From Parcubacteria group bacterium (GTDB taxonomy: Bacteria; Patescibacteriota; Microgenomatia; UBA1400; PJMF01): a stretch of DNA of 64,000 nt. This document shows, piece after piece, positions 1 through 64,000 of the stretch. The stretch is from positions 7,214 to 71,213 of the forward strand of contig CALQZX010000004.1 of NCBI GenBank assembly GCA_943350175.1, written 5' to 3'. Below the pieces are notes generated by a model. The model worked only from the letters and a program-made list of their open reading frames with translations. It did no database searches and was not told the DNA's origin. A program made the translations under genes and the position numbers. Numbering within the stretch: the stretch's first letter is position 1; each line of letters begins with the position of its first letter.

Positions 1-173
1 GTACTTTAAAAAACTGACAATCTTCTTTTCGCTCAGTGAAGTCGCTGTTTATCGGCCTCAAATGTTTATTGAAATCTGTTAATCAGCTCCTTCAATGAAC
101 TGACTTCAAAGTGCGAAAGTCTAATCAGTATTATAACAGTCAACTAGGCTATTAAGTAAAATTGCGAAAAAAC

Positions 174-1352
174 TCAATCTCCCAGAATAATTAACTCATC
201 TTCTGCTCTAGTTACGGCCGTATAAAGCCAACGGCGCCAATCTAGATCAGACATTTGTTTAAAGCGTTCTTCAAAGAGAATGACTCGACTAGCCTGACTA
301 CCCTGAGCCTTATGAACAGTCAAAGCGTAAGCAAAATCAAAGAGCTCACCATGCATGGTCAAAGCGCGAGTTTCCTTTCCAAAGTTCATGGCTGTGCTGG
401 AACCAAATTGCTTTTTCACGGCTAAACCTTCAAAAATTTGATCATCGTCATCAAACATGATTTTGACTTCATAGAAGTTGTCATCTTTACTGTTGATGGT
501 CTGCAGCGTGCCCAGCATACCGTTGAAAATGGCGTACTGCTGTCTGTTGCGCAAACAGATAACTCTATCTCCTGCCTGGGGCAATGGCGATTCGTAGCCG
601 AGCAGGGTTCTTAAATAATTATTTAGTTTTATGCGGGTATTATTGTAACCACATAAAATCAGAGTATCTTGGTTATATTGCTGGAGATAGTTCTCAATAA
701 TCTCTTGAGATTCTGGGTCGTTCTTGGACAACTTACGCACACCTTGGCCATAATTGCCGATTTTGATCTGGCCATGTTTTCTGGCTTCAATGGAAAGTTT
801 AATGATTGGGTTGTCGGCTACCTGGCGATGAATTTCTTCTAATTTGATCTCTGGATTTTCCATGAGATTGAATTGACCACTAACTGGTGGCAGTTGGCCA
901 TGATCACCCACTGCCAAAATTGGAACATCGTAGGAAAGCAGATCTAGCCAGATTTTCTGATCAACCATCGAGGCCTCATCAATGATAATTAAATCAGCCT
1001 TAATTTCTTCTTTGCGTTTCCAGCCCATGATTTCGTGATTTTCATTTTCGATCAGACTGTAAATCAAAGAATGAATCGTGCCAACGCTGTCGCCTTTATA
1101 TAAAACATCATTTTCTTTGAGATAATTTTTCAAAACTCTAGTCGCTTTACCGGTGAAAGCAGCGAAAGCTACCTTAATTTTTGGATTTTGTTGAAAAATG
1201 ACTTTGCGCAAAATGGCGATCAATGTGGTTTTGCCAGTTCCAGCGTAACCGCCTAAAGTCAGAAATTGCTTGCTGGCAGGATTGGTAGAGGCCGCAGCCT
1301 CCCAAGATAAGATTTGTTTTAAAGCTAGTTTTTTATCGGAAGAAATATCCAT
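174..1352 (-). CDS. RecD/Dda-like SF1B helicase (AAA_30 + UvrD_C_2)
   Basis: Walker A GYAGTGKTT, AFTGKA, IIDEASM, GDHGQLPPV, TVHKAQGS, YTAVTRA. Confidence 0.85.
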   Translation of the reverse strand: MDISSDKKLALKQILSWEAAASTNPASKQFLTLGGYAGTGKTTLIAILRKVIFQQNPKIKVAFAAFTGKATRVLKNYLKENDVLYKGDSVGTIHSLIYSLIENENHEIMGWKRKEEIKADLIIIDEASMVDQKIWLDLLSYDVPILAVGDHGQLPPVSGQFNLMENPEIKLEEIHRQVADNPIIKLSIEARKHGQIKIGNYGQGVRKLSKNDPESQEIIENYLQQYNQDTLILCGYNNTRIKLNNYLRTLLGYESPLPQAGDRVICLRNRQQYAIFNGMLGTLQTINSKDDNFYEVKIMFDDDDQIFEGLAVKKQFGSSTAMNFGKETRALTMHGELFDFAYALTVHKAQGSQASRVILFEERFKQMSDLDWRRWLYTAVTRAEDELIILGD

Positions 1353-1366
1353 ATTTAAATCGGCAA

Positions 1367-2515
1367 TTACTCGATGAACATTGCGTCACCAAAACTAAAG
1401 AATCTGTAATCATTCTCTAAGGCATGTGAGTAAGCTTGGCCGACGCTAGTCTCCAAGAAAGTAGTAAATTCTTGATTGGTGTTTGGTGAGGAACAAAAAG
1501 CCGAGACGAGCATGAGTAAACTCGATTTTGGTAAATGAAAATTAGTAATCAAAACATCAATGAAATTAAATTGATAAGGCGGATCGATGAAAATATTGGT
1601 TTCTTTGGCTGCAGCTACTAATTCTTTTTTGGTCTGGCTCAACAAAACCGCCGACTCCAAAGTTCTGGTGCTGGTGGTACCAACAGCAATGATTCTCTTA
1701 CCAGCTTGTTTAGCTTGATTGAGTCTACTGGCAACTTCAACATCAACCTCATAATATTCGCTGTGCAAAGTTTTGTTTTTTAAATTTTCACTAGTTAATT
1801 TGGCGAAGGTGCCGAGTCCCACGTGCAAAGTAACTTTTTCGATCTGCACTTCTTTTTGTTCTAGTTTGTACAAAAGTTCATCGGTGAAATGCAGTCCAGC
1901 GGTGGGTGCTGCAGCCGAACCCTCTTCTCTGGCGTAAACTGTCTGATATTCTTCTTTGATTTTTTCCTCTGACTGGGTCGGGTGAATGTAAGGCGGTAGC
2001 GGTGTAAAACCGCATAAATCAATTTCAGAAAGAAGATTAGCAGCACTCTGATTAAATTTGACCTGCACCTTGGCGCTGTCTTCGTCTCTAAAGATCACTT
2101 CTGCCTGCAAAAAGTCACTAAAGTCCAGATCTGCAGATAAACTCCCATCACTTTCTAGAAAGCTTCTTCTGGGAAAGAAAAGCTTCTGACCGAGCTTTAA
2201 ACCTGGCTTAGAAATGGCTGAGAAAGTATCCAAATCAATTTGCTTGATGAGCAATAATTCAACTTTACCACCGCTTTGCTTCTTACCAAGCAAACGAGCA
2301 CTGAAAACTTTGGTTTCATTAAGCACCAAAACGTCATTGCTAGTCAGAAGATCTGCTAATTCATAAAAAAAATGATCTTTGATTTCACCATTCGATCTAT
2401 TTACTGTCAAAAGCCTAGAATGGTCACGAGGAAAAGCTGGTTGATTGGCAATTTTATCCTCACTCAGAGGGTAATCGTATTTATCTAAAATATCGTTAAT
2501 ATTTTCGTCAAACAT
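1367..2515 (-). CDS. queA: S-adenosylmethionine:tRNA ribosyltransferase-isomerase
   Basis: PLPPYI, YQTVYA, GSAAAPTAGLHFT, TLHVGLGTF, AVGTT, TNFHLPKSSL, YRFFSFGDAM. Confidence 0.95.
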   Translation of the reverse strand: MFDENINDILDKYDYPLSEDKIANQPAFPRDHSRLLTVNRSNGEIKDHFFYELADLLTSNDVLVLNETKVFSARLLGKKQSGGKVELLLIKQIDLDTFSAISKPGLKLGQKLFFPRRSFLESDGSLSADLDFSDFLQAEVIFRDEDSAKVQVKFNQSAANLLSEIDLCGFTPLPPYIHPTQSEEKIKEEYQTVYAREEGSAAAPTAGLHFTDELLYKLEQKEVQIEKVTLHVGLGTFAKLTSENLKNKTLHSEYYEVDVEVASRLNQAKQAGKRIIAVGTTSTRTLESAVLLSQTKKELVAAAKETNIFIDPPYQFNFIDVLITNFHLPKSSLLMLVSAFCSSPNTNQEFTTFLETSVGQAYSHALENDYRFFSFGDAMFIE

Positions 2516-2527
2516 GGGCTTAGTCTA

Positions 2528-3568
2528 TCATAAATGAAGGCTAAAAGTGCTGCCTTTACCCAACTGGCTAGTGACACTTAGCTTGCCATTCAGAAGCTCT
2601 GAGATCTCACCTGCAATGGATAAACCTAGTCCAAAACCTGCTGACTTACTCTTGTTGCGAGAGCTTTCAACTTTATAGAAACGATCAAAAATTAAAGGTA
2701 AATTTTCTTTGCCAATGCCAACTCCGCTATCTTTAACTTGAAAAACAGCCTTATTTTTTTCCATAAAGAAATTAAGGGTAATTTTGCCAGATTTAGGCGT
2801 GTATTTAATGGCATTATCCAGAAAAATCGATAAAATTTGCATTAACTTATCATAATCTGTTTTAACTAAGTCATGCTTGGCTTTACTAATAATTTTAATG
2901 TCTTTAGTTTTGACTAAAGCACTAAATTTACTAGTTAATTCATTTGATATTTCATCTAATGCGACCATGCGCTGATCAAGAACTTCTGCGCGGCGCTCAG
3001 CTTTAGATAAAAGCAGTAAATCATTGCTTAATTTTTCCAAACCCTCGATATCTTTCAAATTATCTTTTAAGATAGACAATGCATCTTCTCTACTAATTTT
3101 CTTATCTTTCAAATTAACTTCCAAAGCTGTCTTAATCGCCGTCAAAGGAGTACGCAATTCATGAGCCGCATCAGCCGTGAATCTTTTTTGAGCTAGCAAA
3201 GATTTCTCTATTGGAGCAAGGGTTCTACCTGCTAATAAATAAGCCAAAAAAGTAGAAATCGAGAGGATTCCTAGGTCTATAAAAATTAAACTAAGTAGAA
3301 AATTCCTTCTGGCTAGTTCGAAATCTTGTTTAAATTCTTCTGAATTAATCTCAAAAGGCCCAACATCGGCATCTCTCAAGTTTCTTGGTAAATGCTGAGG
3401 CAGATTAATATTTAACTCCTGAGCTCTTAGTCTGAGCTGAAAACGATTCAGATTTTCAAAAAGTAAGACAGATCCAGCTCGATAAATCAAGGCGGTAAAC
3501 AAAAGTAAAATAAAGGAGATTGTCAAGGAATACCATAAAGTCAATTTTAAACGGGCTGATTTAAACAT
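2528..3568 (-). CDS. Membrane sensor histidine kinase
   Basis: Two TM helices, H-box DAAHELRTPL, N-box LDNAIKY, DSGVGI, FDRFYK, GFGLGL. Confidence 0.93.
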   Translation of the reverse strand: MFKSARLKLTLWYSLTISFILLLFTALIYRAGSVLLFENLNRFQLRLRAQELNINLPQHLPRNLRDADVGPFEINSEEFKQDFELARRNFLLSLIFIDLGILSISTFLAYLLAGRTLAPIEKSLLAQKRFTADAAHELRTPLTAIKTALEVNLKDKKISREDALSILKDNLKDIEGLEKLSNDLLLLSKAERRAEVLDQRMVALDEISNELTSKFSALVKTKDIKIISKAKHDLVKTDYDKLMQILSIFLDNAIKYTPKSGKITLNFFMEKNKAVFQVKDSGVGIGKENLPLIFDRFYKVESSRNKSKSAGFGLGLSIAGEISELLNGKLSVTSQLGKGSTFSLHL

Positions 3569-3570
3569 AA

Positions 3571-4245
3571 CTAATCTCCAATTCTATAACCAAAGCCTCT
3601 AACGGTGTGAATGAGCGGTTTTTTATCTTTAAAAGGTTTGTCAATTTTGTTTCTTAAATATCCAATATAAACTTCGACGGTATTGAATAAGACATCTGCT
3701 TCATAATCCCAGACGTTTTCAATAATTTGTTCTTTACTTAGGATTCTATTTTTATGACGAATTAGATATTCAAGAAAAGTAAATTCTTTTCTTGATAGAT
3801 CAATGCTTTTACCGGATCTCTTAACTTCAAAATTTCTTGTGTCGAGCTGCAAATCATCGATTTTAAGAATGGCGCTTTCTTGTAATTTGGGACGTCTAGT
3901 CAAGGCTCTTACTCTGGCCAAAAGTTCTGCGAAAGCAAAAGGCTTCACCAAGTAATCATCGGCCCCGCAATCAAGCACTGAAACCTTATCTTCAAGTTCT
4001 CCCTTAGCCGTTAAAACCAGAATGGGAGTGTGCACTATATCTTCTCTTAATTTTCTGCAGACGCTGACCCCATCCATTTTGGGCAACATTAAATCGAGAA
4101 TAATAACTTCATATTCATTGGAGCTAGCCAAATCAAAAGCAGCCTCGCCATCAAATGCAGTTTCAACTAAAAATTTTTCCTGTTCCAAACCTTTTTTGAT
4201 AGATTGACTGATGCGGAGCTCGTCTTCAACTAATAAAATTTTCAT
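3571..4245 (-). CDS. OmpR/PhoB-family response regulator
   Basis: LLVEDE, ILDLMLP, GADDYLVKPF, winged-helix HTVRGFGY. Confidence 0.95.
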   Translation of the reverse strand: MKILLVEDELRISQSIKKGLEQEKFLVETAFDGEAAFDLASSNEYEVIILDLMLPKMDGVSVCRKLREDIVHTPILVLTAKGELEDKVSVLDCGADDYLVKPFAFAELLARVRALTRRPKLQESAILKIDDLQLDTRNFEVKRSGKSIDLSRKEFTFLEYLIRHKNRILSKEQIIENVWDYEADVLFNTVEVYIGYLRNKIDKPFKDKKPLIHTVRGFGYRIGD

Positions 4246-4257
4246 TTTTCTTGATGA

Positions 4258-4291
4258 ATATTATAATAATTAGCTGAAAAGCAGCTGAGAG
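4258..4291 (-). promoter_or_regulatory. Putative OmpR-type tandem box (11-bp period) plus -10 upstream of the response regulator
   Basis: + strand CTGAAAA (4274-80) and CTGAGAG (4285-91); -10-like hexamer at 4258-4265; same arrangement at 8498-8531. Confidence 0.6.
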
Positions 4292-4292
4292 T

Positions 4293-5021
4293 TTACTGCG
4301 TTTTCTGTTCTTCGCTTTTATTACTATAATTTTCTTGGATGAATTTTTCTCTACTTTCACCTTTTAGATGAGGAATAAACGGTCTAAAGTTTTCTAGTTG
4401 TTCTGGATTATGACTAAGAACACTTAAAATTTTATTCAAATATTGTTGTAAGTCTTCACAATACTTAATGTTTTCTAGATAGAAATATTTTTTATTAACT
4501 CTATCTGTGTCTTCAGTAGAAACACCAGAGCTAGAAGCGCTGGATCTAGCAGTCAGAGTACCAACTTGTAGCATTGAGTGAGCAACACCTTCAAAAAAGC
4601 CTTGATTATTACAGCTCGTATCAACCACCATTTCTAGAGGCAAGCTTTGATTATAACGATTAAAAGGGGTGGTGTAGACGATTTTGGTCAAACGTTTGTT
4701 GGTTAAAATAGCTAAACTCTTTACCCATAAACTATAAACCCACCAAAAACCAATGACAGCAAAGCCGCCAGCTAAGATTAAAGTCAGCGGTAAAAGGAAA
4801 GCAAAAGAACTAAAAGAAAAAATACTTTTAAAAGCCAAAGAAAATACATAAGAAGTCAAAAAAATTGCTGCAGCAATCAAAATTACAGAAAACATTCTAG
4901 AGAATAAAAATAGCTCATGCTCTCTTGTTATGTAAAGAATTTTTTCATCAGTAGCCTGTCCAGGAAAACGATCTTGGTCATATGGAAAAACAAATTCTTT
5001 AGCTTGAAAAATTTTACTCAT
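4293..5021 (-). CDS. Membrane protein with a bacterial PH-like domain
   Basis: Two TM helices followed by an ILTNKRL...GTLT pattern. Confidence 0.6.
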   Translation of the reverse strand: MSKIFQAKEFVFPYDQDRFPGQATDEKILYITREHELFLFSRMFSVILIAAAIFLTSYVFSLAFKSIFSFSSFAFLLPLTLILAGGFAVIGFWWVYSLWVKSLAILTNKRLTKIVYTTPFNRYNQSLPLEMVVDTSCNNQGFFEGVAHSMLQVGTLTARSSASSSGVSTEDTDRVNKKYFYLENIKYCEDLQQYLNKILSVLSHNPEQLENFRPFIPHLKGESREKFIQENYSNKSEEQKTQ

Positions 5022-5041
5022 GAGACAATTGTATCACCAAG

Positions 5042-6247
5042 CTACTCATAGCGCAGAGCATCAATTGGTTGCAACGCAGCAGCTTTTTTGGCAGGATAAT
5101 AACCAAAAACAATTCCAACACCAGTAGAAACTCCTATCGCTAGAAGAATAGAAGAAAGACTAACTACAAAGGGAATGCTTAAGAATTTGGTGGCAACAAA
5201 AGTAACTAGAACTCCAAGCGAAAGGCCAATTAAGCCACCCATTAAAGTCACAACCACTGCTTCAATTAGAAACTGCCAAAGAATATCTCTTTGCTTGGCT
5301 CCAATAGCCTTTAGCAAACCTATTTCTCTGGTGCGCTCTGTCACCGTCACCAACATGATATTCATGATACCAATTCCACCAACAAGTAAAGAAATAGCTG
5401 CTATTCCTGCCAACATTGCTGAAAGCGTGCCGGTCACTGAGCTAATCGAATCAATCATTTCCTGAGCACTGCGAATGCTGAAGTCAGCATCATTAACATT
5501 GTTGATCTCATGACGCAGTAAAAGCGTGTCAGAAACAGCTGTTTCTGCACTAGTCACCAATTCACTATCATCAACCAACACCTCAATGCTATTAAAATAG
5601 TTTTGGGACAGAATAACTTTTTGCACTGTAGAAAGTGGAGCCAAAGCACTAGAGCTGTCAGTAATTACTCCAATAATACGAAATGACTTGCCATCTATTC
5701 TCACCGATTCTCCAACCACTTGTGCATCAACTCCAAAAATATCTTCCACGAGTTGATCCCCTAGAACCACAACCTTGGATCTAGTGGCTACTTGAGATTC
5801 ACTAATAAAAGAACCCTGCGATAAACTCAATTCATGAATTTGCGCATATGTTTCTTCAACGCCACTAATCGAGGACTGGACTGCAGTCCCATCATAAGTG
5901 ATCTGCTTGTTAGTGCTAACCAATCCAGCAACGCTAGTTATATTGGGCAATAAAGCCAGTGCCTTAACATCATCCTCAACTAAAGTATCAACAGTACTAC
6001 CACCTCCACCTCCTGGACCCCTAACGTTACGCCCTGCTTGAACAGTTAAAATATTTGCCCCAAAACTAGAAATTTCTCCCACAATAGATTGGGTCGCTCC
6101 GCTACCCAGAGACATAATAATGATCACTGAAGCAATACCGATAATCACTCCGAGCATTGTTAGAACCGTCCTAACAACATTGGTTCTCAAAGCATTAATA
6201 GCTAAAATAAATAATTCTATAAATTCCATATTATTTATCACTTTCAA
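5042..6247 (-). CDS. MacB/FtsX-type ABC transporter permease
   Basis: RTVLTMLGVIIGIASV; ISLLVGGIGIMNIMLVTVTERTREIG; PAKKAAALQPIDALRYE. Confidence 0.93.
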   Translation of the reverse strand: MKVINNMEFIELFILAINALRTNVVRTVLTMLGVIIGIASVIIIMSLGSGATQSIVGEISSFGANILTVQAGRNVRGPGGGGGSTVDTLVEDDVKALALLPNITSVAGLVSTNKQITYDGTAVQSSISGVEETYAQIHELSLSQGSFISESQVATRSKVVVLGDQLVEDIFGVDAQVVGESVRIDGKSFRIIGVITDSSSALAPLSTVQKVILSQNYFNSIEVLVDDSELVTSAETAVSDTLLLRHEINNVNDADFSIRSAQEMIDSISSVTGTLSAMLAGIAAISLLVGGIGIMNIMLVTVTERTREIGLLKAIGAKQRDILWQFLIEAVVVTLMGGLIGLSLGVLVTFVATKFLSIPFVVSLSSILLAIGVSTGVGIVFGYYPAKKAAALQPIDALRYE

Positions 6248-6947
6248 TCAGACCATCCTTAACTTTAATTACTCTGCTAGCAAAGGCGGCGATATCATCT
6301 TCATGAGTAATTAAAATAATAGTGTGACCTTGCTTATTAAGCTCTTTAAAAAAGCCCATTATTTCATGAGCAGTCTTGGTGTCTAAATTACCAGTTGGTT
6401 CATCGGCAAGCAAAATAGCTGGATTCATCACTAAAGACCTAGCAATTGCCACTCTTTGGATCTGTCCTCCAGAAATATGATTAGACATATTATTGGCTTT
6501 ATCTTTTAAACCAACCAGATCTAGGCACTCCAAGGCTTTAGCCTCTCTTGCTGCTTTTGGCACTTTGCCATACATCATTGGTCTTTCAACATTCTTAAGC
6601 ACGCTAGTACGAGCTAGAAGATTAAACGATTGAAAAATAAAACCAATATCTCTATTTCTAATTTCTGAAAGTTCATCATCGTCGTAGGCATCAATCAAAC
6701 GTTCTCTCAAATAGTATTCTCCACTGGTAGCCAAATCCAGAGCACCAATAATATTCATCATCGTTGATTTACCAGAGCCAGAAGGACCAGTGATGGCTAC
6801 AAATTCACCTTGAACAATGTCAAAAGAGACACCTTTCAGCGCTTCATAAGTAATTGGTCCAGTTTGATAGCTCTTATGAATATTACGAAAAGAAATTATG
6901 GTTTTTCTGGTGGTTTTTTTGTTGGCTTTTTTAATAGTTTTTGACAT
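6231..6947 (-). CDS. ABC transporter ATP-binding protein (MacB/LolD type)
   Basis: GPSGSGKST, SGGQIQRVAIAR, LADEPTGNLD, ITHE. Confidence 0.95.
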   Translation of the reverse strand: MSKTIKKANKKTTRKTIISFRNIHKSYQTGPITYEALKGVSFDIVQGEFVAITGPSGSGKSTMMNIIGALDLATSGEYYLRERLIDAYDDDELSEIRNRDIGFIFQSFNLLARTSVLKNVERPMMYGKVPKAAREAKALECLDLVGLKDKANNMSNHISGGQIQRVAIARSLVMNPAILLADEPTGNLDTKTAHEIMGFFKELNKQGHTIILITHEDDIAAFASRVIKVKDGLIESDK

Positions 6948-8135
6948 CTAGTGTGCTAAAAATCCACCTCCGGAAGAGCTTTTGCTGTTGCTTGCTTCTC
7001 CAGAAATTATTTTTTGTCCTTCACTTAAGCCGTTTAAAACTTCACTACTAATGTCTCCGGAAAGACCAACTTTGATTGGCTGATAAACTGCAGTCTGAGT
7101 TTTCTCATCAAAAGTTTGGACGGCTTTTTCACCCTGGTATGGCTTAATAGCTGTATTTGGGATTAGCAAAATATCGTTCTTTTCTTGCGTGGTAATGTTG
7201 ACCTGAGCAGTCATACCTGGACGCAACTGTTGATCTGTTTTATCCAAAGTTAAATAGACATAATAGACGGCAACATCAGAACTAATCGTGGCAAATTCAT
7301 CAACTCTCTGCACTGTCGCTGGCAACTCTAAGCCAGACAAAGCATCTATAGAAACCAAGGCTTTTTGACCTGGAGCAACTCCAACGATGTCGTTCTCATT
7401 AATTGCTACAGAAACCCAACTTTCATTGGTAGTCTTAATCACAGCCGCCACATCAGTAGAGGTGACACTTTGACCCACAGCAACGCTAAGATTGGCTATT
7501 TGGCCATCAGCTGTAGCCTTGACAGGGCCACTAGAAGTAGCTTGATAGGCTAAAGAAGCATTATTAAGAGCAGATTGAGCCTGACTAATAACCTGATCTT
7601 GATTGAGACGATTTGCCTCAGCTGCCTGCCAATCACCTTTGGTTTGAATGTAAACTGGATCGTCGACTGACAATTCAGTGTCCAAAGCCTTGCCCTCAAA
7701 ATCCTCATGAGCTTTCCACATCGAAGAATCTAGAGTATCCATTTTAGCCTTGGCAGAAGCTAAATTATTTTTAGCACTCAAGTAATCAGAATAAGCCTTA
7801 CTGCGTTCTTCTTCAGTAGCATTGCTATTTACGTAGAAAAGCTTAGCTCCCTTTTTTACAGAGTCGCCATTCTTTACATAAACTTCGGTTATGACTCCAT
7901 TTATGGAGCCAGTTATTTCAGTTTTATTGCTTGAAGAAAGCTCTCCAGTTTCAGAGACGATTTGCTGCAAATTACCTTTTTTCGCTTCTGTAAACTGATA
8001 GCTGGCGGTACTAGTCGTAGTTTTAGATCTAAAGAACAACAAGTAAATAGCCAGGGCAACTACTGCCAATAACAAAAATTTTTGCCATTTTTTAAGAGAT
8101 TTAAATTTATCAACTATATTTTTAATTAACTTCAT
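6948..8135 (-). CDS. MacA/HlyD-like membrane-fusion (adaptor) protein
   Basis: N-terminal TM, VKNGDSVKKG, coiled coil, LRPGMTAQV, GLSEGQKII. Confidence 0.88.
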   Translation of the reverse strand: MKLIKNIVDKFKSLKKWQKFLLLAVVALAIYLLFFRSKTTTSTASYQFTEAKKGNLQQIVSETGELSSSNKTEITGSINGVITEVYVKNGDSVKKGAKLFYVNSNATEEERSKAYSDYLSAKNNLASAKAKMDTLDSSMWKAHEDFEGKALDTELSVDDPVYIQTKGDWQAAEANRLNQDQVISQAQSALNNASLAYQATSSGPVKATADGQIANLSVAVGQSVTSTDVAAVIKTTNESWVSVAINENDIVGVAPGQKALVSIDALSGLELPATVQRVDEFATISSDVAVYYVYLTLDKTDQQLRPGMTAQVNITTQEKNDILLIPNTAIKPYQGEKAVQTFDEKTQTAVYQPIKVGLSGDISSEVLNGLSEGQKIISGEASNSKSSSGGGFLAH

Positions 8136-8150
8136 AAGTATTTCTTTCTT

Positions 8151-8489
8151 TTAACGTCTTTCCATTCCTGGACCAGGGCCAGTTCCAGGACCCGTGCCCG
8201 TGGCATGTCTAACTGTGCGAAATACTGTTTGAAAAATAGACGAATCTTCATTCCTAACAAATTGATTACGTTGCTCTTTTAATTTTTGATCAATTTGTTC
8301 TTGATTCAAACCCTCATTTTTCCAAAATTCAAGCATTTTCTCTTGCTGGGCAAGAGCAGCTTCTCTGCGCAACTGCGAATCTTTTTGGAATTTCATAAAT
8401 TCAAAGGTTCCAAAAATTGAAATTACTAATAAAGGCATCAAGACCCACTTTAGCCAATTTTTCTTGGATTTTTTATCATCTTTTTTCAT
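8151..8489 (-). CDS. Small membrane-anchored protein, first gene of the exporter operon
   Basis: One TM helix, helical body, C-terminal GTGPGTGPGPG. Confidence 0.65.
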   Translation of the reverse strand: MKKDDKKSKKNWLKWVLMPLLVISIFGTFEFMKFQKDSQLRREAALAQQEKMLEFWKNEGLNQEQIDQKLKEQRNQFVRNEDSSIFQTVFRTVRHATGTGPGTGPGPGMERR

Positions 8490-8497
8490 AACACTCC

Positions 8498-8531
8498 ATT
8501 ATATGCACGTAAGCTGAGAAAATCCTGAGAA
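8498..8531 (-). promoter_or_regulatory. Putative OmpR-type tandem box plus TATAAT upstream of the exporter operon
   Basis: Exact CTGAGAA repeats at 8514-20 and 8525-31; TATAAT on the - strand at 8498-8503, 10 bp away. Confidence 0.65.
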
Positions 8532-8587
8532 ATAATTATGGATCATGTATATTGTTCTAGATGCCTTTATTAGCTATACTCGATTTT

Positions 8588-8950
8588 ATGAATGAAATCT
8601 TTCACAAAATTTCCGCCAAAGTCGCCAGTATCGCTGGAAGAGCCTCCACTTTCGTCTTAGCCGTATCAATGATTGTTGTTTGGCTGATCAGCGGGCCCTT
8701 ATTTAATTATTCTGACACCTGGCAACTTGCCATCAACACCACCACAACTATTATTACTTTTTTAATGGTTTTTTTAATTCAGAACACTCAAAATCGCGAC
8801 TCAAAAGCCATGCATTTGAAACTAGATGAATTAATAAAAGTAACCAAAGCAGCCAGCAATAAGTTAATTGAGATTGAAGAAGATAGCGATGAAGAAATTG
8901 ATGCACTGGAAGAAAAATTCAAAAAGATTAAAGAAAAATTTAATAATTAA
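8588..8950 (+). CDS. Low-affinity iron permease family protein
   Basis: WLISGPLFNYSDTWQLAINTTTTIITFLMVFLIQNTQNRD...KLDELI; start moved to ATG 8588, 7 nt after TATACT. Confidence 0.85.
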   Translation: MNEIFHKISAKVASIAGRASTFVLAVSMIVVWLISGPLFNYSDTWQLAINTTTTIITFLMVFLIQNTQNRDSKAMHLKLDELIKVTKAASNKLIEIEEDSDEEIDALEEKFKKIKEKFNN

Positions 8951-8954
8951 ATAA

Positions 8955-10076
8955 ATGTTTCAATATTTTAGAAATATAAAAGCTCTAGAAAAAAAACAGC
9001 GAATTATTGTTTACTGTGTTTTTTATATTATAGTTTTACTGGTTTTAGCTGTTTCTGCTTTTGCTAGTTACCGTTATTTTGGCCAAAAAAATAATGCAAA
9101 TGACATAGACACAGCTAAAGTAGATTTATTTGATCCAAACCAAGAAGTTAATCTCGTTTCAAGCGGAATTCAAGAAGAAGATAAAAAAACTCTTAATGTT
9201 TTGCTAGCTGGTTATGGAGGAGCTGGGCATCAGGGCGGTTTCTTAAGCGACATCATTCAAATCGCTCATTTTGATTTTCCGAAAAAGCAAATTACTTTTA
9301 TTTCGATTCCAAGAGACCTCTATTTGCTAACCCAAGACCAACAAGGTTATAAAGTTAATAACTTGATGAGCGTCGGTATGAATCAAGGCGATGGAATTAG
9401 CTCTGGTCTTGAACTAATGCAAAAAAGCATCGGACAAATCACAGGTCTGCCAATCAAATATTACATCGGCACTGATTTCGTTGGTTTTCAAAGAACCGTT
9501 GGCTATGAATTAAATAGCATTGAAGTAGATGTCTCGCAAACTTTAGAGGATCCTTGGTATCCACTCGAGGGCGCTCAGCTTGATCCATGTGGCTATACAC
9601 CAGAAGAAATTGCTAGTTTTACTGCCAATTACAGTGGTTTTGAATTGGAAAGTAAATTCGCTTGCAGATATGAACACTTGCTCTATAAACAAGGCAAGGT
9701 CATGATGGAAGGTCATGACGCGCTCGCGTATGTACGCTCGCGCCACAGTTCTAGCGACTATGATCGCAGTCGTCGTCAGGTAGAAGTACTGACCGCCATT
9801 CGCAATAAACTATTTAAGCTCGAGGCTCTCAAGGCTATTCCAAAATTTTATGAAGCTTTCTCAGAACACGTCACAACTAATTTGGATCTGGAAAGTGCTA
9901 AGTACTTAGCACCTCTATTAGCCAATGCTGATGAATTTGAAATGAAAAGCATCAATCTTACTCCTGAAAATGTCCTTCAAAGCAGCAAATCCAGCGCTGG
10001 AGCATTTATCGTTATCCCTAAAGCTGGGATGAACAATTGGACAGAGATGCAGAGCTTTATTAAAAGCCAAATTTAA
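8955..10076 (+). CDS. LytR-CpsA-Psr (LCP) family protein
   Basis: N-terminal TM, SDIIQI, ISIPRDL, ALAYVRSRH...DYDRSRRQ. Confidence 0.88.
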   Translation: MFQYFRNIKALEKKQRIIVYCVFYIIVLLVLAVSAFASYRYFGQKNNANDIDTAKVDLFDPNQEVNLVSSGIQEEDKKTLNVLLAGYGGAGHQGGFLSDIIQIAHFDFPKKQITFISIPRDLYLLTQDQQGYKVNNLMSVGMNQGDGISSGLELMQKSIGQITGLPIKYYIGTDFVGFQRTVGYELNSIEVDVSQTLEDPWYPLEGAQLDPCGYTPEEIASFTANYSGFELESKFACRYEHLLYKQGKVMMEGHDALAYVRSRHSSSDYDRSRRQVEVLTAIRNKLFKLEALKAIPKFYEAFSEHVTTNLDLESAKYLAPLLANADEFEMKSINLTPENVLQSSKSSAGAFIVIPKAGMNNWTEMQSFIKSQI

Positions 10077-10900
10077 CTTCTATTGAACATGCTTCTAAAC
10101 CAACCCCAGACGCCTTGGTTTTGCATTTCTTCTTGGACAGTATCTTGCAAAGCAGCATTTTGGTCTATTAAAGAAGTAATTGCTGTCTCTAACTGCGCAA
10201 CTTCGGTTTTATCGGTAGTTTCTTCTTGTAGTTTAATCAGCTCTTGAATTCTCAAACGGTTAGCATCAATTTCTTCTGTTACCCCTAGAACTGCCTCTTT
10301 ATCGTAACCAACCATTTTCTTTAACCAAACTTTTTTCTCTTCCATTTTGGCTAGTTTTTCTGCAATTTTCTCTTGAGATTTGACTTGTTCCATTGCAACT
10401 TCTCTAACTTTTTTACCGATGCCCTTGTCATCTTCTTTGGTCTGCAAAAGGATATTAACCTGCTTAGCAACTTCGCTCATACGGCCTCTGGCAGAATCGC
10501 TAGCATCATCACTATCCAAATCGTCTCTCATTTCTTTTTTAACTTCGTCTTTAATTTCTTCTCTTTTTTCTTTGAGATCGTCCTTAACTTCTTTTTTCTT
10601 TTCAATTAAATCGTTTTTGATTTCTCTAGTTTCCTTGGCTTGCTCTCTAATTTTCTCTTCTCTTTTCTTAATTTCTTCAATGGAACTTTTGATTTCTTCT
10701 TTTTTCTCCATCTTTATTTCTTTTTTCTCTACTTTTTCAAATCTAATCTCTTCTTTTTTTTCCTCTTTATCCTCTGATTTCTGCTCTTCCTTCACCTCAA
10801 CTTCAGAAGAACCATCTTCTCCATCTTTAGCATAAGAAGAATTAACAGAAACAAATAAAGAGAGAATCATCAAAGACAAAACAATTGGAAACTTTTTCAT
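10073..10900 (-). CDS. Secreted Glu/Lys-rich coiled-coil protein
   Basis: Signal peptide MKKFPIVLSL..SYA after SD AAAGGAG; C-terminal GVWGWFRSMF. Confidence 0.7.
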   Translation of the reverse strand: MKKFPIVLSLMILSLFVSVNSSYAKDGEDGSSEVEVKEEQKSEDKEEKKEEIRFEKVEKKEIKMEKKEEIKSSIEEIKKREEKIREQAKETREIKNDLIEKKKEVKDDLKEKREEIKDEVKKEMRDDLDSDDASDSARGRMSEVAKQVNILLQTKEDDKGIGKKVREVAMEQVKSQEKIAEKLAKMEEKKVWLKKMVGYDKEAVLGVTEEIDANRLRIQELIKLQEETTDKTEVAQLETAITSLIDQNAALQDTVQEEMQNQGVWGWFRSMFNRS

Positions 10901-10940
10901 GGCAGACTCCTTTGTATATTTTATGAGTCCAGTATACAGA

Positions 10941-11525
10941 CTATTCAATACAACAATCAATGGCTTTCTTCACCATGGCGCCGAGTTTATCGAAGACACT
11001 CACGCTACCTTTGCTTTTGGCTGGAGTAGATTCTGAAATTAATTCAATTTTATCTGACATTTTGCTGGCTTGAGAATTGCCGGCTTTTGTAGAAGAACCA
11101 AGATTAACAACGCCCATATTTAAACCCCAGAACAAAGAGTAGAGGTCGTAAGATTTTTTGAACAAATCTTCAGCTTCTTTTTTATCACCCTTGGTCAAAG
11201 CTTTTGTACCAACTTCCATCAAACGCATCGAGGAAGCTAACAAGTGTTTACTGATGCACCAAACTTCACCCTCATACTCTTTGATGATTTTTTTAAGTAA
11301 CTGCTTGCGGATCTCTCTGACTTCGTAGAGTAAATCATAATAACTTGATTTACCAGTCTTATTGGCAGTAAAAAACAAATGTTCTTCGATGCTGATTAAG
11401 TTCATGATGGCAATCGATAAATCCTCATCAGAAGATAAATCGAGCTTTTCACCATGCTCCATTTTTTTGACTTTGTCCATGAAGCCATCGATATCCAAAG
11501 ACATTGTTTTTTTAGCGTCAGACAT
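10941..11525 (-). CDS. Helical hypothetical protein with EEH, WCISKH and C-terminal DCCIE motifs
   Basis: Intact ORF, last gene of a three-gene thiol-motif operon. Confidence 0.7.
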   Translation of the reverse strand: MSDAKKTMSLDIDGFMDKVKKMEHGEKLDLSSDEDLSIAIMNLISIEEHLFFTANKTGKSSYYDLLYEVREIRKQLLKKIIKEYEGEVWCISKHLLASSMRLMEVGTKALTKGDKKEAEDLFKKSYDLYSLFWGLNMGVVNLGSSTKAGNSQASKMSDKIELISESTPAKSKGSVSVFDKLGAMVKKAIDCCIE

Positions 11526-11533
11526 AAAACCTT

Positions 11534-12040
11534 TCAGCGTGTAATCAAGAAAAAGATCACGCTAGAGATACTAAGTAAAAGAACAGGACAGATTACTCTT
11601 TGAAAATAAATAAATACTTTACCTTCATTGAGAGTGCGCAAATATTTGTCTAAAAAGACACCGGCCGTAAAAACTATTGATCCAACGGCTGTGCCAAACA
11701 GAATCTTATCAACACCGAGGAATTTATTTGCCTCATGACCAATCATGCCCATCCAAAACAATGGAGGAATGACTAAGAGATAAAACAACACAATGGAAAA
11801 AGCCGTCTTATAAGGAATTCTCCATGTCTTACTTTCTAACCAATTAGCTGTCCACAGAGCACTAGAAAGAATCAAGGCCCCAATCCATAGACCGGTTACA
11901 ACATCATCTATTCCAAGATAACGAGAAAAACCCAGACCAGCTCCGACGGCAACAGTGCAAATAGGACACACAGCCTGCGCTTGGGGAGCAAAAAACAGAA
12001 AAGCTACTAAAAACAATAAGAGGCTAGTTACTAATTGCAC
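11534..12040 (-). CDS. Membrane protein with N-terminal CPIC motif
   Basis: Signal-like segment, then VCPICT and several TM helices; start placed at GTG 12040 (AGAGGGG upstream). Confidence 0.7.
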   Translation of the reverse strand: MQLVTSLLLFLVAFLFFAPQAQAVCPICTVAVGAGLGFSRYLGIDDVVTGLWIGALILSSALWTANWLESKTWRIPYKTAFSIVLFYLLVIPPLFWMGMIGHEANKFLGVDKILFGTAVGSIVFTAGVFLDKYLRTLNEGKVFIYFQRVICPVLLLSISSVIFFLITR

Positions 12041-12485
12041 TTGAAGTCCCCTCTGGTGAAATACCGGATTGACTGGCTTCACCACTGTCGCTTAGATCAG
12101 CTTTATCGGAAAAATACTTTTCAATGTCTGGAACACCAACTAAACATTTATTTTCTGCATATAAGAATGGAACTCCAATGCTAGAAGTATCCATGTTGCA
12201 ACTTTTGGCAACTTCAGCTAGTTCAGCTGCATTTTGGCGGTTATTCCAAACTTCTTTTTGAGAAAATTTGACTTTTTCTGCAACTTTGTTAGTTTTTAAC
12301 CACTCCTCAACATCCTTACAGTGGGGGCAAGTATCACCATAGTAAAGAATTGGCTCGCCATTACTCAGAGCTTCAATTTTTTCTACAGTCACTTGTTTTT
12401 CTTTATTATTACTACCAACAACCACTATAGACATCAATCCTGCGATTAAAACAACAATGACAAGAGTAATGATTTTTTGTTTCAT
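12024..12485 (-). CDS. Membrane-anchored glutaredoxin/thioredoxin-fold protein
   Basis: N-terminal TM, CPHC, GVPF cis-Pro motif. Confidence 0.8.
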   Translation of the reverse strand: MKQKIITLVIVVLIAGLMSIVVVGSNNKEKQVTVEKIEALSNGEPILYYGDTCPHCKDVEEWLKTNKVAEKVKFSQKEVWNNRQNAAELAEVAKSCNMDTSSIGVPFLYAENKCLVGVPDIEKYFSDKADLSDSGEASQSGISPEGTSSAISN

Positions 12486-12545
12486 ATTTTATTTAGACTT
12501 ATAGTTGGACTAAAGCTTATTATAAAAGACTCAAATAAGCAATCT

Positions 12546-13154
12546 TTAAAAACCCAAAGTTTCCTCGACTAAAATTACTTTCACTCTGCCTGGAGCAGCT
12601 TCTCTTTCAAAGATTATCCATTTGCCAAGCATACTGCCCATGCCATAAGCGGCCATGGCTCTTTTATTTTCTTTTGGAAAAACGTATTCTCTGATTCGTT
12701 GCATTGCTTCTTCGATGTTTCTGGTAATTTTTTGTGAACCAATGACTAAAATCAATTTTTTGGCAGCAAATGGCATTGCTCCAACTCTACTTCCAGTAGC
12801 ATCAACGGCCACTAACGCTCCGTCTTCTGTGACAGCGTTAACACTGGAAATAAAATAATCGGCGGTAAGAGAACTACGACGCAAATCTTGTCTTTTGCTT
12901 TCATCATTTTCCTGTCCAATTTTTGCTTGTAGTGAAACAAATTTAGAATCTTTTGAAGCCAAGTAATCACTTAAACCTATTTCATTCAAAGTTGTTGATG
13001 AGCCAGTCATAACCTCACTACTATCTGGCAAAGAATTTTTGACTGCTTCTAGAGCTTGCGCTTTTGAAGAAACAATTTCCACTTCAAAATTTCTTTCTTT
13101 CATTTTGAGAGCTAACTCTTTAAGTTGTTTTTTACTATATATCTGATCAAACAT
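12546..13154 (-). CDS. LUD-domain (lactate-utilisation-like) protein
   Basis: GSSTTL, SSVNAVTEDG, DATGSRV, GSQKI. Confidence 0.8.
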   Translation of the reverse strand: MFDQIYSKKQLKELALKMKERNFEVEIVSSKAQALEAVKNSLPDSSEVMTGSSTTLNEIGLSDYLASKDSKFVSLQAKIGQENDESKRQDLRRSSLTADYFISSVNAVTEDGALVAVDATGSRVGAMPFAAKKLILVIGSQKITRNIEEAMQRIREYVFPKENKRAMAAYGMGSMLGKWIIFEREAAPGRVKVILVEETLGF

Positions 13155-13202
13155 GTGTTTTTTCCTTGTTAATTCTTAATGATTGTTTTATAATAAGCTA
13201 TA

Positions 13203-13239
13203 AAGTTACAAAAATAAAGTAGGTACTAAAAAGTAACTT
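13203..13239. promoter_or_regulatory. Putative operator for the HxlR/DUF24 regulator
   Basis: AAGTTAC...GTAACTT inverted repeat with inner TAC..GTA half-sites between divergent genes. Confidence 0.45.
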
Positions 13240-13247
13240 AAACAATC

Positions 13248-13550
13248 ATGGCAAAAAAACAATGTCCTCTTCAAAAATTTCTTGAACAATTGGGTGGTAA
13301 ATGGAACATGGTAATTCTGTGGCATTTGACTGAAGAAAAAACCGGCTTCAATGATCTTAAAAAAGCCATTGGTCCCATTTCAGCCAAAGTTCTTTCTGAA
13401 AAGCTCAAGGATCTTAAGAGAAACAAACTCATCACTCGTAAAACCCTTGGTGGCAATCCTCCTCACGTTAAGTATGAGCTGACCAAAAAAGGTCAATCCC
13501 TCTTGCCGATCATCAAAGTCCTACATGACTGGGGTGAAGAGAATCTTTAA
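13248..13550 (+). CDS. HxlR/DUF24 winged-helix regulator
   Basis: N-terminal CP, LGGKWN, ISAKVLS, PPHVKYELTKKG, WG. Confidence 0.9.
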   Translation: MAKKQCPLQKFLEQLGGKWNMVILWHLTEEKTGFNDLKKAIGPISAKVLSEKLKDLKRNKLITRKTLGGNPPHVKYELTKKGQSLLPIIKVLHDWGEENL

Positions 13551-13577
13551 TCTTTAATTTTTTATTTGAATCTTGAG

Positions 13578-14429
13578 CTAAACAACCAGAAAGTATAAGC
13601 TCGCTAAAATCCCAATAATTCCGAAGATCTTTTGTTTTGAAAGATCATCTTTGAAAATCAGGGCCGACAATAAAGCAACGCTCATCATAGAAGAAACGTT
13701 AATAGCTGAGACATAGCCAATGTTTGGAGCAACTCTGTATGCCAGCTGCATGGAGAAGTTAACAACCATTGAAAAAACTCCAATTAAAATTGCCAGTAAA
13801 AATTGTTTCTTTGACAAATTTAAAGAAATTTTTTGTTTTTTAAAATCAAAAAAGTTTAATATGGCGACAAAAATAGTAATATAAAAAAGGTAAACAAATG
13901 GCTGTATTCCCAAATTTAAGAAGTGCTTCAAAACCAAGGAGCCAAAAGCAAAACACAAATTAGCTAATAAAGAAAAATACACCCATTTATCATCATGAGT
14001 CTTCTTTCCCTTGGGGGAAATTGCAATCATCATCGAAAAAAATAAGATAAATAGAATTGCAATAAATTTTTTAAAACTGAATTCTGAATCAAATAAAAAG
14101 ACTGCAGCGACTGTTGTGAGAGCCACATAGCTTTTTTGCAAAATCAGGCTATAGCCTGGATTTGGAGCAAGCAAAACTGCTTTTTGTGAGAAAAGATTGC
14201 CAAGATAACTATAAAAAAAAGCTGCTGTTATCACTAATAAAAAATGCTGAGGAGAAAGCAACAAGGATAATCCTGTGACTTTGGCAGCAAAAAAATAAAT
14301 AATACTTGGCACCAAAAACAAAGTAATCGAATAAAAACTAATTGGAATGTTTTGTTTTTGCGCCAAACGAATTAATAAATATAAAACATTGGAAGCTAAA
14401 AACATCAGGGCGGCGTAAAAAATCCACAT
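13578..14429 (-). CDS. EamA/DMT family transporter
   Basis: About ten TM helices in two repeats (APNPGY / APNIGY). Confidence 0.8.
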   Translation of the reverse strand: MWIFYAALMFLASNVLYLLIRLAQKQNIPISFYSITLFLVPSIIYFFAAKVTGLSLLLSPQHFLLVITAAFFYSYLGNLFSQKAVLLAPNPGYSLILQKSYVALTTVAAVFLFDSEFSFKKFIAILFILFFSMMIAISPKGKKTHDDKWVYFSLLANLCFAFGSLVLKHFLNLGIQPFVYLFYITIFVAILNFFDFKKQKISLNLSKKQFLLAILIGVFSMVVNFSMQLAYRVAPNIGYVSAINVSSMMSVALLSALIFKDDLSKQKIFGIIGILASLYFLVV

Positions 14430-14515
14430 GTTTTTGAGTATAACATTTGCCGCGGTGTTATACTAAATATAATTATCAACTTAATAAGAAAGGAAAAACA
14501 TAAAAATTCATACTG

Positions 14516-14740
14516 AGCGTGTGGCCATTTTCTTTTATTGAAAATGGAGACGAGGAAGAGGGATGTTGTTTAATCAAGCTGATTGAACAACGATCGGACC
14601 TGCAAGCAAATTTCAAATTTACGAAGCAGAGCATCTACGGAGACCCTTTGGGTGGTTGATAGTTCAAAAAAACAAAGATCCATCCATTAAAAATTAAGAT
14701 TAAATCAACAAAGTCTTAATTTAAAAATCTTAAAATTATC
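14516..14740 (+). ncRNA. glmS ribozyme-riboswitch, variant with insertions
   Basis: In the glmS leader: A|GCG start (14516/17), P1 CCATTTTC/GAAAATGG, GACGAGG (14549-55), P2 AAGAGGG/CCCTTT, ATCG, P2.2 CGTG/TACG; 3' boundary approximate. Confidence 0.8.
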
Positions 14741-14766
14741 ATTAATTTAATAAAAAAGGAATATCT

Positions 14767-16524
14767 ATGTGTGGTATCTACGCCTGTTTAGGCAATTCTG
14801 ACGCAACTAGTAAAGTTTTAGCGGGACTTAAAAGAATTGAGTATCGTGGTTATGATTCTTGGGGCATCGCCATCTGTAATGACGAAATTGAAATTGAAAA
14901 ACACGTTGGCAAAATTAGCGCCATTGAAAAATTAAGTTTGGCAGACAGCAATAACGCCATTGGCCACACTCGCTGGGCTACTCATGGGGGCGTTACACAA
15001 AAAAATGCTCATCCCCACTTGGCACAAAATGGCAGTTTTGCTCTCGTGCAAAATGGCGTCTTGGAAAACTACCAAGAATTAAAAAAAGAGCTGCAAAAAG
15101 ATGATTATAAATTTCAAACAGAAACTGACACTGAGGTTATCGTTGCTTTATTGGAAAAAGAATGTGGAAAAACAATAGATTTGGAAAAATTTAGTAGAAC
15201 AATAAAGAGACTAGCTGGAAGAAATACCATTCTTGTTTTAACTAAGACTGGCGAAGTTTGGGTTTATCGCCAGGGTTCACCATTAATTATTGGCCAAGGA
15301 GAACGTGGAGATTTCTATTTTTCTTCAGACTTAGCTTCCATGAGTCTGGATGCAAAAAAATATCGCGTCATAGAAAATCAGGAAATCATTCACTTTGATG
15401 GAAAAAATTTAGAATCTTTTCAGTCTAAAGATCTGACACCTAAACAGATCATCTTTCAAATCATGGACCAGCAAGCCTTGGAAATAGACAAAGGTAGCTT
15501 TGCTCATTTCATGCTCAAAGAAATTCACGAACAAGAAGAAAGCTTCCTCAAAATATTAAGTAAAAGTGAAGAATTATTTCCAAAGATTGCAGAAAAAATT
15601 GAATTATCAAGAAATATTTATGTTGTTGGTGCTGGTTCAGCTAGCTACGCTGCTGCCAGTATTGTTTTTAATCTGAGAGCAAATAGAAAAAACGTTTATC
15701 ATGTTCCCGCTTATGATTCTGCAGATTTTGCTGCAATCTTTAACGAAAAAGACATGGCGATCGTGCTTAGTCAAAGTGGCGAAACAGCTGACACCATTGA
15801 AGCTATTGAGCAAATGAAAACTAAGGGAGTTTTTATCGTCTCGGTCGTCAATATGCCATCCTCAACTTTAATGAACATGGCAGATATCGCCTATCCGCTC
15901 AATGTGGGCGCAGAAATTGGAGTCGCCAGTAGCAAAGCGCTGACAGGCCACATGCTTTTTGGTATGGCTCTAGCTGACTATCTTGAAAATAAAAACTTCT
16001 CCTTCAAAAAAGAGGTGGAGAAATTTTCCAAACAATTAGGCGAGTGGTTTGGTAACGAAAAAATCATGAACGACATTAAAAAAATCGCCCAATTACTCAG
16101 TCAAAAAAATGACCTCTACATCTTGGGGCGTGGCCAACTTCTAGCTAGTGCTCTGGAATTTGCTCTTAAAATCAAAGAGGTTTCCTATATTCACGCTGAA
16201 GGTTTTAGCGCTGGTGAACTCAAGCACGGTGTCATTGCTTTAATTGAAAAAGAAACGCCAGTGATTTGTTTGGTCAATAAGTTGACCAGAGAAGACATGA
16301 TTAGCAGTGCACATGAGGTCAAAGCGCGAGGAGCTAGAGTTATTGGTATTGCTACTAAAAACGAGGATATTTTTGATGATTTCATCGAGCTGCCACAGGC
16401 GGAAAAATTTGCCAATTTAAGTAGCATCATCGTTGCTCAGTTGCTCACTTACGAAATAGCCTTGATCAAAAATCTAGATCCAGATAAACCAAGAAATTTG
16501 GCCAAAAGCGTAACGGTAAAATAA
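14767..16524 (+). CDS. glmS: Glutamine-fructose-6-phosphate transaminase
   Basis: MCGI, EYRGYDS, GHTRWATHG, SQSGETADT, GELKHG, PRNLAKSVTV. Confidence 0.97.
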   Translation: MCGIYACLGNSDATSKVLAGLKRIEYRGYDSWGIAICNDEIEIEKHVGKISAIEKLSLADSNNAIGHTRWATHGGVTQKNAHPHLAQNGSFALVQNGVLENYQELKKELQKDDYKFQTETDTEVIVALLEKECGKTIDLEKFSRTIKRLAGRNTILVLTKTGEVWVYRQGSPLIIGQGERGDFYFSSDLASMSLDAKKYRVIENQEIIHFDGKNLESFQSKDLTPKQIIFQIMDQQALEIDKGSFAHFMLKEIHEQEESFLKILSKSEELFPKIAEKIELSRNIYVVGAGSASYAAASIVFNLRANRKNVYHVPAYDSADFAAIFNEKDMAIVLSQSGETADTIEAIEQMKTKGVFIVSVVNMPSSTLMNMADIAYPLNVGAEIGVASSKALTGHMLFGMALADYLENKNFSFKKEVEKFSKQLGEWFGNEKIMNDIKKIAQLLSQKNDLYILGRGQLLASALEFALKIKEVSYIHAEGFSAGELKHGVIALIEKETPVICLVNKLTREDMISSAHEVKARGARVIGIATKNEDIFDDFIELPQAEKFANLSSIIVAQLLTYEIALIKNLDPDKPRNLAKSVTVK

Positions 16525-16528
16525 AAAA

Positions 16529-16990
16529 TTACTTGCCAATGCCTTCAAAGAGATTAAGCATTTCTGGTTTTTTAATGCCTCGAATGATATTAACCTGAAA
16601 ATTTAAGTCATTAGACAAATCATCAATGCGAATTTTTCTAGTCCTTAATAAATGAGGTAAATCATCTCTGGAAAGAGAAATTACTACGTTGGCGACACCT
16701 GCTTGAAAAATTGCTGAAGCACACATTAAACAAGGCTCATTAGTGCAATAAATCACACAATTACTTAAATTATTTGTGTTTAAATTTTTGCAAGCAGCTT
16801 TGATTGCTCTAATCTCCGCGTGATCAGTGATGTCTCCACCAGTTTTTTCCGTTACTCTGCCTGCTCCTACAATTAGATTGTCTTTCACAACGACGCAACC
16901 AAACGGCCAATCGCCTGATGCTTTTGCTTGTCTGGCTTCCTCTATTGCTAAATTCATAAATTTTTCATGATCTAAAATGTTTTGATTCAT
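16529..16990 (-). CDS. Zn-dependent nucleoside/nucleotide deaminase (TadA/GuaD-like)
   Basis: PFG, HAE, EPCLMC. Confidence 0.85.
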   Translation of the reverse strand: MNQNILDHEKFMNLAIEEARQAKASGDWPFGCVVVKDNLIVGAGRVTEKTGGDITDHAEIRAIKAACKNLNTNNLSNCVIYCTNEPCLMCASAIFQAGVANVVISLSRDDLPHLLRTRKIRIDDLSNDLNFQVNIIRGIKKPEMLNLFEGIGK

Positions 16991-17419
16991 TTAAAACTTC
17001 TCCTTATATTTTTCATAAGCAACTTGAAATTGTGAGTGCATTGGGCCTGGCAGATCATTCATCTTTCGCCAAATCAATTCATCAAATTTATGAGGCTCGT
17101 TATTTTTGACTTCACTTCGATTGACTAAAACTTTGAAGTCCAAGGCAATCCAATGCGTTTTTTGCCCCTTATTTAAGCGGTGCATTTCACGCATGCCTAA
17201 AAATTCGTATTTCATTGGTTTGGCGTTATATTCTTCTCGCAATTCGCGATGAAGTAATTGATCAATGGTTTCGTTTAATTCTAAAAGTCCACCACCTGGA
17301 TCATAACAGCCGTTTTCATCGCGACAGTTTTGACTTCTCTTACTAAACAAGTAATTGCCATTGCCATCATGGCAAAAAAAGACGATCGCAATAGCCGGAT
17401 AATCAATACCTGGATTCAT
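16991..17419 (-). CDS. NUDIX hydrolase
   Basis: PGGG...E...RELREE, NNEPHK. Confidence 0.85.
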   Translation of the reverse strand: MNPGIDYPAIAIVFFCHDGNGNYLFSKRSQNCRDENGCYDPGGGLLELNETIDQLLHRELREEYNAKPMKYEFLGMREMHRLNKGQKTHWIALDFKVLVNRSEVKNNEPHKFDELIWRKMNDLPGPMHSQFQVAYEKYKEKF

Positions 17420-17437
17420 AAATTAATTTTAACACTC

Positions 17438-17947
17438 CTAAACATTCCTCGCATCATAAGCCCAGTGTAATAAAGCCTGGCGCTGTCTTTTGCGACAAGC
17501 AAAATCGCCAGGCATGCAATTGCGCTCCACTTGGACCAGATGACGACGGAACATTCGCCATCTTTTGATTTGTCTTTGGTCTTCTCCATCTTGCAAACGT
17601 CTGCCCATAAAATAGCGACAATACCACTGGAACCAACCTCTTGGATCATCTTTATAAATCCAGCCTTTGGCCTGCCAAACAGACAGTGGTTGACTTGCAT
17701 TAACTTTAAAAAAATTTAATGTAGGGTCATGAAATTCATGACATAACTTGGCATCAGCGAACCAACTCTTGGGGAATTCATCAGTACAGTCAGTCATATA
17801 TCTGCCACCAAAAACTCCAAGTTCCAACATTTCTTTGGGGCTTAGCTCTGGTTTAAAATCAGCTTGAAAATTATGACCTTCTAATTCAGAACACTCATAT
17901 TTGTAATCTTTTTGCATTGAATCTTCAACTAAGATCAGTTTGGTCAT
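17438..17947 (-). CDS. Hypothetical protein with DPRGWFQWYCRY motif
   Basis: LSPKEMLELGVFGGRY, DPRGWFQWYCRYFMGRR, RQIKRW, RQALLHWAYD. Confidence 0.75.
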   Translation of the reverse strand: MTKLILVEDSMQKDYKYECSELEGHNFQADFKPELSPKEMLELGVFGGRYMTDCTDEFPKSWFADAKLCHEFHDPTLNFFKVNASQPLSVWQAKGWIYKDDPRGWFQWYCRYFMGRRLQDGEDQRQIKRWRMFRRHLVQVERNCMPGDFACRKRQRQALLHWAYDARNV

Positions 17948-17982
17948 ACTATAAGTTATAATATAAGTGAAAGAAATTTACT

Positions 17983-18768
17983 GTGCAAAAAAATATGAAC
18001 GACACTTCCTGGAACAAAGTTGCTCCATGGTACAACAAAATTGTAGGCAAAGAAGGCCACTATTACCACGAACATGTGGTCATTCCTGGCGTCTTGCGTC
18101 TACTTAATCTAAAAAGCGAAGACACTTTGGTTGATCTGGCTTGTGGTCAAGGCGTACTGGCTCGTAGCATCCCTACAATAAAAAAATACTTAGGTTTGGA
18201 TTTGGCCAAAGAACTCATTAAGGAAGCCAAAGATAGAAATCGTGAGAAAAATTACGAATTTTTGGTTTGTGATCTGAGCAATTTACTAAGAGAAAGAGAA
18301 GAAAAATTTGATAAGGCCACTATTATTTTAGCCCTGCAAAACATCGAACTAGCAGAAAACGTCATCAAAAATGCTGCTAACTATCTCAAGAAAGGTGGCC
18401 AACTCGTCATCGTCCTTAATCACCCAGCTTTTCGTATTCCTCGTCAATCTGGCTGGAGCGTTGATCAACAGAATAAGCAACAACAACGCTTCGTTAATCG
18501 CTATCTATCTCCTTTGAAAATCCCTATCGACATGAATCCTGGCGAAAAAACTGACAACAAAAATCAAGAACAAAACAAAAAAATCACTTGGTCATTTCAC
18601 CACAGTTTACAAGATTACAGTCAAATGCTTTTTCAAGCTGGCTTTATGATTGAAAAAATTGAAGAATGGTCTTCTGACAAAGAAAGCACTGGTAAAGCTG
18701 CTAAGATGGAAAATCGCGCTCGCGCTGAAATTCCACTCTTTATGGCTATCTCAGCAAAGCTTAATTAA
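17983..18768 (+). CDS. Class I SAM-dependent methyltransferase
   Basis: VDLACGQG, GLDLA, LKKGG, HPAF. Confidence 0.88.
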   Translation: MQKNMNDTSWNKVAPWYNKIVGKEGHYYHEHVVIPGVLRLLNLKSEDTLVDLACGQGVLARSIPTIKKYLGLDLAKELIKEAKDRNREKNYEFLVCDLSNLLREREEKFDKATIILALQNIELAENVIKNAANYLKKGGQLVIVLNHPAFRIPRQSGWSVDQQNKQQQRFVNRYLSPLKIPIDMNPGEKTDNKNQEQNKKITWSFHHSLQDYSQMLFQAGFMIEKIEEWSSDKESTGKAAKMENRARAEIPLFMAISAKLN

Positions 18769-20153
18769 AGAGACTCCAGTAATTCAAACATTTTATTCTC
18801 AATCTCATTTGCTTTTTTCTTGTTGCTGGCAAAAACAACGTAAGCAAAAGCGCTCTGAGAAAGTAAATTAGCGGAAGCAATCACCACACCTTCTTTGGTT
18901 TTTTTATTAAATAGAAGCGGAGATAATAAATCTAAAACTTGCTTGAAACTTGGTCTGGCGCCAGCTTTTAATTCATAAGCATTGTTAGATAAGATGTGAC
19001 TATCAGTAAAAAAATCTTTACCAATTAAACTGTTAGCCATTTGATAAACGTGAGTTCCACCAGTTCGACGCACATTTGATTCTGACACATAAATTTCACC
19101 ATTTTTCGCTGCCACCATATCCACATCAAAATAGCCACGATAACCAAGTGACGCATATTGCTCAGCAATAAAGAAGCCAGTATCAATAATCCTAGCCCCA
19201 ATGCGATCATTAATAATATCCTCATTGATTTCAACACCTAAAAAAGTACCATTTGGCAACATTCTCATCCCGCAATAATATAAGAATTCTATGCGGCCAC
19301 TTTTTTGAATCTTAAACTCCACACTAGGAGTGCCACCGCCAACTGCTTGATTTACATTGACCAAACTTTCTACAATAATTGGAAATTTATCCCAATATTC
19401 GTTTTGTTTGAGAATGTTGAGAATTGCTTTTTGACAATTTTGGTAATCACCAGGCAAATCTCCAGGGCGAAAAATCAAAACTCCCATGCCGGTGTGGCCT
19501 TTATTGGTTTTTAAAACCACCCCAGCTTCTTTAACATATTTTTGAGCAGCAATTCTAGACGCATCAAGAGATTGCACACAGATTAAACCATCGGCCATCA
19601 TTAAATCTGGCTCAAGGGCAGCGCTTTTTTGTGCCAATTGTCTAATACCAGATTTACTACCAAAGAAATTTACACACCAAGCACTTTCCTCAGTCGGAGC
19701 CTCTGGAGTATAGACTTCAATGCCATAGTTTTTCAATTCATTAATTAACTGAAAAAATTGTGGTGAGACAGCATAACTAGTCAGAGTTAATTTTTTAGCT
19801 CCATTGGATAAGTCGACGAGTTGTTTAAAAAGATTTCTATCCTGAATGATATCTAAACAAATTTCCCCAGAGTGTTTGTTAGGAACTAAAATATTCCACT
19901 TCTTTTTGCCGGTTATTTGAGAAACATATTGCAAAAAATCATCATCAATTTTTCTAGGAGTAATAATTGTCAAATTATTTTCATCTACATTACTAAATAA
20001 ATCTCGATCAGCCAAATTGGCACAAACATCAACTTCAGCACGTTGTTCAACAATGTTGCTCATCGCAGAAATAAAAGGCCACACATCTTCAGCCATATTG
20101 AAAATATAGACTGCTTGCTCTGACTTAATTACTTCATTAGAATCGTTTTTCAT
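18765..20153 (-). CDS. ATP-grasp ligase, pre-ATP-grasp/PGM1-like (paralog 1)
   Basis: GSKSG, VLKTNKGHTGMG, IVES, GYFDVD, ESNVR; start taken at ATG 20153. Confidence 0.7.
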   Translation of the reverse strand: MKNDSNEVIKSEQAVYIFNMAEDVWPFISAMSNIVEQRAEVDVCANLADRDLFSNVDENNLTIITPRKIDDDFLQYVSQITGKKKWNILVPNKHSGEICLDIIQDRNLFKQLVDLSNGAKKLTLTSYAVSPQFFQLINELKNYGIEVYTPEAPTEESAWCVNFFGSKSGIRQLAQKSAALEPDLMMADGLICVQSLDASRIAAQKYVKEAGVVLKTNKGHTGMGVLIFRPGDLPGDYQNCQKAILNILKQNEYWDKFPIIVESLVNVNQAVGGGTPSVEFKIQKSGRIEFLYYCGMRMLPNGTFLGVEINEDIINDRIGARIIDTGFFIAEQYASLGYRGYFDVDMVAAKNGEIYVSESNVRRTGGTHVYQMANSLIGKDFFTDSHILSNNAYELKAGARPSFKQVLDLLSPLLFNKKTKEGVVIASANLLSQSAFAYVVFASNKKKANEIENKMFELLESL

Positions 20154-20211
20154 AATTTTATTCGATAATTTTATCACTTTTCAAAGTCAATGAAAGGTTA
20201 TAATAAACCAA

Positions 20212-21081
20212 ATGAAAAAAATACATTTCTTTAAAGCTTACTCTAGACTAGGGCTAATCAACCCTCCTCATGGCAGCCAACAATTCAATTATGGCGTAGA
20301 AATCGCTCCTGATTTCGTTTTAGATCAAGATTTTCTAAAAAAATTTGTCAATTATAAAATTGATCGATACACTTTTTCAAAACCAGAAAAAATCATCAAA
20401 GAGGATTATCAAAAAATCATGGCAAAAGAATCCCTAGAATTTGCAGCCTTGATCAATGAAAAATTGAAAAACCAAGAAATTCAGGTTGTTATTGGCGGGG
20501 ACCACAGCGTTGCTTTTGGCTCAGTTTTGGCTTTGTTAGAACGCTACAAACCAGAGGAATTGACCTATGTTCATTTTGATTCTCATGCAGACACTTCCTC
20601 CATGCAAAATAGTCCTAGTCAAAATTTTCATGGACAATTTTTACGCGCCTTAATTGATGAAAACTTTGATCATAAGGCGCTTAGAAAGATCAAGGGCAAA
20701 TGTCTATTAGCAAAAAATACGGTAATTATCGGTGATTTAGAAGCTGATGACTTTGATTTCATTGAGCAAGCAAAAATCAACTATTTTGATGGTCATAATA
20801 CCGAATTAATAATCGAAAGAATCAAATCACTGAGTCAAGAAACCAAACATCTGCATATTAGTTTTGACATTGATGTTTTTGAAAAAAAACTAGTGGCTGC
20901 CACTGGCACACCAAATTCTTGGGGAGGTTTAAATGAAAACCAGGTTTTGCCGATTCTAGAACAACTAGCTCTTTTGCAAAATATATCAATGGATTTGGTC
21001 GAAGTTAATCCGAAAAAAACAGACAGTAGAAACACTATAAACTTAGCGCAAGAAATACTTTCTAAAATACTTTTAAGATAA
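20212..21081 (+). CDS. Arginase/ureohydrolase family protein
   Basis: GGDHS, DSHAD, FHG, SFDID, TGTP, VEVNP. Confidence 0.9.
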   Translation: MKKIHFFKAYSRLGLINPPHGSQQFNYGVEIAPDFVLDQDFLKKFVNYKIDRYTFSKPEKIIKEDYQKIMAKESLEFAALINEKLKNQEIQVVIGGDHSVAFGSVLALLERYKPEELTYVHFDSHADTSSMQNSPSQNFHGQFLRALIDENFDHKALRKIKGKCLLAKNTVIIGDLEADDFDFIEQAKINYFDGHNTELIIERIKSLSQETKHLHISFDIDVFEKKLVAATGTPNSWGGLNENQVLPILEQLALLQNISMDLVEVNPKKTDSRNTINLAQEILSKILLR

Positions 21082-22479
21082 ATTAGCAATAATTTGGTGA
21101 GCTTTGGCTTCAATTTCTAAAGCTCGCTTCTTATTTTTACCAAAAACGATGTAGGCAAGCAATCCTTGCCTAAGTAAATTAGCGGAAGCAATCACGATAC
21201 CTTCTTTAGTTTTTTTATCAAAAAGGACTGATTCAAGAGCTTTAATCAACTCCTCAAAAGATGGGATTACTCCCTTTGGTAGTGCCCAAGAATTATTTGA
21301 CAACACATAAGCGTCATTTAAAAAATCTTTGCCAATTAACTTAACCGCCGTCTTGTAAACATGAGTTCCTCCAGTGCGTCTAGTATTTGACTCTGAGACG
21401 TAGAGATCGCCATTTTTGGCAGCCACCAAATCAACGTCATAATATCCACGGTAACCATTAGCAACGTATTGCTCCCCAACGAAAAATCCCATGTCAATAA
21501 TACGAGCCATTAGGCGATCGTTCATCACATCTTCGTTGATCTCTATACCCTGAAAACCACCATCTTTATCTACACGTAGGCCACAATAATATAGGAAATC
21601 AATCTTGCCATTTTTACTAATCTTAAATTCAACGTTGGGAAAACCACCACCAATGCCATAGCTAACGTTAATTAAACTTTCAATAACGATTGGAAACTTG
21701 TCCCAATAAGCATCTTGCTTAAGAATATTGAGAATAGCTTGTTCACAAGCCTTGTAATCAGTTGGCAATTCTCCTTCACGCAAAATTAAGACACCAACGC
21801 CAGAATGGCCTTTATTGGTCTTCAGAACTACACCATCTTCTTTAATGTATTTTTTGGCGGCAATCTTGGCTGCATCAATGATATTGACACAAATTAAACC
21901 CTCAGCCATCAAAAAATCTGGTTCTTCAACCTCACTTTGCTGAGCTAACTGGCGAATGCCAGATTTGCTACCAAAAAAGTTGACTGTCCAAGCATCTTCT
22001 TCCTCTGGAGACTCAGGGGTATAAACGGCGATGCCGCGCTGTCTGAGCTTATTCACTAGAATCAGAAATTGCTCGCTAGTAGAGTAACTTAGTAAAGTTA
22101 ATTTCTTAACGTGATTAGCCAATTCAATTAGCTTTTCAAACAATTCTTCATCTTCGTAGACATCGCGACAAGTCTCTCCAGAATGTTTCTTGGGAACAAG
22201 TATTTCTAACTTGCGAATGCCAAATAATTCTTTGTAGTATTTTATAAAACTATCCTGAATTGGTCTTGGATTGATAAAAACCAAGTCACTTTCTTCAGTA
22301 TTGGTAAACAAATCACGATCGGATAAATCAGCATTCCAATCAATTTCCAAGGCACGACTGTGCTTTGAACTACTCATGGCTTCGATGAAAGGCCAAACGT
22401 CTTCGGAAAAGTTGCAAATGTATACTGTTTTTTCTGCTTTCTTATGATCAGCAGGTATAGGATCAGATTTTTCTGACAT
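21073..22479 (-). CDS. ATP-grasp ligase, pre-ATP-grasp/PGM1-like (paralog 2)
   Basis: Colinear with 18765-20153; VLKTNKGHSGVG, GYYDVD, ESNTRRTGGTH. Confidence 0.7.
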   Translation of the reverse strand: MSEKSDPIPADHKKAEKTVYICNFSEDVWPFIEAMSSSKHSRALEIDWNADLSDRDLFTNTEESDLVFINPRPIQDSFIKYYKELFGIRKLEILVPKKHSGETCRDVYEDEELFEKLIELANHVKKLTLLSYSTSEQFLILVNKLRQRGIAVYTPESPEEEDAWTVNFFGSKSGIRQLAQQSEVEEPDFLMAEGLICVNIIDAAKIAAKKYIKEDGVVLKTNKGHSGVGVLILREGELPTDYKACEQAILNILKQDAYWDKFPIVIESLINVSYGIGGGFPNVEFKISKNGKIDFLYYCGLRVDKDGGFQGIEINEDVMNDRLMARIIDMGFFVGEQYVANGYRGYYDVDLVAAKNGDLYVSESNTRRTGGTHVYKTAVKLIGKDFLNDAYVLSNNSWALPKGVIPSFEELIKALESVLFDKKTKEGIVIASANLLRQGLLAYIVFGKNKKRALEIEAKAHQIIANLS

Positions 22480-22707
22480 AAATTGTGATTCTATTATTTA
22501 GAATCGATAGGAACTTATTTTATCACAAATCGCTATTTGTAAAGAAGAACTTAGACTTGAGGAACTGAAATCAATTGTCCTATAGTTTGCATTTAAATGA
22601 CTTCGTGCTATAATACCCTTTCGTATTTAAAATAATTCATTTGGTTGAGCACGCAAAACATTTGCTTCTTGTCTTTAACCTCTGAAGGATTAAAGAAAGA
22701 AAGTAAT

Positions 22708-24003
22708 ATGTATAACAACGATCGTCGCTCTGGTTCTAATTTTCATAGTGACAGAAATAATAATTCAAGCTCTCGCAGTGGCGGTTCTAGTCGTGGCGGC
22801 TGGGGCGGTGGCGGCAACAGTGGCGGTTCAAATCGCGGCTGGGGCGGCAATGGCGGTGTCAATAGAGGTCGTGGCGGCAGAAAAGTCGTTAGTTTCGATC
22901 CTTCTATGTTCATCCAAAAAGCCAGCGTCGATAATAAAATCGATGAAGCTCAACCAGAAGTTTATCAAAACCTCCATGCTTTTAATGATTTTGCTATTAA
23001 CGAGCAAATTAAAATTAATTTAGCTCAAAAAGGCTATACTGCTCCAACTCCAATTCAGGATCAAATTATTCCTCATATTTTAGATGGTAGAGACGTGGTC
23101 GGTATTGCTAGTACAGGTACTGGTAAAACTGCTGCTTTCTTAATTCCTCTAATTAATAAGGTTTTGAAGAACCCTGCTACTAGAGTTTTAGTGGTTACTC
23201 CAACTCGTGAACTTGCTTTGCAAATCAGAGACGAGCTCATCACTTTTAGTCAAAACTTGCCAATCTATTCTGCCATTGTGATTGGCGGCTCTTCTATCTC
23301 TCGTCAAATCGAGCGTTTACAAAGAAGACCATCCTTCGTCATTGGTACTCCAGGTCGTTTAAAAGATTTGGATCTTAGACACAAATTAAATTTTGCTCAT
23401 TTTGACACCATCGTCTTGGATGAAGTCGACAGAATGTTGGACATGGGCTTTATTCATGAAGTCAAAAGAATCACCGATCAATTGCCAGAAGAAAGACAAT
23501 CTCTGTTTTTCTCAGCTACCACTAATAAAAAAGTAGAAGCCATTATGCAGGGTTTCCTTAGAAATCCAGCTTTTGTCGCTATTGAGTCAAGAGAAAGCAA
23601 GCCAAACATCGATCAAGATATTGTTAACGTAAGAGGTAAAGTCAAAATTGATGTTTTGCATGACCTTTTAATCCAAGAAGCATTCCAAAAAGTTTTAGTT
23701 TTTGGCCGTACTAAGCACAGCATGGAAAGACTAACCATTGAACTCGGTTCAAGAGGTTTTAAAGTCGCTTCCATTCATGGCAATAAGAGTCAGGGTCAAA
23801 GACAAAGAGCTTTAGAGCAATTCCGTGACAATCGTATTCAAATCCTTTTGGCCACTGACGTGGTTTCTAGAGGTTTGGATATCAAAGATGTTACTCACGT
23901 CATTAACTATGATCTGCCAGAAACTCGTGAAGATTATATTCACCGTATTGGTCGTACAGGTCGTGCTGACAAAACCGGCATTGCTTTGACTTTTATTGAC
24001 TAA
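22708..24003 (+). CDS. DEAD-box RNA helicase with Gly/Arg-rich N-terminus
   Basis: PTPIQ, TGTGKT, PTRELA, TPGRL, DEVD, SAT, HRIGRTGR; start at ATG 22708. Confidence 0.95.
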   Translation: MYNNDRRSGSNFHSDRNNNSSSRSGGSSRGGWGGGGNSGGSNRGWGGNGGVNRGRGGRKVVSFDPSMFIQKASVDNKIDEAQPEVYQNLHAFNDFAINEQIKINLAQKGYTAPTPIQDQIIPHILDGRDVVGIASTGTGKTAAFLIPLINKVLKNPATRVLVVTPTRELALQIRDELITFSQNLPIYSAIVIGGSSISRQIERLQRRPSFVIGTPGRLKDLDLRHKLNFAHFDTIVLDEVDRMLDMGFIHEVKRITDQLPEERQSLFFSATTNKKVEAIMQGFLRNPAFVAIESRESKPNIDQDIVNVRGKVKIDVLHDLLIQEAFQKVLVFGRTKHSMERLTIELGSRGFKVASIHGNKSQGQRQRALEQFRDNRIQILLATDVVSRGLDIKDVTHVINYDLPETREDYIHRIGRTGRADKTGIALTFID

Positions 24004-24062
24004 GATTTCCTCTGGAGGAAACTATTCTAGACAAAGCAAGATTTATCTGCAAGTATAGTGGT

Positions 24063-25094
24063 ATGTCTAAAATATACCAAACTCCTTTTTTTGTGGATGA
24101 TGAAGCCTTAAAAAAACTAAAATTAGTTGCTGTAGCTTATTCTCACATCGATAGAGAAGACTTTCCCACGGAGGACTCTTACGAGGCTGAAGTTGAAGTG
24201 GAAGATCGAGCCGAAGAAGTCATCGCTGAAATTGCCAAGTTGGGCGTAGCGGTCAAAGGCTATGCTGGCAATCAATATTTTTTGACTAATATTTTAGTGG
24301 ATAAACCAGATCTGGTTATTAATTTAGTCGATACCGTCAGAGGCAAAGAAGGTCTGCAACCAGCAGTTCCTGGTGCTCTTGAACTCTCATCAGTTAAATA
24401 CACCGGCTCGGGACTACGTGGCTTGGTGCTTGGCAATGATCGCCATATGTTTAAGCAAATGTTGATTGCGCACGATATTCCAACACCAAACTACAAGTTC
24501 ATTAAAGACATGCGTTCTAGAATTCCTGCAGATTTAGGCCTACCTTTAATTGTTAAATTAAATGAAAGTGGCGGCAGTGTCGGAATTGATAACAAAGCAG
24601 TTAAAGAAACCATGGAAGCTGCAACCAAAAAAATGGCCAAGATGTTGGAAGAGCACAAAATGCACGTTATTGTTGAACAATTCATTGATGGACCAGAAAT
24701 TACTGCTGCAATTTTTGACGATGGCAAAAGAAAACATGTTTTCCTCGGCCAAAAAACTTTCCGTCTCCAACCAGATGGCAAACATGATTTTACTAGCCTA
24801 GAGAGTTATGAGGACATTAAGGCCTATTTCTATAAAATCCCTGATCAAGACATCATTGATCGCATTACTCCTCTAGTCATTCGTGCCTTTGAAACCCAGG
24901 ACTATCGCGATTACGCTAAGTTTGATATTCGCTATGATGAAGCCAGCAAAACTCCTTATTTCATTGATTGTAATCCTAATACTGCTCTTGGACCGGATAA
25001 AGGTTTGCCAATGACCGAAGTTTTATTGCTTCATGGCATTGAGTTTACTCACTTGCTCAAGAGCTTGCTGTCAAAATACGCAGTAAAAATATAA
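24063..25094 (+). CDS. D-Ala-D-Ala-ligase-like ATP-grasp protein
   Basis: YTGS, LIVK..ESGGSVGI, VEQFIDGPE, YAKFDIR, DCNPN. Confidence 0.75.
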   Translation: MSKIYQTPFFVDDEALKKLKLVAVAYSHIDREDFPTEDSYEAEVEVEDRAEEVIAEIAKLGVAVKGYAGNQYFLTNILVDKPDLVINLVDTVRGKEGLQPAVPGALELSSVKYTGSGLRGLVLGNDRHMFKQMLIAHDIPTPNYKFIKDMRSRIPADLGLPLIVKLNESGGSVGIDNKAVKETMEAATKKMAKMLEEHKMHVIVEQFIDGPEITAAIFDDGKRKHVFLGQKTFRLQPDGKHDFTSLESYEDIKAYFYKIPDQDIIDRITPLVIRAFETQDYRDYAKFDIRYDEASKTPYFIDCNPNTALGPDKGLPMTEVLLLHGIEFTHLLKSLLSKYAVKI

Positions 25095-25100
25095 TGATTT

Positions 25101-25703
25101 ATGCAAATACGTCAGATCACGCAAATCTCTGAAGCACATTGTGGTGCAGCTGTTTTGCAAATGCTCCTTGAAACAAATGGCGTCACTACCTCTCAAGAAA
25201 TGATTGCTGAAATTGCTGGTGTTGTCGACACTATCGATGAGCATGGCATGCGCGTTGATCAAATTGCCTTAGCTTGCAACCGCATTGCGCCACATTTAAC
25301 TTTTTGGTACAAATATTATTCTTCATTAGAAGACATTAAATATCTACTAACACAGAACATCGCTATTGGTGTTGAATGGCAAGGCTTGTTTTATAATTCG
25401 TTGGAAGAAGAAGATGAGGCTGGTAAAGAAGAAACCGATTATGGTCACTACAGCATTATTGTTTTCTTTGACGAAGAATCAGAACAATTAGTGATAGTTG
25501 ATCCATATAAAGATTTCGCTAACCGTAATCGTATTTTCAATATCCACACTTTTTTACAACGTTGGTGGGACACTAACGAAATCACTGATCGATTTACTGG
25601 CAAAAGTGAAATCATTGAAGACAAGAGAATGCTTTTTTTCGTCACTTCCGACGAACAAAATTTACCACAAGAAATGGGTTTTAAGAAATATAACGGAATC
25701 TAA
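25101..25703 (+). CDS. C39-like papain-fold peptidase
   Basis: Q...HCGAAVLQM, GHYSII, IVDP. Confidence 0.75.
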   Translation: MQIRQITQISEAHCGAAVLQMLLETNGVTTSQEMIAEIAGVVDTIDEHGMRVDQIALACNRIAPHLTFWYKYYSSLEDIKYLLTQNIAIGVEWQGLFYNSLEEEDEAGKEETDYGHYSIIVFFDEESEQLVIVDPYKDFANRNRIFNIHTFLQRWWDTNEITDRFTGKSEIIEDKRMLFFVTSDEQNLPQEMGFKKYNGI

Positions 25704-28230
25704 AAAATTTCAGCATCTCAAACCACACTAAGCCAACAGAAATGGCAAAAATAATCAGCAGAAAATCATTCAAATAAAGTGGCGCTAGATGAAATAAATC
25801 TGCCAAAAATGGCACGTAAATAACGGCAAATAAAGCAATCAAAGTTCCGATTACAGCCACAAAGAATGTCTTATTAGCTTTCATAATTATTTGAAAAATA
25901 TTTTTATTCCACGAAAGATTGACCACTATTAATAAAAGATTAGCTAAAACCAAGGAGGCAAAGGCAAAAGAACGTGCTTCCATCTCGGTTCTGCCTGATT
26001 TGATAGCAAAAACAAATAGAGCAAAAGTCGCAATCAAAAGTCCAGAACCTTGTAATAAATTTATTAGAACTGTTTTGAAATTAAACATCGACTGATTAAT
26101 TTTTCTGGGAGATCTCTTCATTATCCCCTCATCTTCTTTCTCTGCTTCAAAAACAGTTGAGCAAGCAGGATCAATAATTAGCTCCATAAAAGCAATGTGA
26201 GCTGGAAAAAGCACAATCGGAAAATTGAAGAAAAGAGGCAACAAAGACATACCGGCGATCGGCACATGCACAGCCAAAATATAACCCATGGCTCTCTTTA
26301 AGTTATCAAAAATTCTTCTACCCAAACGCACGGCCGCTACAATTGAAGAAAAATCATCAGTCAACAAAACTAAAGCTGCGGCCTCTCTAGCTACGTCAGT
26401 TCCACGCTCGCCCATGGCAATGCCAATGTGGGCTGCTTTGAGAGCTGGAGCGTCATTGACACCATCGCCAGTCATAGCAACTACTTCACCGTTAGCTTTT
26501 AAAGCATTAACAATCGCCAATTTCTGTTCTGGCACGACCCTAGCAAAGATATTAACAGTCTTAATTTTTTCTTTTAGCTGCGAATCACTCATTTTGGCTA
26601 ATTGATCTCCAGTAATATATTCTTCTGAATTTTTAATCCCAATCTTCTTGGCGATAGATTGAGCAGTGCCAGGATAATCTCCGGTAATAACAATCACCCT
26701 GATACCAGCCTCATAAGCCTCCTGCACAGCATTTGGCACAGCGCTGCGAGTGGGATCAATAAAACCAAAAAGCCCCACAAATTCAAAAGTAAAATCATGC
26801 TGATTTTTTGGCAACTCATTTTTAGATGAAATCGCCTTAGCTACTCCTAAAACTCTCAATCCTTTGCCGGACATTTCCGCCACTACTTTTAAGGTTTCTT
26901 CTCTCTCCTTGGCGCTAACGTGGCATAAATCAAGAATTGCCTCAGGAGCACCTTTGGAAGCAATAACGAAATCTTTTTTATCCTCAATCTTCCAAGCATG
27001 AGAAAGGGCAAGGAGTTCCTTGGATAATGGATATTCTTTGAATAAATTCCAATCTTTATGTAGGTGATGAGTATTTTGTAAATATAAATCGCCAACCCCA
27101 CTTAGTTCTTTTTCAATTGGATCAAATGGATCTTTTTGACTGGCCAAAATTCCATACTCCAACAAATCATGAAACTTAGCTGGTAACTCTGTGGCAGCAC
27201 AATCACTTATTTCACAAAAAGAGTTTTTCGTATAAAGACTGGTTAGCTCCATTTTATTGAGCGTTAAAGTACCAGTCTTATCCGTACAAAGGACAGTGGC
27301 AGCACCAAGGGTCTCTATGGCTGCAGGACGTCTAGTCAAAACTTTTTTCTTTGAAATTCTCCAGGCACCTAAAGTCAGGAAAATAACCAAAACAATTGGA
27401 AATTCTTCTGGCAAAACAGCCATGCTTAAAGTCAAACCGGCCAATAAGCCTTGGATTAAATCGTTTTTAACCAAAACATAAAATAAAACCACCAATAAAC
27501 ACAAAATAGCACCAATAATCCCAACGTATCTAACTATTTTTGCGGTTTCTTTATGAAGCAAGGTGTCTTCATCTTTAATGTCTTCCAAGCTTTTGCCAAT
27601 TTTTCCTATTTCGGTGCGAGAGGCAGTTTGAATAACTTTCGCTATTGCGCGACCAGCGACTACCATCGAACCAGAATAAATAAATGGCAGGTCATCTCCA
27701 CCTGGCCTCTGCTGTTCCAACTTGCCATCCCAAACTGATTTTCGAACAGGCATTGATTCGCCAGTAAGCAGAGATTCGTCCACGGATAAATTTTCACAAG
27801 ACAAAATAGTTGCGTCAGCTGGAACTCTATCACCTTCACGAATAACGATGAGATCACCTTTGACTACTTCTCTGCCTGCAATTCTAATTTGTTTGCCGTC
27901 TCTAAGCACTAAAGCCCTTGGGCTGGATAAACTTCGCAAAGATTCTAGAGTTCTTTCGGTTTTTCTTTCCTGATAAAAAGTAATGCCAATGACCACAAAA
28001 ACAGCAACTAGCAACATCATGGCATCTTTTGGTTCGCCCATTAAAAAATATATTAGTCCGCTGCCAAGCAAAATTAAGAGCATTGGTTCAGAAAGAACTT
28101 TGAGAAAAAGCATGAGACTACTTTGTTTTTTTTGAGAAGGTAATTCATTGTAGCCATCATTTTTTAAAATTTTCTTCACCTCAGATTCTGAAAGACCTGG
28201 AAAATTGCTGGCATCTGAAAAAGTAGTCAT
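25681..28230 (-). CDS. Cation-transporting P-type ATPase (P2-like)
   Basis: LTGES, PEEFP, DKTGTLT, KGAPE, TGD, GDGVNDAPAL. Confidence 0.95.
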   Translation of the reverse strand: MTTFSDASNFPGLSESEVKKILKNDGYNELPSQKKQSSLMLFLKVLSEPMLLILLGSGLIYFLMGEPKDAMMLLVAVFVVIGITFYQERKTERTLESLRSLSSPRALVLRDGKQIRIAGREVVKGDLIVIREGDRVPADATILSCENLSVDESLLTGESMPVRKSVWDGKLEQQRPGGDDLPFIYSGSMVVAGRAIAKVIQTASRTEIGKIGKSLEDIKDEDTLLHKETAKIVRYVGIIGAILCLLVVLFYVLVKNDLIQGLLAGLTLSMAVLPEEFPIVLVIFLTLGAWRISKKKVLTRRPAAIETLGAATVLCTDKTGTLTLNKMELTSLYTKNSFCEISDCAATELPAKFHDLLEYGILASQKDPFDPIEKELSGVGDLYLQNTHHLHKDWNLFKEYPLSKELLALSHAWKIEDKKDFVIASKGAPEAILDLCHVSAKEREETLKVVAEMSGKGLRVLGVAKAISSKNELPKNQHDFTFEFVGLFGFIDPTRSAVPNAVQEAYEAGIRVIVITGDYPGTAQSIAKKIGIKNSEEYITGDQLAKMSDSQLKEKIKTVNIFARVVPEQKLAIVNALKANGEVVAMTGDGVNDAPALKAAHIGIAMGERGTDVAREAAALVLLTDDFSSIVAAVRLGRRIFDNLKRAMGYILAVHVPIAGMSLLPLFFNFPIVLFPAHIAFMELIIDPACSTVFEAEKEDEGIMKRSPRKINQSMFNFKTVLINLLQGSGLLIATFALFVFAIKSGRTEMEARSFAFASLVLANLLLIVVNLSWNKNIFQIIMKANKTFFVAVIGTLIALFAVIYVPFLADLFHLAPLYLNDFLLIIFAISVGLVWFEMLKFFRFRYIS

Positions 28231-28357
28231 TTGTTCATAATATCATGAAACCTGACTTCATAAATGGAGCGCAATGTATCCCATAACTGTGCTATAATGG
28301 ATATACTAATACATTTATTTGTATTTATTTTGGCCTCCTAACCCAAATTTCTAAATT

Positions 28358-29485
28358 ATGAAAAAATCAATTTATTTTGATGTTCTTATTGTGTATAACG
28401 AGAAGTTTTCCAAAAGCGCATCTGATCATTCAATTAACAATAAGACACCATTTACAAAAAAACTTGGCAACGAATCATATAATGTAGTTTATGGTTGTTT
28501 TCTTGAAGTTTGCAAAAAATTTGAATTGAAAGCTGCCTTAACGAGTTCAGCTGACATTTCTGGACCAGGAACATGCAGAAGTTTTTGGAGTTTTGAAAAT
28601 AAAAAATGGATAAAAAACAATTTAGAATGTTCCTCCAATTTAATATTTGATAAATTTGCTCCTACAAATCTTGGTATTAAATTGCGTCGCAAACTATTAT
28701 TTTCATCTAGAAAAGTTAAACCATTCAATGATCCTTTTTTATTTGAATTATTTTTTGACAAACAAAAAACTTACGAAAAACTGAGCAGCTATTCTATTCC
28801 AACCGTTTCTTTGGAAGAAAATACCTTGACCAGCATCAATGAGGTTTGTCAAGAATTGGCAATTCTATCTAAAAAACATCCTGGCGCAAACGATTTTAGC
28901 ACTGACATCGTCATGAAAGATCAATTTGGGGCTGGCGGCGAAAACGTCTATAAATTTCCAATCAATAACTCTAAAAATATCTTAGCAACCGTTCTTAAAA
29001 ACACAGGTATTTCGTTTATCATTCAACCATTTGTTAAATTTGATCAAGGCTTTAGTTATCAAAATGCGCCGGCCACAACCGACATCCGCTTCGTTTATCT
29101 AGGTGGAAAAATTGTCCAGTCTTACATCAGAATAGCCAAAACAGGAGATTTTCGCTGCAATGAACATCTGGGAGGCTCTTTAACTTACCTACCCCTCACG
29201 GAAATACCAAAAAAAATAATCACCAAAGCCAATTTAATTGCCAAGGTTTTGAAACAGAAATCATCACTCTACGCGCTTGATTTTGTTATCAGCAACAATG
29301 GAAATGTCTACTTATTAGAAGGCAATACTATGCCTGGTTTAGACTGGAATATGGCGCTAAAAGACAATGAGATTAAAGCTAAAAAATTGATTGAACTAGT
29401 AGTTAAAGAAATGGTATTAAGAACAAAGGCGAAAGTTGCTCAACATTTATCTAAGTCACTATCTTCGTCATACTCAGTTCTTTGA
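28358..29485 (+). CDS. RimK/YheC-D-like ATP-grasp protein
   Basis: FDKQKT, VMKDQFGAGG, IIQPFV, DIRF, FRCNEHLGG, YALDF, LEGNTMPG. Confidence 0.8.
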   Translation: MKKSIYFDVLIVYNEKFSKSASDHSINNKTPFTKKLGNESYNVVYGCFLEVCKKFELKAALTSSADISGPGTCRSFWSFENKKWIKNNLECSSNLIFDKFAPTNLGIKLRRKLLFSSRKVKPFNDPFLFELFFDKQKTYEKLSSYSIPTVSLEENTLTSINEVCQELAILSKKHPGANDFSTDIVMKDQFGAGGENVYKFPINNSKNILATVLKNTGISFIIQPFVKFDQGFSYQNAPATTDIRFVYLGGKIVQSYIRIAKTGDFRCNEHLGGSLTYLPLTEIPKKIITKANLIAKVLKQKSSLYALDFVISNNGNVYLLEGNTMPGLDWNMALKDNEIKAKKLIELVVKEMVLRTKAKVAQHLSKSLSSSYSVL

Positions 29486-29930
29486 GTTTATTAATCAATT
29501 CTTCATCTAAATAATTTGAAGTATCTATCTGCTCTGCATCAAAGATTCTAAGTCCTTCAATAATTCTTCTCACAAAAATTGCCTCATGAGTTCTTAAGTT
29601 TCTCAATTTAATTTCGTTTTCTTCAAAAGTCTTTGAAATGATCACCAATTGAGAGCGGAAAATCGTGGTGTTAATAAAAACATTTGAAATGTTCTTAATA
29701 TCAATACTGTGCACTTCGGAAGAAAGAAAGTGACGATAAATGATCGTCACCCTACCTTCTTCAATATTCATCGTGTTTGGAAAGAAATCAAAAGGAAAAG
29801 CATGTGAAGAGATGCTAACTAGAATTCTGTTAGATTTTCTAACCAGATTAGCAATGGCAATATCATCTGATATTTTTTTCTCATTCAACATCTTTTTTTC
29901 CTCAATAATTTGATTCTTTGTAAGATACAT
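29451..29930 (-). CDS. PH-like domain hypothetical protein
   Basis: FPFDFFP followed by a beta-rich segment. Confidence 0.55.
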   Translation of the reverse strand: MYLTKNQIIEEKKMLNEKKISDDIAIANLVRKSNRILVSISSHAFPFDFFPNTMNIEEGRVTIIYRHFLSSEVHSIDIKNISNVFINTTIFRSQLVIISKTFEENEIKLRNLRTHEAIFVRRIIEGLRIFDAEQIDTSNYLDEELINKLKELSMTKIVT

Positions 29931-29954
29931 ATTTTTAAAAGTTTTTATTTATGG

Positions 29955-30194
29955 CTAGAGGATTCTGCCAATAAAAATAACTAACAGAGCACCTAAAACT
30001 GCAACTGCAAAAGAATTCACATCAAAGCCAGTTATGCCAACTCCAAAAAATCTCTGTCCCAAATAACCGCCAACCACTGCACCAATAATTCCCAAAAGAA
30101 TTGAGCTGATAATTCCACCTTGAGGACCTGGAACAATAAAATTTGTAATGCTTCCGACAATTAAGCCAAAAACTATCCAGTAGATAAATGACAT
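29955..30194 (-). CDS. GlsB/YeaQ/YmgE stress-response membrane protein
   Basis: WIVFGLIVG, GIIGAVVGG, VAVLGA; SD AAAGGAG before ATG 30194. Confidence 0.9.
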   Translation of the reverse strand: MSFIYWIVFGLIVGSITNFIVPGPQGGIISSILLGIIGAVVGGYLGQRFFGVGITGFDVNSFAVAVLGALLVIFIGRIL

Positions 30195-30295
30195 AAAAGT
30201 CTCCTTTCGCACCAATAACTAATAAAAAATATAATCTAAACGGTATCCACACCCTATAACTAACAGTAGTGATTGTATATAGCAGTCTAGCGCAA

Positions 30296-30748
30296 CTAGA
30301 GGCGAATAGCCTCATCAATCAAGAAAATTTGATTCTTTCTAAGCAATGGCATTTTATCTTGCGCAAAAAAACCATATTCAGAAACTTCATGAGTGGGAGC
30401 AAAATTACCACCGATTAAAACGCCGACATAGCACATGTCCAAACGTGCAGAATCTCGATCTGTGCGAGTTTTGAGGGCTTGATCAACACTAACTATAAAA
30501 CCAGACTCTTCTTTGATTTCTCTCTCTAGAGCTTCTCGCGGATGCTCTCCAGCGCTCATATAACCACCAGGCAAACTCCAAGAGTGAGATCTGTAAGTAT
30601 GCTTGAAGAGAAGAACTTCTTTTCTATCATTGAAAATAATTCCCGTCACACCAATCAAAAATTGATCTTGAAAAAAGCGCATAGCAAGAAGCTGAGCGTT
30701 TTTAGGTAAATGCAAAATTTTCCAAATCTTGGCAAGTAAAGGCTTCAC
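30296..30748 (-). CDS. NUDIX hydrolase
   Basis: WSLPGG...GE...ALEREIKEESG. Confidence 0.9.
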   Translation of the reverse strand: MKPLLAKIWKILHLPKNAQLLAMRFFQDQFLIGVTGIIFNDRKEVLLFKHTYRSHSWSLPGGYMSAGEHPREALEREIKEESGFIVSVDQALKTRTDRDSARLDMCYVGVLIGGNFAPTHEVSEYGFFAQDKMPLLRKNQIFLIDEAIRL

Positions 30749-31095
30749 AATGCGTTTAAATCCTCAGGCTCAGAAGCAGACTGGTGTTTGAGCTTTTCTT
30801 TCTCCAACTCCAATTGATGAACTCTTTTGGTTAATTCAAGAACTTCGTCTTTACCTTTTCTAATTTCATTTCTTTTTCCTCTGATCAGAAATGACATTGA
30901 AATATCATGAATAAGATTGATTAGATAAGACATTGCCAAACCAATAACTAGAGAGCCGACGATCACATAGAAAAGTGGAACATCACTTAAAACATAGAGT
31001 CCCAAATTAACCGAGACTGGGGTTAGATTGAACTGTGACAAATAAGCGAGAGCAGAGCCGACCAATAAAAACAAAATTAAAACAAGCATAAACAT
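30745..31095 (-). CDS. LapA/DUF1049-like membrane protein
   Basis: TM, N..PVSVNL, VPL, second TM, coiled-coil tail. Confidence 0.7.
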   Translation of the reverse strand: MFMLVLILFLLVGSALAYLSQFNLTPVSVNLGLYVLSDVPLFYVIVGSLVIGLAMSYLINLIHDISMSFLIRGKRNEIRKGKDEVLELTKRVHQLELEKEKLKHQSASEPEDLNAL

Positions 31096-31192
31096 ACCTT
31101 CCGGCGTCATTGTATGCTACAAAACTTAAATATAATACGAGACGTTTAGAATTTGATTGATTGTTCTGACTATTAGTCTATAATCAAAACAT

Positions 31193-33001
31193 ATGTCATC
31201 AAGACGTAGACATAATGCAAGAAGCTTGGGAATTGATGGGCCATCAGCAACAGATGAATTTGCTGAACGTTCTACTCAATTCAAGGGAGAAAAAGCAGCT
31301 AGCTTTGATAATCCAGGAAGATTAATTCTAGAACAAGCATCAGATAGCGATGAGATGCTTATGAGTTTAATGGGTGCCGGTGCGTTAATAAGCATTATTG
31401 ATCAAATATTTATTGCCTTAAATAATGGTAAATATTCACCAGAAGAAATTGGTATTAATAGGGAAAGAGCTGCAAATATTGCTAATTCAGCAGGAGCTCT
31501 ACAATTTTTGGGGATGGGAATTAGTCTATTAAAAAAATACGGCTATGAAGCCAAAGATTGGTTAAAAACTTATAGAGTTCCCGCTAGAGCTAAAACACGA
31601 CAACCAATGTGTATTCAAACTTTTGAATCACCTCACGTTAAGTGGAAACAATTGGGGACATCAGACAGTCTGCCTAATTTTGAAGTTGGAAAAGAATCTG
31701 GCGACGTCTTAATGCACTTTACCGTGCCACTTCGTGATGGCAACATGAAAGTTGGAATTGTTTTAGATGGAATTACCAATACTAAACATGCTGAAGCAGA
31801 TATCCTTTCTAGTAAAGATTTAGCAAGAATAATAGAAGAAGAACTTTCTTGGTTTCAAACAAAAAATAAAGGCAATATTAACAGGGAAACAATTGGTTAC
31901 TTTCTTTTAAAAATTCATGAAAAACTAGTAGCTAAGGGCATTGATCAGGGATTTTTTGAACGGGCTACGGCCGGAATGTTTTTTCATTTGGAAAATCGCC
32001 TTTTTATGGTTAGAGCTGCCGATACTAAATGGAATGTAACAACATATGATGAAAAAATTGATGACATAGTTACACTCTCACCACCACCCAATCACATTGA
32101 ACATTTTGATGACCCTCAAGTTGGACACTCACAAGCTGCGATGCTACCAGACATGCCAGAAGCATTATTGAGTGTTTTAGCAAAAACAGCAAAAGAAAAC
32201 GTGGAAAAATTAGTAAATTCAGGTGAAAAATATAATCGAGAAGATAAAACAACTACTGTTGCTGCCTTCGGTCATAGCGGACCAATTGAAAAATTTGTGG
32301 ATATTGATGAAATACAAATTGATCCAGATCAACCATTATTTGTACAAATCTCTTCAGATGGATTAACTGAGCTAAGTAGAGTTTTAGAAATCAAACAACC
32401 ATGGATGCTAGGTCTTGCTTTTGCATTAAATTCATACGCATCACGCATTGATCCTAATCAAGGTAGAGGAAAGAATAGTGCAAAGGTAGAAAGCAAGGTT
32501 TCTGGAAAAAAAGTGCTTCGTCCAGAAACCTTTTTTGCCAGGCAATTATTGGCCCGTCCATTTGCAATGGCACACTTGGCATCTTTATATTTAATGATGA
32601 TGGGCAAAGTACCTAAAGACATGGATTATCGTTTCAAAAAAGATGATACTTGCCTGTTATTCTACCGTAGCGAATCATTCTCTCTAAAAGCTCAGCAAGC
32701 TTTATTCAAACACTTATCTCCTCATTCCACGCAAAGAGGAAGTATTATTCATGATTATAAATCTGTTCTAGATGGCGGTTGGCAAAGATTTACCACCTTG
32801 TTCTTTCTTCTCACTGGAACGGTTTTCCCAGAAGGAAAACTACATGAATTGCGGGATAGTAGCGACCCAACTGTACTGGATTTGCATGTTAAAAAATTTA
32901 TTAGAGAAATTCTGATAACAGTGAACCTGCCTGATATACAGCGAGATGAAATAGATAGAATAATTGAAGAAGCACTACTAGGCAGTGAAAAAAAACTATA
33001 A
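31193..33001 (+). CDS. Orphan with a divergent PP2C/PPM-like phosphatase domain
   Basis: Ordered motifs IVLDG, AT, AADTK, ISSDGL, KDDT. Confidence 0.5.
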   Translation: MSSRRRHNARSLGIDGPSATDEFAERSTQFKGEKAASFDNPGRLILEQASDSDEMLMSLMGAGALISIIDQIFIALNNGKYSPEEIGINRERAANIANSAGALQFLGMGISLLKKYGYEAKDWLKTYRVPARAKTRQPMCIQTFESPHVKWKQLGTSDSLPNFEVGKESGDVLMHFTVPLRDGNMKVGIVLDGITNTKHAEADILSSKDLARIIEEELSWFQTKNKGNINRETIGYFLLKIHEKLVAKGIDQGFFERATAGMFFHLENRLFMVRAADTKWNVTTYDEKIDDIVTLSPPPNHIEHFDDPQVGHSQAAMLPDMPEALLSVLAKTAKENVEKLVNSGEKYNREDKTTTVAAFGHSGPIEKFVDIDEIQIDPDQPLFVQISSDGLTELSRVLEIKQPWMLGLAFALNSYASRIDPNQGRGKNSAKVESKVSGKKVLRPETFFARQLLARPFAMAHLASLYLMMMGKVPKDMDYRFKKDDTCLLFYRSESFSLKAQQALFKHLSPHSTQRGSIIHDYKSVLDGGWQRFTTLFFLLTGTVFPEGKLHELRDSSDPTVLDLHVKKFIREILITVNLPDIQRDEIDRIIEEALLGSEKKL

Positions 33002-33021
33002 AAATAATAGTTCACTTTTGA

Positions 33022-34689
33022 TTATCTCTTTACGTCTAGAATTTGGTAAATGACTTTTGATAAGGAATCAGCCACTTCTCCAACGACTTCATAAGCATAG
33101 TTTTCTTTGATGTGCAGAGAATCTCCGCCAACCCTACTGACATATAAAAAGTCACCAGTTTTTTCTTTTAGCAAATCCTTAAAAACATCTTTTTCATTGA
33201 TGAAATAAATATTTTCCAAACTTTTCGCGTATCGAAAGCCTTCTAAATCTAGGTTATAGTAAGTTAGATTTTTGGTTAAAAGCGTTGGGTTGTATTTTAA
33301 ATAGTACAAAAAATAAATATATGGCGTGGTGCCGACTTCGCTAAAAACCACAAACTGACGCTGATCCTTCTTCTGCCAAACTTGAGAAGTTAATTCCTTC
33401 ATGTACCAATTGGAGGAGTCTAGGTCTAATTTTGGAGCGATCAAGAAGTAATTGATAAAAAAATGATAAACAGAATAAACAAGTAAGAAGACCACTGGAA
33501 TAAAAATTAATCTTTTATCCCAAATTTTTCGCAAACCATAAGCTGAAATGACTGACAAAGGAATGAGCAAAGCAAAAGCTCTGGTACTATGATTAGCATC
33601 AAAAGTAATAATCGGAGCAATGATTGCCGCTAAAGTCATAAACAATATTAATTTTTGCCATGGTTTCTTTTCTTGAATAAAAAAGATCAGCGCTATTATA
33701 ATTAATAAGGCTTGCAAAGGATAAAGATTGGCTACTCTACTAACGTTGTGACTCGAATTTGTGCCACCCTTAATAAATAGAAAGTCAGCAGAAAAAACCT
33801 TAAAAATATTTATGCTTAACTGCTGACCGATTACTGAAAGATCATTAACGTACAGTTTAGCCCACATAGAAGATGGGTTGCTGAACCTCTGTCTATCTTG
33901 AAACATTTGCTCGTTGTAGTGAGCATTTTCAAAAATAGATAAGCCAGAAAATTTGACGGTATTGGCTTGCTTGAAACCTGAAAATATAAAAAGTGCGGCA
34001 CAAAAAAATAAAAAAACTAAATTAACAAAAAGTGATTTTTTAAATTTATTAAAATGATCAAAAAATAAATAATAGTTTGAAACAAATAGATATATAGCCA
34101 TAATTGGCGTGAAGATCTGAAAAGCATGATAAGTAAAAACCGTCAAACTCCAACAAAGAATCACCAACAAAGAATATTTAGTGGCAGTTTGTTTCTTCTT
34201 TATTTGCTCTAATAAAATTTCAAAAAAACAAAACCCAAGTAACCAAAAAAATAAAGCTAAATTAGCCTCATAAGCCACTTTAGCAAAATGAATTGACCAG
34301 GGAGTAATTGCTAAAATTAAAGCAGTCAATATTGCCAATAATTCGTCTTTACTCCATTTTTTAACCAAATAAAAGGAAGTGAAAATAATTCCTAAACTAG
34401 CCAAAGCGGATGGGAACTTAACCACCCAATCTTCTAAGCCAAAAATTGCTAAAAATGGTAATAAAGAATAAACATATCCAGGCAATTTCCAGTCTCCAAA
34501 AGATTCAATTTGCAAAGGTAAAAAGCTACCATGTTCTTCTTTAAAAGTTTTTAAGATGGCGAAGGAATTATAAGCCAAAGAAGCCTCATCTCTATTTAAA
34601 GCTACTGGCACTTTGGCAAACTGCCAAAAACGCAAGACAACAGCCAGAAGAAGAATTAAGAATAATGGTAACTTTTTATTCATCATCAC
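33022..34689 (-). CDS. GT-C glycosyltransferase (PMT/ArnT-like)
   Basis: LRFW..P.LNRDEA, FGDWKLP, PWSIHF, multiple TM helices. Confidence 0.85.
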   Translation of the reverse strand: MMMNKKLPLFLILLLAVVLRFWQFAKVPVALNRDEASLAYNSFAILKTFKEEHGSFLPLQIESFGDWKLPGYVYSLLPFLAIFGLEDWVVKFPSALASLGIIFTSFYLVKKWSKDELLAILTALILAITPWSIHFAKVAYEANLALFFWLLGFCFFEILLEQIKKKQTATKYSLLVILCWSLTVFTYHAFQIFTPIMAIYLFVSNYYLFFDHFNKFKKSLFVNLVFLFFCAALFIFSGFKQANTVKFSGLSIFENAHYNEQMFQDRQRFSNPSSMWAKLYVNDLSVIGQQLSINIFKVFSADFLFIKGGTNSSHNVSRVANLYPLQALLIIIALIFFIQEKKPWQKLILFMTLAAIIAPIITFDANHSTRAFALLIPLSVISAYGLRKIWDKRLIFIPVVFLLVYSVYHFFINYFLIAPKLDLDSSNWYMKELTSQVWQKKDQRQFVVFSEVGTTPYIYFLYYLKYNPTLLTKNLTYYNLDLEGFRYAKSLENIYFINEKDVFKDLLKEKTGDFLYVSRVGGDSLHIKENYAYEVVGEVADSLSKVIYQILDVKR

Positions 34690-34931
34690 ATCTTCAAATA
34701 TGTTAGCAATTCAAACATCAGAATAGCTGGCCAGAAAAAGGCTTTGCCAATGCCCGTCATAACTAAACCAAAAGTGCCGGCACCCTTAAGAAAATAAAAT
34801 AAGGCGCCAACAACACCTAAGCCATAGATAGCGTTGGAGCAGCCTTGACTATGGTGGCCACAATGCCCGTTGCAACCTCTAGAGAAAGCGCTGCCATCGC
34901 AACATTCTGGGGATGAGTTTTCTTTTTTCAT
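34686..34931 (-). CDS. Small Cys/His-rich membrane protein
   Basis: CC..C.GHC.HH...C then YGLG..GA and KAFFWPA; start ATG 34931. Confidence 0.7.
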   Translation of the reverse strand: MKKENSSPECCDGSAFSRGCNGHCGHHSQGCSNAIYGLGVVGALFYFLKGAGTFGLVMTGIGKAFFWPAILMFELLTYLKM

Positions 34932-34982
34932 GAGCTCATTATAATACAAAGACTCATACTCTGTACATAAATGACAACATTC

Positions 34983-37385
34983 TCATTGATGATAAATCTG
35001 TATTTTTCTCATTTGCACTGCCATAAATCCTCTTCGTAAAATTAAAAAAACAATAGCCGATAAGGTTGAAATGAAAAACAAATTACACACATTGAAAACT
35101 CGTTTCACTTCCAAATTCTCTGCCACATCATTCATTGCTCCAAGCACATTGGGAAATTCATCATTTTCTTCATTCGATCCATCAATTACTTTAGTTGGTT
35201 TGTGATTTAAGAACCTAATATTAAAACTACTGGCAGCGTATCCTGACTGATAATTTTCTCCACTTTCACCAAGACCACTCACCCAAGCTAATAATTGATA
35301 ATTGCCGTCATAGGCTTCTTTGGACATTGTCATCTGAAAACTCAACTTGATATCCTCGCCGCCCATCACACTTTCCAAAGCTACTATTCCGCCACCAATC
35401 ACCTCACCTTGACTATCTAAAAGCAAAGTATGAAGTTGTGTGTCTAGACTAATTCCGCCACCATTTTTAAGAAATATCTCAAAAATAACGCCATCTCCAG
35501 GATACACAAACTTATTTACGTTATTTTTTGCCTGAATTTCAAAGTTTGGCATTTGAACCTCTCGTTTTTCCTGATCAATATTTTCCTGAGTACTTGTCAA
35601 CTCTTTTTTTAGAAAAATCACTGGAATCTCGGAAAGCCAATAATTATTGGTCATGTTCTCATCGTCTCTACCCCTAACTGATATTTGACTCAATATTTGC
35701 TTCGCATCAACTGGTAAACTTTCTAGGTTTCCCTGCACTGTATAAACTTTTTTTTCTCCAGGCAAAAAATTACCCGCACGCCATGACCAAGCTCCTGTTC
35801 CTGAATTCAGCATCAATCCATCAACACTCAAATTTTTTAGCCAAGGCACAGTTTGAGTCACCATCACGTCTCTAGCTGCAATCAAACCTCTGTTTTGAAT
35901 TTGCACCAAATAGTCAACTACTCCCTCAGATTTTACTCCTGATGATGACTCTAGAAGTAATACCTCTAAATCAGGGTAAGCAAAAATCAACGAACCACTC
36001 CAATCGCCCAATATATTTAAATCGACATGCGACAAATGCGAGTTGATCAGGATGGAATTTATGTAGGAAAAGCTTGAAGCCACTGCTCTCGCATCGCCGG
36101 TTTCCAGCTCCGCTACACCATCAGTAATTTTTTGAGTATTTCTACCAGTATTCGCTGTCGCTACCGCCAAAGAATCAACTTTAGCCTCATTGTTGATTTC
36201 TGCTTCAATCGACAGACCAGTCTCACCGACATCATCGATTTGATTAGAACTCAATTGATCAAATTCGGTGAATAAATATTCAAACTCATGTGCTCCAGCT
36301 TCAAAAGTTTGAACATCATTAGGATCATTCCAACCATAGACCTGGCCCTCCCAGTCAGAGAGGATGTTTAACCTAACCAAATACTTCAGAGCATTCAAGT
36401 AGACACTGTTCATTTCAACTTGTGACACACTTATGGAATCAGCATTACCACTACTTAGTCTTAAGACGCTTTTGTCGTCTGATTCTTCTATTAATTGTGT
36501 ATTTTCCCCAGTCTGCGCAGCTGATATGGCATTGTTGTTGACCACAGTTGAATTATCAATTTCTAGATTTAGCTGATCAATACATTGATTAGTAAATTGT
36601 TGATTCACGAGCCATTCAATAAAAGATTTTGAAACATAATTGGGATTTTCAAGAATTATATTTCCTGAATAATCAGAGAAAATATTAAAAACATCATATT
36701 TAAAAGTAGAGTCGATAAGCACTGAATTAACCACTGCCACTGAGGTTGCGGATGCCAAAGCATCACCAGTCGACATTGATAAAGAGCCATCACTCACTAA
36801 ACTTTGGGTGTTATCTCCAGTATTTGCTATTGCCACCGCTTCCACTGACACCACAGCGTCTTGAGATACTCTGACATCAACAGACTCAGTAGTGGAATCT
36901 ATGGGTTCAGAAATCATTACGTCATCATCGCTTGCCTGCAGATTGTGCTCAGTCACTTCAAGCTCGCTGTTTACTAATTCTGTATTTGCTGAGACCATGC
37001 TCACCGCAGACGCCTCTGCTAGACCGGTTTGTTGCGCCAATTCTGTCTCTGCTGTCAAAAGATCGCTTTCCAAAGATTGAGTTTCGGTGGGCGTGGGCGT
37101 AGGAGTGGGAGTGGGCGTGGGCGTAGGAGTGGGAGAAAACTCAGGAAGCACGGTTTCTTGATTAGATTGAGTTTGTTCTTGAACGATCTCAATTACTGGG
37201 GATTGTTTTAAATCTGCAACATTTTCTACTGGCGGAGCATCAGGAGAAACAACAGCAGCTGGACTCTCCTCACTTATCGCAAATACAACCTCATCAGCGT
37301 AAATTTTTGTTGGGAAAAACAACTCCAGCCACACTTGACCAAAACTCAACTGAACAAAGATGAGCAGAGAAGTAAATCTTTTCAT
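34983..37385 (-). CDS. Large surface protein: signal peptide, Pro/Thr linker, three NTGxNxQ/TGDA repeats, Ig-like (DUF11-like) domains, C-terminal TM anchor
   Basis: ANTGDNTQ, AQTGENTQ, ANTGRNTQ; PDLEV..Y...N.G...A, LPGE; C-terminal hydrophobic helix plus basic residues. Confidence 0.75.
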   Translation of the reverse strand: MKRFTSLLIFVQLSFGQVWLELFFPTKIYADEVVFAISEESPAAVVSPDAPPVENVADLKQSPVIEIVQEQTQSNQETVLPEFSPTPTPTPTPTPTPTPTETQSLESDLLTAETELAQQTGLAEASAVSMVSANTELVNSELEVTEHNLQASDDDVMISEPIDSTTESVDVRVSQDAVVSVEAVAIANTGDNTQSLVSDGSLSMSTGDALASATSVAVVNSVLIDSTFKYDVFNIFSDYSGNIILENPNYVSKSFIEWLVNQQFTNQCIDQLNLEIDNSTVVNNNAISAAQTGENTQLIEESDDKSVLRLSSGNADSISVSQVEMNSVYLNALKYLVRLNILSDWEGQVYGWNDPNDVQTFEAGAHEFEYLFTEFDQLSSNQIDDVGETGLSIEAEINNEAKVDSLAVATANTGRNTQKITDGVAELETGDARAVASSFSYINSILINSHLSHVDLNILGDWSGSLIFAYPDLEVLLLESSSGVKSEGVVDYLVQIQNRGLIAARDVMVTQTVPWLKNLSVDGLMLNSGTGAWSWRAGNFLPGEKKVYTVQGNLESLPVDAKQILSQISVRGRDDENMTNNYWLSEIPVIFLKKELTSTQENIDQEKREVQMPNFEIQAKNNVNKFVYPGDGVIFEIFLKNGGGISLDTQLHTLLLDSQGEVIGGGIVALESVMGGEDIKLSFQMTMSKEAYDGNYQLLAWVSGLGESGENYQSGYAASSFNIRFLNHKPTKVIDGSNEENDEFPNVLGAMNDVAENLEVKRVFNVCNLFFISTLSAIVFLILRRGFMAVQMRKIQIYHQ
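37087..37134. repeat. Exact 24-bp tandem duplication encoding a (Pro-Thr)n linker
   Basis: GTGGGCGTGGGCGTAGGAGTGGGA x2. Confidence 0.95.
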
Positions 37386-37394
37386 ATTTTACCC

Positions 37395-37421
37395 GGGAGG
37401 GGAGCCACATGCTCCCCTCCC
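37395..37421 (-). promoter_or_regulatory. GC-rich 11-bp intergenic hairpin without U-tract
   Basis: GGGAGGGGAGC-CACAT-GCTCCCCTCCC, 9 nt before the ATG of the 800-aa gene. Confidence 0.75.
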
Positions 37422-37444
37422 TCTCAAATCAAAACTTAATATCT

Positions 37445-37999
37445 TTAGCGACTGATGCGCAAATCAGTCATATTGACTCTAGCCGTAGCTGTTCCGATTG
37501 CTGTTGACCCACCAGTTCTCGTGGTCTGAGTGCTATTACGGCGCCAACTATCTATATCCTGGTCATTGTCACCAGTTTCAGCATCAGCAGTAGCATTATT
37601 TGAGAGTCTAGTATCGTCATTTTCGACTCCAACCTCAAAATTATTACTACCGCACCTGCTAGTTACGCAAGCATAGTCAACTTGCATAAAGGTTTCGTTG
37701 ACAACTGCGTCGGCAAGAGCATCTGCTGCAGAATTACCGGTTTCAATCAGTTGAGTCAGAGTAGGACCGCTCCTCGTACGATGAGTGAACATACTCCTCA
37801 CTGCGTCTATATCTTGATCATTATCTCCAGTATTGGCTTCTGCAACTGCGTTGTTACTGACCGTGGTGTCGCTATTTTCCACTGTCACTTCAAACGTAGA
37901 ACCCCGATGATTCCTCCAATCATATGCTTGGGCGGTTCCTACGCTTCCACCAACCAGAAGCATCCAAGCCAAACCAGCAACAATTACTTTACCTACCAT
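37445..37999 (-). CDS. Small secreted protein of two NTGxNxQ/TGxxxA repeats
   Basis: Signal peptide ending AQA; FEVxVENxDTxxSNNAxAxAxTGDNDQDID twice; strong SD AAAGGAGG. Confidence 0.8.
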   Translation of the reverse strand: MVGKVIVAGLAWMLLVGGSVGTAQAYDWRNHRGSTFEVTVENSDTTVSNNAVAEANTGDNDQDIDAVRSMFTHRTRSGPTLTQLIETGNSAADALADAVVNETFMQVDYACVTSRCGSNNFEVGVENDDTRLSNNATADAETGDNDQDIDSWRRNSTQTTRTGGSTAIGTATARVNMTDLRISR

Positions 38000-38080
38000 A
38001 TACCCCCTCCTTTCTGGGATACTTTATACTAAAGCAATGCTAAGAATTTTCTAAATTAATAGATGTAATTAGCTGGACAA

Positions 38081-38108
38081 AAAATTTGTTAACTAGCTAA
38101 CAAATTTT
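38081..38108. promoter_or_regulatory. Crp/Fnr-type binding site (TGTTA-N6-TAACA)
   Basis: Perfect inverted repeat AAAATTTGTTA-ACTAGC-TAACAAATTTT between divergent genes; weaker copy TGTAA-N6-GGACA at 38064-79. Confidence 0.75.
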
Positions 38109-38143
38109 GAAATATCAATCCTTTTTGTGATATACTTGACACA

Positions 38144-38809
38144 ATGAAAGACTCAGATTGTTTACGCTATAAACTTGATGTTTTCTTCATGAAACACCAC
38201 CACATCTATTTAAAAAAGCACGAGCATTTACTCCAACCATATCAAAACATAAATTACGTCTACTACCTTTATCAAGGATCAATTAGACAATACTCTATCT
38301 CTAAAAATGGCAATGAACTCACGCTCGTGGTTTTCAACACTGGCACAATTCTATTCTTTCTACAACTTCTAGACTGTAAGAATGCCACTAGTAAATATTT
38401 CTATCAGGCACTTACTCCCTGCAAAATTTATGTCGCCACGTTGGAAGAAACTTGTAGTTTTCTTAGACAAAACACGCAGATACTTATTGATTTCATGCAG
38501 CGCCTTGGTCGAGGTTTGGAAGGTTTTTTAACTCAAATTGAATCAATTGCGTTGGGAAATGCAGACGAAAAACTCGCCACTCTACTGCTGACATTATCTC
38601 AAAGATTTGGTCAAAAAATTGAAAGAGGTACTCTCATCAGTCTACCTCTCACTCATTATGATTTGTCATGTATGGTCGGCACCTCCAGAGAAACAGCCAG
38701 TACAGTTTTAAAAAAAATGGAGCGTGCGGGAATTATTTTTAGACGTAAAAAGCAAACGGTCATCACTAATCCAAGTAAACTGGAAGAGTTAGCACTTTCT
38801 CACACATAA
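38144..38809 (+). CDS. Crp/Fnr-family transcriptional regulator
   Basis: cNMP-like beta-barrel, then LTHYDLSCMVGTSRETAS helix-turn-helix. Confidence 0.92.
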   Translation: MKDSDCLRYKLDVFFMKHHHIYLKKHEHLLQPYQNINYVYYLYQGSIRQYSISKNGNELTLVVFNTGTILFFLQLLDCKNATSKYFYQALTPCKIYVATLEETCSFLRQNTQILIDFMQRLGRGLEGFLTQIESIALGNADEKLATLLLTLSQRFGQKIERGTLISLPLTHYDLSCMVGTSRETASTVLKKMERAGIIFRRKKQTVITNPSKLEELALSHT

Positions 38810-38833
38810 TCAAATAATTGTTCGCTTAGCTTG

Positions 38834-40003
38834 TTACTTCTTCAACAAATATTTATATAGCATTTGATAGTAACTACCAAAACTCGCTGTTAGGAAAACA
38901 AAGCAAACTAAGCCGCCAAGAACTGGAATCATGCTAATGGTTGACAGCACTAAGGCACCAAGTAAAACTGGCTGCCAGCTTAATTCAGCGTTCTTTTTGG
39001 TAAATAATTTCATCAACCAAAGACCAAAGATAATGCTGGCAGTTGCCTTAGCTAACATCATCAGCAAACCATAAACTATTAGATTTAAGCCAGACAACCA
39101 AATACCAAATATCGTGAAAAATAAAATAATGCTAGCAATTGGCAGCATGATCATCAAAGTAAAACCCATGACAGCATTGGACCAAAAATTAGTCGACAGC
39201 TCTTTGGATGAATTTTTAAGTAATTTAATAAGTAACAAAAATATTGTGAAACTACTAACCAACGCCCCAACAAGCTTCATCATCCAAGTGCCAACTGCAA
39301 ATGCACCAAAGATTGAAGCAACTTCTTTATTTTCAAACTTTCCTTGAGAGCCAAAGCGTTCTTGATCTAATTTCTTGTAATCAACGACACCAGAAATAGT
39401 GGCATTATCTGCCATTTCGACTTCACGAGGGGAACTATAAGTGAGGTCACCTTTCAAGACTGCTTTATCACCCAGAACTAGTTCATCAGCTTCAACTTTC
39501 ACATCGCCAGTGATAGTGGAATTGATAATTACTTTTTTGCCACCTATAAATGCATCACCGACAACTGGAGCTTGCAGGTCAACTGTGCCTGCACCAGCAT
39601 AAAAACCTCCGCCAATTTTGGCTGCACTAGAAATAGTAAGGGTGCCTGCACCTACAAACAAATCATCGGCAATCTCGCTATCAATAACAACCGTTCCTCC
39701 TCCTAAATGAACAGAGCCTCCAACATTGCCCTTAACTAAAATTGTTTCACCACCAGCTTTGAGATCATCTTCCACATCACCATTAATATTTATGGTTTTG
39801 CCACCAAGATATAAACTTTTGGCAATATCGGCATCAATAGTTAAAAGATTGCCCGCAGCATACAAATTGCTTAACTTTTCACTAGCAGCTACTGTGACAT
39901 TTTCATTCTCTTTGAAACCAGTTCTAAACTCTGCAGCTTGAGCAGGAGTGCTATTCAAAATCAAACTTGATAAAAAAAACAAAAAGGCAAATAAGCGTTT
40001 CAT
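38834..40003 (-). CDS. Bactofilin-like beta-helix membrane protein
   Basis: Signal peptide, repeated I.G.V.GD(L/V)..GG units, multi-TM C-terminus. Confidence 0.75.
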   Translation of the reverse strand: MKRLFAFLFFLSSLILNSTPAQAAEFRTGFKENENVTVAASEKLSNLYAAGNLLTIDADIAKSLYLGGKTININGDVEDDLKAGGETILVKGNVGGSVHLGGGTVVIDSEIADDLFVGAGTLTISSAAKIGGGFYAGAGTVDLQAPVVGDAFIGGKKVIINSTITGDVKVEADELVLGDKAVLKGDLTYSSPREVEMADNATISGVVDYKKLDQERFGSQGKFENKEVASIFGAFAVGTWMMKLVGALVSSFTIFLLLIKLLKNSSKELSTNFWSNAVMGFTLMIMLPIASIILFFTIFGIWLSGLNLIVYGLLMMLAKATASIIFGLWLMKLFTKKNAELSWQPVLLGALVLSTISMIPVLGGLVCFVFLTASFGSYYQMLYKYLLKK

Positions 40004-40081
40004 ATGATCCTTTGTATATACTTAATATTTAGTATAGCAAAAAAATGGCTAAAAAATATATCATGCTATCATAGAGCGAAC

Positions 40082-41350
40082 ATGAATGAACAAGCATCTC
40101 TTATAACAAGTAGCGACAGACTCCAAATTATAGATCATTTAAATTTGCCGAAAGTTAACATCGGTTCTGAAGAGAGAAGTCGAAAACTTTTAGAACCAAT
40201 AAGAGTATCGCCAGAGCTATGGAGAAAGGCTGCTGAGATAGGAGGCAGAATTTCTGAATTAATCGATAAATTACCCAACTTACTTAAAGATTTTGAGAGT
40301 GCAAAAAATCTTTTTGGCATTACCGAAGAAGTATATAAAACAAGAATTGAACCGTTCTTAAAAATGCCATATCACGTATTATATTTTGGAGTTGATGCCG
40401 TGGTGTCAAATGGCGAAATAAAAATTGTTGAAATTAATCCACAAGCTGCTTCTTTGGGACGCTATGACGAACAGAATAGGCAAATAATTGGTGAAAAAGA
40501 TCCCAATTCATCAATAAGTCCTGCATTATTAGAAGCCATTAATGAAATCTTGCCTCAAAATAAAAGACCTTTGATTATTTCTCACCCAAGCAATGCTTTC
40601 CATGCCAATCATCAGCTTCTGGCACAACAAATAGGCTGCCAAATTGCAACACTGCAAGATTTAGAAGTCTCTGCTAGTGGTCAAATTCACATCAGTGGAA
40701 AAGAAATTGGATTACTATTTAAACAATTTAGCACCAATAACTTATTCGATCAAAGTATTTGTCCAAAACCATTATTTGATGCAATTCAAAACGGAAAAGT
40801 ATTATTAGCTAATAGTCCACTATTTCCATTTTTTGGAGACAAGGTATTTCTTGCAAAATTAGCTGAGTTAGATCCAATGCTTTCCCAGTATTTACCAAAA
40901 ATGGAAGTAATTAGATCAGACGCATCGAGCACTCTTTTTAAAAACATGGGTAAATGGCTGAAAGGCGAAACAAGAGGAGGAAAAGAGATTACATTGGAAC
41001 TTGCAGAATATCGTGGCGGATGGAAACAGAAAGTAATAGAAGCGATAGTAGCAGGTGATTATGAAGCAGCGATCAAAGCAATACCGGATGGATTAACAAG
41101 CAAAACAGCCGAAAGACTCAAGCAATACGCATTAGACGTACATCTCCATGGCACCAACTCTTGGCTTTTACAAGATCATTATCCTCCACAACAAGTAACA
41201 AATTCTGATGGCGATAATCTAAATACTCTCCTAAGAATGTATTTTGTTAGAGATAACAAAAAAACGCCAAGCACATTTATTGAATTTTTTGCTGGGGTCA
41301 AATCAAGGGTAAGCGCTGCTGGATTTACAATACCAGTGAGAAGTATTTAA
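40082..41350 (+). CDS. Orphan circularly permuted ATP-grasp-like ligase
   Basis: GVD...KIVEIN precedes DK, W.K, LQD, LRMYF (permuted order); start ATG 40082. Confidence 0.55.
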   Translation: MNEQASLITSSDRLQIIDHLNLPKVNIGSEERSRKLLEPIRVSPELWRKAAEIGGRISELIDKLPNLLKDFESAKNLFGITEEVYKTRIEPFLKMPYHVLYFGVDAVVSNGEIKIVEINPQAASLGRYDEQNRQIIGEKDPNSSISPALLEAINEILPQNKRPLIISHPSNAFHANHQLLAQQIGCQIATLQDLEVSASGQIHISGKEIGLLFKQFSTNNLFDQSICPKPLFDAIQNGKVLLANSPLFPFFGDKVFLAKLAELDPMLSQYLPKMEVIRSDASSTLFKNMGKWLKGETRGGKEITLELAEYRGGWKQKVIEAIVAGDYEAAIKAIPDGLTSKTAERLKQYALDVHLHGTNSWLLQDHYPPQQVTNSDGDNLNTLLRMYFVRDNKKTPSTFIEFFAGVKSRVSAAGFTIPVRSI

Positions 41351-41655
41351 TCTAAATTTCTAAAACCAACATAGGTCATAGCAAGAAGAATGAAAGTAAC
41401 GATGTAAAATTGAAAATGCGAAGGATTTGCCAGGATATTCATCAAGGGAGTGGATTGATTGGAAATTAAATGAAAGACAACGGATAGCGGCAAAGTGAAG
41501 CAAATCCAAGAAATAATGGGGACTTTAATGTGCAATTTGGACATTAGCCAATTTAGAATAGGTGAAATAATTAGAATACCCAGATAAGCAACCACTGTGT
41601 CAAAAATTGCAAACGGTCCTATTTTAAATTGGCGTAAATGTTCCAGAGAAATCAT
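41347..41655 (-). CDS. Small membrane protein
   Basis: LRQFKIGPFAIFD, three TM helices. Confidence 0.7.
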   Translation of the reverse strand: MISLEHLRQFKIGPFAIFDTVVAYLGILIISPILNWLMSKLHIKVPIISWICFTLPLSVVFHLISNQSTPLMNILANPSHFQFYIVTFILLAMTYVGFRNLD

Positions 41656-41664
41656 AGTAAAAGC

Positions 41665-41856
41665 TTAGTAAGCTTTTTTTACGCCGCTTGCTAGTGCTTT
41701 TTCAGCATTGTCTTTGGACATCATTGCACAAACAGTTGTTCCACACTTCTCGTGCTTACCTTTGGCCATAAAGCCACCTTTTTCAGTTTTGTGCATCTCT
41801 GGTGCTGACAACTCAACGCCTTTTTCTTTACATTTAACGCAATATCCTGTGATCAT
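41665..41856 (-). CDS. DUF5679-like small Zn-ribbon protein
   Basis: YCVKCK ... KGKHEKCGT; SD AAGGAAGG. Confidence 0.75.
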   Translation of the reverse strand: MITGYCVKCKEKGVELSAPEMHKTEKGGFMAKGKHEKCGTTVCAMMSKDNAEKALASGVKKAY

Positions 41857-42190
41857 GACCGCCTTCCTTTAATTATTAATTATCTACGTTCCATTGTAAC
41901 GCCTTTTTAGGATTCTCAATACCCTAAATTAGAACCTATTCGAATTCTTTCTTTTCTATAAAATCTTTTGTGTGAGACTGTGTTTCTAAGCTTTTTCTTT
42001 GCTGGTGTTTAATGGCACACCAATAGGCTTCTGTTTCTCCAGCTATTGCTACGAAAATTGTTCTCTAGACATCAGTTTTAAACAAATAGGAGTATGGTAA
42101 AACTGTTTTTTAATTGTAGGAGTTCTGTGATTCATCCTGGCAGTATAGCAGGAAGTTTCAACATGGTGACGGTTGCTCAATTTCTTTACT

Positions 42191-42233
42191 CTCCGACCAA
42201 GCCGTTACACGGAAAAGGCGGATGAGGTGGTTT
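42191..42233. repeat. Cassette-boundary site A (degenerate tRNA-end fragment + core + right arm)
   Basis: ctcc-GACCAAGCCGTTACACGGAAAAGG-cggatgaggtggttt; 24 bp identical to 43549 and 46829. Confidence 0.9.
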
Positions 42234-42247
42234 TTGATAACCAATCA

Positions 42248-42700
42248 TTACCCAACTGGCTCCATTCTGTAGAACATAAGTTCTTGATTGCTATCTATCT
42301 GGGCGAATCTTGGCTTACCTTTTTTCCATTGTCCAAATTCATAATGAATCCCATTAATTTTCCCAAGATACAAAGCGACATGAGTAGGTAAACCAAAATC
42401 AAGGTAAACAATGACATTAGAGTTTCCTCTATTGCCCCTATCATCAACATTCACATCGCCGATTGCCCTGAGTGTTTCGCTTCTAATAGAGCCATATTGA
42501 TTTAGAAAATCATCAATACTAACTGCCTTATTTGAATCTTGCATGCCCAAAAGGTACATGGCCAACCCAGAACAAACAGAGTTCTCATGATCTCTGCTAT
42601 TTAATTACTCTAATACCTTAGCGTATACCGATGAGCCGAATATCTCTTGGACTCTATTTAAAAATATATCATGAAATTTAGATTGCTCTTCACCACTCAT
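42248..42700 (-). pseudogene. NlpC/P60-like peptidase with an in-frame stop
   Basis: ATG 42700 is in frame with the listed ORF; single TAA at 42605-07; CSGL and HVALYLG motifs. Confidence 0.65.
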
Positions 42701-42730
42701 AATAATCAGATTATATAAGAAGATGCATTT

Positions 42731-43414
42731 TTATACATGGATTGATTCGCATAATTTAAAAAGAAGTAAGTTGTTATTTTCAAACGACTGCTGCATGAGT
42801 GTGCCCAAATACATGGCCAAGTAATATTCTTGCATATAAAGAAACGACAAACGTTGGTACAAAGTACCCTCACCAGCATCGTGTGGATCATTCATACTAA
42901 AATCCAAAGTAGCTATGCATTTCCTCCTAATTTTTTTGCTAATTTTATTGGGATCATTCAGAGAAACAAGAATCGTATTTAGCGTTACTAAGGTTTCATC
43001 AAATTGAGTTGGTTGGTGACTCTCAGGATCTACACCTGGAATGCGCCCCATTAATGCCTTAACAACCGGATGAGTTCCTCCACCATATTTATATCGTGAT
43101 CCTTTTTCTACAACATCCGTTCCAGCACTGAGTACCTCAATAAAATTATCTAGCCCTAATTCTGTAATGTGTTTTTTTAATGCAATTAAAAACAGTGGGC
43201 TTCTTCCCATATTTTCATCACAAACAATAAGAAATCTGATTTTCCCGTATCGGAATATTCTTTCAGTTAAACTTAGTTCGCACGTGATAATTTGTTTTAA
43301 GATTAGACTTGAATCAATCCCAATCCGTATCAAATCATTAATAAGTCTCTTGATAAAATTGGTTTTATGAGTAGATTCAGCTCCTGTGCAGCACTCTTTT
43401 AAAGACGGCGACAT
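42731..43414 (-). CDS. LMW-PTP/ArsC-like CX5R protein (copy 1)
   Basis: VCDENMGRSP, SAGT, H.P.Q, DP; start ATG 43414, 6 nt after TATAAT. Confidence 0.75.
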   Translation of the reverse strand: MSPSLKECCTGAESTHKTNFIKRLINDLIRIGIDSSLILKQIITCELSLTERIFRYGKIRFLIVCDENMGRSPLFLIALKKHITELGLDNFIEVLSAGTDVVEKGSRYKYGGGTHPVVKALMGRIPGVDPESHQPTQFDETLVTLNTILVSLNDPNKISKKIRRKCIATLDFSMNDPHDAGEGTLYQRLSFLYMQEYYLAMYLGTLMQQSFENNNLLLFKLCESIHV

Positions 43415-43455
43415 GGAGGAATTATACACTCAATATTTAGACCACTAACAGCTAC

Positions 43456-43551
43456 TGTCACCAGACTAAACTGTCCAGTTGTGGTTATATAAGTAAAAAA
43501 AAAGATTAATATGTAAAGATAAATTTACTATCTTGAAAAAAGCTCCCCGAC
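43456..43551. repeat. Diverged copy of the ~95-bp tRNA-Asn downstream flank including the tRNA 3' end (sites B-C)
   Basis: Aligns end to end with 47688-47781 (about 75-80% identity by eye), ending GCTCCCCGAC. Confidence 0.9.
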
Positions 43552-43580
43552 CAAGCCGTTACACGGAAAAGGTGGGTGAG
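43549..43580. repeat. Cassette-boundary site C (core + right arm)
   Basis: GACCAAGCCGTTACACGGAAAAGGTGGGTGAG, 32 bp identical to 46829-46860. Confidence 0.95.
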
Positions 43581-43610
43581 AGAGTTTTTAAATAACAAGA
43601 AAATCGCTAT

Positions 43611-45398
43611 CTAATCCGAGAATAAATATAGATATTGCTCGTAGCCCTCCGCTTGCATTTCCTCTTTTGGCACAAAAAGCAGAGATGCGGAATTTGTGCA
43701 AAACCTGCGACCACCCTCTTCTACAGGACCATCATTAAACACATGACCCACATGTCCAGCGTCACTTCGCACTTCAGTACGAGCTGTGGATAAAGAATTA
43801 TCCTCATGAAGTGTCACTGAGTCGTCGTCGATTGTTCTCCAGAAACTTGGCCAACCAGTGCCTGAGTCATATTTATGTGTACTTGAAAAAAGAGGCTTTT
43901 TCGTAACAACATCAACATAAATTCCTTCTGCCTTGTTGTCCCAATATTTGTTGTTGAAGGGCGATTCGGTGCCATTTTCTGCTACGACATGATAAGCGAG
44001 TGGATCTAAATTTTTAAGTTTTTCCGCCATCTCCTCATCGGTATACTCATAATCAGATTTCTGCTTTTCTTCAAGAAATTTTATTGCAGCATCTTTTGCC
44101 CAAGTCTCCTCTATAAAACCAGCTCTACCTGAACCATTTTTATACTGCTCATAGTGATCTTTAGCTTTTTTATAGTAGTCTTGATGATAATCTTCTGCCT
44201 TAAAAAAATCAGAGAAAGGCAATATTTCTGTAGCTACTTCATTATCAAATAAACCGCTATCTTGCAATCTTTTCTTAGAATCAAGAGCGATGTCCTTTTG
44301 CTTGTCATTATGGAAATAGATGGCAGTTGTGTACTGATGACCCTTATCTGCAAATTGTCCTTCCGCGTCAGTTGGGTCGATGTGTGACCAATACATATCT
44401 AGAATCTTTTCGGTTGAGATCGCTTGAGGGTCATAAGTTATTTGAACAGCCTCTCGATGTGAAGTAGCACCTTTTGATACTTTTAGATAAGATGCATCTT
44501 GCTCATTTCCACCTGTATATCCAGAAACCGCATCTATTACTCCTGTCTGCTCTTGGAAATTTGCCTCAGTGCACCAAAAACAGCCACCTGCCAAAGTTAT
44601 TGTTTCATAATTTTTTTTATTCATATTATTCCTTATAGTAGAATCTTCATTTTTTATATTAATCACTGGCGAAAAACGCTCTATCAGTGATTCTTCAAAA
44701 TCGATTGTTGCTCCATAACCAGAATCAAGAATTGCTGTTTCTAGTTTTTTATCGTATCCAGTCAAAATAGCCACTCCAACTAAAATGATAAGCGCTCCAA
44801 ATATCTGTTTTATGCGAGTAGCTGCTCCCATGTGACTAGTAATTTTCTTTACCAGTTGCCCACCAAAAAAAGCGATTAGTAAAAGCGAGATTGCGAGTCC
44901 AATGGTGAAACCTAAGAGATATACAAATCCTAGTAAAAATCCTGCTGGTAAGATGGTGGCGATAATAAATAAATAGGTTGGCGAACAAGTAGTAAAAACT
45001 GGCCCAAGGGCCAATCCAATAAGAGCATCACCAGCGTAGTTTTTTTTACCAAAACCAACGCCCATTACCTTGCTGCCGGCGTCATGAATTTTTTGTACAA
45101 ATGATATTCGCGACCACAAAGACGGAAAGACGATAACAAGACCGACAAGTATGATCACTACACCAGAAAACACATTCCAAAAACTTTGTGGGATATCGAT
45201 GAGAAGTGTTGAGGCTTTCAGAAGAAGCGTGAAGATAACAACCGATACAGAGAGTGATCCTATCACTACTAGCGATCGCCTTGAAATTCGACGATCATTA
45301 GTTTCGGAAGCACCGATGATGACAGGAAGAAGAGGCAGGACACATGGGGCCAGAGCAGTTAGTATGCCTGCCAGTATTGAGATGAGTAAAAAGATCAT
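43611..45398 (-). CDS. msrAB: CcdA-MsrA-MsrB fusion (methionine sulfoxide reductase with membrane electron-transfer domain)
   Basis: CcdA: APCVLP...TTCSP, six TM; MsrA: AGGCFWC, AEDYHQDYY; MsrB: KYDSGTGWPSF, GHVF, RFCTNS. Confidence 0.9.
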   Translation of the reverse strand: MIFLLISILAGILTALAPCVLPLLPVIIGASETNDRRISRRSLVVIGSLSVSVVIFTLLLKASTLLIDIPQSFWNVFSGVVIILVGLVIVFPSLWSRISFVQKIHDAGSKVMGVGFGKKNYAGDALIGLALGPVFTTCSPTYLFIIATILPAGFLLGFVYLLGFTIGLAISLLLIAFFGGQLVKKITSHMGAATRIKQIFGALIILVGVAILTGYDKKLETAILDSGYGATIDFEESLIERFSPVINIKNEDSTIRNNMNKKNYETITLAGGCFWCTEANFQEQTGVIDAVSGYTGGNEQDASYLKVSKGATSHREAVQITYDPQAISTEKILDMYWSHIDPTDAEGQFADKGHQYTTAIYFHNDKQKDIALDSKKRLQDSGLFDNEVATEILPFSDFFKAEDYHQDYYKKAKDHYEQYKNGSGRAGFIEETWAKDAAIKFLEEKQKSDYEYTDEEMAEKLKNLDPLAYHVVAENGTESPFNNKYWDNKAEGIYVDVVTKKPLFSSTHKYDSGTGWPSFWRTIDDDSVTLHEDNSLSTARTEVRSDAGHVGHVFNDGPVEEGGRRFCTNSASLLFVPKEEMQAEGYEQYLYLFSD

Positions 45399-45399
45399 A

Positions 45400-45909
45400 T
45401 TATTGTAATTGTGATACTAAATTTTCTAACTTTGAACCGCCGCTCCATTTTTTAATCAAATTGCCATCTTTATCCACCTGCACCAAAGTATGCTGAGTAG
45501 TAACGCCATATTTTTTCTTTAATTCTGTCTCCTCATCGTAATCAGTTTTAAGGATAGTAAGCCCATCAGGTATATTGGCTGCATTCTTTTCTATATCAGC
45601 ACTCAACCCACGACATGTTGGACACCACGATGCATGAAAAAAGAGGACTACATCGCCAGTTGCTGCCAAAGCAATTTTTTCTGAACCATATGCTTCGTAA
45701 GAACCTGTCCTAGTTGTTTTATTTTTCTCATCTGCGCTACCTTTTTCAATCATTTTTTCTGGTGCTTGTGCTTCAATTGTTGGCACCTCATCTTTAACCA
45801 CCTCAACTTCTTCAACCATATTTTGCACATCTTTTTTATTACTAGAAAAAACAACAAAGCCTATTCCTAAAAAAAATATTATTAGTGCGATCCCAATATT
45901 TTTGTTCAT
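45400..45909 (-). CDS. Membrane-anchored thioredoxin-family protein
   Basis: N-terminal TM, FHASWCPTC, KYGVTTQHT. Confidence 0.88.
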   Translation of the reverse strand: MNKNIGIALIIFFLGIGFVVFSSNKKDVQNMVEEVEVVKDEVPTIEAQAPEKMIEKGSADEKNKTTRTGSYEAYGSEKIALAATGDVVLFFHASWCPTCRGLSADIEKNAANIPDGLTILKTDYDEETELKKKYGVTTQHTLVQVDKDGNLIKKWSGGSKLENLVSQLQ

Positions 45910-45912
45910 TTT

Positions 45913-46206
45913 TTATCTTTCTGTTGAAAATAATTTTAATAATTTAGATAAAGCGTTTGATAATTCATTCTTGGCTGGTAGATAACACATCGTCTGACCC
46001 ATTCTATGACCCTCAACTACACCGTTAGCTGATAGATATGCCAGCTGATGCGAAGTTAGTGACTGAGAGATTTGTGCTAATCTTGAAATTTCATTTACAC
46101 ACAGGTCTTTTTCTGCGTTATAAATAATATATAAAATCTTGAGCCTACTTTTATTGCTCAGCATTTTCATCAATATCACTATTTCTGCTTCGTTTTTTAT
46201 CAGCAT
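45913..46206 (-). CDS. ArsR/SmtB-family regulator
   Basis: LSNKSRLKIL, LCVNEI, SQSLTSHQL, R.GQ. Confidence 0.88.
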   Translation of the reverse strand: MLIKNEAEIVILMKMLSNKSRLKILYIIYNAEKDLCVNEISRLAQISQSLTSHQLAYLSANGVVEGHRMGQTMCYLPAKNELSNALSKLLKLFSTER

Positions 46207-46212
46207 ATTTCA

Positions 46213-46244
46213 AGTTATGAAGATATGTGATTATATTCATAACT
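46213..46244. promoter_or_regulatory. Putative ArsR operator overlapping the -10
   Basis: AGTTATGAA-N14-TTCATAACT; TATAAT on the - strand at 46230-35. Confidence 0.65.
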
Positions 46245-46356
46245 AAATTAATAATAATACGTACGAAAAAATTTTACAATGTCCACATGAATACTTTGAC
46301 AACAATGAAGTGTTGAAACACGAGCAAAAAAATATGAAAATAACTAGAGAATTGGT

Positions 46357-46728
46357 CTATTCAAGCTTCCACCCAAGCAAAGCAAATAAAATAGATTTTT
46401 TTCTTCCTACTATTGGTTCAGCATCAATTTTTAGCACATCTTCTCCCGCAATCTGAACATAGTTTTCAACCCCAGCAGCCGCCACGACTCTTCTTTGCGC
46501 CTGTTTATGACTTCCGCCACCTTTACCACTGGTTATTTCGACATGCATCTCCAGCCCTGTATTTCGATCCACCAAGTAAAAATCTGGAACAGTAACTTTT
46601 TTTAAATTATCACCAAGTTTATTAGCAACTGGCTCTGGAGATCTAATTGGCTTCCCTTCTTGGACATCCAACCCAATTGCCTTGGCATTTTTTCTAAATA
46701 GTCTTTCAGTTATTATCCCTTCTGCCAT
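46357..46728 (-). CDS. Small PD-(D/E)XK nuclease-like protein
   Basis: E..F helix, TVPDFYL, HVEIT, KQAQ. Confidence 0.5.
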   Translation of the reverse strand: MAEGIITERLFRKNAKAIGLDVQEGKPIRSPEPVANKLGDNLKKVTVPDFYLVDRNTGLEMHVEITSGKGGGSHKQAQRRVVAAAGVENYVQIAGEDVLKIDAEPIVGRKKSILFALLGWKLE

Positions 46729-46811
46729 AGATTGTTATTCTACATTAACAAAGCAAGTTAAACATTAAATAAAAATTATAAGTAAAATTGCCAATAAAGA
46801 ATCTGATTCCT

Positions 46812-46867
46812 ACAGCTCATGTCACCATGACCAAGCCGTTACACGGAAAAGGTGGGTGAGGTGGTTT
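46812..46867. repeat. Cassette-boundary site D (left arm + core + right arm)
   Basis: ACAGCTCATGTCACCAT-GACCAAGC-CGTTACACGGAAAAGGTGGGTGAGGTGGTTT. Confidence 0.9.
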
Positions 46868-46945
46868 ATAACATATTCTAAATACACCTCACTCTCCTCA
46901 CCGGCGGTTCTCCTGCAATAAGAGCAGGTAGTATATACCAGCGGT

Positions 46946-47656
46946 ATGAGCATTGAAGAGAATATAGATGAAAATGAATTGCCTCGTAACCAACTTCATC
47001 CGGTAGACGAGTTTTTGCATACTATTCTTTTTAGTTTTGTATTAGACGGTGGTGATAGAATAACATACGATAACTTGAGACATTTGTTTGGGGTTATTGC
47101 TTCATACTACCCCGGCAATAAAGAAAAACTCAGACAAGCTAAACCACAAAAAATTTTAGTGATTTGCGATCAGAATCAAGGTAGAAGCCAAATAGCAGAG
47201 TTTCTCGTTCAGTCATTTGGTGATGTACTAGGCATGAATCTAAAAGTTAAAAGCGCTGGCCAACATGCTACACTTGATAAATATGGAGGTCGGCCTAGTC
47301 CAGTTGTTCGTAAAAACTTAACAAAGTTGGGCATCCCCATTGAAAACGCCACAGTTGATCAGCTTCAAGAAAGCGATATTGACAATGAAACAATAGTAAT
47401 TATATTGAAAAGCTCTTCAGATCTCCCTGAATTTATTTACAATGCTCGTCTTGTTATAGGCGAATATCTAGCAGATCCTTTCCCAGAATCAAAAATTCCA
47501 AAAACTAACGATGAAAGGCTGTTTGAACTATTTGACTCTATTACCTATTTCACGGTCAGCTTTGTATTGAAACTGGCCAAAGCAATTGAAGCTAAAGACA
47601 ATAATCTCAATGACTTCAAAAAATACTTCGCCAGCAAAATTATTCGCAAAAATTAA
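46946..47656 (+). CDS. LMW-PTP/ArsC-like CX5R protein (copy 2)
   Basis: ICDQNQGRSQIAE, KSAG, KYGG, ADPF. Confidence 0.78.
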   Translation: MSIEENIDENELPRNQLHPVDEFLHTILFSFVLDGGDRITYDNLRHLFGVIASYYPGNKEKLRQAKPQKILVICDQNQGRSQIAEFLVQSFGDVLGMNLKVKSAGQHATLDKYGGRPSPVVRKNLTKLGIPIENATVDQLQESDIDNETIVIILKSSSDLPEFIYNARLVIGEYLADPFPESKIPKTNDERLFELFDSITYFTVSFVLKLAKAIEAKDNNLNDFKKYFASKIIRKN

Positions 47657-47687
47657 ACTTACAATTTTGACAAATAAATGCAGTCCG

Positions 47688-47781
47688 TGTCACTAGATCA
47701 AGCTGTCCAGCTGGGGTTATGTAAGTGAAAAAGAATTGATATATGAAGCTAAATTAGCTGTCTTAAAAAATGCTCCCCGAC
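47688..47781. repeat. tRNA-Asn downstream flank carrying site E (left arm + GATCAAGC core)
   Basis: Homologous to 43456-43551. Confidence 0.9.
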
Positions 47782-48100
47782 TAGGACTCGAACCTAGAAC
47801 CTTGAAGTTACATGACACCCTCTTGTTTCCAAGAGGCACGGACTATCTCATCATCCTTTATTTGTCGTCGTACCTAAGTACAACAAAAATAAAGGAGCAG
47901 GGCGCTTAGACAACCGGAGTTGTCACTGGTGTAATCACCTAGTCTCTGCACCTTCTCCATTACTGGAGCTTGGCTCAGGATCAGCTTGTTTACCAAAGTA
48001 AATTTAGCTTTCCCTGAGTTCACCCTGTTTTCATTTCCGCATTGCTGCGAAACGCTGCCAACTAAGACAGCTTCCTGCTCTGCCATTGAGCTATCGGGGA
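47773..48100 (-). tRNA. tRNA-Asn(GTT), intron-containing; exons 48100-48067 and 47810-47773
   Basis: Spliced sequence TCCCCGA TA GCTC AATGGCA GAGC A GGAAG CTGT|TAA CTTCA AGGTT CTAGG TTCGAGT CCTAG TCGGGGA G; CCA not encoded. Confidence 0.93.
47811..48066 (-). ncRNA. Group I intron (256 nt, no internal ORF)
   Basis: P1 GCTGT|C with GGCAGC (U.G at splice site), P3 CAGGGTG/CGCCCTG, P4 CTCAGG/CCTGAG, P7 GACTA/TAGTC, P9 CCTCTTG-GAAA-CAAGAGG, terminal G. Confidence 0.93.
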
Positions 48101-48161
48101 TTGTTCACTTGTTAAAAACAGATGCAATTTTATCAACTAATCAGACAAAATACCAGAGCTA

Positions 48162-48890
48162 TTAAACTCGCTCAATTTCTCCCACCACCGCCATGTGATC
48201 GCTAGTATTTGAGACAACTCTCACCTCTCCAGCACTGTAATGAGGAGTGGTAAAAAGAGCATCAACTATCAAACGAATGTCTTTGCCAGATTTATGTAAA
48301 TTTTTATCGATCGTCGTATCAATGTTTAAAGGAATATTATCAGTATATTTCTTGGCCAAATCATCCCAAATCTCAGCACCACGCTGAGTATTAAGGTCTC
48401 CGCAGATAATCAAATCATCAAATTTATTCAAGAACTCTTTCAAAAGAACATAATCTCTCTTCTGACCTTCGTTAACCATTGGGCCACCAGACCAAGTGAA
48501 GTGGACAGTGGCAACCTGGAAATCTCGCCCAGCAACCCTAGCCTTGACGACCAAGGCTACACGATCAGTTAAAGATGGATGATCGTTATCAAAAGTAGCT
48601 AAAACACCATTTTCATGGCCAAAATAATAAAAAGCTTCATGACTCACAATTTCTTTAGCAAAAACAGCCACCCCCCATGGACCTCTAAGGGGCAAGTGGT
48701 CATTGGGATTAATAATATTGGCTTGTGGATAAAAGAAGCAATTTTTAAGCCCAGAAGCTTCTTTAATCATCTCTAAATCACATTCGAAAATCTCTTGTAA
48801 AGCTAGCACATCTGGCTTTTCTGCCATCACAAATGGCAAAATACGCTCAAAATGTTTATTACCTTCAATGTTAATTGAGATAAATTTCAT
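48162..48890 (-). CDS. Endonuclease/exonuclease/phosphatase (EEP) family protein
   Basis: SINI, PDVLALQE, TVH, CGDLN, VD, SDH. Confidence 0.9.
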   Translation of the reverse strand: MKFISINIEGNKHFERILPFVMAEKPDVLALQEIFECDLEMIKEASGLKNCFFYPQANIINPNDHLPLRGPWGVAVFAKEIVSHEAFYYFGHENGVLATFDNDHPSLTDRVALVVKARVAGRDFQVATVHFTWSGGPMVNEGQKRDYVLLKEFLNKFDDLIICGDLNTQRGAEIWDDLAKKYTDNIPLNIDTTIDKNLHKSGKDIRLIVDALFTTPHYSAGEVRVVSNTSDHMAVVGEIERV

Positions 48891-48902
48891 AGGCAGAGGA
48901 AA

Positions 48903-50054
48903 TTATTCCAAGAAATCTTGTAATTTCTTACGTTTGCTTGGATGCTTGAGCTTACGTAGAGCCTTAGCTTCAATCTGACGAATACGCTCACGAGTGACAC
49001 CAAATTCTTTACCAACTTCTTCCAAAGTCATAGTTCTGTTGCCAGCTAGACCAAAACGCATGCGCAAAACTTTGGCTTCACGATCAGATAAAGCTTTCAA
49101 AACTTCTTCGACATTCTCAGACAGCATTTGTTTACTGGTGGTGTCATAAGGACTGTCTTGCTTATCGTCAGCAATAAAATCTCCAAGGGTACTGTCATCT
49201 TCACCGTCACCAACTGGAGTTTCCAGAGAAGTGGTATTTTGAGAAATCTTGAGAATCTCGCGGACCTTTTCCGGCTCCAATTCCATCTTTTCACCAATCT
49301 CTTCTGGGGTAGGTTCACGGCCCAAATCTTGCATCAGACGGCGTGAGGTACGCATTAATTTATTAATGGTTTCAACCATGTGAACAGGAATACGAATGGT
49401 ACGAGCCTGATCAGCAATGGAACGAGTAATAGCTTGGCGAATCCACCAGGTAGCGTAAGTGGAAAATTTGAAACCTTTGGTCCAATCATATTTCTCCACA
49501 GCGCGAATCAAACCTTTGTTACCTTCTTGAATCAAATCTAGGAAAGTCATGCCGCGACCAATGTATTTCTTGGCGATGGAAACGACTAAACGCAAGTTGG
49601 CATCGATGAGGCCTTTTTTGGCTTTATCACTACCAGACTCAACTTCTTGAGCAAGACGAATTTCTTCCTCTCTATTTAGCAAAGGTATACGACCGATTTC
49701 TTTGAGGTACATTCTGACAGGATCAGAAACACCCACACTACCAAGATTGGCTAGAACATCCAATTCTTGCTTGAGCACATCTTCATCACCAGCAGTTTCA
49801 TCTTTGGAAACTGATTCGAAAATATCAATGCTTTTCTTGAAAAAACGATCGTACAGATCATCAAGTTCCTCGACGTAAATTTCTGGTTCCACAAAAACAT
49901 CCAAGATCTCATCTTGAGTGACATAGCCACGAGAGCTAGCAACTTTGAAGAGTTGTTTGATGTCTTCTATTAGAGATTTAGGAATTTTTTTGACTTTTTC
50001 TGCTTTTTCTACTGGGGTTTTTTCTACTGACTTGTCGGGGGTTTTATCGGTCAT
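48903..50054 (-). CDS. rpoD: Primary sigma-70 factor
   Basis: [58 protein letters not shown]. Confidence 0.97.
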
Positions 50055-50058
50055 AAGA

Positions 50059-50223
50059 TTAGATTCGTAGCGAAATAAAAATGAGTTAATTAATAATAGA
50101 TTTTACGATATTTTAGTCTTTTCTGATGACGATAGTAGCTTAGTCTACTTGAGGAAGAAGAAAAGAAATAAAATACGTAAAAGATAAATTAAGAAACCGT
50201 TTTTTATTTCGCTACGAATCTAA
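50059..50223 (-). promoter_or_regulatory. 165-nt hairpin spanning the predicted rpoD 5' leader
   Basis: Perfect 23-bp inverted repeat 50059-81/50201-23 with further nested pairing inside. Confidence 0.75.
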
Positions 50224-50246
50224 GTGTATAATTATACACTTAGATT
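50217..50246. promoter_or_regulatory. 30-bp perfect palindrome with TATAAT on both strands (likely rpoD promoter)
   Basis: AATCTAAGTGTATAATTATACACTTAGATT; TTGCTT 16 bp upstream on the - strand. Confidence 0.75.
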
Positions 50247-50316
50247 GCCAAAAAGCAACAACTAAAGGAGGAAAACCCACTTGCAAAAAGCTTGACAAAA
50301 AAATGAAATAAAAAAA

Positions 50317-51093
50317 TTAGAACAAAGGCCACTCTAAAGTTGGAGTAAGAAAAACTGGTTTTCTGGCTTGAACAACAACCATGTATTCGAACATCGCTGC
50401 TTTGGCACCTGAAGTGGACTTGATGGTCCAGCCATCTTCTTCCATGTAAACACCATCGTCCTCTGAAGCAATTACTTGGGCTTCTACGCACAAAACTTCA
50501 CCTCTTCTTAGAGTCAGGCCATTGCGAATTTTTCCCCAAGCTGGAATCTGTGGTTCATCATGCATGGTAAAACCAATGCCATGGCCAACAAATTCTTTGA
50601 CTGTGCTGAAACCTGCTTTTTCTGCCACGCTGGCCATAGTAAAACCAAGATCTCCCACTTGATTGCCAATAATTGCTTTGCGAGCCGCTTCTTGAACACT
50701 GCGGCGAGCAACTTTCATCAAACGCAAATCTTCTTCGCTTGGTTGGCCAATCGATTTGGTAAAACAGTGATCAGTGTAGAAACCGTCTTCGATAATGCCA
50801 AAGTCAACTTTAACCATGTCACCCTGAACCAGGGGAATATCTGTTGGAATGCCGTGCACTACGCCATCATTAACCCCGATACAAGTTGTGTAACGATAAG
50901 GATTTTTTCTGGAACCAACGCCTTTGAAAGCTGGAATAACGTTATTCTTTTGACAAAGTTTCTCTGCTAATTTATCGATTTCAATAGGGGTCGCTCCTTC
51001 AACAGTGGCCTGCCAAAGTTGCCATAGAATATCAGTCGATTTCTTACCGATTTCTTGGTATCTAGCTAATTGATGGTCAGAGTTAATAATCAT
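50317..51093 (-). CDS. map: Type I methionine aminopeptidase
   Basis: VNDGVVHGIP, VDFG..DG..TD, GHGIG..MHDEP, E ligands. Confidence 0.9.
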   Translation of the reverse strand: MIINSDHQLARYQEIGKKSTDILWQLWQATVEGATPIEIDKLAEKLCQKNNVIPAFKGVGSRKNPYRYTTCIGVNDGVVHGIPTDIPLVQGDMVKVDFGIIEDGFYTDHCFTKSIGQPSEEDLRLMKVARRSVQEAARKAIIGNQVGDLGFTMASVAEKAGFSTVKEFVGHGIGFTMHDEPQIPAWGKIRNGLTLRRGEVLCVEAQVIASEDDGVYMEEDGWTIKSTSGAKAAMFEYMVVVQARKPVFLTPTLEWPLF

Positions 51094-51126
51094 AATCTAG
51101 ATCTGTATTTTAACACTTCAAATCAA

Positions 51127-52497
51127 TTAATTCTGATTGAACCTATAAACGTTACCATCGGTCAATTTTGTTAACTGCTCATTCACGAGATCAATTTTGA
51201 CCAAATAGCTTTTGCCATTATCATGGGTGGAACCAGTTTCATTGACACTAGTGACAAAAGTGCTTTCATCTAACCACCAGCCATAAATAGAGTAAGAGCT
51301 TGTTTTTGATTCTGGGGTCGCTCTTTTGATTTGGCCAGTTTTGAAATCATAATAGTGTAAGCTATCAATTGCTCTATTCTGACCATCTAGGTTTGATCTC
51401 ATATAGAGAAACTTACTCTCTTCTGGAGAAACTGAAGCAAATGGCTGAATATCAGCCCAACGACCGCTATCTAGAACTTTAGTTTCCTTGGTATTTAAAT
51501 TATATAAACCAAGCACTGACGAAGAAGCTTGGCCAGGAACATCACCGGTTTGACCCTCAATCTTTACTATGAAGTTTGATTTCAGAAATGGCGTGGCTCC
51601 ATAACCAAAAGTATCAGCTGGATGAACCATGGAAATTTGCTTGGTCATAAGATCCATTACTTTGAGACCATTCTTCTGATATTCCATGCTAATGAAATAA
51701 AGCTTTTTGTTCTCCAAATCCCACTTGGAAACAATTACGGATTCTCCGAGTGAGATGTTAGTTTTAGTGACAAAATCATAAAGATAATCGCCATTTGGCA
51801 GATTTGGTTCTGAACTTGGTTCGCAAGGACCAAAACCACCTTCAAATCCTGGCTCAATCGTCATTGGAGGACAGGCTTCAGAAAAGAAAACCCCATAAAC
51901 GAGCATTGAGCCGTCTGGAGCAATGTTACTTAGACTATTAATAGTTATCGATTCATTCACTTCTGGTTTTGGATGTTTAATCAATTCGTATTCTTTAGTT
52001 TCTCCATTCAAAATGTCTTTTATGTAAATAGTTCCACTCACATCAGCCTGCGAAGGAGCAGGATTTTTCGTGAAGAAAACTTTTGAGCTATTTGGGTATT
52101 TAAAAACTGAATAAAAATCTGGCAATTCAATTTGCTTTTTATCGCCATTTAGCGTCAGCAGCCAAGCTTGGAGATCATGAGACACATCTTTATTTGGATC
52201 CACGGTAAACAGAAATTCTGTTTCTATTTTCTGAGTAACCGGAGCAATGGGGGTCGCTGTTGAAGTTTCTGGATTTTCTGCCAATTCGGCTTGATCGCTG
52301 GTGATATTTTCAGAAACCACCGGAGTTTGTTTATTGAAAAAATAACCAAGAAAAAAAGCCAAAATAATCAGTAAAGCGGTTAAAAAGGGAAAAATAACTG
52401 GTTTCTTTGGTTTTATTTGTTCTGTTGTTGGAATCTGCGTTTCTTGAGTTTGTTCCACCGTCATCGGTTGTTGAGAGATATTTTCCATAATACCCAT
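51127..52497 (-). CDS. Membrane-anchored TolB-like beta-propeller protein
   Basis: Single TM, APDG, SPEE, WLD blade motifs. Confidence 0.6.
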   Translation of the reverse strand: MGIMENISQQPMTVEQTQETQIPTTEQIKPKKPVIFPFLTALLIILAFFLGYFFNKQTPVVSENITSDQAELAENPETSTATPIAPVTQKIETEFLFTVDPNKDVSHDLQAWLLTLNGDKKQIELPDFYSVFKYPNSSKVFFTKNPAPSQADVSGTIYIKDILNGETKEYELIKHPKPEVNESITINSLSNIAPDGSMLVYGVFFSEACPPMTIEPGFEGGFGPCEPSSEPNLPNGDYLYDFVTKTNISLGESVIVSKWDLENKKLYFISMEYQKNGLKVMDLMTKQISMVHPADTFGYGATPFLKSNFIVKIEGQTGDVPGQASSSVLGLYNLNTKETKVLDSGRWADIQPFASVSPEESKFLYMRSNLDGQNRAIDSLHYYDFKTGQIKRATPESKTSSYSIYGWWLDESTFVTSVNETGSTHDNGKSYLVKIDLVNEQLTKLTDGNVYRFNQN

Positions 52498-53705
52498 TAG
52501 ATCACAAACTGGCCATCCTGGTAAATCAGCACTTCTTTACCACTCTGTAAAACCGCCGTGACAGTTCGATCAGTGGTGGTCATCATGTCGGTGTGTTCAG
52601 CAGAATCGTTAAAACCCATGTCTTCCCATTCTTGCGGAGTAACTTTGCTTGGATCACCGCGGAAACAATCTTTGTAAGCCATACCAATGGCTAAGTGAGA
52701 ATTGCCATAACGACCGCCGATGTTTTCATCGAATAAAGTTTCTGCCATTACGTGAGTAATGCGTGACATACGCTTATCAGTCATAGAAAATTCACCGAAT
52801 TTATTAGCATCTTTGGTTTCCAACATGGTCTGCAAAAACTTATCACCTTGTGTAGCCTTGGCTTCGACGATGAGACCGTGCTCAACTCTCAAGTAAATTC
52901 CTTTAATAATGTTGCCATAGCGATAAAGTGGTTCATTAAACTTGATCCAGCCATCAACTTCTCTCCAATCTGGAGAAGTAAAGATTTCAAAGCTTGGTAT
53001 ATTGCGACCACTGCCGCCCTGCCAAATACGATTGGCACCAATTTTAACCTTCAAATCGACATCTTCACCTTTGACCAAAACGTACTCAATTTTCATGTCA
53101 TTGAGTTTATTTTTCACTTCTTCTTGAGTGGCCAAGATTTCTTTCCATTTGGCCACTGGATCAACCTCATCCAAGAAACAAGCATCGATGATTTGTTGCC
53201 AATAGTCTTTGAGGCTAAGTCCGACTTCTTTGGCCTTGGCTTCTACGCCCCAAAGAGCGACTGTCCAGGTAAATTTGCCGTGATTTTCTTTATCAACCAA
53301 CCAATCACGATAAGACTTCTGAGTGTTGCGAGCCAACATGATCTTGTGTGGATTAACTTCTGATAATTCGGAAGAGTCTGGCTCAGCAATGATACTTATT
53401 TGATGATCAAGTAATTCAGCTTTAGCTCTGGAAAATTCACGAGGGAAAAAGCTTAATTGCTCATCATTGGCTAGAGTATAAAAATCTTTATCAAAACCAG
53501 TTGGAATTAAGCGCATGATGGGATGAGCGCCAGCCTTAAGCAAAGTGTTTTGCAAAGCTAAAGCCATAGGCTTAGCCACATCTGGCACACTACACTGCAC
53601 GACTTCACCTTTTTTCACTCCTGCTCCAGAATTAAGAGCAAAGTTGACCAAGACGTGAGCGTACTTGTCGATAATATTTTGTGGGGGTTGATAGGAATCT
53701 GACAT
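52497..53705 (-). CDS. M29 aminopeptidase (AmpS/AmpT)
   Basis: NIPSFEIFTSP, FGE, LFDEN, HLAIG.AY, NDSAEHTD; start ATG 53705. Confidence 0.92.
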   Translation of the reverse strand: MSDSYQPPQNIIDKYAHVLVNFALNSGAGVKKGEVVQCSVPDVAKPMALALQNTLLKAGAHPIMRLIPTGFDKDFYTLANDEQLSFFPREFSRAKAELLDHQISIIAEPDSSELSEVNPHKIMLARNTQKSYRDWLVDKENHGKFTWTVALWGVEAKAKEVGLSLKDYWQQIIDACFLDEVDPVAKWKEILATQEEVKNKLNDMKIEYVLVKGEDVDLKVKIGANRIWQGGSGRNIPSFEIFTSPDWREVDGWIKFNEPLYRYGNIIKGIYLRVEHGLIVEAKATQGDKFLQTMLETKDANKFGEFSMTDKRMSRITHVMAETLFDENIGGRYGNSHLAIGMAYKDCFRGDPSKVTPQEWEDMGFNDSAEHTDMMTTTDRTVTAVLQSGKEVLIYQDGQFVI

Positions 53706-53764
53706 GGTTTTCAATTGTACTAAAGATTTGCTAAATTGTGATAAGATAATTTCAATAAAAAAAT

Positions 53765-54373
53765 ATGTCAATCAATTACTACACCCCAAGCAAAGAGTTA
53801 GAAATCGCAGAGAATATTTTTAAAACCAAAATAGATGGTCTTTTTTATTTGCGCTATAAAAAATTTATTGATGAGCGAGGTTTTTTCTCCCAAATTTTGG
53901 AGCCAGAAAGAATAAAGGCTGCCGGCATTAATCCCAACTTTCAAATCAAACAAATCAATTTGTCAGTTTCTAGAAGTAAAATTGCTAGAGGCATTCATAC
54001 TGAAGGCTGGAATAAATTAATCACAGTTATTCAGGGTCATGCTTTTTGTGCTTTAGCTGATGTTCGTAATGATTCCAAAACTTATAAAAATGTTGAATAT
54101 TTTGATTTCATCGCCGATCCGAATAATGAATGGGGTGAAAGTCTTTATATTAGCAAGAAAATTGGTAATTCCGTCTGCGCAGTTGAAGGCCCAATGCATT
54201 ATCTCTATGGCGTTGACATGCTCTATCATGAGAGAAATAAAGCTGACGATTTGGCTGTTTCCATTTTTGATCCAGACTTGAATATCCAATGGCCATTCGC
54301 CAAAGAAGAAATGATCATTTCACAAAGAGACATCGACAGCATCACTTTGAAGGAATTGTACGGAGAAAGCTAA
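53765..54373 (+). CDS. dTDP-4-dehydrorhamnose 3,5-epimerase-like cupin
   Basis: DERGFF, QINLS, RGIH, DVR..S, DPDLNIQWP, ISQRD. Confidence 0.85.
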   Translation: MSINYYTPSKELEIAENIFKTKIDGLFYLRYKKFIDERGFFSQILEPERIKAAGINPNFQIKQINLSVSRSKIARGIHTEGWNKLITVIQGHAFCALADVRNDSKTYKNVEYFDFIADPNNEWGESLYISKKIGNSVCAVEGPMHYLYGVDMLYHERNKADDLAVSIFDPDLNIQWPFAKEEMIISQRDIDSITLKELYGES

Positions 54374-57300
54374 GCGAGCGAATCTCTGCCATCACTTCTT
54401 TAATTAATTGTTTTAAGTCAGCGACTTCTTCTTCTGTAGTGATGTAGGCGTGAGCCACGTGCTGATCACTGCCTTTTTCCTTTGGTTCGATGAATTCGAA
54501 AACTGCCTCACTAACCTGCCAATTGGGATTAATTGTTCTGTCCAAATCTAAAAGAATTTTATAGAAAATTAACTGGCGCTTGTATGGACCACGAATTGTT
54601 TCTGGCAAAGCCAATTCTCTTTCTGAGAAATCTTTTTGATAAGTTTTACTAGCCGCCTCAATGCCACCGCGAGTTTTTGGTGTGCCAGTTTTGTAGTCAT
54701 AGACTTTCAATAAGCCGCGCTCTGCGTCGATCAGATCAATGCGATCTATTTTTCCAGAAAGTTGAATGTCACCTAAAAATGTTTTGCGACTGCCGCCAAA
54801 ACTGCGCTCTACATCAAAAACATTGACTGGTGTTATTAGGCGATCTTGATAATAGCTACTTAAAATCGTAGTGCCATATTTGAGTCGATCCTCCAAATCA
54901 CTCTTACTTAAAACTTCTTTTTGCAAGGCATTCTGGTATTCGGTCAACAAAAACCCTAAGTTTGGAACTTGCTTAGTTTGTTTCTCTAATTTATAGAATC
55001 TCTCCAAAGCAGCGTGAACGGCGGTTCCAAAAGACATAAAAGTCTGTTTAGCTCTTGGAATACGAAGTAAATTATTTTCCAAAAATTCCTGAGGGTCACG
55101 CAAATAAGTATTAAGCGCCGTCACTGATAATTGGAAATCTTTGACGATTGTTTCTAGAAACTCTCTTTCATTGTTGGCAAAAGAGCGAACTGGTTTTGGC
55201 GACATCAACTTGCTTAAATAAGTTTCTGTTTGATCGATGATTTTTTGATTCTTATCTTCATCTAAAAATGAAGTCTGTAGCTTCATCTCAATTTCCTTCA
55301 ATTCTTCCAAAAAGATTGAAGGAAACTTGTCACTGATTTGATTATTTTCAATAATTTTTTCTGGATAGCTGATATAAACTTGTTTCTTTGCACGAGTTAA
55401 AGCCACATAAAAAAGACGACGATCATCTTCATTGCGTTCTTTCTCTGATAAATCAGTATTTTTTATGATGCCTGATGGCAATTTAATTTTGCTATTGTCT
55501 CTTTGATTGCCCCACTTTTTATCCACCAAATTAATTAAGAAAACATGTTCCCACTCCATACCCTTAGCGCTGTGAACGGTGGACAGATAGACTGCGTCTT
55601 TATTAGCAATTAAATCTTTGCTTTGAATTTTGATTTTATGATCTTTATAAACTTCAATTTGAGACAGAAAATCATTCAGTTTTAATTGATGATTTTTATC
55701 TAACATCGCTTTGACTTCAGCGAATAAAGAATTAAGAATAGTAATTTGCTCAAAACTATCCGGTAAATTTTTTAAATAAGTTAGGAAAGAAAAACCCTCA
55801 TCTGAAATTAATTCTTCAAAGAAATGATTGAAAGTTAATAACTGATCTTTAGCAGCAAAATCTCTTAATTTATCTAGGAATGCAGTAATTGATGAAAATT
55901 GTTCTTCTGTGATTTCTTGGCCAACTAATTCTTGATTGATGAAGCTTAATCCTCTGGCAATTAGGTCATAAAGATCCAGCTTCAACTTGCCAGCCACTCT
56001 GCCTAATTTCATGACTACCAAAGAATCCAAATTTAACCAAGAGAAATTCATCACTCTGTATAAAAGATCGACTTCCTTGGCTTCCCTAATGTTAGAAATC
56101 AGCGTCATCAAACAAATTAGTTCGTCAATATATTCATTAAGCAGAACATCATTGCCTTTATTTAATTGATAGGGAATTTCCCATTTCTCCAAAGCTTGAA
56201 CAAGATCATTGGCATCAGAATGATTTCTGTACAAAACTGCCATTTGCGAAAAATCTGTTCCAGCTTTTTTAAGTTTGGTAATTTCTTCAGCCACTACCAC
56301 TGCTTCTAAAACTTGCGAAGGGGCTTTGAAAAATTTAATTTTTTCACCAAAACCTTTAGGGCTTTTTAGATTAGTGACTAACTGAATCTTTTTATCAACT
56401 CCACCAGCCTGAGACAGTTTATTGTAAGAAATTATTTGAGTGGCTAAATCATAAATATTTTGCGGACAACGATAGGCAGTGTCCAAAGTGATGACTGTGG
56501 CATTTGGATAGTTGCGAGTGAAGGCTAAAACATTTTCAATGCTAGCTCCTTGGAAACGATAGATAGCCTGATTTGGATCACCGACAGCGAAGAGATCAGC
56601 CATGCCCTCTTTTTCTTCCCAATAAGAAACCAAAAGATTGATGAGTTTATTCTGCGCAGAATTGGTATCTTGGTATTCATCGACCAGAAAATAATGTAAA
56701 TTCTCCTGATATTCACGAAGTAAAATTTCATTGGCAGAAAAAGCATCGACCACAAAATTAATCATGTCGTCATAATCGAAACGAACAGTTTCTCTCAAAC
56801 GATCCTGATAAGTTTGATAGAGTAAAAGTAAGTTTTTATTTTTTAAAAACTTTTTTTCAAAACTGGCGATTTTGGTTTTGTTTTTACTAGTTTCTTTGAA
56901 TTCTGCGAGTTCTTGCTCCTGCGCCGTCACCATATCCTCAAACTGCAACACAGAAATTCCTTCTCTTTTGAGATCAGAAATTGCCTTGATTATGTCGTTG
57001 ATATAAAAATATTGATCATTGAGTGGTCGCAAGTGTTCTGGCTTTAACTCATCCAACAAATTTTCAAAAAGTTGATAACGATCTAAATCATTTAAATGTT
57101 CACTTTCTCGCTGCAGAGGAAAACATTCTCCGTGATCAGCAATCACCTGGCGACAAAAAGAATGAAAAGTACTGATGTTAACGTAATAAGCATCTTTGCC
57201 AATGATTTTTAACAAACGCTCGCGCATATTTTTGGCGGCTGCTTCAGTGAAAGTTAGAGCTAAAATTGTATCTGGACGAGCATCAGTTTGTTGCAGAATA

Positions 57301-57440
57301 TTGGCAATACGAAGCGACAAAACTTGAGTTTTACCAGTTCCAGGACCAGCAATTAATAAAAGTGGACCTTGTTCGATATGATCAACAGCGGCTTGTTGTA
57401 GAGGATTGAGACTTTGATAAGCTAATTCAAAATTGGTCAT
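54342..57440 (-). CDS. UvrD/PcrA helicase fused to a C-terminal PD-(D/E)XK nuclease
   Basis: AGPGTGKT, LTFT, VDEYQD, GDPNQAIY, TVHSAKG, YVALTRAK; GKIDRID, DYKTG, QL..Y. Confidence 0.92.
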   Translation of the reverse strand: MTNFELAYQSLNPLQQAAVDHIEQGPLLLIAGPGTGKTQVLSLRIANILQQTDARPDTILALTFTEAAAKNMRERLLKIIGKDAYYVNISTFHSFCRQVIADHGECFPLQRESEHLNDLDRYQLFENLLDELKPEHLRPLNDQYFYINDIIKAISDLKREGISVLQFEDMVTAQEQELAEFKETSKNKTKIASFEKKFLKNKNLLLLYQTYQDRLRETVRFDYDDMINFVVDAFSANEILLREYQENLHYFLVDEYQDTNSAQNKLINLLVSYWEEKEGMADLFAVGDPNQAIYRFQGASIENVLAFTRNYPNATVITLDTAYRCPQNIYDLATQIISYNKLSQAGGVDKKIQLVTNLKSPKGFGEKIKFFKAPSQVLEAVVVAEEITKLKKAGTDFSQMAVLYRNHSDANDLVQALEKWEIPYQLNKGNDVLLNEYIDELICLMTLISNIREAKEVDLLYRVMNFSWLNLDSLVVMKLGRVAGKLKLDLYDLIARGLSFINQELVGQEITEEQFSSITAFLDKLRDFAAKDQLLTFNHFFEELISDEGFSFLTYLKNLPDSFEQITILNSLFAEVKAMLDKNHQLKLNDFLSQIEVYKDHKIKIQSKDLIANKDAVYLSTVHSAKGMEWEHVFLINLVDKKWGNQRDNSKIKLPSGIIKNTDLSEKERNEDDRRLFYVALTRAKKQVYISYPEKIIENNQISDKFPSIFLEELKEIEMKLQTSFLDEDKNQKIIDQTETYLSKLMSPKPVRSFANNEREFLETIVKDFQLSVTALNTYLRDPQEFLENNLLRIPRAKQTFMSFGTAVHAALERFYKLEKQTKQVPNLGFLLTEYQNALQKEVLSKSDLEDRLKYGTTILSSYYQDRLITPVNVFDVERSFGGSRKTFLGDIQLSGKIDRIDLIDAERGLLKVYDYKTGTPKTRGGIEAASKTYQKDFSERELALPETIRGPYKRQLIFYKILLDLDRTINPNWQVSEAVFEFIEPKEKGSDQHVAHAYITTEEEVADLKQLIKEVMAEIRSLSFLRTIPSK

Positions 57441-57464
57441 TATTATTCGCAATTAATATTCTAA

Positions 57465-58556
57465 TTAATCTATTAAGCTGTGACTTTTTAGAATTTGTTC
57501 GACTTCTAGCGAGCTATTACTACGAACTAATTCAGATCTAATTACAGCAGCTTGCTCTATGCCCTTAGTGTACCACGCCAGATGTTTACGCATTGGCAAA
57601 AATCTGTAACCTTCAGTTTCTGGATAAGTTTGCTCATATAACTTGGCATGTTCCAAAGCAACTTTAAAAATATTTTGCTCTTTAAAAAATCGCTCACGCT
57701 CTTGCTTTGGTAAAAAGACAAAAGGCTTGCCAAAACTTGACCTACCAATCAAAACACCATCGACACCATATTCCTCAACTTTTTGCTCAGCTTCTTCATA
57801 ATCAAGCACGTCACCATTGCCAAGAAAAACAACTGAAGGATCTTCTTTTTTAAGCATTGCTGCGGCTCGCCCGATTACCGACCAGTCGGCTTTGCCAGAA
57901 TAACCTTGCTTGAGAGTACGCCCATGTAAAGAAATAGCGGCGAGCCGCATTTCAATTAAATGAGGTAGCCATGTTTCAATTTCTTCATTGTGATAGCCAA
58001 TTCTTGTTTTCACTGATACGGTAGGCAATTTTCTGCGATCGGCATCAACCAAGGAAAACTTCTTTTTTTTCTCTGCCACGCCAGCCACCATCAAGTCTGA
58101 AATATCTGGACAATCTTCCAACTTCAAACCCTCCGACCATTCTCTGATGCCATCTTGAACTGCCTTGATTATTTCTCTCGCCAATTCTGGATTTTTGATA
58201 ATAGCTGCACCAGAACCATGATTGGCTACTGTTGGCGCTGGACAGCCCATATTGATATCTACGCCATTAACACCTAGCTCACAAAGCAAAACAGCGGCTT
58301 GCTTGAAAAAATTTGGGGTCTTACCATAAATTTGTGCCACAAAGGGGCGCTGTGCTTCATTAAAATCAAAATGGTCTAAAATTCTGGCAGAACTACTACG
58401 ACAAATTCCTTCGACATTGGCAAATTCAGTAAAAATTATATCCATTTTGCCGTATTTTTTATTAATAGCACGAAAAGGAAAATCACTCACCCCATCCATC
58501 GGTGACAAAGCCAAAATCATTTTCTTTTCTGCTCGTATTTCTTGCCAAAAATTCAT
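57465..58556 (-). CDS. dus: tRNA-dihydrouridine synthase
   Basis: LSPMDG, DINMGCP, GSGA, VKTRIG, HGRT, GNGD, IGR, RKH. Confidence 0.93.
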   Translation of the reverse strand: MNFWQEIRAEKKMILALSPMDGVSDFPFRAINKKYGKMDIIFTEFANVEGICRSSSARILDHFDFNEAQRPFVAQIYGKTPNFFKQAAVLLCELGVNGVDINMGCPAPTVANHGSGAAIIKNPELAREIIKAVQDGIREWSEGLKLEDCPDISDLMVAGVAEKKKKFSLVDADRRKLPTVSVKTRIGYHNEEIETWLPHLIEMRLAAISLHGRTLKQGYSGKADWSVIGRAAAMLKKEDPSVVFLGNGDVLDYEEAEQKVEEYGVDGVLIGRSSFGKPFVFLPKQERERFFKEQNIFKVALEHAKLYEQTYPETEGYRFLPMRKHLAWYTKGIEQAAVIRSELVRSNSSLEVEQILKSHSLID

Positions 58557-58572
58557 TGATTGCCATTATACC

Positions 58573-60324
58573 TTATCCGGTAAAGATAGAGTGGAAGCTC
58601 AAAAACTTTTCTAGTAAGAAAAAGTAATCTAGATGCTCACGCAAAGAGTCTATTAACAAATTAATTTGGTAAAAGAGATAAAAACTAAGCTCGCCAGCTT
58701 CAAAATTTTGTTTTGATTCATCAGCCAATTTATTTAAAGCATCTATTTTCTGTTGGTCTGGAGTTTTTTCAATAACCTCCAAGTTCACAAGGCTAGAAGA
58801 GTCTCTAGAATAATCTATTTTGACCAGCAGCTGATCGATCTTATTAAAATCACTTGCTTCATCCAACAAGTCACCAATGTTTACTAGCTGCAAACTAGCG
58901 TTCTGATCATAAAGATAAATTTTCATCTCATCCAATAATTCTTCGCTTAGACCAGCCATGTTTAAAAGTAAATTAAATTTGGCTGAGGCAGGTTTGGGGT
59001 AATAGATTAATTTATAATCTTCACCAATTTTTTCCTGATCACCAACATCTCCAGATATTTCCTCGGTGATAATTTGTGGCTGTTCAAGCTGCAAACCACT
59101 TTCATCAGCTAAAGAAAAAATAACTTCTTTTGGCAGAACAAACAGCAAATAGCTCAAGTCAGTAAAGCTTGGCGTAAAAAGTCGCAGTGACTCTATTTCA
59201 TCTGTTCTTTCTGAGAGAAGACCGTATTCAAAAAGTGGATCCTTGATAGAAAAATCATGTTGCTCTGTCAAATAATCACTAATCAGAAAGAAATGTTTGT
59301 TAGTCGCAGCAATTTGTACCCTATCCTCAATCAAACTATCTCGTAACTTGACCAATAACTCAGAGCTCTCCTCCTTAAAATAGTTAAATTCCAATTTGGG
59401 AAATAAGTTGCCGCTTTCATCACTTAATATCTTTGATAAACGACTAATCGCCAACCAATTCACCAGGCCATCAGCAATATAGCCATCACTTTGACCCATT
59501 AGCCAGAGATTTAAGGACCAAGGATTAATCTCCTCGCCGTCTGGCAAGAACTGGTAACCATGAGCCCGCAGCAACATTGCCGCAGAACTGACTGCGCAAG
59601 CCCAATTACTCATTGTAGGATTTTCGCTCCATAGATTGGCGTGATCGTAGATATGATTTGCCCACGACGGATCATTTTGTTTAAAAAGAACATCTCCAGA
59701 CTTAAATTCGCGCACCTCAATTTGGTCAAAATATGCTTGTGAATGTGACACAGAACCTGTGGAAATTTTCAGGCCAAATTTTCCACCATAAATTGGTGGG
59801 GACCAAAACTGATCAGTAGTAAAAATCTTCACTCCATCGATAAATAATTCAATTTTTTCTTTGGAATAAAGCAGGTGCATTAAATAATTACGGTTGAGTT
59901 CTAAAACAAAAGGTATTCCAGCTCGATGCAGAGAAAAACCATTGCGAATATCTTCCACAATTAGCTGGCTATTATAGAAATGAAAATCATAAAAATTTGC
60001 AGCATCTCTCATGCCTATTACAAAATTTTTATCAGTGTTGTCAAAAACCTTAAAAATGAAATCAACCTCATACTCATCCATGCCTTGCCAATCTTCATCT
60101 TTTGGCACAATTGTGCTCAATTTAGATGACTGTGAAATCTTCGCGTATAAAGCCTGATTAGTGATCTGCCAATAACTCATCAGTCCATTCACAAGGGTCC
60201 ACTTGTCTAAGTTACCAGAAAAATCATCACTAAAAGTCCTTTGTGCAAAAGCTGGCTTGGTGCTAAAAAAATAACAAAATGCGAAAAAACCTAAGAAATA
60301 ATTTTTCATTATTTCTATTATCAA
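58573..60324 (-). CDS. Secreted protein with a ConA/LamG-like domain and a C39-like peptidase domain
   Basis: Signal peptide, FSDDFS beta-sandwich; QNDP.W, WACAVSS, HF, IKDP. Confidence 0.65.
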   Translation of the reverse strand: MIIEIMKNYFLGFFAFCYFFSTKPAFAQRTFSDDFSGNLDKWTLVNGLMSYWQITNQALYAKISQSSKLSTIVPKDEDWQGMDEYEVDFIFKVFDNTDKNFVIGMRDAANFYDFHFYNSQLIVEDIRNGFSLHRAGIPFVLELNRNYLMHLLYSKEKIELFIDGVKIFTTDQFWSPPIYGGKFGLKISTGSVSHSQAYFDQIEVREFKSGDVLFKQNDPSWANHIYDHANLWSENPTMSNWACAVSSAAMLLRAHGYQFLPDGEEINPWSLNLWLMGQSDGYIADGLVNWLAISRLSKILSDESGNLFPKLEFNYFKEESSELLVKLRDSLIEDRVQIAATNKHFFLISDYLTEQHDFSIKDPLFEYGLLSERTDEIESLRLFTPSFTDLSYLLFVLPKEVIFSLADESGLQLEQPQIITEEISGDVGDQEKIGEDYKLIYYPKPASAKFNLLLNMAGLSEELLDEMKIYLYDQNASLQLVNIGDLLDEASDFNKIDQLLVKIDYSRDSSSLVNLEVIEKTPDQQKIDALNKLADESKQNFEAGELSFYLFYQINLLIDSLREHLDYFFLLEKFLSFHSIFTG

Positions 60325-60358
60325 TTGGCCAAATTACAAGAAGTGTAACAAAAATGGT

Positions 60359-61759
60359 TTACCTAGCAATAGAGTAGTTATTTAAATAGCGCAGAAATAT
60401 TGCTGGAGGATCCTCTAGTAGAAATTGCTGAAACTCCTGATAGATGGTTCTACGCTCTTCTAAATCAAGAGTTTTGCGACCTTTTTCCAGCAAACTATCT
60501 ATTCTAGTATTTTTATAATGAGTGAAATTAGTTGGTTGAGAAGAATGCCACATGAAGTATTGGTCTGGATCAATCGAAGATTCTTGGCCGATTAGCAAAA
60601 GTTGATAATCACCTAAGTCTGGAAAATTGCTAATTTTAATATTAATTTTAATATTTAGATTCTGACACAAGGCCTTATCTTTAATATCCTTATTTACCTG
60701 GCATTTCTCAATAGCATTTGGAGAGAACTCCTCCCATTCTTTCTTAATCGCTTCTGCCTCATCGATAAAATTAGAACTAGTAGTCAACTCAAATTGCAAA
60801 GGAGTTCTAGGCAAATCACTCATCAAACGCTCAATGGCGCGTTCAAAATCTTTAGCATAATCCTTCCCACCCTGCAGATAAGCCCAGGAGTTTGGATTGA
60901 TTGGACCAATTGCTCTAGAGCCTGGATAATCTTTTGTCAAAATGTAGGATAAAGCCTGTCTAACATTCTTAGTAATCAGAGGATCTGAGTTGTTGAAAAA
61001 AACAGCTAGATAACGATCATAGGCTAATTCTTTGGCTAATTCTAATTTTGGCCAATCGCACAGATCATAGCAACCAGAGATATTGAGAAGAACATCAACC
61101 TCACCTTTTTTAAAAGCATTAACCGCTTCATTTTCCGTCAAGTAAAAACGATAAATATATCTGGCATCTGGTCCATCAATTTTAAATTCAGAGAGATTGT
61201 TTCCCTTTAATTTATAATCAAGCATTTTGTACTGACCAATACCAATAATTTTCATTTTCTTCTGAGATAGGACTTTTTTCTCCCACTCCACTCTGAGGAT
61301 TGGCTCGGATACAGAAACAGTAAAAGGAGTAAAAGCTTCTGGGAGAGTAAAGATTACTTCGTTTGGGGTGCTGATTGTTTGTACATCAGAAAAATTATAA
61401 CCGACATCCTCAGGCTTTAGATATCTACCATCTTGCCATTTGATGTCTTTTTTTAAGATAAAACGATATTGTTTGCCATCATCTTCAACCACCCATCTAT
61501 CGGCCAATAAAGGTTCTGCTTGCAAAGAGGGGCCAATCTTAGTTAAACCAGCACTCAGCTGGCTTTTGATTGATTTTGGCAGATCAGTCAGTGTGTATTC
61601 ACCAACAATCGCCACATAAGTAGTTTTTTTGAAAGCTAATTTTTTATCAATTAAAGGCAATAAAAAAGAAAAAAACAATAAAGCGACAGCAATAGATAAA
61701 AGAAAAATCAAGCCATGCTTGCGCACGTAACTGCTGATGTACCAATATAATTTACGCAT
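60359..61759 (-). CDS. Family 5 (peptide/nickel) ABC substrate-binding protein
   Basis: PLLA..W..EDDGKQYRF.LK....WQDG, VRQALS, DPPAIFL. Confidence 0.85.
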   Translation of the reverse strand: MRKLYWYISSYVRKHGLIFLLSIAVALLFFSFLLPLIDKKLAFKKTTYVAIVGEYTLTDLPKSIKSQLSAGLTKIGPSLQAEPLLADRWVVEDDGKQYRFILKKDIKWQDGRYLKPEDVGYNFSDVQTISTPNEVIFTLPEAFTPFTVSVSEPILRVEWEKKVLSQKKMKIIGIGQYKMLDYKLKGNNLSEFKIDGPDARYIYRFYLTENEAVNAFKKGEVDVLLNISGCYDLCDWPKLELAKELAYDRYLAVFFNNSDPLITKNVRQALSYILTKDYPGSRAIGPINPNSWAYLQGGKDYAKDFERAIERLMSDLPRTPLQFELTTSSNFIDEAEAIKKEWEEFSPNAIEKCQVNKDIKDKALCQNLNIKINIKISNFPDLGDYQLLLIGQESSIDPDQYFMWHSSQPTNFTHYKNTRIDSLLEKGRKTLDLEERRTIYQEFQQFLLEDPPAIFLRYLNNYSIAR

Positions 61760-61776
61760 TTTACTTAGATCAATTA

Positions 61777-61992
61777 CTAGATCAATAAAAGAGCGATAGA
61801 GTTAACTACAAAAAGTAGTAAGAAAAAAATAGTTGTGTAATACAATAATTTTTCTACTCCTTTTCTAGTGTGATAGGTTTCACCGGAACCACCAAATAAG
61901 CCATTTCCACCCTCAGTCCCAGGTTGCAAAAGCACCAGTGCGACTAAAATTATGGATACAAAAAGCTGGCCAGCTAACAAAAAACTGCTCAT
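61777..61992 (-). CDS. secG: Preprotein translocase subunit SecG
   Basis: LVLLQ, GLFGG, TRKGVEK, two TM helices. Confidence 0.88.
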   Translation of the reverse strand: MSSFLLAGQLFVSIILVALVLLQPGTEGGNGLFGGSGETYHTRKGVEKLLYYTTIFFLLLFVVNSIALLLI

Positions 61993-62020
61993 ATATTGTC
62001 AATTTTACTCTATTTTTATT

Positions 62021-63649
62021 TTATTTAGTAACTGCTTGCTCACGATATTCACGAATGACAGTCACGGTCACATTTCCAGGAACCATCACTTCTTTTTGCA
62101 CTCGATCGCGAATCTTATTGGCTAAAACAGTAACATCGTCATCCTTGCTCTTCTCTGGAATTAAGATAACTCTCAATTCACGTCCAGCTTGAATAGCATA
62201 AGCCTGCTTTACCTCTTCATAAGACATGGCAATGGCTTCTAAAGCAGATAATCTCTTGATATAGTCTTCATGATTCTCGTAACGAGCACCTGGTCTGGCA
62301 CCGGAAATAGCATCAGCAATGTAAACTGCCATGGACTCTGGACTAGAGAAAGGCTCATCTTCATGATGCTGAGCAATACAGTCGATGACCTCTTGTGATA
62401 TGTTGAATTGTTTGGCAATACGAACACCTGCCTGAACATGACTTTCATCATGATTACCAGAGATCTTACCAATGTCATGAAGCAAACAACCTAGCTTGAC
62501 CACATTAGCATCTAAGCCGAGTTCGTTGGCAATACTGGTACCCATCTTGGTTTCCTCGATGGTGTGTTTGATCATGTTTTGACCATAAGAGAAACGATAT
62601 TTAAAACGACCCAACATGGAAATTAAACCATTTGGAATGTTATAAACACCGACTTCATGAATTAATTTCTTACCAGCATCAAAAGTGATTCTGTCAATTT
62701 CTTGTTCAACTTTGTCGACAATTTCTTCGATTCTGGCTGGCTGAATACGACCATCTTTAATCAAGCGTTCCATGGAAACACGAGCTATTTCACGACGAAC
62801 TGGATCAAAACTAGATAGCTTAATCTCAGTTGGAGATGTATCTAAATCAATTTCCACTCCGGTACGACGCTCAAAAGCGTGGATATTTCTACCACTCTTA
62901 CCAATGATTTTGCCTTTAATTTCTTCTGAAGGAATATTGACCACAGAAATCGTATATTCAGCAACGTAATCAGTGGCGCCATGACGCATAGCATCAATTA
63001 AAATTTCTTGAGCTTTTTCATCTGCTTCAAGTTTGGCACTTTCTTCTTTTTGAGCCACCATTTGAGCCATTTCGTGACTCAATTTTTTCTCTAGACCTTC
63101 AAAAAGAATTACTTTGGCCTGATCTTTGGAATAACCAGAAATTTCTTCGAGTTTTTGAAGTGTCTTGGATTTGGATTCTTCCAACTTGACTCTTTGAACT
63201 TCCAAGTCTTTCTTCAGTAGATCAACTCGCTCTTCTTTCTGGTCAATTTGCTCAAATCTAAAATCAAGCTTGTCTAGCTTACTTTGCAAATCTCTTTGCT
63301 GAGTAGCCATTTCTTGCTCAATGCGACGAGTTTCTTTTTCGATCTTGGAGCGAATTTCCAAAGATTCATCCTTGGCTTCAACGATGATTTCTCTAGCCTT
63401 AGATCTGGCGTCACGCACAAGCGATTCAGCTTCTTGCTTGGCTTTTTCTATTAAAGAATTAGCATCAGCCACCATTGCTGGTGTTGGAGCTGCTGGAGCA
63501 ACTGGCTTGGCTGGTTTAGCCTGCTTAGCTCGATTAACCTGATTCTGTTGTTGTGACTTGATAAAAGAAGCCTTAGCATCAGCTTTGGCTTTTTTCTTGA
63601 CTTCATCTTCCGCTGAAAACAGCGTTGATAGATTACTAAAAAATGACAT
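62021..63649 (-). CDS. rny: Ribonuclease Y
   Basis: Coiled coil, KH GKIIGKSGRNI, SYGQN, LLHDIGK, ADAISGARPGAR, YAIQAGRE; start ATG 63649. Confidence 0.95.
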   Translation of the reverse strand: MSFFSNLSTLFSAEDEVKKKAKADAKASFIKSQQQNQVNRAKQAKPAKPVAPAAPTPAMVADANSLIEKAKQEAESLVRDARSKAREIIVEAKDESLEIRSKIEKETRRIEQEMATQQRDLQSKLDKLDFRFEQIDQKEERVDLLKKDLEVQRVKLEESKSKTLQKLEEISGYSKDQAKVILFEGLEKKLSHEMAQMVAQKEESAKLEADEKAQEILIDAMRHGATDYVAEYTISVVNIPSEEIKGKIIGKSGRNIHAFERRTGVEIDLDTSPTEIKLSSFDPVRREIARVSMERLIKDGRIQPARIEEIVDKVEQEIDRITFDAGKKLIHEVGVYNIPNGLISMLGRFKYRFSYGQNMIKHTIEETKMGTSIANELGLDANVVKLGCLLHDIGKISGNHDESHVQAGVRIAKQFNISQEVIDCIAQHHEDEPFSSPESMAVYIADAISGARPGARYENHEDYIKRLSALEAIAMSYEEVKQAYAIQAGRELRVILIPEKSKDDDVTVLANKIRDRVQKEVMVPGNVTVTVIREYREQAVTK

Positions 63650-63902
63650 GATTACCTTCCGTCTAGGTAAGAACAAGCTTGAATGAATTTTGGAAAAACT
63701 TCTCAAAATTTGAGGAGTTCTGCGGGATTATTTTATTGGTGTCAGGCAAACAATTTGCATACTGATAATTAAAGTTAAGATTCCAAAAAATATACTCGAC
63801 CAAAATTCTTAAGCAATTAGCTTATTCTTACTAAATAATAAATTTTAACAAATACTGACTTTGATTATAATGAAAAATGACTCAAAAGTCAAAGACACAA
63901 GG

Positions 63903-64000
63903 CTATTCTTCTTGGATTTTTTTCCAAATAGCTTGTTCGATTTCTTTCATTAATTTTTTGTCTTCTTTAAATTTATCCTTGACTGCCTCGCGACCCTGAG
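63903..64000 (-). CDS. recA: RecA, C-terminal fragment truncated by the window edge
   Basis: QGREAVKDKFKEDKKLMKEIEQAI resembles the RecA C-terminus; recA-rny order is common. Confidence 0.75.
   Translation of the reverse strand, partial: QGREAVKDKFKEDKKLMKEIEQAIWKKIQEE

Follow-up and report, generated by a model that had tools for sequence, protein, structure and literature searches.

We found that the repeats beside the tRNA-Asn gene in the window (the 64,000 nucleotides of DNA analyzed here) mark a row of tandem cassettes that adjoins the 3' end of this gene, which is split by an intron. The array is probably a stack of short cassettes that lack a recombinase, bordered by att sites of large serine recombinases (LSRs), with units added and removed by LSRs from larger elements at the same tRNA. 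The borders resemble LSR docking sites at the same tRNA in relatives, and thus LSRs likely move the cassettes as units. The first-pass annotation had described small non-autonomous cassettes stacked at a tRNA 3' end, with the enzyme encoded elsewhere; the arrays of relatives and contigs from public runs agree with this.

Tandem cassettes at the tRNA-Asn 3' end

Read in the direction of the tRNA, a cassette would begin with GGGGAGC, followed by a right arm (module M in this array), its cargo, and finally a P arm (R1). From the tRNA outward, the features are:

47772..48100, minus strand: tRNA-Asn(GUU), from the sequence
47811..48066, minus strand: group I intron in the anticodon loop, 256 nt (Rfam RF00028, 99.9 bits)
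47772-47793: B (host-side) arm of the insertion site, the tRNA T-arm and 3' end
47772..47778, minus strand: GGGGAGC at site F, inferred crossover region, where homology between loci breaks
47683..47771, minus strand: module M copy 1 (R2, core E, L1), right arm of cassette 1
46946..47656, plus strand: LMW-phosphatase-fold cargo gene, 236 aa, antisense to the tRNA (PF01451, E 2.9e-9)
46829..46921, plus strand: P arm (R1) of cassette 1, with a 30-codon recombinase-tail frame
46812..46836, no strand: site D, P arm joined directly to the M tail
46357..46728, minus strand: predicted PD-(D/E)XK-fold nuclease, 123 aa (Atlas structure neighbours, TM 0.53-0.66)
43611..46350, minus strand: ArsR / thioredoxin / CcdA-MsrA-MsrB unit (Pfam), with ArsR at 45913-46206, thioredoxin at 45400-45909, and a CcdA-MsrA-MsrB fusion at 43611-45398
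43542..43614, plus strand: site C, displaced GGGGAGC (43542-43548) and P arm, 23-codon tail frame
43452..43541, minus strand: module M copy 2 (site B), distal motif decayed
42731..43429, minus strand: LMW-phosphatase-fold cargo gene, 232 aa (PF01451, E 5e-4, below the cut-off)
42248..42700, minus strand: broken papain/NlpC-like gene, one in-frame stop, start approximate
42188..42269, plus strand: site A, outermost P arm, decayed tRNA end, 27-codon tail frame

The flank common to relatives starts at 41928, about 260 bp outward of site A.

We recovered the six junctions of the first-pass annotation with their coordinates and arms (A, 42195, ctcc/R1; B, 43464, L1/R2; C, 43549, gctcccc/R1; D, 46829, L1/R1; E, 47696, L1/R2; F, 47779, gctcccc/tRNA; L1 is TGTCACYA and R2 is TGTCCAGYTG.GGTTAT). 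The three exact copies of the core+R1 24-mer and the duplication of the ~95-bp module near the tRNA end were also reproduced. Some details needed revision. At site D the arms are as described, but one extra T separates L1 from the core. Of the three units, the middle one looks like two fused cassettes in the run contigs. The gene called NlpC/P60 is papain/NlpC-like, an assignment based on the Atlas structure neighbours of a homolog, but it is not intact. That homolog (152 aa, 61% identical) is the sole gene of a cassette in relative G225.

Module M copy 1 has an inverted T-arm motif at its end, 89 nt from the crossover, and was found at 83-85% identity in 3 of 14 other genomes of the genus. 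A homolog of the 236-aa cargo gene was present in 1 of 285 other genomes, just past the array of G225, and a search for a viral locus with this gene found none. The 232-aa cargo gene has two homologs (48% identity) in an island of G026.

The repeats were confined to one locus, which speaks against a genome-wide IS or MITE end. In the 1.01-Mb assembly, the R1 32-mer matched only sites A, C, and D (up to 6 mismatches), and R2 matched only B and E (up to 3 mismatches). None of 60 relatives contained R1 at 3 mismatches, and there were no exact or near-exact matches in viral contigs or in metagenome contigs. A 19-mer had 11 matches in the genome-contig collection; their flanks were unrelated and they look like chance. 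A promoter scan of the region was at chance level (19 found, 20.5 expected).

The cassette border is the tRNA end

The cassette border is GGGGAGC, the tRNA end, rather than the 8-bp core that the first-pass annotation had taken as the crossover. We compared the tRNA-Asn loci of relatives. Cassette number, order, and cargo were variable, as had been anticipated, but the breakpoints between loci fell at GGGGAGC and not at the core. Cores vary widely among P arms; the core of the P arm resembles that of the module in this genus only and differs from it in other genera.

ARAGORN misses or mislabels the tRNA-Asn because the group I intron splits the gene. The same anticodon loop is read in intron-less relatives, and ARAGORN calls Asn in G224. 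In addition, contigs of runs X1-X3 omit exactly 256 nt at the position of the intron.

The arms resemble sites of large serine recombinases

Judged by its sequence, R1 looks like the P (phage-side) arm of an LSR site, because a T-arm-like motif lies 5 bp further out than in the tRNA and because R1 appears to encode the severed C-terminal tail of LSRs. In 38 of 58 P arms, the motif lay 27 nt ahead of the end of GAGC; the distance was 28 nt in 3 and ambiguous in 17, in models anchored ungapped on GGGGAGC, a mild bias that favours one spacing. In tRNA arms it was at 22 nt in 68 of 71. A shift of 5 bp between attP and attB is described for serine integrases, and the Zn-ribbon motif of the Listeria LI/A118 att sites is shifted by 5 bp in P versus B (PMC3783163), the same as here. 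Unlike the LI/A118 sites (PMC3783163), M does not have its mirror motif at the canonical distance. That is, the mirror motif is absent at 20 nt, where 10 of 29 LSR-side right arms have it, and lies instead 87-90 nt out. Therefore, a P-M circle would not be a canonical attP. A second arm type has its distal motif 49 nt out.

The inverted motif that closes M at its distal side probably gives the enzyme another place to bind. The length of M is kept at ~88 nt despite unrelated cargo. Left and right ends are matched: the distal motif was present in 22 of 43 units ending in R1-like arms versus 1 of 18 ending in beta arms. A site matrix applied to 1.38 Mb gave 88 matches in the tRNA direction and 0 on the other strand.

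P arms also retain a recombinase-tail signature. Over 61 sites, the median open length of the tail frame was 30 codons, versus 15 and 10 in the other frames, and there was a synonymous excess beyond the motif (8 versus 4.4 expected, and 11 versus 3.7 expected). A full LSR of 515 aa (P0013) has an R1-type tail at its end. In G001, a 95-aa LSR remnant that is 92% identical to the end of the G032 enzyme reads into an R1 homolog. The R1-type tail scored on 1 of 120 LSRs among those listed, and class-wide tail matches included none within a long frame. A tail profile searched against 1.84 billion proteins had 5 matches only, none of them a full LSR.

LSRs and cassette arrays in relatives

An LSR of at least 250 aa was directly behind tRNA-Asn at 20 of 71 loci of relatives, with M there in 7. 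These enzymes have Resolvase, Recombinase, and Zn-ribbon domains. LSR elements lie in front of M-type cassettes in G146, G224, and G225, and autonomous elements are in tandem with cassettes at tRNA-Asn in these three and in G001 and G117. No LSR element was found whose own ends are M on the left and an R1-type arm on the right. Sites in G006 and G030 that seemed to have the M tail only actually come after decayed P arms that belong to other classes.

In one relative, the array comprises 30 units over 41 kb. In total there were 82 units <6 kb (median 1237 bp), many of them from G225 alone, and therefore the counts are not independent. A single frame of at least 80 aa was present in 46 of the 82, 121 of 142 cargo frames were in the tRNA direction, and a search of the 82 units for 9 recombinases had no matches. 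The rank-1 cassette of G117 is the same as an inner cassette of G224, with 89% identity from site to site; such whole-unit pairing between genomes involved only 2 of the 82 units.

The first-pass annotation had recognised no integrase, and indeed the contig had no LSR or tyrosine-recombinase match. The three LSRs of this genome lie in islands at tRNA-Lys and tRNA-Asp and are only 20-24% identical to the tRNA-Asn enzymes. Thus, no cognate enzyme was found in the 96%-complete assembly.

Rearrangements of window units

Contigs from public runs contained three joints of window units at or beside borders. One contig of run X1 joins 42218 to 46356, and in runs X2 and X3 contigs connect 46350 with position 47768 at the tRNA end. 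This evidence consists of contig joints; coverage gaps and contig depths were left out. The X1 joint at 42218 is inside the shared R1 24-mer and could be homologous recombination. No excised circle or circle junction was seen in the assembled contigs of the runs.

Site D had been read as a circle junction but is probably a deletion. A join of this type occurred once in 127 arm matches, and GGGGAGC was kept in 88 of the 127; at D, GGGGAGC and about 85 bp of M are absent. Deletion is the likely origin of both site D and the fusion near 46350, and would have locked the nuclease gene in place between its neighbours. The nuclease gene is probably a cassette of its own that lost its P arm. Its homologs (in 18 of 285 other genomes) have no P or M site within 1.5 kb and therefore do not support its cassette status. 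In three genomes of the genus, nuclease homologs are near tRNA-Asp/Gly/Thr.

How the array may have formed

In the model that we favour, the LSR gene would span its own attP, so integration would cut off its last 20-40 codons and leave them in the P arm. The tRNA plus M would remain a target, and each arrival would therefore push older units outward, where they would decay. The likeliest route would be mobilisation in cis: an LSR element would insert in front of a cassette, excise via the far P arm of the cassette, and carry it to a new host, where it would later be left behind. In a close alternative, an LSR would act in trans on free cassette circles. A more ambitious version, which is less likely than not, is a serine-recombinase analogue of the integron. 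Cassettes of 0.4-3 kb with matched standard ends would be excised and re-inserted singly at tRNA-Asn by LSRs in trans, making 30-unit arrays in 1-Mb genomes. The right arm would supply a second motif for enzyme binding, and this motif would mark the cargo promoter as well; the P arm would supply the missing tail of the enzyme, and a cassette would be able to complete the frame of the LSR behind it.

It is unlikely, although not negligibly so, that the units are passive fossils, that is, immobile deletion remnants of full-size LSR elements in arrays that change only by homologous recombination between repeats. The coding signature of LSR tails kept in P arms fits this view, LSR tail remnants and decayed junctions are common, and decay to CIMEs is a published path (PMC5704250). 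In addition, the left part of M is weakly similar to the tail DNA in one clade of LSRs (9.4-9.6 bits for 2 of 29 tails; the best of 400 shuffles reached 4.5). However, one cassette occurs both at rank 1 and at an inner position of another array, with exact borders, the types of the two ends go together, most cargo frames share one direction, and M is kept at its length next to unrelated cargo. Independent deletions would hardly yield 30 units in 41 kb. The model of the first-pass annotation, in which a separate recombinase crosses over at the 8-bp core, module M contains an attI-like site (R2-core-L1), and circles are R1-core-L1 as at site D, seems improbable. D is indeed a clean R1/L1 hybrid, P and M cores are alike within the genus, M homology stops sharply after L1, and distal and P motifs co-vary between genomes (n=11, permutation p 0.015). 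In contrast, the motifs do not co-vary within a genome (p 0.68), other M deletions end elsewhere, and the model is also at odds with the rarity of D-type joins, the extra base at D, and the different P and M cores of other genera.

An integron or CALIN with attC hairpins, or IS/MITE ends, can be set aside almost entirely. The units are co-oriented and mostly one-gene, and a single G225 junction gives a good single-stranded fold (z -4.7), but the window junctions do not (z -0.4 to -1.2). An alignment of 16 modules gave no consensus structure (3 pairs, no compensatory changes), and joined own-end junctions fold no more consistently than array junctions. Against TIGR02249 (cut-off 265), the genome's two tyrosine recombinases reach 105 and 73 bits; both match Xer models best, and neither is on this contig. 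Against IS/MITE ends, the repeats are at a single locus and the genome had no match to the four transposase families tested (IS110, IS200, rve, and IS1595). Of the integron-like platform proposed for this tRNA, site-specific stacking stands and the integron does not, there being neither IntI nor a conserved hairpin.

Relation to known systems

To our knowledge, few routes to accessory genes have been described for small-genome uncultured bacteria of this group. The arrays give defined attB, attP, and cassette sequences and candidate enzymes, so gene capture is testable on plasmids in E. coli. Should cassettes move one at a time, this would be integron-like behaviour via a different class of enzyme. 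LSRs that target a tRNA and have their tail swapped on integration might yield new integration tools and an unusual directionality switch.

Integrons and CALINs are arrays of small co-oriented cassettes, the newest likely beside the anchor. The tRNA-Asn arrays differ from them in lacking IntI and attC hairpins and in having borders made of tRNA-end copies and recombinase-tail DNA. Composite SCC islands of staphylococci are tandem cassettes built by LSRs, some without ccr genes; SCC elements target rlmH and are much larger than the tRNA-Asn units. Arrays of 1-kb units with matched ends were not found in the literature searched (main texts, few subscription journals), and the word 'tRNA' is absent from the main text of an LSR survey by term count (PMC10083194).

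In Prochlorococcus tycheposons, repeated integration at tRNAs displaces older elements outward and leaves partial tRNAs; 910 of 937 have tyrosine integrases, self-encoded, and cargo is up to 10 kb or more (bioRxiv 10.1101/2020.12.28.424599). Tandem islands without a recombinase are already published, as CIMEs and as Dehalococcoides ssrA islands. The latter are in tandem at the 3' end of a stable-RNA gene (McMurdie et al. 2011, PMC3146451). The gene for DsiB, a serine recombinase of ~540 aa, overlaps attP/attL, which gives a variable C-terminus, and 15 islands without an integration module were suggested to be mobilisable in cis (PMC3146451). Unlike the tRNA-Asn arrays, these islands have a tmRNA target, 20-bp direct-repeat borders, and a six-gene module, and the text of that paper that was examined describes no conserved right-arm module or 1-kb one-gene array (PMC3146451).

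CIMEs have lost integration and transfer genes and kept attL and attR (PMC5704250). The window cassettes share this feature, with att sites at both ends and no integration or transfer genes in the cargo. CIMEs also form stacks at tRNA ends and travel along with adjacent elements (PMC5704250); the tRNA-Asn cassettes are stacked likewise and may travel in this way too. They are described there as decay products, mostly of tyrosine-integrase elements (PMC5704250), whereas the tRNA-Asn units are small, have matched standard ends, and occur up to 30 in a row.

A cassette array at a single tRNA-Asn locus

We found that the cassette array at tRNA-Asn is a real and widespread system. The six junctions of the window (sites A-F) and their arms, the ~95-bp module duplication, and three exact copies of the 24-mer spanning the core and R1 are present in the sequence as the first-pass annotation had stated. 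At site D, where R1 is joined directly to the tail of M (the ~88-nt right-arm module comprising R2, core and L1), L1, core and R1 are all present as described, but one extra base separates the core from L1. In a search of the window's own assembly (1.01 Mb, 28 contigs, 96% complete), a check that the annotation had proposed, the repeats were confined to the array locus, with no copies elsewhere. Outside its own genome, R1 itself had no exact or near-exact match in the relatives, viral contigs and metagenome contigs searched. The tRNA gene at the array is:

47772-48100, minus strand: tRNA-Asn(GUU), interrupted by a 256-nt group I intron

This intron (47811-48066, in the anticodon) is present in some relatives and absent from others; group I introns of this kind have reportedly been found in Patescibacteria. 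Just outside the array (38144-41350) are a CRP-family regulator, a bactofilin-like membrane protein and an ATP-grasp-like protein. Next to site A (42160-42172) is a 9-nt word that reappears inverted at site D (46820-46829), possibly by chance, and there is a short hairpin at about 46850-46905.

Cassette arms and serine-recombinase attachment sites

In sequence, the cassette arms look like serine-recombinase attachment sites, with R1 as the phage-side (P) arm. Read in the tRNA direction, junctions run from the P arm through GGGGAGC (the tRNA 3' end and putative crossover) to the right arm. Across the 1.38 Mb of loci fetched, a P-arm matrix gave 88 matches in this direction and 0 on the opposite strand. 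In 68 of 71 tRNA arms, a T-arm-like motif starts 22 nt ahead of where GAGC ends. This distance is 27 nt in 38 of 58 P arms, with 3 others at 28 nt and 17 ambiguous; arms whose GGGGAGC has decayed (8) are omitted. The spacing is 27 nt at window sites C and D. Serine integrases have the same 5-bp offset between attB and attP, as stated in an excerpt of a published account (PMC3783163). A mirror motif was present 20 nt rightward in 10 of 29 loci where the tRNA adjoins a large serine recombinase (LSR) gene or an LSR-like tail.

At 20 of 71 loci (including one from G084, an unpublished genome), an LSR match of at least 250 aa starts directly behind tRNA-Asn; M is in that place at 7. LSR genes point at the tRNA and extend into its 3' end. 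Both tRNA-Asn LSR proteins checked have Resolvase, Recombinase and Zn-ribbon domains.

Judged by its reading frame, R1 appears to be the cut-off tail of a recombinase. On the LSR-coding strand, the frame through the crossover had a median open length of 30 codons at 61 sites; for the other two frames the values were 15 and 10. The tail peptides sort into conserved classes, and synonymous changes are enriched beyond the predicted binding motif. All three R1 copies in the window score on the class profile, two of them having served as training rows. A full LSR of 515 aa has an R1-type tail at its end, and in a relative (G001) an LSR remnant continues in frame into an R1 homolog. Arms related to R1 occur in several further families of the class. 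At site D, the R1 tail frame shares its frame with a 236-aa phosphatase gene, with one stop codon between them (46829-47656).

Units and arrays in relatives

M, the module beside the tRNA, has 83-85% identical counterparts in 3 of 14 other genomes of the genus, followed in each by unrelated cargo. A sequence-only model of M gave hits with E <=0.001 in 26 of 140 family genomes, and for 14 of these E was below 1e-10; ten of the 14 gave training sequences, and the independent ones are G224, G030, G006 and G068. The best model system among those seen is the array of G225, in which tRNA-Asn is followed by two LSR elements and, beyond them, by 31 sites that delimit 30 units over 41 kb:

G225:C1:384700-425800 (loci L101, L102, L115, L118): G225 array, about 4% of the genome

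Site counts, tRNA included, were 9 in G224, 6 in G090 and 5 in G117. Site-to-site units below 6 kb (82 units, cut from 30 loci chosen for having sites out of 95 fetched regions) had a median length of 1237 bp, and 121 of 142 cargo frames were oriented in the tRNA direction. None of the 82 matched any of seven LSRs or two tyrosine recombinases.

The G147 array contains a displaced, near-complete 3' half of the tRNA, flanked by the same terminator-like sequence as the tRNA (L082, L083; G151, G147). An M-like module (G027:C14:27859-28180, L259) lies ~150 bp past tRNA-Lys(TTT), not tRNA-Asn. Other right-arm types have, by eye, a second palindromic stretch of 37-42 nt with paired T-arm-like motifs directly after the crossover, found at the G225 sites of L115 and L102, in G063 (L089) and in G105 (L159). 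These stretches possibly represent spare attB-like sites.

Cassettes probably relocate as whole units

G117's first cassette aligns at 89% identity with a cassette from inside the G224 array (1-1105 against 1-1106); their neighbours differ, and divergence begins exactly at GGGGAGC. Cassettes probably relocate as whole units, this being the sole whole-unit pair between genomes.

We aligned contigs of four public sequencing runs, partly from related organisms, to window 38500-52500 at 85% likeness. The contigs show variation at cassette borders, not excision. The organism in run X1 is very closely related, differing at 7 positions over 2041 nt of flank. On one X1 contig, position 42218 is linked to 46356 through 51 letters, putting a nuclease gene beside site A with two intervening units missing; the phosphatase unit is present on other X1 contigs. 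Another X1 join connects 46867 to 47766. In runs X2 and X3, one contig each links 46350 to the tRNA end, indicating that the ArsR-thioredoxin-MsrAB unit (in X2, 93% identical to the window's) holds the first rank there. In G225, an intact homolog of the outer unit's broken papain-like gene makes up a one-gene cassette. Based on the run joins and this homolog, the three units of the first-pass annotation are present but probably comprise four or five cassettes, of which some were joined through deletions.

Candidate enzyme and proposed route

The window's own assembly (G000) has three LSRs, borne on islands at tRNA-Lys and tRNA-Asp and 20-24% identical to the tRNA-Asn enzymes:

G000:C1:148776-162330: LSR island at tRNA-Lys, LSR genes reading into the tRNA end
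G000:C5:42912-51620: LSR island at tRNA-Asp, LSR genes reading into the tRNA end

The tRNA-Lys island bears a type I restriction-modification-like cluster. Four contigs of this assembly (C2, C4, C9, C24) start or stop in a tRNA-Ser gene, with two anticodons each seen twice; these ends are possibly further unassembled insertion hot spots.

Our best lead to the enzyme is the ~486-aa G032 clade, because in three cases (G001 and proteins P0013 and P0002) an R1-type tail is fused to this clade or to a similar tail. We consider this candidate a lead because tail fusions also result when an element merely lands beside a cassette. Textbook reactions would suffice for an LSR element to integrate at the tRNA-M junction. 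The element could excise through the cassette's far P arm, taking the cassette along, and may leave it behind afterwards. LSR elements lie ahead of M-type cassettes in G146, G224 and G225, consistent with this route. A directionality factor is dispensable for some LSRs, e.g., TndX (PMC5704250), so LSRs may also act on free circles.

Site D is probably a deletion

Site D had been taken for a circle junction; we think that it is probably a deletion. Among 127 inner P-arm matches, 88 still agree with GGGGAGC at 5 or more of its 7 letters, the remaining 39 being near the opposite-strand background of 30, and site D is the only one of the 127 with the M tail after it. The P and M cores are similar in the window's genus only, and this similarity would provide microhomology for an 85-bp deletion at D. 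Other M deletions have endpoints that differ from those of D. It is rather unlikely that D is instead the product of a second site. The distal end of M is an inverted motif copy, found at 36 of 120 sites; it lies 87-90 nt away from the crossover, or 49 nt away in a second type of arm. By counts that are not independent, the distal motif is in 22 of 43 units with R1-like P arms vs 1 of 18 of the beta class, another P-arm class. It co-varies with the P motif between genomes, not within genomes. A -10-like box lies 15-19 nt past the distal motif in 13 of 36 cases, compared to 0-3 in other 5-nt windows; the window's own M copies are not among the 13. The left part of M weakly matches tail DNA of one LSR clade and may resemble an IHF site.

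Comparison with known systems

The array differs from integrons. It had been called integron-like, and by integron criteria it is not an integron: both tyrosine recombinases of the assembly are Xer-like, and no conserved fold was found for M. Islands that lack an integrase are already described at Dehalococcoides ssrA, as is an integrase gene that overlaps its own att site (PMC3146451). Integrase-less tandem islands were known before; in the literature searched, there was no account for this group of tRNA-anchored, LSR-linked arrays built from ~1-kb cassettes with standard ends, and such arrays may be new. As far as the relevant portions of the two accounts describe them, the window array works like the accretion of CIMEs, elements without integration or transfer genes that keep their att sites (PMC5704250), and like the Dehalococcoides ssrA islands (PMC3146451).
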